From: Zygophlyctis sp. KS116 | Lineage: Eukaryota; Fungi; Chytridiomycota | Length of the DNA stretch: 32,000 bases | Reading direction: 5' to 3' | Assembly (NCBI GenBank): GCA_054661495.1 | Contig: BAAFSQ010000016.1 | Location: 1-32,000, forward strand | Part shown: positions 1-32,000 of the stretch, piece after piece | Position numbering within the stretch: the first letter of the stretch is position 1 | Layout: each line of letters opens with the position of its first letter | Notes under the pieces: model-generated | Told to the model about the DNA's origin: nothing | What the model saw: only the letters and a program-made list of their open reading frames with translations | Database searches by the model: none | Made by a program: the position numbers and the translations under genes

Positions 1-915
1 ATGTTGATTTTGATTGGAGTTGGGTCAATAGTCAAAGACTTTATCTCTTCCTTCTTTAAAGTAGACTCTTGATTCTTCACAATAATCTCGTCCTTCTTCA
101 CAATAATCTCTTCTTTCTTCAAGGTAGTCTTATCCTTCTTTAAAGTAGACTCGTCCTTCTTCACATTATTCTCTTCTTTCTTCACATTATTCTCTTGCTT
201 CTTTAAAGTACACTCGACATTCTTCACATTATTCTCTTCTTTCTTTAAAGTAGACTCGTCCTTCTTTAAGGTAGACTCGACATTCTTTAAATCCTCCTTC
301 TTAGTAGCAGAATCCTCTTCCTTCTTTAAAGTAGACTCGACATTCTTCACATTATTCTCATCCTTCTTTAAAGTAGACTCTTCCTTCTTAGAAGCAGAAT
401 TCACGACATTCTTCAAAGTAGACGCTTCCTGTTTAGGAGTTGAATCTTTCTTATCCTTGATGTCTGTTTCAGTAGAACTGCCGACATTGACAGGTCTAGA
501 CAGCTCAACTAAATTATCTTGTGTCAACTGTTCTGATGACATCTGTATAGAATTCTGAGAAGATGAAATTCTCGCCTGCAAAAGTGGTGAAAGTCTCTGA
601 TACAACTCTTGTTCAGTTGAAGGAAACGGATGAATTAATATATCCATTGCAATTCCATTTATGATGATATAAAGACATGGAGTTGTAAATACAGGATATA
701 TAGTAGAAAACTGAGAATATTCCAGTGAATTTGGAGAAAGAAATATCAAAACATGAGATTGCACCATTGAAATTATTCTTTGACTCTCAAAAAAGTTTAG
801 AGAATGTTTATCATCTAGCAATAAATATATAGTAATTACCTGCAATGTATACTAGTAAGGCTTGTTGAGCGGCCAGTCTAGAGAGAATATCAGACAGAGA
901 TCCCTCTGAAAACAT
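1..915 (-). CDS. UBXN4/Ubx7-like p97 adaptor, 3' end outside window; exons 915-840 and 814-<1; 25-nt intron 815-839
   Basis: Spliced translation MFSEGSLSDILSRLAAQQALLVYIADD...YSQFSTIYPVFTTPCLYIIING resembles the N-terminal thioredoxin-like domain of UBXN4 (FSQIYPVVCVPSSFFI). It is followed by K/E-rich repeats, and the frame stays open to the window edge. The UBX domain is not visible. Confidence 0.7.
44..420 (-). repeat. Coding minisatellite, 21-nt / 7-aa unit (KKEESTL, KKDENNV, KNVESTL variants)
   Basis: Recurring + strand units such as cttctttaaagtagactc and cttcacattattctc, in frame in the UBXN4-like gene. Confidence 0.85.
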
Positions 916-974
916 TTTGTTAAAAAATTGTCGTGGTTGGGGGTTGAACTTGGGACGTTTTATAATTCTAAAAA

Positions 975-2163
975 ATGGTTGCAAGAAACCGAGTCAGTTC
1001 GGGATTCAAGAGATTTATTGATTTCAAGAGGATTCAAGTTAAAGGTGGGAATGGGGGTGATGGTGCAGTGGCATTCTTTAAAACATCTGCAATGGGTCCT
1101 CCTTGTGGTGGAAATGGAGGCAAGGGAGGATCAGTTTACATTCGAGCAACAAGGGAAATTACAGACTTGAGTTCATTAGAGAGAAAGTATCATGCGAGGA
1201 ATGGGACTTCAGGCAGCTCAAATCAGAAACATGGGGCAAACGGAGATGATTTAATCATTAATGTTCCTCTAGGGACAAGAATTAAAAAGATTATTACTCA
1301 AAATCAATTGGCTGATGAAACTGGACTGACTGATTTAGAAATTGTTCAAAAACATTTCAAATTTGCAAATTCTTATGTTCCAAAGGAAGATCGTATTAAA
1401 ATGCTTTTGGAAATAAAATCACTAGGCAAATCTGATGCCAATAATCAAAAAGCTCTGGAATTAGATTTGGTCAAAGATGGGGAGTCTGTGCTACTAGTAA
1501 CTGGTGGGAGTGGTGGTCTTGGAAATCCTCATTTTGTTACTCCCAAAATACCAGGACCTCAGATTGCAGGAAGAGGTGAAATTGGACAATCTACTCAATT
1601 AGAAATTGAATTAAAAGTTATTGCAGATGCTGGATTGGTTGGATTGCCAAATGCAGGAAAATCGTATACTTTTTAAAACTGAATTTTATAGGTCTTTATT
1701 AGCTGCAGTGTCAGAGGCACATCCAAAAATTGCATCTTATGCATTTACTACTATGCATCCATACATTGGAACAATAGATTATCCAGATTTTTTCTCTATA
1801 ACTCTTGCAGACATTCCTGGACTTATTAAAGGGGCTGCTAAAAATATTGGTTTGGGACATCGATTTTTAAGGCATATTGAAAGATCAAAGATTCTTGTTT
1901 ATGTGATTGATTTAAGTTCAATTGATCCTGTCTTGGATTTTAAAACATTACAAAATGAATTGGAAGAATACCGTCCAGGACTCAGTAAAAAATCTACAAT
2001 TATTGTTGGGAATAAGTCGGATCTCCCAGAAGCTATTGAAAATTACCAAAAACTTGTAAAATCAGTTGATTGGCCAGTTGTACCAGTTTCTGCAAAAGAA
2101 AAAAAGAATATTACTGTACTGACTAACATCATGCGAAAGACATTATCTGGCATTTCTGTTTGA
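975..2163 (+). CDS. MTG2: Mitochondrial Obg-family GTPase; 28-nt intron 1664-1691
   Basis: Gly-rich Obg fold (GGNGGDG, GGNGGKGG). G1 GLPNAGKSSLL is restored by splicing; FTT, DIPG and NKSD motifs are present. Confidence 0.92.
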
Positions 2164-2306
2164 TCCCGTATTTCTTGGGCATTGCGTTAGTAATCTGCAT
2201 TAGCATTAAAATGATGGTTTAATAAAAAAAATTCATTCAATTCATCAGTTAATATTTTAATGAAAACAATGAAAGTAGCCTTGGCGTAAATTTGAAATTT
2301 AACAAG

Positions 2307-2796
2307 ATGCCAAACATTCTTCTTTATGCTTGTAAAAACCGCAAGCCAATAATCTTGGGATATGCAGCTGCATGTTCCCAGTTTGTATTTTGGGTATCAC
2401 TGGCAGAGTGGTCGCTGAAAATGGACAATGATAATGAGTAATTTCCTTTTTACCAATATTAGAAAATATATTTACACTGGATTATGCTCAATGACATCGA
2501 TTGCGATCCCTTTGATGATTCAGTTTTATTTATCTAGAAAAGTCAAGTCTGTAACCTTTGTAAAGGACCTCCAAAAAATCTCTATACAATCTCAAGCAAT
2601 CGGAAAACGTCCAGAATTATATCCATCAGCTGTGCTAAGAACAAGAGAAGCTTTACAATTTCAAAATTCTAACAATTTAGATTTGATATTAAGTGCAGAT
2701 CGCCATGGACTAAAGCCCAAAGCTTTTTTGATTGATCGCAATGGGATCTTTCCTGATAAGAAACTTTGGGATAATATTTTCTATAAACAGTTGTAG
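2307..2796 (+). CDS. TMEM223/Mrx15-like two-TM mitochondrial inner-membrane protein; 25-nt intron 2438-2462
   Basis: Spliced MPNILLY...SQFVFWVSLAEW...RKVKSVTF...FLIDRNGIFPDKKLWDNIF matches the TMEM223 pattern (QxxFW, then FLLDxxGxF...FD). Confidence 0.65.
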
Positions 2797-2864
2797 ATCA
2801 TCCCATAGAAATATTTGAAGTGACTCAGTCTAAATTTAGTCGAATAGATTTATTTATCATCTAA

Positions 2865-3417
2865 TCATAAAGCAAACATGACGGAAAGGACCAATGATAC
2901 AGCCGAAATTGCTGAAATTGAGTAACCACCACTTTGAGTACTAGCCATCAGTGAACCTTGGTCAGTGTGCTGTTGAAAGCTTGACTTGGGATCATTTGGT
3001 CGCTGAACACCTGCTCCTATTGCCCAGATAAAATCGTTTCCAAGTGGAACTCTGGATTCATCCAATCTTGTAATAGTGCATTTCAGGTTTGAATTCTGCA
3101 CATTTTTAGCAGTTACTGCAGTATCTAAAGGTGCATCTTTAGCAAGTTGATTGGTAGAAAATCCAGGCAGTGATTGTTGTGGAGCTGATCGGGAAGATAC
3201 CACACATTCCCCTTTTTCATTTTTCCAGAATACAAACATTGTGCTGTTTACCATTGTTTTACCAAGGCCGAAAGAAGCCCAGCTATGGAATTAATATTAT
3301 TTTATCATACCCATTCTTATCAGGAACTTTGGCATCAATTGTAATCAAAGTTTTATCAGAAGCAGTAGTCTTGTAGAGACATAAAGTATTACCAGGGTTG
3401 CATAAAATCAAAGACAT
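2865..3417 (-). CDS. Single DOMON (heme b / CDH-cytochrome-like) domain protein with C-terminal hydrophobic or GPI-like tail; 28-nt intron 3283-3310
   Basis: GWASFGLGKTMVNSTMFVFW (candidate Met ligand), FIWAIG and FQQH (candidate His ligand), ending in SGGYSISAISAVSLVLSVMFAL. Confidence 0.75.
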
Positions 3418-3702
3418 TTCAAATATTTTTAGAAAGAATCTATAAATAGTTGTGCGGCATGGCGGACTAAAACGGCTCGCTCCCCCTGAATCAACAATCT
3501 ATTTTAAGAGCATTCAGGAACTTTTAATAGCCGGTTTAAGTGAATTTTAAGAATGATATACAATGTCCGATTCATGTCGCTTTTACAGAAACTCAACAGA
3601 AATTATTATTGAAAGAGCTAAAGGCTTCCAGAGAATGTTTGACCACTGATTAATTATTAGAGAGATTGACTCGGCAATAAACCGCGAGTGTATTTGTAAA
3701 TT

Positions 3703-4107
3703 ATGAGCGATATAACTCCTCTGACTCCCGTTTCTTGCAGGCCTATGGCTAATTATTGTAACACAACTCCTCGAAGAAGATCCGGTAAAAGAAGGACACA
3801 GTCCGACACTTATAGAAAAGTCGCTCTTACACGCTCTGCTTCTCAAGCTCTTAGAATTCAAAAGCCCATAATTGCCTCTAGATCATATTCCTTCAGAAAT
3901 AAACATCTTCTATTGGAACTATTGGCTGATAGTGCATTATCAGATTCAAATAAGAATAATGAAAAGGAAAATTCCATTCAGAAAATAACTCCAGCCTTGG
4001 AAGATTCACAAACTTCAAGTAAATCTTTGGGCAATGCAAAGATTTCTAAAAGAAAAGTAAAAGCTACTTCTATCAAACTTAATCTATTAAAGTCATCAAA
4101 CGCTTAG
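3703..4107 (+). CDS. Uncharacterised basic, probably disordered nuclear protein; 5' structure uncertain
   Basis: 134-aa ORF fills the gap up to 3 nt from the SHY1 stop. It has TP sites (TPLTP, TPRR), basic NLS-like stretches and an LLELLADSAL helix. Confidence 0.55.
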   Translation: MSDITPLTPVSCRPMANYCNTTPRRRSGKRRTQSDTYRKVALTRSASQALRIQKPIIASRSYSFRNKHLLLELLADSALSDSNKNNEKENSIQKITPALEDSQTSSKSLGNAKISKRKVKATSIKLNLLKSSNA

Positions 4108-4110
4108 GAA

Positions 4111-4892
4111 TTATCTTAGTAGCCGTTTCTTCTTTCCTAATAATCCAATAAATGAAAATACACTTAATCCAAACCATGTTATGGCATATCCTAAATGATT
4201 ATTGACTAAATTAATTTCAGGTTCACGAGGAAAAGGAAAGTATTTCTTATAATGCATAGTATTTATCGGAGAATCAGTCACAAGTTCCACCAATGTTTCA
4301 GAAGAGCCACAAATTTCAGACATTTGTTTTGTGTCTGCAAAAAACCATTGATTTATAGAAGGATCATTCTTAATCTTCATTAGTCCTTGTTGAGATTCAC
4401 CCTGTCTTAGAATCCCATCAATCTCTATTTCTTCATCAATCTAAAATCATTAAATATAGATATTACTCTTCTAAATTCTCTATTACTACTCCATGATCTA
4501 GGAATCCATCCTCTATTTACCAGCAAAAGTCTTCCATCTTGCAGTTTAAAAGGAGAAAATACAAAATAGCCAATCTCACTACCAGAAGACATTAGTCCTC
4601 CTCCATGATTTCCTGCAGACGGAGGAGTTCTTGGTCCGACTAGAAATTCAGAGTCTAGAAAAGATCCTTTGCCACAGACTCTAGTAAATTGAAGATCCGG
4701 ATCAGATCTAACATAAGATTCCTTAACTTACGAATCTGGAATTGGAATTGGAGGTTTTTTAGTTCTCTCAGAAGCCTTTTCAATTAAATCTAATTTCCAT
4801 TTTCTCCTTTCAACTTGCCATCTTTTCTATTAATTTACACAATGTTACATTCCCAATCCAAATGTTGTAATAGGAACACTCCATAACCACAT
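4111..4892 (-). CDS. SHY1: SURF1/Shy1 cytochrome c oxidase assembly factor; introns 4822-4848, 4708-4731, 4441-4466
   Basis: Spliced TFGLGIWQVERRKWK, LLVNRGWIP and NNHLGYAITWFGLS are SURF1 hallmarks. Confidence 0.92.
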
Positions 4893-6093
4893 TTACAACT
4901 TCACCCTAACGCCCTGACAGCCAATTTCTGCCTCAAAGACTGAGAATCCAAGAGATTCTAATTCCATTATTAGAGATTCAACTTGTTTTTTTGAGATTGA
5001 GTCTGGTATTAAAGTTAATGCACAACCTCCTCCACCCGCTCCAGTTAATTTTGTACAAAGTCCTCTTGTTTTTGTATAGTTGACAATTTTATCCAAAATC
5101 TCGTGTCCAACTCCTAAAGAATTGAGAAGAGAATGGTTTATTTCCAAAAGAGACTATAAAGTGACTTGATCTAATTCTTACAGATAACTTTTTCTCCATA
5201 ATTTCACCAGATAATTCTTCTCCAAACAATTTTACAATTAAAGAGGAAATTTCATGAATAGCATCCAAGATTGGATTTATAATATCAGGAAACTATAATA
5301 ATTTCAAGTAAACTTTAAATACCTCTTGTACTCTTTTTCGTACAATTGATACTTGCCTTCCTGTATTTTTCTCTATTTTAGAATCAATTAATAGAAATCT
5401 CATGCTATTAAATCCCTTGATATCATTCATTTCACCTTTAGTAAACACTTTTGCACCACCATACACGACAAGCGTATTATCTATTCCTGAAGGATTTCCA
5501 TGAAGAATAGTTTCTCCAACAAAAGCCCAGGCATTAATGAGTTCCAAGTCCCTTATAGACAAATTTAAAGGATCTTTTATATATCCATAAAAGCATAAAA
5601 GAGATGCTGAAAGTACAACACAACTACTAATTTAAAATATTAAAAATTACAATGAAGCCGATGATCCCAATCCTCCTCCAATTGGCAATTTACTATTAAT
5701 ACTTAATATAAGACCGTCAGGTTTATTCCTAATAGACAGCCAGAGATATAAAACTGTAGAAACTGATTTTGATACTAAATCTGTTGAAAATGACCAATTA
5801 TCCTTTATAATTTGCAATTGAGTCTGATCCACCTGAAAGTTATTATTCACAATAAAAAAGTCTTTAAATTCATCCATTTTCCAGCATGTTTTAAAGTTGA
5901 AATTATCCATGATCAAGGTTAGTGAGTCTGACTTAGTAATAGAAGCAGTAGTTTCTAAACCGAGTGAGCATGCGATTGCCGATTTTCCATATACTACCGC
6001 ATGTTCACCGCATAGTATCACTTTTCCTGGGGCCGAGACTTGGAATCCGTCGGTGCCATGGAAACTCGTGAGCGACTGATCTTGCGTCGTCAT
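4893..6093 (-). CDS. ERG12: Mevalonate kinase; introns 5627-5650, 5293-5322, 5154-5181
   Basis: [36 protein letters not shown] and [10 protein letters not shown] (GHMP kinase motifs). Confidence 0.95.
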
Positions 6094-7567
6094 GCGCGCA
6101 GTTTCGCTAATGAAAACGCTGGTGATTGTTGATCAGGAGACAAAAGAGCAGCTAGAATTACCAGTTGAACAAGACACTGTCAAATCGTCTGGATTCGAGA
6201 GCTGGGGGCTATCTATCTACGACAATGGATATCTAAATACTGCTGTTTGTCGCTCTAAAATCTCGTATATTGACGGTGACAGAGGAATTCTTCGATATCG
6301 TGGGTATGATATTGAAGACTTGGCCGAACATTCAAACTTTTTAGAAGTCTCTTATCTGCTTTTGTATGGAGAGTTGCCCTCTCCAGAACAGCAAGATGTC
6401 TGGACTACGAGGGTCTTGAGGCATACATATAGTATTATTTTATTGATATTTTAATTTATTAGTTCATGAAAATATGGTTAATTATCTCAAAAGTTTTAGA
6501 TATGATGCTCATCCAATGGGAATGTTGATTTCTTCTATTTGTGCAATGTCAACGTTTCATCCAGAGGCAAGTACAGCGTTGCAAGGCCCTGATATCTACC
6601 AGGAAGAGTCAATGGTCAATAAGCAGATATTTAGATGTTTGGGTAAAATACCTACTCTTGCTGCTTGTGCTTATAGGCATCGGATTGGTAGACCGTATAA
6701 TACTCCCTCAAATGATTTGGGATATACAGAAAATTTTTTGTATATGTTGGATAGATTGTCAGAGACTAATTATAAGCCTAATCCAAAATTGACAAGAGCT
6801 TTAGATGTTATTTTCATACTTCATGCAGATCGTAAGTTTATGTTTGATTAAAGAAAATAGATGAATTAAATTGTTCAACTGCAGCAATGCGACAATTAGC
6901 ATCAACTGGAGTCGATCCATTTATTTGTTTAACTGGAGCTGCGGGTGCTCTTTATGGTCCTTCGCATGGTGGTGCAAATGAGGCTGCGCTTAAAATGCTT
7001 GAAGAAATTGGTTCTGTTGAAAATATTCCAGAATTCATTCAAGATGTAAAAGCTAAAAAACGAAGATTGATGGGGTTCGGACATCGTATCTACAAGTCTT
7101 ATGATCCAAGAGCAAAGATTTTAAAAAAGATTGCAGGACAAGTATTTGAAATTATGGGAAGAAATCCAATAATTGATGTTGCTGTTGAATTGGAGCGAAT
7201 AGCCTTGAGTGATGGTAATTTTAAACTTTTTAAATTTGGTAGAATATTTTATTAAACGAAACTTGTACCCAAATGTTGATTTTTACTCTGGAATCATTTA
7301 TAAAGCCATGGGATTCCCGGTAATTCCTAAAGAACTTATTTCTAGACCGACTTTTTCCCAGTTTTATTCTGTTTAGCACGAACTGCAGGCTGGCTTGCTC
7401 ATTGGAAAGAGCAGCTTCACGATCCTTCACCAATCTTTCGCCCTTTTCAGCATAGTTTAGTAACAAAAAAGGATTTTGTACCAATTATTGAACGTCCGAA
7501 TTCAAGTGGTCAGTCTGTACAAGATCTTTTAGAAAAGCAAAGTGCTAGAAAATGTTTAAGAAAATGA
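6092..7567 (+). CDS. Citrate synthase, bacterial/glyoxysomal-type; start at 6092 or 6110; introns 6432-6462, 6832-6860, 7215-7242, 7320-7345
   Basis: [57 protein letters not shown] and [10 protein letters not shown] after splicing. Confidence 0.93.
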
Positions 7568-7611
7568 ATTTACTGCTGTTTAAATAAGAATTTTCTATTT
7601 GTTTACTATAC

Positions 7612-7893
7612 ATGTGGAAATCAACGACTGGAACAACTACTTTAACTCCATCAGCAAAATCCAATGATGATGATTGGGAAACTGATCCCAACTACGTTAA
7701 TGATGTTTCTGAAAAAGACCAACGTTGGGCAGCAGGATCTAAAGAACCTACCAATATCGTCCCAGTAAATTTACATAAACTATCTCAACAAGTCATAAAT
7801 CAGAATGAAATAGACAGTAAAAAGAATTGGGAAATTCTCAATGGAAAAGACATTAAAAACAGTTATGGAGTAGAAAAAAATAAAAAGATTTAA
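7612..7893 (+). CDS. Stand-alone cortactin/HS1 N-terminal acidic (NTA) domain protein, 93 aa
   Basis: MWK...DDDWETDPNYVNDVSEKDQRWA...VNLHKL...SYG, compared with recalled cortactin MWK...[21 protein letters not shown]...INIHKL...GYG. Confidence 0.85.
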   Translation: MWKSTTGTTTLTPSAKSNDDDWETDPNYVNDVSEKDQRWAAGSKEPTNIVPVNLHKLSQQVINQNEIDSKKNWEILNGKDIKNSYGVEKNKKI

Positions 7894-8480
7894 ATTACTT
7901 TTAAATCTGCCATTAAAATCCCAATAATATTTCCTACTTGAGCCCCCAAAACTATAGGAATTGGCCATTTCTAGAATTACCTAAATTATAATAATTACCT
8001 GCCAATCTCTTTGCCAATCTAAAGGATGAACAATTGGTGCTATAATACTACATACCAATGTAGAATAAAACAAAATCTGATACCGTTTACTCTTAATCTC
8101 TAATCTTGTAGAAATCATTGACATCCATCCATCCCTTTTAAATCCAAATTCTAGAGCAGCAGGAAAGAATACCAAGAGACTTAAGTACAAGGAAGCGTAA
8201 ACAGCAGCCTCCATCTTGTCCATTGTTACACCAAATAAAATCATAATGCAAAGTATTCCTATTGACCCAATAACAGATGATATTCCAGCGATTCCCCATC
8301 TCTTAAATTCCTAAAATAAATACATTAAAGTACAAAAATATAAATTAGTCCGTAACTAGAGAGTAAATACAAAATATTCTCTTTTAGAGATTGTAGAGGG
8401 AATTTAAAGAAATTACAAGGGAATATCCAGCAAGACAAGAGAATGCAACAAATTCTCAAGAGCGACTGGTAAACTGACAT
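7890..8480 (-). CDS. GPI11: GPI biosynthesis protein PIG-F/Gpi11; introns 8311-8333 (23 nt) and 7971-7998
   Basis: Hydrophobic protein with ILFG; PLDWQRDWQKWPIP is restored by splicing. Confidence 0.88.
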
Positions 8481-8566
8481 GCCAATTATTGAAAACTTGC
8501 AATAGAAAACCACAATTCTACGCCTTGGCTAGACAAATTGGACTGCACAGGAGAATAGCTAATAGA

Positions 8567-9235
8567 ATGGTTGCTAGTAAAAACTCTGAGTATTCTCATG
8601 TGGACTATTGGAATCAAAGATATCAACAAGAGTAAGTCTAGACTTTAATTTTTAGATCTTTTTTTGAATGGTTCAAGGGATATGATCAATTAGGAGATGT
8701 GCTGATGGAATATGTTCCTAAAGACTCATCAATCCTACATCTAGGCTGTGGAAACTCTCATCTCTCAGTCCAAATGCATAATCAAGGATGGTTAAATCAA
8801 ACAAATCTAGATTATTCTGCTATAGTAATTGAAAATATGGCAAAAGAGTTTAGTCATACTGGTTTAGAATGGATTTGTGCAGATATATTTTGTATGGATT
8901 CTGTACTAACAAGGAAATTTCAAGTTGCTATAGATAAGGGAACTTTGGATGCTCTTTTAACAGTTAAACATGATCCATGGAATCCAAGTCAGGAAATTAG
9001 GCTACATATTAGGAATTATTTAGATCAGATTGTAAAGGCTCTAGTTTTAGATGGGATTTATATTCATATTACTTGGTCACAACCACATTTTAGGAATATT
9101 TTCTTGTGTCATCCATGCTTGGAAGTAAAAGTTGTTAAGCTAGGGAGTGAATCAGACTCTTTTGAGTATTTTATTTATATTTGCAGAAAAATTCAAGATT
9201 GGCCCGATGTTTCATTGACGTCACGCCAAGAATAA
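8567..9235 (+). CDS. EEF1AKMT4/METTL13-like class I SAM methyltransferase; 24-nt intron 8632-8655
   Basis: YWNQRY...FEWF, ILHLGCGNS, IDKGTLDAL and QPHFR motifs. Confidence 0.88.
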
Positions 9236-9396
9236 GTAAAAGATTACATAGACGCCATTTTAAATTGAGAAAAGGTATGATTCTATAGCTATTGATATCG
9301 CGTATTATCAGAAGTATAGCGGAATCTCTTTTAGACTCCGCTGTCAATCCGCGACATAGATTTCGCAGCATTGTCAAATTTCTAACAGTTAGTTTA

Positions 9397-10618
9397 ATGG
9401 AAAGGAATATGTATACTCTCAATTTAGAGGCGACGCCAATGCCAGTATTAGATGGCAAGATAAAAGTTGAAAATGATGAGTCAAATCAGCATGACTTTCA
9501 AGATTATCTGACAGACTCTTTAAAAAAGAAGGATTCTGAGCCCGGACTACCATCAAATAATTCTAGTCGGACATTCTTTGAGAAATCCAATCCAGGATCA
9601 CCAATGCCTTCAAAGTCTCTTTCTCAACATTTGCTTTCGGCTGATTGTATTCCTCCATATATTTCAAATGGGACTCATCCTTATGATTTTCAACCGGACG
9701 CGCAACAAGTCCAAGAACAGCCGTATCATGTTTCTCCATTCAATTTTAATTATGATGGTACTCAAGAAGACTATTTAAGATATCGAGCTGGGAATTATAC
9801 AAATAATCCTTATGATATGTCGTATATGCAGCATTTATCGCAGCTTTCTTCTCATTGGGAAGATTTAAACCCACAGCATTGCAATATACCTATTGGGAAG
9901 AGAAGACCTCGATCTATCATGATTTCAGGAGAAAATACAGAAAAATTAAGAAAAATGTATGAGCAACCACTAGAAAATTATCCTAGTCAGGAGGAAAAGG
10001 AAGTATATACAATGCCAATGGCAGTATCTCCAGGACGATATTATTATTCAAATGTAGGCTTTATAACTTAAACTTTAGAGACCTCAATACTCTGAAGGAA
10101 TGATTGGACATGAGCTGATTAAAACAGAAGTAGATAATATGAATGGGTTAATTCCTGATCCTGTACATTCTTTAAATCATTCGGTTTTCAATTATGAAGG
10201 AAATAATGGGGCTGTTGTCCATGCACCGGATCATATATGTACAGCAAATTTATCACTAGATTCATGCTCAAATTCACATTCTCATAGTATAGTTTCCAGA
10301 AGTAAATCTACAAAAATTCCAGGAAAACGTCAGAAGCATGTTCGAAAGGCATGCATTCATTGTAAAAAGGCGCATTTGGCTTGTGATGAAGCACGTCCTT
10401 GTAAAAGATGTGTCCATTTAGGAAAAACTGATTGCATTGATGTAGAGCATAAAAGACGAGGAAGACCAAGATCATCCCCAGAAAAGAAAAGAGTCTCTCA
10501 AATCTCAATGTCTCAGGATTATCTTTTATGTGGCACAGATAGTTTTGTAGATGGTACTGTATATTCCATAGAACCACAGCTAAATCTTTCAGAGATTGAA
10601 CTAGACAAAGCAAAATAA
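9397..10618 (+). CDS. Zn2Cys6 transcription factor with C-terminal zinc cluster (Ert1/Gsm1/Rds2/AcuK-like cluster); 25-nt intron 10054-10078
   Basis: ACIHCKKAHLACDEARPCKRCVHLGKTDC followed by KRRGRPR; long low-complexity N-terminus. Confidence 0.85.
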
Positions 10619-10633
10619 ATTAGCTAGTTTCAT

Positions 10634-11339
<706 letters not shown>

Positions 11340-11349
11340 CTAATTTCAA

Positions 11350-12829
11350 TTATGTTTCAACATATTCATTTTCGATTATGTTATTCGTTTCATTTTCTGA
11401 TTTTACGTTTGAGTGATCCAGATTTTGAGCATCAAGAGTTGAAATAACAGTCGCTGGCTCAATCGCTTCCTCTGGTTGAGCATCCACGGCATCAATGATA
11501 ATATCTTCCTCATCAGAAGTAATATCACTTCCAGTATCTGAATCATCTTCATCTTCCGCCTCAACATCAGAATCATCAGAAAAAGTAGCAAATGGCGTTT
11601 CAGTGCCTCCTTCAAATATAAACCTATGAGGTAAAGTCCCTTGCCGACATGAAGGCTCATCTTTTTTATCTACTTGAGACACACTAGTTGATTCCCATTC
11701 TAAAAGTTTACAAAGTTCTGAAACCACAGTATCACAATAACCTAGGAGCTGAACATCAAATCCTGTCATGTGAGGGAGTGCTTCCATATTAATAAGAATT
11801 TGTGGAACATGATGAGGAATTTTATCCTTTACATCTGCAACAGGCGATACCTTTAAAGAAGATCCCATTACAATTAATAAATCTACTTCCTCTCTATCAG
11901 CAGCAAATGCATCTAAAATATTAAATAAATTATGTTACCATGAAATTCATCAGACAACTTTTCTCCAAAAAAAGTAATTGATGGTTTCAATATTCCATCT
12001 ACTTCTTCAGGACACTTTGGACATATTGGTACAGTCTTGTTAAATATATTCTCTTCAATATCTTTTCCTGGAATTGTGTAACCGCATACAATACATTTTG
12101 CAGTAGCAAATGAACCATGACATTGAATAATCTTTGTAATACCTGCAGCTTGTTCTAAAGTATCAATATTCTGAGAATAATTTCGCAATAATTTGCCTTT
12201 ATCTTCCAACAATTTAATGAACTTATGAGATGGTGAAGGTTTAAAATTAGTTGGATAAATTTCCTTTGCAAAAGAGTAAAAAGTTGAAGGTTGAAACTTG
12301 AAATATTCTAAATCAAACATTTGCTGTGGATCTTCTAAATTAAATTCTTCTAATCTAGAATAAATCCCATTTTTAGATCTAAAGTCTGGAATCCCACAAG
12401 ACACAGACACACCTAGGTGTTAGTAAGCTTTAGGTTTAAGACTTTTAGCCCTAAGCAAAGAAAATACCAAAAATACATACCTGCTCCTGTTAAAACCATG
12501 ATATTCTTAGAATTTTTTAATAAATATAATACATCTTGTATAGTATTAATATCGTTTCTCTTTTGTCTTTTTGCAATTTTCCTATCTATAACAACTTTTA
12601 AAAGGGGTAAAAGATTATCAATTGTTTCATTTACCAAATGATCTGGTAAAACACAATCAAAAGCGTTAAATATTTGCTGAATCGGCATCTCTGAGTATTT
12701 TTCTAAAAATTCAAAAAAATCTAAAATTAAGTATTACAAATTACCATGACATCTTGCGTTATCGACAATGATCTCCTTTTCTTTATCTGTTAATTCTATC
12801 TTGAGCCGTTTAGCTGGAGGCTCATCCAT
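11350..12829 (-). CDS. SIR2: Class I sirtuin (Sir2/Hst1/SIRT1); introns 12721-12744, 12413-12480 (68 nt), 11913-11938
   Basis: TGAGVSVSCGIPDFRS (spliced), QNIDTLE, CHGSF, CxxC pairs, FFGE, GSSLKV and an acidic tail. Confidence 0.93.
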
Positions 12830-12871
12830 GACAAAATTCCTTCAAACCCTAAACTTTTTCTTTTTCTTGGA

Positions 12872-13182
12872 ATGGATAATCTACCGCCAGTTGCTCAGAA
12901 AGCTCTTATGGGATTCATGATGGGAGGATCAGCTGGCATGACTGTTGGATTCCTATATGGAAGTTTTACTGCATTGAAATTTGGACCGACCCCAGGAAAA
13001 ACTTATCTATCAACGATTGGAACCTTTATGATTCAACATGGAGCAATGCTGGGATTCTTTTTAAGGTATGTGCTAATGCATTGAAATATAGTGTTGGTTC
13101 TCTTATCAGAGCCGATGATAACAGAACGATCAATTACCCCCTTTTGCTTAGGAAACCAGTTGTAATAGAACCCAAATCTTGA
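12872..13182 (+). CDS. MGR2: Mgr2/ROMO1 TIM23 subunit; 26-nt intron 13066-13091
   Basis: MGFMMGGSAG...GFFLSVGSLIR after splicing. Confidence 0.88.
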
Positions 13183-13212
13183 ATTTCACACGTTGGCCTT
13201 CGGATATTTGAA

Positions 13213-14303
13213 ATGGCAGGAAGAGATGTTCCGAATGCTGCAGTGCATATATTCAAGGTTCAGAATTTTCCAATTCCCAAATTTGACTACAAAATACAAT
13301 TGAATTCCTTTCAGCCATTGAGTCTTTTCTACTTTGCTTATCTAAAGTTGGCAAAGCGTGTAAAAAAACTAAAGCCTGGGAATCTAAGAGCTATTAAAAA
13401 TGTTCATGATGCACAAAAAGAATTGTTGGAAGCCTTGTATCTAGTATACTATCAAGCGGATGAGCGGATAAAGTATCGGCGTGACTATCGGACGTATCTT
13501 CCCTTGCAAGATCAAATGGAATTAAGTGAATGTTTCTCTGAAAATATATTATATGCCTGCCAAGTATTACAAAAGGGATATAGAATCAGAGGAATAGAAA
13601 ATCATATGGAAGAGCTAAGAGGTCCTGCAATAATTCTTTTTGCTGCATGGCAATCATTATGTACAGTTTTTGTTAATCAGGCAATCATAGATTCTAGACC
13701 ACCATATTTAAACTTGGAACCTGTATTAAAAGATTTTGATAAAGCATGGGTTGGATTTGAAAAGGTAATCTTTAATTTTAAGATTCTAGATTGTATGTTA
13801 CTCATATTTCTCAATTGAATTTTATGGAAAACCATTCTGCATGGAAGAGATTGATGATTTCCAAGTATATTTTCTAAATCTAATGGTAGGTATTGTTATC
13901 TGAAACAGTTTTATATTGCATAAAGACTAATTTATTAACTCTGGATCAAATACAGACTATGGATCCAATAACATTTTTTACGATACCAAGACTTGCAATT
14001 GTTACTAGTTTAGTAAGAATGCCTGGGCTGATTGATCTTTGCGGTAAAAATTGCAAATTCTCTTGGTTTCGAAAGAGAAGTCATCTATTAACTCACTTGG
14101 GATTATTTTTAAAGATGATATCACCACAATTATTGATCAAATTAGAAAAATGTCTTGGTGGTCAATCTGCTGATCTTGGACCAAATCTTAAACCGATTTT
14201 CCTAAATATCTGTTCTATAGCTGATGATTTGCAATCTGGTGAGCGATCTAAAGAGTTTTCAGTTTTGATCTCACGTGTATTCAATATGTATCAAAAAGAT
14301 TAA
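13213..14303 (+). CDS. LST2/ZFYVE28-like core domain lacking FYVE; introns 13765-13789, 13865-13889
   Basis: RDYRTYLP, LKDFDKAWVGFE, VLLSETV...DPITFFTIPRLAIV and ICSIADDLQ match recalled LST2 blocks (LFCETV...MFSIPRLAIV; SGVADQLQ). Confidence 0.75.
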
Positions 14304-14353
14304 GTATTACAGAGAGATTTAAGAGAAAACGGGGCTAGGATTCTCTTCCGTAG

Positions 14354-15540
14354 ATGGCGAAAAAGACTTGTATCAAGGCATCTGTAAAAACAACAGATTC
14401 ATTCTTTAAATCCAGATGGTTTTATGAGCCTTTGACCATTCTTTATTATTTTTTGTGGTATGTAGTGGACATGATATCAGTATTTATTAAAACTCTTGAG
14501 CAAAAACGTAAAAGTGTCCTGGCAATCATTTTAATCCCTTTATTATCGATTATTTTGGCTTGGAATGCAGATGGAAATCATCGGAGACTCCTACAGTATG
14601 TCGAAATGGGGACGAGATGGTACGGCGGTTGGATCATGTTGGGAATCGCTTCATCAATTGGACTGGGTACAGGCCTTCATACTTTTATGCTATTTCTAGG
14701 TCCATATATAGCTAAAGCAACTATAACTGCTGCTAATTGTGGAAATTTGGATTTTGAAACACAAGGTCCAGAAAGGTGAGTAATTTTTGTTTTAAATGAA
14801 GTTTTATTTGCAAATCAAGCATTATAAAGACCTATGATATTTCTATTTGGGATATTGCAAATAAAGTAAAGTGGGACTGTCTTTTCTGGGGAGTTGGTAC
14901 TGCGCTTGGTGAATTGCCTCCTTATTTTGTTGCTCGCGCTGCGGTTGAAGCAGGAAAAGATGATGATGAAATTACCTCTATACAACGTATATTTTCTAAA
15001 AATCCTTCAGAGAGGTCTTTTAGTGAAAAGGCTCAGATTTGGATTCATGATTTACTGAAGGCTGCTGGTTTTTGGGGTATTTTGTTATGTGCTTCTATTC
15101 CAAACCCCTTGTTTGATATAGCAGGGATTATGTGTGGTCATTTTGGGATTCCATTTATTACTTTTTTTGGTGCAACGTTGATCGGAAAGGCATTCATAAA
15201 GACTAGTATTCAGGTATTTTTGATTTCGTCTGATAAAAGTGTCTTTTAATTATTGCATTATTTTCCAAATCAGTTTTAGAAATGTTTCTCTTAAAACTTT
15301 ATGAATTTGCTCCTGGATTACATGATATCCTAAGCCATGCACTGGAAGACTCTGCTCAGAAATTCACAAATGCAAAAGTAGAACATCAGGTATTTTTTAA
15401 ACACTTATAATTAGGGGGATAATAGCAGTTTAATTTCAACAGTATGGAATGTATTTTTGGCTATAATGGTATTGTATTTCGTTCTGTCAATTATTGAATC
15501 ACTGTCTCTAACATATATGAAGAAGAGCAAAAAATCATGA
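14354..15540 (+). CDS. VMP1: VMP1 (DedA/VTT-domain ER scramblase); introns 14776-14801, 15214-15239, 15390-15414
   Basis: LGIASSIGLGTGLHTFMLFLGP, WGVGTALGELPPYFVARA, ASIPNPLFD and FFGATLIGKA. Confidence 0.93.
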
Positions 15541-17442
15541 ATCTTGTTCAGTTTGATTCATCTTTAATTGGACGAAATGCGTTTGAGTTGCGGCAATCTA
15601 TTCAATAAACATAATAATAGAGTTTACCTGTTCTCGCAACTGTTGCTGATATTTGAATTCTCCAAAGTCTGACCCAACAAGATCGTCTGTTTTTGTCATT
15701 GCAAGTTCCAAATTTTCCAACATGGAATTTATACATTTATATTGTTCTTTCTCATTTATTCCAAACCATGATCGTCTAACAGTTCCTAAAGCCGCCGAGG
15801 CAGCTATTCTCACCTTGAAATTTTTACTGTTTAGCATTGCTTCCTGGAGCGATCTTAAGAGTGGATCGGTAAATGAGGCACGCTCTAGAGGAAAATGAGG
15901 AGATTTTAAAATATTAGCTATAGCATGACAAGCGTTCCATCGAGTCTAATAGTTAGATCAAGATTAAGTTATACTTTAACAGGCCCGGAATTGATATTCT
16001 TTATCAAAACCTCAATGATTTCCTTGACCAACCCGTTCACTTCTAATTGCACCCATTCTTTAGGCAGAATATGAAAAATATTTCCCAAAGCACGAACACC
16101 ATTAGACCGACACTTTTCCAATAAGAAATATTTGTAAGCATACCTTATCTTTATCTTTTGAAGCAAAAAGTGCAGCTTCAACACATTTTCTTAAATGCGC
16201 AACAGGAATAGAGAAATCTTCAACATCATTTTTTATAATCTCGACAAAAGCCGCACATATATTAGCTAGAGCCCAGCTCCCTCTAACCTTGACAACGACA
16301 GCGTCATCTTGAATTGTTATACTAGGAATTTTGAAAACAAGATCAGAAAAGAATAAGTAATCCTTTTGTACAGAATCAAAAGCTATCAAAACCCCTAAAA
16401 ACCCACAAGCCGCCGCTCTCACATTTGCATTCCCATCTGCCAACATCCCAATACCAATGCTTTGTAATGTATAAACAAGCTTTGACGGTAATACACCAAA
16501 AACTCCAGAAGACAATTGCGCCAGAGTATCAATCGCAGCAGATCTTACAAAATCAATAGAATCATTTACCAGAGGCAAAATCAACTCCATAGACTTAACC
16601 CACCATTCTACTTGTATATCCAATTCCGCAGAACCTTTTAATCTTGCAGCATACTCTAAAACAGACTTGAGACTAGCTTCTCTTATTTTATCTGATATAT
16701 GTTTGCATCCCTGCTCTAACCTTTCTTTAGAGATGACCCAAACTTTTTCTAATTCCTCGACTTGAATATTCCTAAAAAACCCATTTATAACCTGAAAAAC
16801 TTCTAGTCCTAGTTCTTCTAGTCCTTGTTCCTCTTGTTCCTCTTGTCCTTTTTCCTGATCTTGTAGTAAAAATCTATTTAGAACCTCTTTTAAAACCTCT
16901 AAATCTAACGCTTCCTTGAATTTTGAGTTTAGTAATTCCTTAAAGACCTTTAGTCCATAAACTCTTAAAACAAAATCTCTAGCGTAAATTTTCCCTAAAA
17001 CAACTTTTAGAGTTTCTAGTCTTATTTCTAGACCTCTAGAGAGTGTATCATAGTTTGTTGACGACACCAAAATTTCTAGAATTTTTAAAATCAAAATTTC
17101 ATGACAAGATTGAGATAGATTTTCTAATAATTCTAAATGCAATTGTTGAATTATAATTGCAGTTTTTTGAGAAATTGTAGTAAAATTCCCAATTTTCATC
17201 AAATCATTCCCCATGCCCAGTACCTGTTTAGAATTTTCCAAAATATTTATAATAATTTCCAGAGCTTTAGAGTTTTTGAATTTTACTAAATTCTCTGGAC
17301 TATTTAAATCCAAAAACAGATAGAAAAAGTCTAGCATTTTCTTTTTTTTTGAAATATTTTCTAGAATTTCATGATGCAATAGTATTAATGTCTTTTCAAT
17401 GTCTGTGGAATTGAGTAAAAGAAGTTGATGGTCAATGGACAT
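15535..17442 (-). CDS. HEATR6-like HEAT-repeat protein, shortened; introns 16113-16143, 15946-15974, 15598-15627
   Basis: SWALANIC, DKDKCRSNGVRALGN, VKTRWNACHA and NFKVRIAASAAL (HEATR6 C-terminal motifs). Confidence 0.82.
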
Positions 17443-17560
17443 TTTCTTAAACCTTTTTTAAAGAGATATAAGAATGGTATAATATTCTCTTTAAATTCAT
17501 CCACGAGATATCCGAACAATCGGAATTTTAGGCTTTTCAAGACGCGCGTAAATTTCTTGA

Positions 17561-17901
<341 letters not shown>

Positions 17902-18116
17902 GAGTTTAAGTGAAAAATGAAAAAATGAAAAAAGGTTTAGGAATAAAAATTTTGAAAAATGTGAATGGTGTTTTTGAGATTCTTGTAAATATTTCCATGT
18001 ACTTTCAAGTATAAGAGTCAATAGCATTAAAAATAGACAGACAATTAGCGATGAAAAAAGAAATTAAACTAAAATTCAAAAAAAAAAAGTTTCAGGGGTG
18101 TGTCCATTGCAAGGGC

Positions 18117-19337
18117 CTACAGATCCCAAGTAAAATCTTGTTTTTTGATTTGAAAATGATGAAGTCTTGATGCTAAACTTGCCAAAGTTTTTTCAGAGCA
18201 TGATTGTATCCAAACCAAGTAATCATTAATCCAAATCTGACAAATTGTAAATGTACGATCATCAGACTCCAAAATTCTCTTAATCACAAGCAAACATTTT
18301 AAGAGTGTCTTTTTTCCTAATTTGAATAAAATTGTAGTGTGATGTAAAACTTTTAAAGAAAATTCCCAATTCCTTAAAAGAGGCCAACATAAACTCTGTT
18401 TAAAACAAGATTTTATAGTCTCTTCTAAAGAGTCAAAAGTAACAAGAGAATTTAAAGTTGGAGAAAGTTTAACCAAATTCCATGCACTTTCAGAATTATC
18501 TTCTCCTAGAGTTATAAAGTAATTATAACTAAAAGAAAACATGAGATCTACAAGTCCTAAATAAATTTGAGCGGGATTATCTAATAAATATTCTTTCCAG
18601 TAAAGTTTTGCAAGGTCTGATTGATCCGTCGAATCCAAGCAATTTTCAGAATCTACTAATCCATTTTGAATCTTATATAATAATCTTGAAAATTCTGATT
18701 TAAATTCTTGAATTTCTATTGGAATCCCTTCATTTAAATCCATTAAATAGTATTCCTGATCAAATTTTTCTTCTTGATTCTTTTCTAGCATTTCTTTAAA
18801 ATCTGAATTTAGTGAATCTAAATCATAAATTAACAACATTTCTCCAGACACACATTCTAACTGAGTTCCTAGTCCTGAATAACCAGAATTAAATCCATAT
18901 TTCTTTAAAAGACTAGTACTACTTTTTATAATCTGAGGTGCATCCCAGTCAATTTCAATTTCACTTTCTTCCCCTAGTCCACCTTGATTCTTGTTTGTAT
19001 CCAATTCCTGAATCAGTGGATTTAAAGGAATATCATTTTCCTTGCTAATTTTGGATAATAATTTTGTCCGAAACTCTAAATCTTTGAATTCTTGAGGGTT
19101 TTCTTTAGGAATTTGTAGGTTTAGCTCTCCTAGGCCTAAATCATATTCTACAATTTCTCTTCCATCTTGAATCAGATTCCCAGGAAAGTACAGTCTTAAA
19201 AAGTAAGGATTAGCATATAATTTAAATTCATTCTGGAAAATATCAATTTGAATGTCTGAACTTTTAATGTATTTAATTTTGATCTTGAGGATAATCTTGT
19301 CTAGGTCTTGGGAGATGTCAAAGTCTGGAGTGATCAT
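18117..19337 (-). CDS. SHQ1: H/ACA snoRNP assembly factor Shq1, intronless
   Basis: MITPxF start, PYFLRLYFPG, YGFN, GEDNSESAW and WINDYLVWIQ. Confidence 0.9.
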   Translation of the reverse strand: MITPDFDISQDLDKIILKIKIKYIKSSDIQIDIFQNEFKLYANPYFLRLYFPGNLIQDGREIVEYDLGLGELNLQIPKENPQEFKDLEFRTKLLSKISKENDIPLNPLIQELDTNKNQGGLGEESEIEIDWDAPQIIKSSTSLLKKYGFNSGYSGLGTQLECVSGEMLLIYDLDSLNSDFKEMLEKNQEEKFDQEYYLMDLNEGIPIEIQEFKSEFSRLLYKIQNGLVDSENCLDSTDQSDLAKLYWKEYLLDNPAQIYLGLVDLMFSFSYNYFITLGEDNSESAWNLVKLSPTLNSLVTFDSLEETIKSCFKQSLCWPLLRNWEFSLKVLHHTTILFKLGKKTLLKCLLVIKRILESDDRTFTICQIWINDYLVWIQSCSEKTLASLASRLHHFQIKKQDFTWDL

Positions 19338-19434
19338 TTAGCCTTGAGTCCTTTCCTTGTATGTGAAAATTTTGTCCGAGTTGAAACTTGCGCTGAAACT
19401 TTCAACGGCCAAGGTCAAAGGTCCAGGATACAGA

Positions 19435-20773
19435 ATGTTTTTCTGCAAAGAATTGAATCAACAAGTTTATAATCTAGAGCCGCTTAAAATCCTATTAACC
19501 TGCAGTCAGAAATTAGGAATTCCAGTAATAACTAGAAGTCTTGCATTTTTCTTTTTTCATCGTCTGAGTCAATTTCAAGACTCTATGGAGAATCTAGAAA
19601 ACAAGGAAATCTGTAAAATTCTTGCGTCTCTTTCGCTGGCAATGAAAATAAATGAACATGTCAAAAGGTTCAAGGAAATTTCTACTACACTCCTACAAGT
19701 AATGGATATCAAGGAGGAAATTCCAAATTTAAAAGACCAAATGATGGTTTTTGAGCTAATTCTTCAAGAAAATATTTATTTTGTTCAGGAATGGGATTCG
19801 CCTTTTAGGTTTTTACTAAAAATAATTGCAGATTTAGGAGGGGATGAAAAATTGGCTAAAAGAGCTTGGAAAATTACTAATGAAAGTTACTTTTGTAATA
19901 TTTGTATACAATTTGTGCCACAGGCAATTGCTTTTGCTGCTATTTACTTGGCTTGGAGACTAGAAAAATCTCAAACTCTGAATTTAGTATTAAAACAAAG
20001 TCTAGTGTCTAAATATTTCACAGATGTAGATCATGTGAAAAAAGTTTGTATTCTGATTTTAAATTTTTATCAAAAAACGGATTTATTAAATTCAGATGAT
20101 AAAATGAAATGTCTTTTAATATTGGAAGAAATGCAAAATAGGAAGAGTAGGGAATCATCAAATGAACTTTCTAATGATTATAAAAACAAGTTTGAAAATA
20201 TAAATTTTTCAAGAAATAAAGGAGTAAATCAAGATAGGAGGAGTTTTCCAAATTCAAGATGTAAGTTTAATTATGCTAAAATTAGATGGACCTTCTGATC
20301 AATATCATAAAAGACAATATCCTCCGATGGATTCACCAAAAGATTATAGGCACTCTATTCCTGGCTCAACTTCTGCAAGTTATGGTCATAGAAGTTTTGA
20401 TAATCACAAACATCATTCTTCTGATCGGCATTATAGTGATAAAAAGAGACATCGTGAATCTTATGAGTCTTCTAAAAGTGCTAGAAGGAAATACAGCTCT
20501 TCAGACTCTTATGATTCAGAAGATGATCATAAGAAAAGTGATTACAGGTCTACGGATGATCGTGACGATTCTAGGAGCAGATCTAAAAGAGATAGTGGAA
20601 AAAGATATGATCATGGGCGAGATGATAAGCAACCATCAAGATACACTGGAAGTGATGCAAGACATGATTCAGGTAGAAAAACTGACAATTATAGAGATGA
20701 TAGACATTCTAGTGGCAGTAGAAGGGAGAGTGGATCTTCATATCATGGTCATTCTTATTACTCAAATAGATAA
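19435..20773 (+). CDS. Transcriptional cyclin (K/L/T-like) with R/S/D-rich tail; 25-nt intron 20261-20285
   Basis: Cyclin folds (FFHR, LSLAMKINE, AWKITNES, PQAIAFAAIYLA); the spliced second exon is an RS/RD-rich tail. Confidence 0.8.
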
Positions 20774-20792
20774 ATCAAATGTAAAAAATTAT

Positions 20793-21913
20793 CTATTTTT
20801 TTGTAGTAAAATAAGCAATAAGTGCAACAACAATGATGAGGATAATAATTACACCGATAATCATGCACATTCTCTAAATATTAGCTCATCAAATAAATAC
20901 CTTTCTAGTTCGCTTTTGGAGCTTTACAGCCTGGACAAGTTCTTTAACGCCTTCTTCAGTATCATCGACAGCATTTGTAACGTGTAAAGCAATCTGATCA
21001 ACCATTTCTCCCTGAGCTACAAGCAGGACGCTTAAATCCATAAATAACTGCTGCAACTCCTAATGTTTAAATCACGTATTCGATCATACAATGATACTTT
21101 TTTCAATTCTAAGAACATCTTTGTGTTTATTTTGAATGTCTTGTAAAGCTCTTTTAGCTTCGTTCCTTTGACCTGAATGCATGATCTATGATGTATTATT
21201 GTTTATAAAAACTTACTTGTCCGGAAAAGATTTGCTGCGAATTTCCTCCTTCTATAATCTTTTCAACTTCTTCGGTCGTTGCATTAGGATTAACTATAGT
21301 AAGACTATACTCTCAAAGTACCAACCAATGCCTGTCGTTGCATGCGATCCTTATATTTGCCCTGATATACTTCCTGCAAATTCTTATATTCCATCATCAA
21401 GTCTAAAAAGTTCTTTGTAAGAACTCCATGTTGACTTAATCTAATATTAACATCGGATGAATTATTCTGCTTTTTAAGTTTTTTATTGTTTGTATCCATC
21501 TCTAATATTATGATGACACCTTATACCTTTGAGTTTTCCACGAACTTCTGACGCCAACTTGTTTGTACGATCCATTGCCGCTTCTAATTCTACAGCGATT
21601 TCTATTTTATCTTAGTCAATTAAATTACGAGAGTTTTCCTGTTCTGAAATGACATTTAGAGCCCGATCGTGTAATGATTTGATTTCTGCAATGGAATTTT
21701 TAACTAAAGCTACAGTTTCCTTTATAGCGCTTATTTCAGAAAAGAATTCGTTAATATTATCCTGGTTATTATCCCCTTCCTGAGCGTTTCCACTCTTTTT
21801 CGAATCTTTAACTGCTCGCATGGGAGGTGCTGACGATGCCGGTGCATCTGACGGCTAACTTGTAAAATTATGTTATATAGCACCTTCAAGTCCAAAGTTC
21901 TATCTCTCGCCAT
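20793..21913 (-). CDS. Plasma-membrane syntaxin (Sso1/syntaxin-1 type Qa-SNARE); introns 21855-21883, 21602-21628, 21502-21526, 21294-21321, 21186-21216, 21060-21089, 20874-20900
   Basis: MARDRT N-peptide, Habc region, SNARE motif (ALQDIQNKHKDVLRIEKSIIELQQLFMDL...QGEMVDQI) and a C-terminal TM helix. Confidence 0.92.
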
Positions 21914-21916
21914 TCT

Positions 21917-21947
21917 ACGCGCGTTGCTAGATCTGATCGGAAAATTG
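21917..21947. promoter_or_regulatory. Candidate promoter elements ACGCGCGT and TGATCGGAAAATTG upstream of the syntaxin gene
   Basis: ACGCGCGT recurs at 17542-17549, and the 14-mer recurs exactly at 29177-29190; both repeats are in intergenic gaps. Confidence 0.45.
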
Positions 21948-22202
21948 ATCCTCTTTCAGTCGCCCAAAAATGCAGACCAACGCTCCTTGACAATGCATTG
22001 TTAACAAGGAATGCTTCAAAATATTTACATCTCATATATTCTTATGGTTTGAATAATGGAATCACTAAAATATTAACTGATTTAGATCAGACCATAAAAA
22101 AACTGTGAACTCTTCAAAAATATATTGTTTTGCAATATATTTAATGGCACCAATACTAAAAATATTTAAGCATGCCTTGATTATGTTGTCCTACTATGAA
22201 AG

Positions 22203-25011
22203 CTATAGTTTTTCATTTGGGTGAATATAAATCCAGTGTATGACTTCATTATTATCGTCAATTCTAATTGGCGAGATCCAAATAAACGAGAATATCCAAA
22301 CCAAAAATAGATTCATCAATGATATGAAAAATTCAAAAATGCCTTCGTCTTCATCATAAAATTGATCAAATTCTTTTCTCGTTTTTCCTTTATATTGTGG
22401 GTCATATCTCCAGTAAATTGTCTGGCGGCCCTTGTCATATCGATAAATCCCATCCGAAACTTCAATTACCACTTTAAAACCCTCGTAATGATAATTTGGA
22501 ATAAATATTTCCGTTATCATCCCCCATTCTATTCCATTAACATCATGTGTAGCAACCCGTCGAGAATCTGTCGTGAATTCAAAAAAAAATTGTAATTTTC
22601 TATAATTAAAATGCATGCTTTTAGGAAATCCACTAATCTTTGCGGCATCTAAAAATCAAGGGAATAGAACTTACAAGGTCTAATGACAGCATCTAGTGCC
22701 CGGCCTCCATGATGAACCTCGGGTTTGGCAGAGTCAAAAAATGCTGATACAATATCAAAATGAGTTTCTGGAGTCGGTAATATATCAATACTTCTCCTCC
22801 TTGAAACTTCAGGCCTTCCTCTAACTTTCTCTGGCAGATCAAGGAATTCAGAAACTGATTGAGATCGTTCTGCAAATCTATCCAATTGAACACTCAATTG
22901 TTTATCTTTCATTCTCACGAGTGCATCATTTAAGGATTGCGTTCGAATAGCTGGCTGTTCTGGAGAGAAAATCGAAAAATCCTCGCCATTCCAATGATCT
23001 CCATAAAAGTTGTCATTTATGGGATTATAATTCCATAAAGTAAAGTGCACAAGATTTGACTTTGATTTATCTATTACCATGCTTACCTCCATCGCACTAA
23101 TAACAGCATCTAAAAACAAGTTGTGCTTAGTGTAATCCCCCGTGCAGAAAGCCTAAAATTTTAAACTATATAAAAACCTTTTTTTCGTTTAAGTCCATTG
23201 GTATTCCACATTCTCCAAAAAGGCACGGTGTAGCCCCAACTAATTTAATTCCAGTCTGAGCAATATTTTTCACTTGACCTGAATAATTTCTTTTAGCTCC
23301 CCGAATCCCGAAATAGCTAGCAGTGATAACATTTTTCGTTCCCTTGCTAATTATTAATTTTTTCTTACTTTACTTAGTCCCTGGACATCATGTGTTACAA
23401 AGCCATCAAAAGACTTAGGGGTTAGAAACATCAACTATTACCTTTGAAAAAATGGCCTTCAAATCATACCAGTGCGGGGCGTAAACAAGACCTTTATTAT
23501 CAGTAGATCCGTTCCAATCTGGAGGATCACTACCAGGGACTGGCTCGAAGAATACAATATATGAACTCTTAACTTGTTTGATAGCATTCAAATATTTCTG
23601 AATAAATGGAAGATAGTGCTCTTGATTAAAGTTCACAGGAGTTCCATCCGCCTTTTTTGAAAAATAATCATCCTTCACATTTATAGGAGTAATACCATCT
23701 TCATCCAGATCCCAAACACCATGCTGTCTCCTTATTTGTGAGAATTTCATAATTAATACCAAATGCAACATTTTCCATCCAGCCAAGCTCTTGATCGAGA
23801 TGTATTAATTTCTACGTCCCTAATCTTTCGAGTTGGCCAAGGCCAAGATCTTTTATACACGGAAACTTTCTAACATTAATCAAATAATTATTAAACCTGT
23901 GGAACACCTTCCCCCATTAGAAACGATTGTAAAGCATTTGGAGAATCTCCTAGTCTTAATTCTTTCAATTCATTCCACGATTTCAACGATTCTAGTCCAA
24001 TATATCCTGGATGCGGTTCATTAATAGCTTCAAATCCCACCACTGCTTCTAAATGTTTAAGCCTCCTATATGCTAAGTTTAAAAATACAATTGCAAGCTA
24101 TAAACTGCTTACTCTTGTAAAAAATCTTACTCGGCCAAATGTTTAAAGCAGGCGATAAAATGCCGCTGCAAAAAATCCTGTACTGGTTCCCCAAAATATC
24201 TAGCCTTTGGAGCAAATGTATTTCCACCAAAAAAGACTGTAAACATGGTGGCTGCAGCTAATTTAGTATAATTTGTAGGCCAAATCATATTTAGGGTATC
24301 CTGATCAGTAGCAAACTGCTGCAAAAAGGCTGCTCCGGTTTCTTTAAATTTCTTAATATTCAGTCCGACAACCTCAAAAGTCCACCCAGGGGCTCCAGAT
24401 CCCCCAGAGTAACGACTCCACGTATCTTGATGAGGATCTAAAAATATAAAAGAAATAAATTACCTATAAAGCATTTTATACCATATAATGTTCCTATTTT
24501 TATAATTTGGATAAGATAAGATATATATTCTTCATCATAAATTCCAGGACCTCGATGTTCCAACGCCTCCCACGGAACCAATAGTCTGATAAACGTTAAC
24601 CCCCAAGCACGTAATCTAGAAAAATGCTCATGCGCTACATCTAAAGGAAATGGCCTTCCAACAAAACTAACATTTCTATGAAAATAAAATCCTAGATTCA
24701 AATGTGTAGAACCAGGCGGTGACGTTGGCAATTTCGAATTTCCGCAAATGTTTACACCTCTAAGCATACAGATCCGATTATATTCATCTAAAAAGTACTG
24801 ATCCTTGAGTATGATTGGCGATCTCCATTCATGAGCTCTTGGCCAACTCTTCACTATTGAATCAGAAGCTTCTGCAAAAAAATCTTCTTTTTCAGTCCCA
24901 TTCTTTGTAGGAGATGGACTTAAGTAAAAAGTTGGATCCCATCCTTTCCTTTGATACTCTATACCTGTAAATAATAAATGATAATTGATATATACTTAGT
25001 TTATTATTCAT
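22203..25011 (-). CDS. GH5 endoglycoceramidase-related steryl-beta-glucosidase (EGCrP/Egh1-like); introns 24965-24995, 24438-24463, 24066-24130, 23870-23896, 23731-23759, 23414-23441, 23343-23368, 23153-23177, 23060-23086, 22649-22674
   Basis: LRGVNI, SFVGRPFPL, WEALEH, DPHQDTWSRYSGGSGAPGW, NEPH (acid/base), GECGIP (nucleophile), DHWNGEDFS and GGRALDAVIRPY. Confidence 0.9.
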
Positions 25012-25045
25012 TTTTTTGCCGGATGATGTCATCGGACACCCAAAA

Positions 25046-25532
25046 CTATTCCGTATCAACCCAATTTGACGCCATCTAACTGTCAAAAATATGAACTACC
25101 TTTCCAATAACTGGAATCTTAAATCTAAACAAAGTATCGGCGTTTATAAATGAATGATATCCCAGGAATATGACCGATCCACATTCCAAAACAAACATCA
25201 CCCATACAAGAGACGATGAAAACAAGGAAAAAAGAAACTGCAATGCAAATAAAAGCAAAAAATAAACAGCAGACTGCCTAGTTATTAATAAAAATAGTAA
25301 ATTTGTACCAGGCATGAAAGCGGACATAATCATTTTTGGTTTCCAGAATCAAGAACAGGATCCCCGAGAAAACCATCCCAACATACACCAGAGCAGCTTC
25401 AATATCTAACCGTATCGGAAGCCTTGTTTCATACTTATTTATAGACTCATTAACATCAACTTGCGCTGAAGAATTGAATGAGGGAGGGGCCCGGGACGAT
25501 TCTTGAGACGGTAATGGCTCACCGGAATACAT
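25046..25532 (-). CDS. Small multi-pass membrane protein (DUF4870/Tic20-like fungal family); introns 25278-25308, 25076-25099
   Basis: LILETKNDYVRFHAWQS after splicing; a terminal mini-exon gives ...IGKMASNWVDTE*. Confidence 0.7.
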
Positions 25533-25581
25533 TTATGCTCCTAAACCTCTGTAACTCAGAAACGAATCAAAAGATTGTATT

Positions 25582-26051
25582 TTATTCAAGCTTTTTGGCA
25601 ACCTATTGTATTAGTAATGGATCGTTACCTGAAGAACAAAATATCCAATTGTAAACCAAAAAGTTACGATTGAAGCCAGTAATAATCCTCCCATTAAAAA
25701 CCAAAAAATAGAAAATGCGCCCAAAGCCAAAAACCCTCCCTGAGTAATTCCAGCAATGGCAGATGCTATTGTTAAAATTATAGAGCCAGTAATGAGTCCA
25801 TATCCAATGAATACAGCCAATGGTAAAGCACAGGATGCAGAAAGTGTGTATACAAACGCTTTCACTGGAGGATATTTATCCAAAAGTCCTTTGGCGAATA
25901 AAGCCAATGAAATCACGACATCTTTTGTTGAGACTGCGGTAGAGACGGCTGCATCTTTAGCAGAAGAAACATAAGGGACTAGTTTTTCTTGAGCTGCATT
26001 AGCATATGTTAATATTGTAGCTTCGGGTACATCGACTTTTCTTGGTGCCAT
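25582..26051 (-). CDS. Promethin/LDAF1 (TMEM159)-like lipid-droplet assembly factor; 26-nt intron 25603-25628
   Basis: KYPPV...SCALPLAVFIGY followed by a long uninterrupted hydrophobic double hairpin. Confidence 0.6.
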
Positions 26052-26135
26052 CTCTTGATAAAGGCAAACTTCCGAAGGCTACGCGAACATTGATCAAACA
26101 ATACGATTTATTTAAAAAACAAACTATAAATAACA

Positions 26136-29115
26136 TTATGACATCCTTTTGATTTCTTCATCTAATGCAATCACATCTTTCATTGTTTTCTTCTTTAATT
26201 TCACAATATCGGGAAGGTGACTGTGATCATCAGTATCATTATCGGACCTAATCAAATCAGACGTTTTTCTAACCAAAGTTTTTGAATCCTTTTTCGATGA
26301 TATCCTATGCTTCTGATCTTCTTTTTTGACTGTATCTTTCTCTCTGGATCCTTTTATTTGCATATTCTCATCTTCTCTTGATTTTTTTGACTCTTTTGAT
26401 TTAAGTAATTTAGATTTTGAAGCTATGCCATCATCCTCTGAAAATATTTGCTCTCTAGAATGCCCAGATGTATTTTTCTGGTCTCCATTTAAATCATCCT
26501 GATCAAGCTCACCAAAAGTATCATCATGATTATTTGGAGAATTTGGTTCAGTTTCTATTTCCCTTGTTGATTTTCTAATATTTTCATGATATTTCTGTTC
26601 TGTGCTAGATTCAGCGCTAGATTCTAACTCATCTCTATGACTTGAACGGATTTTTTGCGATGCTGTGTGGAAAGTTTCTGATTTTGGTTTTGATGTCTTT
26701 TCCTTTGTTTGATTCATAGAATTTGGGGCAATTTTATCAGAAAACTTTTTAGCCTTGAATTTAAGATCTGGGACTGGTTTATAGTCGAATCGTCCTGATA
26801 GCTCCCTTTTCATCGACGGTCTTTTTAAAGCAACTGAAGAGTGTCTATCCGTTGATCCCGATCTAGAAGCGACTGATGACCTAGATACAACAGATGCACG
26901 GGTAGAGGCAGATGTTGATCTAGATCTAGGACCAGCACGGCTTTCATTTCTCCCCCTTGAATTACTCCTGCTTATTGATCGAGAATTCTTCCATGTGTTC
27001 ACAACTTGTTTTGGTTCACCCAATCCAGGAGTGAATTTGATATTTTTCCGAAACTTTTCAAGCGCCGATTGATTTCCAGTATTTCTGCCAAAACTAGTTG
27101 ACTTTTGAGAGAAGGACTTGCTCGTGTAGTTTCTGTCGTACCCCCCTTCACTATTTTCTGCTATATATGTAGCTTCCTTGGAGCTGCTTTTATGTAAAAC
27201 ATTTATTTTGCCGTGTGAGCCTCTGGATATTTTCGTTAAGGATTCTAGATGTTTGCCTTGTGAAATATAATCTAAAAGATCTTGATATCTTGGATCAGAA
27301 GACAGAGAATTTTTAAGTAAATCATTCTCTTTCTTTAGAGTCATTATTTCCCTTTTGAGCATATATAGCATTTCTTCTCGGGGATCCAGATTGATTACAG
27401 GTTTATTCTTTATCTTTTTAGCAGATTGGGCATATCTAAGAGTTTTGACCGTCTCTGAAATATTCTGAAGTGCAGGTGATATACATGCAATCATCAAAGC
27501 CATCCCATTGCCACCTAAAGAATCAGCAAGGAGTTTTGTTAATTTAGAGTCCCGATAAGGTATGTGTCCTGTCCGTTTTCTCGGATCTGATAGGGCAGCT
27601 ATACATTTTCCTAGCCGATAAACAGTTCTAAAATACCTAAAGTCAACAAGCTCTTGTTAATATTGAGAGTCTCCGTCAGAGTATCTCCTTGTGCACGAGA
27701 TTCTTTTACTCTTTCCGATCCTGCAAGATCAACAAAACATATTTTTCCGTGTCGTTGAATGACACGCCCATCGCTGGAATCTGTAAACTCACTATCCAGA
27801 TGTATTGTCATGACAGAATGTGATCTTGATGAGTGTTCATTTAGTCTATGCGATGCAGTGGTTCTATTTTTCAACCCTTAATATTAATGTTTTTAAGATA
27901 CCTTCTTCTAAAATTGCTAGACAATCATCCAAAACGTCACAATCAATCACATACAAATTCTCAACAAAAAACCCCTTTTCAGCAGTCCACCTTATAGGGA
28001 GAGAGGGCCCTTTTGGATTTAAAAGATCATACACATTCTCGTTGTAAATTTCAAGAAAGGAAGATCTTGATGTAACCGGTCCAGTTGTTTCCCTTCCAAT
28101 TATTTCTTCAAAAAGGTATCTCAATGCTCGAGGAACAATTCCAACAGAAGTATGAGACATTTGATCTTCTGGCCCTGTTATAGTGAATGATTTTCCTGAT
28201 ATTAGTTTGAAATATAATCTCACCTGAGCCTGTTTGACCAAATGCAAAAATGCATATTGAATATCCCTCTATGGCCTGTGAAACTAATTCTTTGATTCCA
28301 CTCTGATTGAAAAACGTTTCTTGAGTTGAGTCTTGATCATAAACCCTGTTAAATGTGAGAGAACGGGAACTTCCATCCGGACCAGAAAGAAAAAGAGTTT
28401 GCCCATCATTAGCACAATCGATAATTTTCGAAAACCCGTTCCTAAGCTCTAAAGCATTCGGTGGCCGAACTCGTACTACAACATTAATGTTTCCAGATGT
28501 GGTGTCTATCATGCTACGGGAGTCATCAGCATCTTGCGAGAGACGATCAGCTGCAAATGGTTCGTCTTCATTTGGATTGGTTTGATAATTTGAGCTTTGG
28601 GTTACTCTTGTATCATTGCTATTTTCAACTGGATTAATAATTTCATTGGTAAATGCTTGAGGCGATTCAATCGGCGGAAGAGAAGTGATAGTAGATACTT
28701 TTGGAGACTTATTTTCTGGTTCTGGTGCTGTTTTCTGACTCGCAAACAACGAGAATTTACCCTTTGTCTTTGTTTTGCTTGCTTTCGGACTCTCGCTGAT
28801 CTGTTGTTGTTGCTGTTGTTGTTGCTGTTGCTGCTGCTGCTGCTGCTGCTGCTGTACGGGGTCGATCATTGGATATCCAGTTTGAGGATAACCTTGCTGA
28901 GGATATCCTTGCTGCGGATAACTTTGCTGAGGATAATATCCCACTTGATATTGTGCGACTTGATTTGGATCCATTGCCATTTGCTGGTATGGATCGGAAG
29001 CATACATTGTGTTTGGATCGACCTGATAGTACTGTTGCTGCATTTGATTTGGTGGAAATGATGGATTAGATGGGACAGCATTATTTTTATTTTTTGAAGC
29101 AATCGGCCTTGGCAT
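26136..29115 (-). CDS. Kinesin, KIF12/kinesin-16-like, with Q/P/Y-rich N-terminus and disordered tail; introns 28196-28223, 27877-27901, 27611-27636
   Basis: VVVRVRP, FGQTGSGKSFT (spliced), SSRSH, VDLAGSER and HIPYRDSKLT; LPIRWTAEKGFFVENL resembles KIF12. Confidence 0.85.
28801..28854 (-). repeat. CAG/CAA tract encoding Q18, next to YPQQG-like repeats (about 28875-28940)
   Basis: Seen directly; in frame in the kinesin N-terminus. Confidence 0.95.
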
Positions 29116-29194
29116 TTAAAATTATTAAATTTCCAAAATGATAAGATCTATAATGATACGGAGATTTGGCCTTCCTTGATCGGAAAATTGTAAA

Positions 29195-30290
29195 TCATTT
29201 GTCAACCATTCTGGTGTGACTTTCCAAAGTAATTGTTCCTCTTACAGCGTTAATAGCTTTTTTAAATGTCTTTTTCGCATTGAAATTCTTACGAACATTT
29301 GGAAGTACATCGAAATTGCTTGATGTCGACATCCATGCATGATCTAACGTGCCGGAAGTCGTTAACCTTTGTTCTGGATCAACTACTAATAACTCTGATA
29401 TAAAATGTTTTGCATCTTTACTAATTCCACTCCAATAATCCTCTGGAAAACTGTATTTACCTTTTTTAATCAGGGAAAAAAGAATAAAATTAGACACATC
29501 ATCTTCAGCGCTCATAAAAGGCATCATCCCAGAGAGTAAAATATAAGTGACTGTAATTAACTTTTAAGTAGAATTACTAACTCCCACACTCCACATATCA
29601 CAAGGAAAGCTATATCCAGTTTGATTAAGTACTTCTGGCGCTACATAATAAGGTGTACCGCATGTTGTAGTCAGAAGATCATTTTTGTCAGAGAATCTCG
29701 CTAATCCAAAATCCGTAATCTAAAAGGTTAATCAGATGCGCATTACCATGATTTCTGAATCATCAGACTGTGTTTTCAAAAGGATATTTTCAGGTTTTAG
29801 ATCCCTATGAATTATCCCCTCTTTATGCAAATAATCTAGAGCTAAAACAATTTGTCTAGTAATCCTGGCTGCATCTTTTTCATAAAAATGTCCTTGATTA
29901 AGCAAGGCAGTGAAAAGCTCTCCTCCATCAGCCATATCTGAGATCAAGTAAAAGAACCGCTTTGTCTCAATCAGATCTCTTAATACGCAAATATGGTTAT
30001 GATTCACCTTTTGCAAAACTTGGATTTCCGATCTAAATAGATTTTCACTGCCTATTGTATTAAAAATAGTATAAATTACTCTTAAACTTTAACCGATCAA
30101 TTATTTTACATGCAAGCTGAACATTATCGGATTTCCTAGTGACAATCTTTACAATCGCAAATGATCCAGTTCCCAATACATTTCCGATTTGGTATTTTTC
30201 TGTAAGAACATCATCAAGCTCTGTAGTATTAGATCTTTCGGAACTGGAAGATTTCTTAAACAAGGCAGATAATTTCTTCAAAAATTTCAT
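29195..30290 (-). CDS. CaMK1/Cmk-type Ser/Thr kinase; introns 30052-30079, 29720-29746, 29551-29577
   Basis: [44 protein letters not shown] and a CaM-binding-like [14 protein letters not shown]. Confidence 0.92.
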
Positions 30291-30313
30291 ATTTAGAGTA
30301 AACAAATATAATC

Positions 30314-31514
30314 TTAAAATAACTCTGAACATGATTTTTCAGATCCTGGAGTTTCTTCTTCTGGGGGCAAATGAAATGTTTCAATAGTAAACTTTTTACG
30401 CTGTACTTTAAATCCAAGAGACTTGAGATCTAATGGAGAAATACGTGAGTTTGGAGTTAACGAATGAAACCTTTGTAACCGTATCGGATGAATTAGACCA
30501 GTGTATTCCGAGACATATAATGGATTAATATCTCTAGGAGATCCTAAATATTAACAAAAAAACAAAACTTGCCAGAAAACGATTCAACTTCCAAGACAGA
30601 GTCGCATGCCCATTCCATTTTCCTAATTAGAGGATGAGAGGAAACATTATAAAAATCATTATATAAATATGCAGGAACTGTTATTAAAACAGCTGCATTA
30701 TAAGATCTAAGAATACTCTTTAAAGCATAAAGAAAATGAATGCAAGACTATAAAATCAGTACTTCAAATTTACCATTGTTTGATTACCATTTTGATGATA
30801 ATTTTCATTTGATAAATTCGTCAAATCTGGCCATAAACTTGATCCAAAAGAATCTATTCCTATTCTTAAAACAGATTTCGGAGAGTCTTTTTTAATTGAA
30901 CTTAAAGACTCTAATTCACTTTTTATGAGTTTTAACAAGTTTAAAAATATCCCTTCTTGACTCTGATTTTCAAGCACTGATTCATCCACAGTTTTCAGTA
31001 AATTGTCTTTATCTAATTTAGTTGTAAGATCAAAACTAGAACAATATAACTGATCTACTGGAGCATTTTGATAAAAATCACTAGATACTGATCCTAAATT
31101 TTGATATCTCCATGCTATTTTCATTTGATCATTCCTTAATTCTCCCAACTGCCTAGTCATTGGCTTTGATCTAATATTAATAGTATTTTTTGAATCATTC
31201 AAACACTGATTATTTTGACCAGATTTAGATTTTGAAAGACCCATTAACCCATCTTTAAAGAGATTTGGATCAGAGTCTAAAGAAACAATCATTCCTTGAT
31301 GCCCACAAACAACACCTTGAGCCATAAAGTATTTTAATATTAACGATGAGTAGTCTGACCAGCGATCTTGTTTGATCATTGTAATAGTCCCTAAAAAGAG
31401 TCCGCCTCCAAGTAGATCATCTAAACTTTGAATTCCAGAAGAGATCTGAGGATGCCGATTGATTTTAACTCCAGGCGGTGCAGAATATCCTGAGAATTGT
31501 CTAAATGAACTCAT
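30314..31514 (-). CDS. ELP4: Elongator subunit Elp4; introns 30748-30773 and GC-AG 30544-30572
   Basis: SSGIQSLDDLLGGGL, KYFMAQG, MKIAWRY, FDLT and FKVQRKKFTIETFHLPP. Confidence 0.92.
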
Positions 31515-31557
31515 AAAATTTACTTAAAATAGAAAACTCTCAGGACAACCTCTAAAA

Positions 31558-32000
31558 ATGTTTGGAAAATGGATCGTCTTGGAAGGGATATCAACTCCTT
31601 GTAAATCAATGGTTACTAGAAGAATTATAAAATCTTATCCTGGATGTATACAACACATTACTCTTGATCTATCAAAAGACTTGGTCTCAAATCTAGAAAA
31701 TATTCTAAAAATTAAGGAAAAGATCTCTAGTCTTTTATTAGAAAACATTTCAGTGATTTGCAATTCTTGGATTTCTTCAAGTTTGGCCATGGCATCGCAA
31801 CCCAAGTCCGATCATGAAATGCGTCTAGTCAATGAAATATTAAAGTCTTCTCGTCCAGACTTATCAGTTGCATTAGTGTCTTTAGGCTCTGAATATGAAA
31901 GAAAACTTTTAGGATCTGAACATATTGATTTAGTCTTGCTTTCAGACCAAGATGACGATGGAATTTCAAGATTAGTTTTAAATCATTTATTGCATCATGA
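31558..32000 (+). CDS. Thymidylate-kinase-fold protein with degenerate catalytic motifs; runs off the window (absent from the ORF track)
   Basis: Open frame MFGKWIVLEGISTPCKS...IKEKISSLLLENISVICNSWISSSLAM...RPDLSVAL follows the dTMP kinase order (IVLEGxDRxGKS/T, VVxDRY, PDL). Confidence 0.6.
   Translation, partial: MFGKWIVLEGISTPCKSMVTRRIIKSYPGCIQHITLDLSKDLVSNLENILKIKEKISSLLLENISVICNSWISSSLAMASQPKSDHEMRLVNEILKSSRPDLSVALVSLGSEYERKLLGSEHIDLVLLSDQDDDGISRLVLNHLLHH

What the first reader, a model, noticed from the sequence alone, without database searches (positions are those of the whole stretch)
4880..4905. Zero-gap tandem junction: mevalonate kinase stop abuts SHY1 start (TAA ATG), same strand and frame
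Seen: the - strand reads ...GTG AAG TTG TAA ATG TGG TTA TGG...; the ERG12 stop (4895-4893) is followed directly by the only ATG (4892-4890) ahead of the conserved SURF1 TFGLGxWQ helix. There is no room for UTRs or a promoter. Inference: possible explanations are a bicistronic mRNA with termination-reinitiation, readthrough to an in-frame fusion, or a SHY1 promoter inside ERG12 coding sequence. A functional link is plausible, because the mevalonate pathway supplies the farnesyl group of heme a, which Shy1 helps deliver to Cox1.
Basis: partly seen in the sequence, partly recalled or inferred. Interest (0 to 1): 0.8.

Follow-up and report, generated by a model that had tools for sequence, protein, structure and literature searches.

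The report
Touching genes in a compact chytrid
In a very compact lake fungus the mevalonate kinase gene ends exactly where the SURF1/SHY1 gene begins; the junction is real and conserved, but it is the extreme end of genome-wide gene packing, most likely with overlapping messages, and not a fusion protein or a proven operon.

Summary
On the minus strand the mevalonate kinase (MVK/ERG12) stop TAA (4895-4893) is followed directly by the SURF1/SHY1 start ATG (4892-4890), in the same frame. Removing six 24-30 nt introns gives proteins of 372 and 234 residues.

- **Reproducibility:** the same TAAATG is in three other metagenome assemblies of 97-99% identical populations.
- **Conservation:** six diverged relatives (68-73% DNA identity) keep MVK then SURF1 with a 4 or 5 nt spacer and the same MWLW start codon. 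The reading frames therefore differ between lineages, which rules out a conserved readthrough fusion.
- **Reinitiation signals:** I found no TURBS motif, no conserved RNA structure and no hidden upstream exon.
- **Genome context:** in 232 kb of this 12.7 Mb genome, tandem stop-to-start gaps run from -8 to 60 nt (median 28). Convergent genes abut or overlap (median 3 nt), and divergent starts lie 33-45 nt apart.

This junction is the tight end of a continuum. The most likely mechanism is overlapping transcription units: SURF1 starts inside MVK's last exon on a short leader, and the MVK 3' end forms inside SURF1.

No RNA data could be reached, so a bicistronic mRNA is not excluded. The scan has noted sibling junctions elsewhere in this genome.

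The parts
4896..6093 (-). Mevalonate kinase (ERG12/MVK) coding region, 372 codons. Exons 6093-5651, 5626-5323, 5292-5182 and 5153-4896. Introns 5650-5627 (24 nt), 5322-5293 (30 nt) and 5181-5154 (28 nt).
   Evidence: Pfam GHMP_kinases_N and GHMP_kinases_C on the exons. PDB mevalonate kinases match, best 2r3v at E=4e-18. The splice model gives one open frame.
4893..4895 (-). MVK stop codon TAA.
   Evidence: The last exon aligns to human MVK residues 297-379 of 396, so the protein is complete.
4890..4892 (-). SURF1/SHY1 start codon ATG, zero bases after the MVK stop.
   Evidence: In seven lineages it is the first in-frame ATG after an in-frame stop.
4849..4892 (-). SURF1 exon 1 (44 nt), encoding MWLWSVPITTFGLG plus two bases of the Ile codon.
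   Evidence: It is highly conserved in relatives. Exon 1 contains no AG in L009, L018 or L022, so no upstream exon can splice into it.
4822..4848 (-). SURF1 intron 1, 27 nt, GTAAC...AAAAG. It uses an AAG acceptor. A TAG acceptor 5 nt upstream would break the frame.
   Evidence: Only the 27-nt version restores TFGLGIWQ. Relatives have the same intron ending in AAG.
4114..4821 (-). SURF1 exons 2-4 (4821-4732, 4707-4467, 4440-4114) with introns 4731-4708 (24 nt) and 4466-4441 (26 nt). The stop TAA is at 4113-4111. The protein has 234 residues.
   Evidence: Pfam SURF1 PF02104 on each exon. Whole-genome scan shows a single copy. Splice model.
3703..4107 (+). Conserved 134-residue gene of unknown family, convergent on SURF1. 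The two stop codons are 3 nt apart.
   Evidence: ORF listed with no Pfam hit. It is 67-71% identical in L003, L009 and L022 and 97% in L020.
6094..6109 (.). 16-nt divergent spacer between the MVK ATG (6093) and the conserved citrate synthase ATG (6110). It contains the only GCGCGC in the window.
   Evidence: Relatives have a 14-18 nt spacer, or 35 nt in L010.

Best explanation
The junction comes from extreme genome compaction in an uncultured chytrid-like fungus. It is not a dedicated coupling device.

MVK and SURF1 are separate genes that make separate proteins, and their transcription units overlap. I infer three steps:
1. SURF1 mRNA starts inside the last exon of MVK and carries a short leader of roughly 40 nt or less.
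2. The promoter elements for SURF1 are therefore buried in MVK coding sequence.
3. The MVK mRNA is cleaved and polyadenylated downstream of its stop, inside SURF1 exon 1, intron 1 or exon 2.

The ancestral spacer was 4-5 nt. The window's lineage lost those last bases, which by chance left the two ORFs in one frame.

Shown here: the gene models, the conservation of the start codon, the changing frames between lineages, and the genome-wide tiny spacers at all three kinds of junction.

Inferred, not shown: where transcripts begin and end.
For: - **Gene models:** exact models with two complete proteins.
- **Reproducibility:** the junction is reproduced in three other assemblies.
- **Conservation:** six diverged lineages keep the same start codon behind a 4-5 nt spacer. 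The frame relation therefore changes between lineages.
- **Both flanks of the pair are just as tight.** The MVK start lies 16 nt from the divergent citrate synthase start. The SURF1 stop lies 3 nt from a conserved convergent gene. Promoters and 3' ends must therefore lie inside neighbours even where polycistrony is impossible.
- **Genome-wide spacers in 232 kb:** tandem gaps -8 to 60 nt, median 28, n=21. Convergent gaps -23 to 54 nt, median 3, 13 pairs. Divergent ATG-ATG distances 33-45 nt. At least 82% of the DNA lies in long coding segments.
- **Short leaders:** upstream ATGs are depleted only in the 40 nt before start codons, 6 seen against about 28 expected.
- **MVK's last exon is ATG-poor** in most lineages, 0-4 per 255 nt against about 5 in the rest of the gene.
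- **Precedent:** overlapping transcripts that start in upstream genes or end in downstream genes are documented in compact eukaryotic genomes (PMC3629993, citing PMC1182411).
Against:
- No conserved promoter-like motif is visible in the last 100 nt of MVK, which is the least conserved part of the exon.
- The ATG depletion does not extend into upstream coding sequence more than it does at convergent control ends.
- The low ATG count in MVK's last exon is weak statistically (per-lineage P 0.03-0.75), and the lineages are not independent.
- Stop-start proximity of 0-5 nt across seven lineages is also what termination-reinitiation would require.
Confidence: 0.6

Rival explanations
1. A true bicistronic mRNA. 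MVK and SURF1 are transcribed from the MVK promoter as one message. Ribosomes that terminate at the MVK stop reinitiate at the SURF1 AUG 0-5 nt downstream.
For: The stop-to-start distance stays at 0-5 nt in seven lineages. The spacer is free of other AUGs. Polycistronic readthrough transcripts are documented in other fungi (PMC4503453).
Against: From general knowledge, reinitiation after a 372-codon ORF is very inefficient without a dedicated element. No UGGGA/TURBS motif lies within 150 nt in any lineage. There is no stable or covarying structure (z=0.31, covariation term -0.01). Equally small spacers occur at divergent and convergent junctions, which this mechanism cannot explain. In the Agaricomycete cases the genes were also transcribed independently, and translation of downstream ORFs was not shown.
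Confidence: 0.15
2. A polycistronic precursor is cut into single-gene mRNAs, for example by spliced-leader trans-splicing at an AG just before the ATG, as in nematode SL1-type or tunicate operons.
For: An AG lies 7-12 nt upstream of the ATG in all lineages. Zero-spacer operons of this kind exist in nematodes and tunicates (general knowledge).
Against: To my knowledge, spliced-leader trans-splicing has not been described in fungi. There is no pyrimidine tract before the AG. The AG sits in the conserved Lys-Leu codons of MVK, so it is explained by coding. Divergent and convergent junctions are just as tight. I did not search for a spliced-leader gene.
Confidence: 0.04
3. Stop-codon readthrough or recoding makes an MVK-SURF1 fusion protein.
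For: In the window's lineage the two ORFs are in the same frame with a single TAA between them.
Against: Relatives have 4 or 5 nt spacers, so the ORFs are out of frame there. UAA-A is a strong termination context (general knowledge). A cytosolic kinase fused in front of the first membrane helix of SURF1 has no precedent among the MVK homologues found, which are all 320-430 residues long.
Confidence: 0.02
4. The SURF1 start is mis-called. A hidden upstream exon, for example one encoding a mitochondrial presequence, splices into exon 1, so the stop and the real start do not abut.
For: The predicted protein begins directly at the first membrane helix with no presequence. From general knowledge, this is unusual for mitochondrial SURF1/Shy1.
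Against: In the window's lineage the codon before the ATG is a stop, so no acceptor can precede it in frame. Exon 1 contains no AG at all in L009, L018 and L022. The ATG is conserved as the first in-frame ATG in all seven lineages. Introns in this genome are 23-32 nt almost without exception, so a donor would have to lie in MVK's last exon, and the candidates there break the frame.
Confidence: 0.03

Closest known systems
[quoted passage not shown]
   Same: The intergenic spacers are too short to hold promoters and 3' signals. In those genomes, transcripts start inside upstream genes or end inside downstream genes (PMC3629993, citing PMC1182411). All three junction orientations are affected.
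   Different: This genome is intron-rich, with many 24-30 nt introns. It has a full mitochondrial gene set (SURF1, citrate synthase). Its nearest named relatives by MVK are chytrids, with Batrachochytrium at 41-43%. Transcript overlap is inferred here, not observed.
Polycistronic readthrough transcripts of Agaricomycete fungi (PMC4503453)
   Same: Co-oriented, unrelated fungal genes lie next to each other and could be covered by one transcript.
   Different: In those fungi, multiple stop codons and real spacers separate the ORFs. The genes are also transcribed independently, and translation of the downstream ORF was left open. Here the spacer is 0-5 nt and no transcript data exist.
Viral termination-reinitiation (calicivirus and influenza B UAAUG-type, TURBS-dependent)
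   Same: The stop and start codons abut or lie within a few bases of each other.
   Different: There is no UGGGA motif upstream and no conserved structure. The upstream ORF is a 372-codon cellular gene.
Zero-spacer operons resolved by spliced-leader trans-splicing (nematode SL1-type, tunicates)
   Same: The upstream gene's end and the downstream gene's start coincide.
   Different: No spliced leader is known in fungi, and no acceptor context is visible. I did not test this further.

Membership tests
Mevalonate kinase (GHMP kinase superfamily) | GHMP N-terminal ATP-binding motif and GHMP C-terminal domain | tested here: met
   PF00288 and PF10509 hit exon 1, and PF08544 hits exon 4, at exon-level scores near the cut-offs.
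Mevalonate kinase (GHMP kinase superfamily) | Specific similarity to experimentally solved mevalonate kinases, with a complete C-terminus | tested here: met
   The last exon matches nine PDB mevalonate kinases. The best is human 2r3v at E=4e-18, residues 297-379 of 396. Named full-length homologues are MVKs.
SURF1/Shy1 (PF02104) | SURF1 domain over its full length, including the TFGLGxWQ helix | tested here: met
   Profile positions 13-205 lie on exons 2-4. Exon 1 plus the splice gives TFGLGIWQ.
SURF1/Shy1 (PF02104) | N-terminal mitochondrial presequence ahead of the first membrane helix, as in yeast Shy1 and human SURF1 (from general knowledge) | tested here: not met
   The protein starts 14 residues before WQ. 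The preceding codon is the MVK stop, and the same start is used in seven lineages. Full-length chytrid SURF1 proteins were not compared.
Termination-reinitiation (TURBS type) | Stop and restart codons overlapping or within a few bases | tested here: met
   The spacer is 0, 4 or 5 nt in seven lineages.
Termination-reinitiation (TURBS type) | Upstream 18S-complementary motif UGGGA within about 100 nt, held in a structure | tested here: not met
   There is no TGGGA or GGGA in the 150 nt upstream in any lineage. The fold z-score is 0.31 and the covariation term is -0.01.
Termination-reinitiation (TURBS type) | A bicistronic mRNA exists and the downstream ORF is translated from it | not testable with these tools
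Programmed readthrough fusion | The two ORFs are in frame across related lineages | tested here: not met
   They are in frame only in the window's lineage. The 4 and 5 nt spacers elsewhere put them out of frame.
Overlapping transcription units of compacted eukaryotic genomes | Spacers too short for promoter and 3' signals at tandem, divergent and convergent junctions alike | tested here: met
   Median tandem gap 28 nt, median convergent gap 3 nt, divergent distances 33-45 nt in 232 kb. At this locus the gaps are 16, 0 and 3 nt.
Overlapping transcription units of compacted eukaryotic genomes | Transcripts observed to begin in the upstream gene or end in the downstream gene | not testable with these tools
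   No RNA data were reachable. No spliced full-length MVK of this clade turned up among database proteins.
Spliced-leader operon | A spliced-leader RNA and a trans-splice acceptor before the downstream ATG | not tested
   I only saw that no pyrimidine tract precedes the nearest AG. I made no search for a spliced-leader gene.

The most novel reading that the evidence does not exclude
MVK and SURF1 are expressed from one bicistronic mRNA in this chytrid clade. SURF1 is translated by reinitiation directly after a 372-codon ORF, without a TURBS-like element. Selection for this has held the stop-start distance at 0-5 nt across at least seven lineages. That would be a cellular, fungal form of long-ORF termination-reinitiation, and possibly a genome-wide way of expressing tightly packed tandem genes.
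Probability: 0.12. Interest if true: 0.8.

Novelty: new member of a known kind. Interest (0 to 1): 0.4.

Why it matters
On its own, the junction is one more instance of touching genes in this genome. The scan has already noted sibling cases elsewhere in it.

Its value is as a clean test case:
- Both gene models are exact.
- The start codon is pinned by seven lineages.
- The spacer varies (0, 4 or 5 nt), so the frame relation changes between lineages.

Taken together, this genome combines two properties. It is packed about as tightly as a microsporidian genome: median tandem gap 28 nt, and convergent genes abutting or overlapping. It also keeps many 25-28 nt introns and an ordinary mitochondrial metabolism.

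That makes it a good place to ask how RNA polymerase II promoters and 3'-end signals work when they must sit inside neighbouring coding sequence. A single long-read RNA data set would settle whether such pairs are overlapping units or operon-like.

Tried and rejected
**RNA evidence**
- I looked for spliced, full-length MVK proteins of this clade as a proxy for transcripts. Only genomic exon ORFs turned up.

**Searches that found little**
- The one metagenome scan returned a contig that stops 66 nt upstream of the SURF1 last exon, so it says nothing about the junction.
- The PDB holds no SURF1 relative.
- Rfam found nothing in 3000-7500.

**Ideas rejected or left weak**
- An intron that removes the MVK stop and makes a fusion: the candidate donors and acceptors break the frame (read).
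- A hidden upstream SURF1 exon: rejected.
- AATAAA in SURF1 intron 1 as the MVK poly(A) signal. It sits at +48 from the ATG in all six diverged relatives. However, it is absent from the window's lineage, and AATAAA is not enriched 10-60 nt after stops at 47 gene ends. I keep this only as a weak idea.
- ATG depletion in the coding 3' ends of upstream genes: no different from convergent controls.

**Limits and flawed controls**
- The comparison of MVK last-exon ATG counts with distant relatives was flawed. Three of the four control ORFs end at introns, not at the real C-terminus.
- I left the large representative protein search unused.
- The joined (spliced) proteins were never sent to any search tool. 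Exons were searched one by one by reference. The joined form was built only inside a script, to count codons.

Full report
**What is there**

The window is the first 32 kb of contig 16 of a 12.7 Mb assembly in 1175 contigs. It has 34.5% G+C. On the minus strand the sequence reads ...GTG AAG TTG TAA ATG TGG TTA TGG....

The upstream gene is mevalonate kinase.
- Its exons hit the GHMP kinase N and C Pfam domains.
- Its last exon aligns to solved mevalonate kinases. The best match is human 2r3v at E=4e-18, residues 297-379 of 396, so the protein is complete at this stop.

The downstream gene is SURF1/SHY1.
- Pfam PF02104 positions 13-205 fall on exons 2-4.
- It is the only SURF1 in the assembly.

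Removing six introns of 24-30 nt, all starting GTA and ending AG, gives two consecutive open frames of 372 and 234 codons in the same frame, separated only by TAA. I searched the spliced proteins exon by exon by reference. The joined proteins were never sent to a search tool.

**Is the junction real?**

Three contigs from other metagenome assemblies (L004, L005, L020) are 97-99% identical in DNA to the window. They differ by SNPs and small indels, and all carry the same TAAATG. An assembly deletion is therefore excluded.

SURF1 intron 1 must be the 27-nt version that ends in AAG. The TAG acceptor 5 nt earlier breaks the frame. All relatives have an intron at the same place ending in AAG, and it restores TFGLG(I/V)WQ.

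**Relatives**

Exon-level protein searches and contig look-ups found six further lineages at 68-73% DNA identity: L006/L007, L008, L009, L010, L018/L019 and L022. All have MVK followed directly by SURF1.

| Lineage | Sequence between stop and start | Spacer |
|---|---|---|
| Window, L004, L005, L020 | TAA ATG | 0 nt |
| L006 | TGA AGAA ATG | 4 nt |
| L022 | TAA GTTC ATG | 4 nt |
| L008, L010, L018 | TAA GATCA ATG | 5 nt |
| L009 | TAA CATCA ATG | 5 nt |

- In every lineage the MWLW ATG is the first in-frame ATG after an in-frame stop.
- Exon 1 contains no AG at all in L009, L018 and L022. No upstream exon can therefore splice into it.
- The start codon is thus fixed, while the frame relation between the two ORFs takes three different values. 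That rules out a conserved readthrough or recoding fusion.
- The zero spacer in the window's lineage looks like loss of the last 4-5 bases of an already minimal spacer.

The pair sits in a longer conserved block of unrelated genes, in window order: Obg GTPase, a CDH-cyt domain gene, a 134-residue gene, SURF1, MVK, citrate synthase, a 93-residue gene, PIG-F and a methyltransferase.

More distant MVK loci (L011-L017) have other neighbours and no SURF1 downstream. I therefore see no evidence for a specific mevalonate-to-heme a link. The adjacency is inherited synteny within one clade.

The nearest named MVK proteins are from Batrachochytrium (41-43%), Spizellomyces and Chytridiales.

**Tests of the special mechanisms**

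- A calicivirus-type reinitiation element is absent. There is no UGGGA, or even GGGA, within 150 nt upstream in any lineage.
- The 135 nt around the junction fold no better than shuffled sequence (z=0.31).
- The seven-lineage alignment gives a covariation term of -0.01.
- Rfam finds nothing in 3000-7500.
- The last 100 nt of MVK are the least conserved part of its last exon, so no conserved promoter motif is visible either.

**Context at the locus and in the genome**

Both outer flanks of this gene pair are as tight as the junction itself.
- The MVK ATG (6093) lies 16 nt from the conserved citrate synthase ATG (6110) on the other strand. Relatives have 14-18 nt, or 35 nt in L010.
- The SURF1 stop lies 3 nt from the stop of a convergent 134-residue gene. 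That gene is 67-71% identical in three diverged lineages.

I then took 200 kb from five other contigs plus the window and called long coding segments with a codon-usage score.

| Measure | Range | Typical value | n |
|---|---|---|---|
| Tandem stop-to-ATG gap | -8 to 60 nt | median 28 nt | 21 |
| Convergent stop-to-stop gap | -23 to 54 nt | median 3 nt | 13 pairs |
| Divergent ATG-to-ATG distance | 33-45 nt, one at -2 | about 34 nt | 9 starts |
| Candidate intron length | 19-44 nt | peak 25-28 nt | 93 |

At least 82% of the DNA lies in coding segments of 70 codons or more. These junction calls are heuristic, and a few "tandem" cases may be introns. Even so, the picture is clear: zero is the tight end of a continuum. 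Three of 21 tandem pairs have gaps of 1 nt or less.

Upstream ATGs are depleted only in the 40 nt before candidate start codons: 6 observed against about 28 expected. Part of this follows from how the starts were chosen, but a one-third correction still leaves it significant. From -41 outward the count is at the expected level. This suggests leaders of about 40 nt or less.

The depletion does not reach into upstream coding sequence more than at convergent control ends. It therefore cannot separate an internal transcription start from post-termination scanning.

At this locus the nearest upstream ATG lies 63-275 nt before the SURF1 ATG in all seven lineages. MVK's last exon holds 0-4 ATGs per 255 nt, against about 5 in the rest of the gene. 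This is suggestive only.

**Most likely mechanism**

Divergent and convergent neighbours are packed as tightly as tandem ones, and polycistrony cannot explain those. The economical reading is that in this genome promoters and 3'-end signals routinely sit inside neighbouring genes.

For this pair I infer the following.
- SURF1 transcripts start inside MVK's last exon on a short leader.
- MVK transcripts end inside SURF1.

This is the pattern documented for microsporidia and nucleomorphs (PMC3629993, citing PMC1182411). I put it at about 0.6.

The rivals:
- A bicistronic mRNA with reinitiation stays possible, at about 0.15. The 0-5 nt spacing is what it would need, and polycistronic transcripts occur in other fungi (PMC4503453). 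In that study, however, the genes were also transcribed independently and translation of downstream ORFs was left open.
- Fusion, a hidden exon and trans-splicing are each unlikely.

**What I could not do**

**A side idea: AATAAA in SURF1 intron 1**

AATAAA sits at +48 from the SURF1 ATG, inside intron 1, in all six diverged relatives. The motif is absent from the window's lineage, and AATAAA is not enriched after stops at 47 gene ends. It stays a weak lead.

**Verdict**

The junction is a new member of a known kind: gene packing with probable overlapping transcription in a compact eukaryotic genome. The scan has already flagged sibling junctions elsewhere in this genome.

The host genome is the more interesting object. 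It combines near-microsporidian packing with many tiny introns and normal mitochondrial genes.

Noticed in passing
window 4849-4892 (-): SURF1 begins directly at its first membrane helix (MWLWSVPITTFGLG) with no N-terminal extension or presequence, and the same start is used in all seven lineages. How it reaches the mitochondrial inner membrane is open. The basic stretch after the helix (RRKWKLDLIEKASERTKK) might act as an internal signal.
   Followed up: partly
window 6094-6109: The 16-nt spacer between the divergent MVK and citrate synthase starts holds the only GCGCGC in the 32 kb window. CGCGC-like sequence sits just before the MVK ATG in L009, L018, L020 and L022, but not in L010. Similar ACGCGCG sites lie near 17544 and 21919, the latter a few bases before a minus-strand ATG. 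This may be a promoter or regulatory element.
   Followed up: partly
window 3703-4113: The SURF1 stop (4113-4111) and the stop of a conserved convergent 134-residue gene with no Pfam family (ending at 4107) are 3 nt apart. Their 3' untranslated regions must overlap each other's coding sequence.
   Followed up: partly
L006, L008, L009, L010, L018, L022: +48 from the SURF1 ATG: SURF1 intron 1 starts GTAAAATAAA in all six diverged relatives, while the rest of the intron varies. The window's lineage has GTAACATTGTG instead. This could be the MVK poly(A) signal hidden in the neighbour's intron, but AATAAA is not generally enriched after stops in this genome.
   Followed up: partly
window 4822-4848 (-): SURF1 intron 1 has two possible acceptors 5 nt apart: TAG, giving a 22-nt intron that shifts the frame, and AAG, giving the 27-nt in-frame intron. 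Use of the upstream one would give a truncated product.
   Followed up: no
window 4896-5153 (-), and the same exon in relatives: The last exon of MVK is poor in ATG triplets. The window has 1 in 255 nt against about 5 per 255 nt in the rest of the gene, and L009 has none. This is compatible with the exon also serving as the SURF1 leader, but it is weak statistically.
   Followed up: partly
G000 contigs C1-C5 (1-40000 each) and the window: Convergent gene pairs commonly overlap at their 3' ends, with stop-to-stop gaps down to -23 nt and a median of 3 nt. Other tandem pairs have overlapping or touching stop and start codons, for example C1 at about 28550, C3 at about 18450 on the minus strand, and C4 at about 32830 on the minus strand (coordinates are on the strand read).
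   Followed up: partly
window 4896-4901 (-), and relatives: MVK ends in -KL in six of seven lineages (VKL or IKL). This faintly resembles a peroxisomal PTS1 tripeptide, but I did not test it.
   Followed up: no

Follow-up and report, generated by a model that had tools for sequence, protein, structure and literature searches.

A predicted NtA-only cortactin homologue in a chytrid fungus, belonging to a widespread group of short cortactin-family proteins

We analysed a window of 32,000 nucleotides from the beginning of contig BAAFSQ010000016.1 of the chytrid fungus Zygophlyctis sp. KS116, in which an intronless open reading frame (ORF) of 93 codons plus a TAA stop (7891-7893) is placed between a citrate synthase gene and the convergent gene for PIG-F, with a methyltransferase gene following (Table 1). 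Relatives as distant as 52% identity retain this gene order, and the PIG-F neighbour is also found in the relatives' contigs L002 and L027. On the upstream side, the 44 nt that follow the citrate synthase stop appear, as read from the sequence, to be the sole room for a 5′ UTR or promoter. On the downstream side, the initial annotation had described the stop codon of the ORF as overlapping that of PIG-F, and this is borne out, as both stops are contained in one TTAA with the PIG-F TAA at 7890-7892 on the minus strand, so that each 3′ UTR must enter the coding exon of the other gene. PIG-F itself was matched by PF06699 with 37.4 bits over profile positions 81-162 and 17.4 bits over 162-182. Its last exon, 7890-7970 when the stop is included, extends (7893-7970, minus strand) to position 182 of the 183 in the profile, and the exon upstream of it (7984-8244) is given provisionally, as an ORF counted from its first ATG. 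The intron between the two, read by eye from the sequence, is about 28 nt long (approximately 7971-7998). The citrate synthase gene has an intron of 28 nt (7215-7242), also read by eye, and a GT..AG intron of 31 nt (6432-6462) that is removed in a metatranscriptome contig.

Table 1. Features of the locus, with positions counted from the first nucleotide of the window
Feature	Position	Strand	Basis or remark
Spacer of 44 nt from the citrate synthase stop (TGA 7565-7567) to the start codon	7568..7611	+	Read from sequence
NtA-only cortactin homologue of 93 aa, complete intronless CDS (predicted)	7612..7893	+	ORF list, PDB cortactin match, orthologues, dN/dS
Residues 1-19: conserved MWKS start, then variable Ser/Thr-rich linker	7612..7668	+	
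Residues 20-29, DDWETDPNYV: inverted acidic domain, W22 being the Arp3-pocket tryptophan	7669..7698	+	Cortactin alignment
Residues 30-53: NDVSEKDQRW block and variable stretch	7699..7770	+	Equivalent to the cortactin segment meandering over Arp3
Residues 54-76: predicted amphipathic alpha-helix	7771..7839	+	AlphaFold2, cortactin helix I55-T76
Residues 77-93: conserved tail NGKDIKNSYGV and Lys-rich end	7840..7890	+	Stub of cortactin repeat 1 start
TTAA with both convergent stop codons (mini-cortactin TAA, +; PIG-F TAA, -)	7890..7893	.	Sequence, minus-strand translation
PIG-F (neighbour, outside the system), last two exons	7890..8244	-	Pfam PF06699

When compared with all chain sequences of the PDB by phmmer, the ORF product matched cortactin alone (8tah_H, E=1.8e-13; 8p94_I, E=4.8e-13), residues 1-86 of the query aligning with cortactin 1-85, which upholds the initial reading of the ORF as a close match to the cortactin/HS1 N-terminus. 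The same comparison with 1.84 billion representative proteins gave 185 matches at E<=1e-3, all of those inspected being cortactin/HS1 or short relatives, and true cortactins were found at E values of ~1e-10 to 1e-9 in this 1.8-billion-protein library. Judged by these alignments, chance likeness to cortactin is excluded. Pfam gave no match to the ORF at E<=10, including to HS1_rep, clathrin light chain, Arpin and the WASP-family models, a result that is uninformative rather than negative because Pfam holds no NtA model. The MWK start of the protein is common to animal cortactin, an N-terminal acidic region with DDW at residues 20-22 is present, and eight of the ten residues of DDWETDPNYV are identical to cortactin D20-V29, which are the only residues visible bound to Arp3 in 8TAH (PMC10613254). 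Among close orthologues M1, W2, K3, S4, T5 and G7 are invariant, as is the whole of N77-V87, and across 37 aligned family members (alignment A2) W22, N30, E34 and Y85 are invariant and D25, P26, Q37, R38, W39 and G86 nearly so. The protein ends 8 residues past an SYG that aligns with the GYG(G) opening cortactin repeat 1, in agreement with the initial annotation, which had placed its end near the start of the first repeat.

Comparison with known Arp2/3 ligands places the chytrid protein next to a part of cortactin rather than the whole. Cortactin (CTTN) and HS1 (HCLS1) of Holozoa, as seen in 8TAH and 8P94, have in common with it the MWK start, DDWETDP with W22, NDVSEKxQRW, the helix at 54-76 (predicted in the chytrid protein) and a YG at the repeat-1 boundary, whereas the 37-residue repeats, the helical/proline-rich region and the SH3 of cortactin are all missing. 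Indeed, tandem 37-residue HS1/cortactin repeats (PF02218) are absent from the 93-aa protein at Pfam E<=10, and so is a C-terminal SH3, the protein being without any Pfam domain. Full-length cortactin bridges Arp3 to the daughter filament (PMC11102864), which the chytrid protein, having no repeats, cannot do. The mammalian NtA fragments Cort1-76 and cortactin 1-84 are of near-equal length and carry the same elements, making the chytrid protein their natural counterpart, with the differences that it is a gene product under selection and that it has a conserved extra tail, residues 77-93, which Cort1-76 lacks. Arpin and the A tails of the WASP family carry, like a cortactin-type NtA, a single-Trp acidic motif directed at the same Arp3 pocket, but they are unrelated in sequence, and their motif is C-terminal and binds with the opposite polarity (PMC10613254). 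The acidic motif of the chytrid protein is N-terminal instead, and neither an Arpin (UPF0552) fold nor a WH2 + C + A module was found in it at Pfam E<=10, the WH2 and the C helix both being missing.

Orthologues and substitution patterns indicate that the ORF is a genuine, complete, single-exon gene under purifying selection. A search of 5.8 billion proteins returned eight orthologues with 65-97% identity, seven of them 93-96 aa long and one a gene call of 134 aa, and all eight have the MWKS start, the same tail and the same stop position. Pairwise dN/dS among six orthologous coding sequences is 0.06-0.25, with dS ranging from 0.4 to saturation (>1). A near-identical strain from another lake metagenome differs at four sites in the ORF, of which two are synonymous and in conserved parts and two are replacements (A15V, K16N) in the variable linker. 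In the whole assembly there is no second NtA copy, making the gene single copy, and no HS1/cortactin repeat above the Pfam cut-off, which answers the suggestion that this genome be checked for a separate HS1-repeat gene. The assembly's sole HS1_rep match, of 17.7 bits (L005), falls within a coiled-coil protein, and we discarded it as spurious. The initial proposal of an NtA-only cortactin protein in a fungus is thus sustained, by orthologues that end at the same place and by a genome without an HS1-repeat gene.

We considered whether the ORF could instead be an annotation artefact, either the opening exon of a cortactin gene that is longer and has its repeats and SH3 elsewhere, or a decaying remnant, and find this highly improbable. 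Many of the short matches in databases come from animal cortactin genes, as first exons or as fragments, and no RNA contig falls on 7612-7893 in two metatranscriptomes, one of which has two citrate synthase contigs and the other no matching contig at all, both of which would fit such an artefact. A first exon or a remnant would not be expected to keep its stop position and tail in all orthologues or to be under purifying selection across its whole length, and the DNA downstream is PIG-F coding region on the opposite strand, in a genome that offers neither an HS1_rep above the cut-off nor a second NtA copy for such a gene. Transcriptome-derived ORFs of 96-101 aa from Amoebozoa, two of which were checked and are labelled 'ORF type:complete', argue in the same direction. 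The length of the protein had also been attributed to the overlap with PIG-F, beyond which it could not extend, and this explanation fails. On contig L027 a gap of ~97 nt separates the 52%-identical orthologue from the nearest gene call for PIG-F, yet its protein end is the same, so the overlap is not the cause of the short protein; furthermore, the proteins of named chytrids are of the same length.

The assembly (12.7 Mb in 1175 contigs), whose DNA occurs in freshwater metagenomes, contains at least 7 chitin synthase loci and a gene for a radial spoke head protein, whose presence implies a flagellum, and the nearest named relatives of the 93-aa protein are chytrids. The machinery on which a cortactin-type NtA acts is also present, as actin, Arp1, Arp2 (contig C124), Arp3 (contig C31), ARPC2 and ARPC4 are all encoded. 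A WASP-type gene with WH1, CRIB and polyproline exons is found on contig C107:1-2792 (L022; minus strand, 699-1343), where the contig end precedes the expected WH2/C/A end. The Arp3 gene (L015) is split into many exons of ~50-95 codons each and was searched exon by exon. Fregoso et al. describe ten basic residues of Arp3 that surround the acidic-domain pocket for cortactin W22 (PMC10613254), and of the nine that were checked, on two Arp3 exons, eight are kept as K/R, the equivalent of R230 being Met.

The initial annotation proposed that a profile match be sought in other lineages. A profile search with the 37 members of alignment A2 gave 661 matches which, with the 185 from phmmer, are distributed across fungi, amoebae and holozoans, and the protein is therefore not a one-off but part of a widespread family, some members of which annotation pipelines already auto-name 'cortactin' or 'HS1' / 'Hematopoietic lineage cell-specific protein'. 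Within these matches we recognise an NtA-only short family, delimited in this analysis and not curated, of proteins that are 80-105 aa long, carry the NtA core (W22, N30, E34, Q37, R38, W39) and end no more than about 10 residues from the YG, as the 93-aa protein does. In Chytridiomycota, where Spizellomycetales and Chytridiales are among the orders with short members, NtA-only proteins of 80-100 aa are encoded by Batrachochytrium dendrobatidis, B. salamandrivorans, Gorgonomyces, Synchytrium, Fimicolochytrium, Geranomyces, Thoreauomyces, Gaertneriomyces and Blyttiomyces, some gene calls being longer at the N-terminus. Those of Chytridiales (Chytriomyces, Obelidium and Physocladia; P0219, P0229, P0234) are 80-83 aa long, start with MPPK or MQRK rather than MWK, have no YG tail and end in RRKEYQTP, and by their sequence they appear to be a further reduced variant. 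The UniRef name 'Clathrin light chain' given to the B. salamandrivorans member (P0163) is likely a misannotation, its homologue in the window having no such Pfam match.

NtA-only proteins of 94-103 aa are likewise found in Amoebozoa, in Dictyostelium discoideum (DDB_G0288379), Polysphondylium, Acytostelium, Heterostelium, Synstelium, Balamuthia, Stereomyxa, Ceratiomyxa, Flamella and Planopodium. These start with MSVY and end in LYGGERAA, and several of them are the transcriptome-derived ORFs mentioned above, which provide expression evidence for the short NtA family. The D. discoideum member (P0237; 96 aa) carries Phe at the site of the key Trp (DDDDDF-ETDP), a position at which other dictyostelids keep Trp. 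A member catalogued under a green alga and found in its transcriptome (Chloroparvula/Chloropicon, MMETSP1310, P0230) has the amoebozoan MSVY form and probably reflects amoeba contamination of the culture; we do not count it as evidence from plants. Longer architectures also occur. Gonapodya, Blastocladiella emersonii, Catenaria and Olpidium (among P0048, P0189, P0232, P0246 and P0208) have an NtA followed by about one HS1 repeat and no SH3, the apusomonad Thecamonas has an NtA with an SH3, and ichthyosporeans and animals combine the NtA with one or more repeats, a coiled coil and an SH3. The B. britannica member is trimmed to GYGGAYGVEKKK. Set side by side, the one-repeat forms of Gonapodya, Blastocladiella, Catenaria and Olpidium and the chytrid forms make up a gradation that leads to the chytrid stub.

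Structure prediction by AlphaFold2 with the 37-sequence alignment gave a chain of mostly low confidence (mean pLDDT 66) and one confident helix, at residues 54-76 (block pLDDT 85-90), which coincides with the Arp3-binding helix 55-76 of cortactin. Liu et al. report that cortactin meanders over the Arp3 surface at approximately residues 21-54 and that its helix I55-T76 lies in the hydrophobic cleft of activated Arp3, beside the daughter filament's first subunit (PMC11102864), and the predicted pattern of the chytrid protein is the pattern that they describe for the cortactin NtA. Because the Arp3 gene of this genome is divided into many small exons, co-folding used an intronless Arp3 gene from a metagenome contig (L028:77-1336) that is 60-83% identical to four aligned Arp3 exon ORFs of the assembly. 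With this Arp3, which is from another organism, the chytrid protein reached an ipSAE of 0.53 (0.52-0.54 over three runs), where the best of three controls scored 0.01, a result rated as weak support, with contacts agreeing between runs at 39% or more and a partner pLDDT of at least 43. In calibration 51 of 78 solved complexes and 2 of 108 mismatched pairs attained the mark, and scores of 0.60 or less were obtained by 5 of the 78 solved complexes, yet by all four of the mismatches that passed. As the pairing resembles the cortactin-Arp2/3 complex already solved, the pass may come from the memory of the model, and it speaks for likeness without being proof of binding.

We propose a model for the chytrid protein that fits both these observations and those in the literature, in which it is probably a free-standing protein that binds activated Arp3, acts as a co-activator together with WASP/SCAR and has a mild stabilising effect on branch junctions. 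The basic pocket that lies between subdomains 3 and 4 of Arp3, and that the acidic tails of WASP/SCAR also use, would receive W22 with the acidic residues on either side of it, and helix 54-76 would occupy the barbed-end cleft of activated Arp3. Alone the protein would have no nucleating activity, in the presence of WASP-family factors it would enhance nucleation, and branch junctions would be modestly protected by it. We infer Arp3 binding and the direction of its effect in this model, the homology, completeness, purifying selection, wide spread and partner machinery being observed. As the protein has no filament tether, it is expected to behave as the mammalian NtA fragment does in vitro. 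In Cort1-76 the binding to Arp2/3 goes through D20-V29; the fragment neither binds F-actin nor activates when alone (PMC10613254), and it does not shift Arp2/3 in solution to the short-pitch state (PMC10613254). It synergises with WCA, most of all with dimeric WCA, and for this residues 1-17 and 34-76 are both needed (PMC10613254). Furthermore, the NtA alone guards branches from dissociation, to a lesser extent than full-length cortactin (PMC11102864). The chytrid protein has kept each of these elements, namely its MWK start, an acidic domain and the predicted helix. Its strictly conserved tail is found at the position where cortactin repeat 1 starts contacting the first daughter actin subunit (PMC11102864), and residues 77-87 of this tail, which have no counterpart in the fragments assayed in vitro, may add an activity that those fragments do not predict. 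Counting against the model are the Met at the R230 equivalent of Arp3, the Phe that replaces Trp in the D. discoideum member, the metatranscriptomes that gave no contig on the gene although one of them covers the spliced citrate synthase, and the weak rating of the co-fold.

The same pocket allows for the opposite effect. An Arp3 binder whose main effect is competitive inhibition or buffering, in the manner of Arpin, would fill the acidic pocket, block the delivery of actin by WASP/SCAR and damp branching. The cortactin acidic domain does occupy the same Arp3 site as the acidic tails of NPFs and Arpin (PMC10613254), VCA would be sterically blocked by NtA binding (PMC11102864), and a protein with no F-actin tether is without the recruitment route of co-activation. 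We nevertheless judge inhibition unlikely, as Cort1-76 raises polymerisation in the presence of NPFs (PMC10613254) and the NtA alone protects branches (PMC11102864), and as the helix at 54-76 and the MWK start, which synergy needs beyond pocket binding, are both conserved. Distinct from both of these is the idea that the main partner in fungi and amoebae is something other than Arp2/3 and that common descent alone accounts for the likeness to cortactin. The tail NGKDIKNSYGV is conserved beyond the need of the known Arp3 contacts, the D. discoideum member has DDF and not DDW, and in one database the B. salamandrivorans member bears the name 'clathrin light chain', each of which could be taken to indicate another partner. 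This is less probable still, since the best-conserved positions (W22, D25, P26, N30, E34, Q37, R38, W39) make up the Arp3-binding stretch, the co-fold controls scored 0.00-0.01, and no clathrin light chain or other Pfam match appears at E<=10. Co-activation with WASP/SCAR through activated Arp3 is the reading we prefer.

In the literature cortactin has been described as restricted to metazoans, in a 2005 paper (PMC554100), and as restricted to holozoans, in papers of 2013 and 2016 (PMC3748353, PMC4824007). The word 'cortactin' is absent from a preprint survey of chytrid actin regulators, and a search of the literature for cortactin together with chytrid, fungal or amoebozoan terms yielded as its sole trace a 'cortactin' table entry for a Blastocladiella EST from 2006 (PMC1550239). 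DDB_G0288379 is not named in the literature searched. The homology of the short members is thus visible in databases, by their automatic names, and undiscussed in the papers found.

The initial annotation further proposed that the NtA predates the animal-fungal split as an independent module, and the two parts of this proposal fare differently. Its age is well supported by the distribution of the sequences, given the members in Amoebozoa and in an apusomonad. Independence is only one reading, with Thecamonas combining NtA and SH3 and with fungi that have one repeat. On their sequences, the short forms of Amoebozoa favour a short ancestor, whereas the Thecamonas NtA + SH3 protein and the fungal gradation from one repeat through a stub to none speak for secondary trimming in fungi, so that the chytrid short form may itself be secondarily trimmed. 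In a more far-reaching scenario, which we regard as possible though rather doubtful, an NtA protein of ~95 residues would be the ancestral branch-junction regulator of Arp2/3 in Amorphea, from which holozoan cortactin would have arisen by tandem amplification of the C-terminal YGG tail into F-actin-binding repeats and by fusion to SH3, with the short form being an as yet unstudied regulator of Arp2/3 in Dictyostelium pseudopods and chytrid zoospores.

The chytrid gene described here is, as its sequence places it, one member of a widespread and undescribed short branch of the cortactin family. Such proteins offer a natural test case for the live dispute over what the NtA does alone, whether it displaces NPFs or stabilises the active conformation of Arp2/3 (PMC10613254). 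As members are present in tractable organisms, in D. discoideum as DDB_G0288379 and in Batrachochytrium, knockouts and imaging are feasible. Finally, the conservation of NtA-only proteins from amoebae to zoosporic fungi sets the origin of the Arp3-binding module back to the ancestor that Amoebozoa and opisthokonts share.
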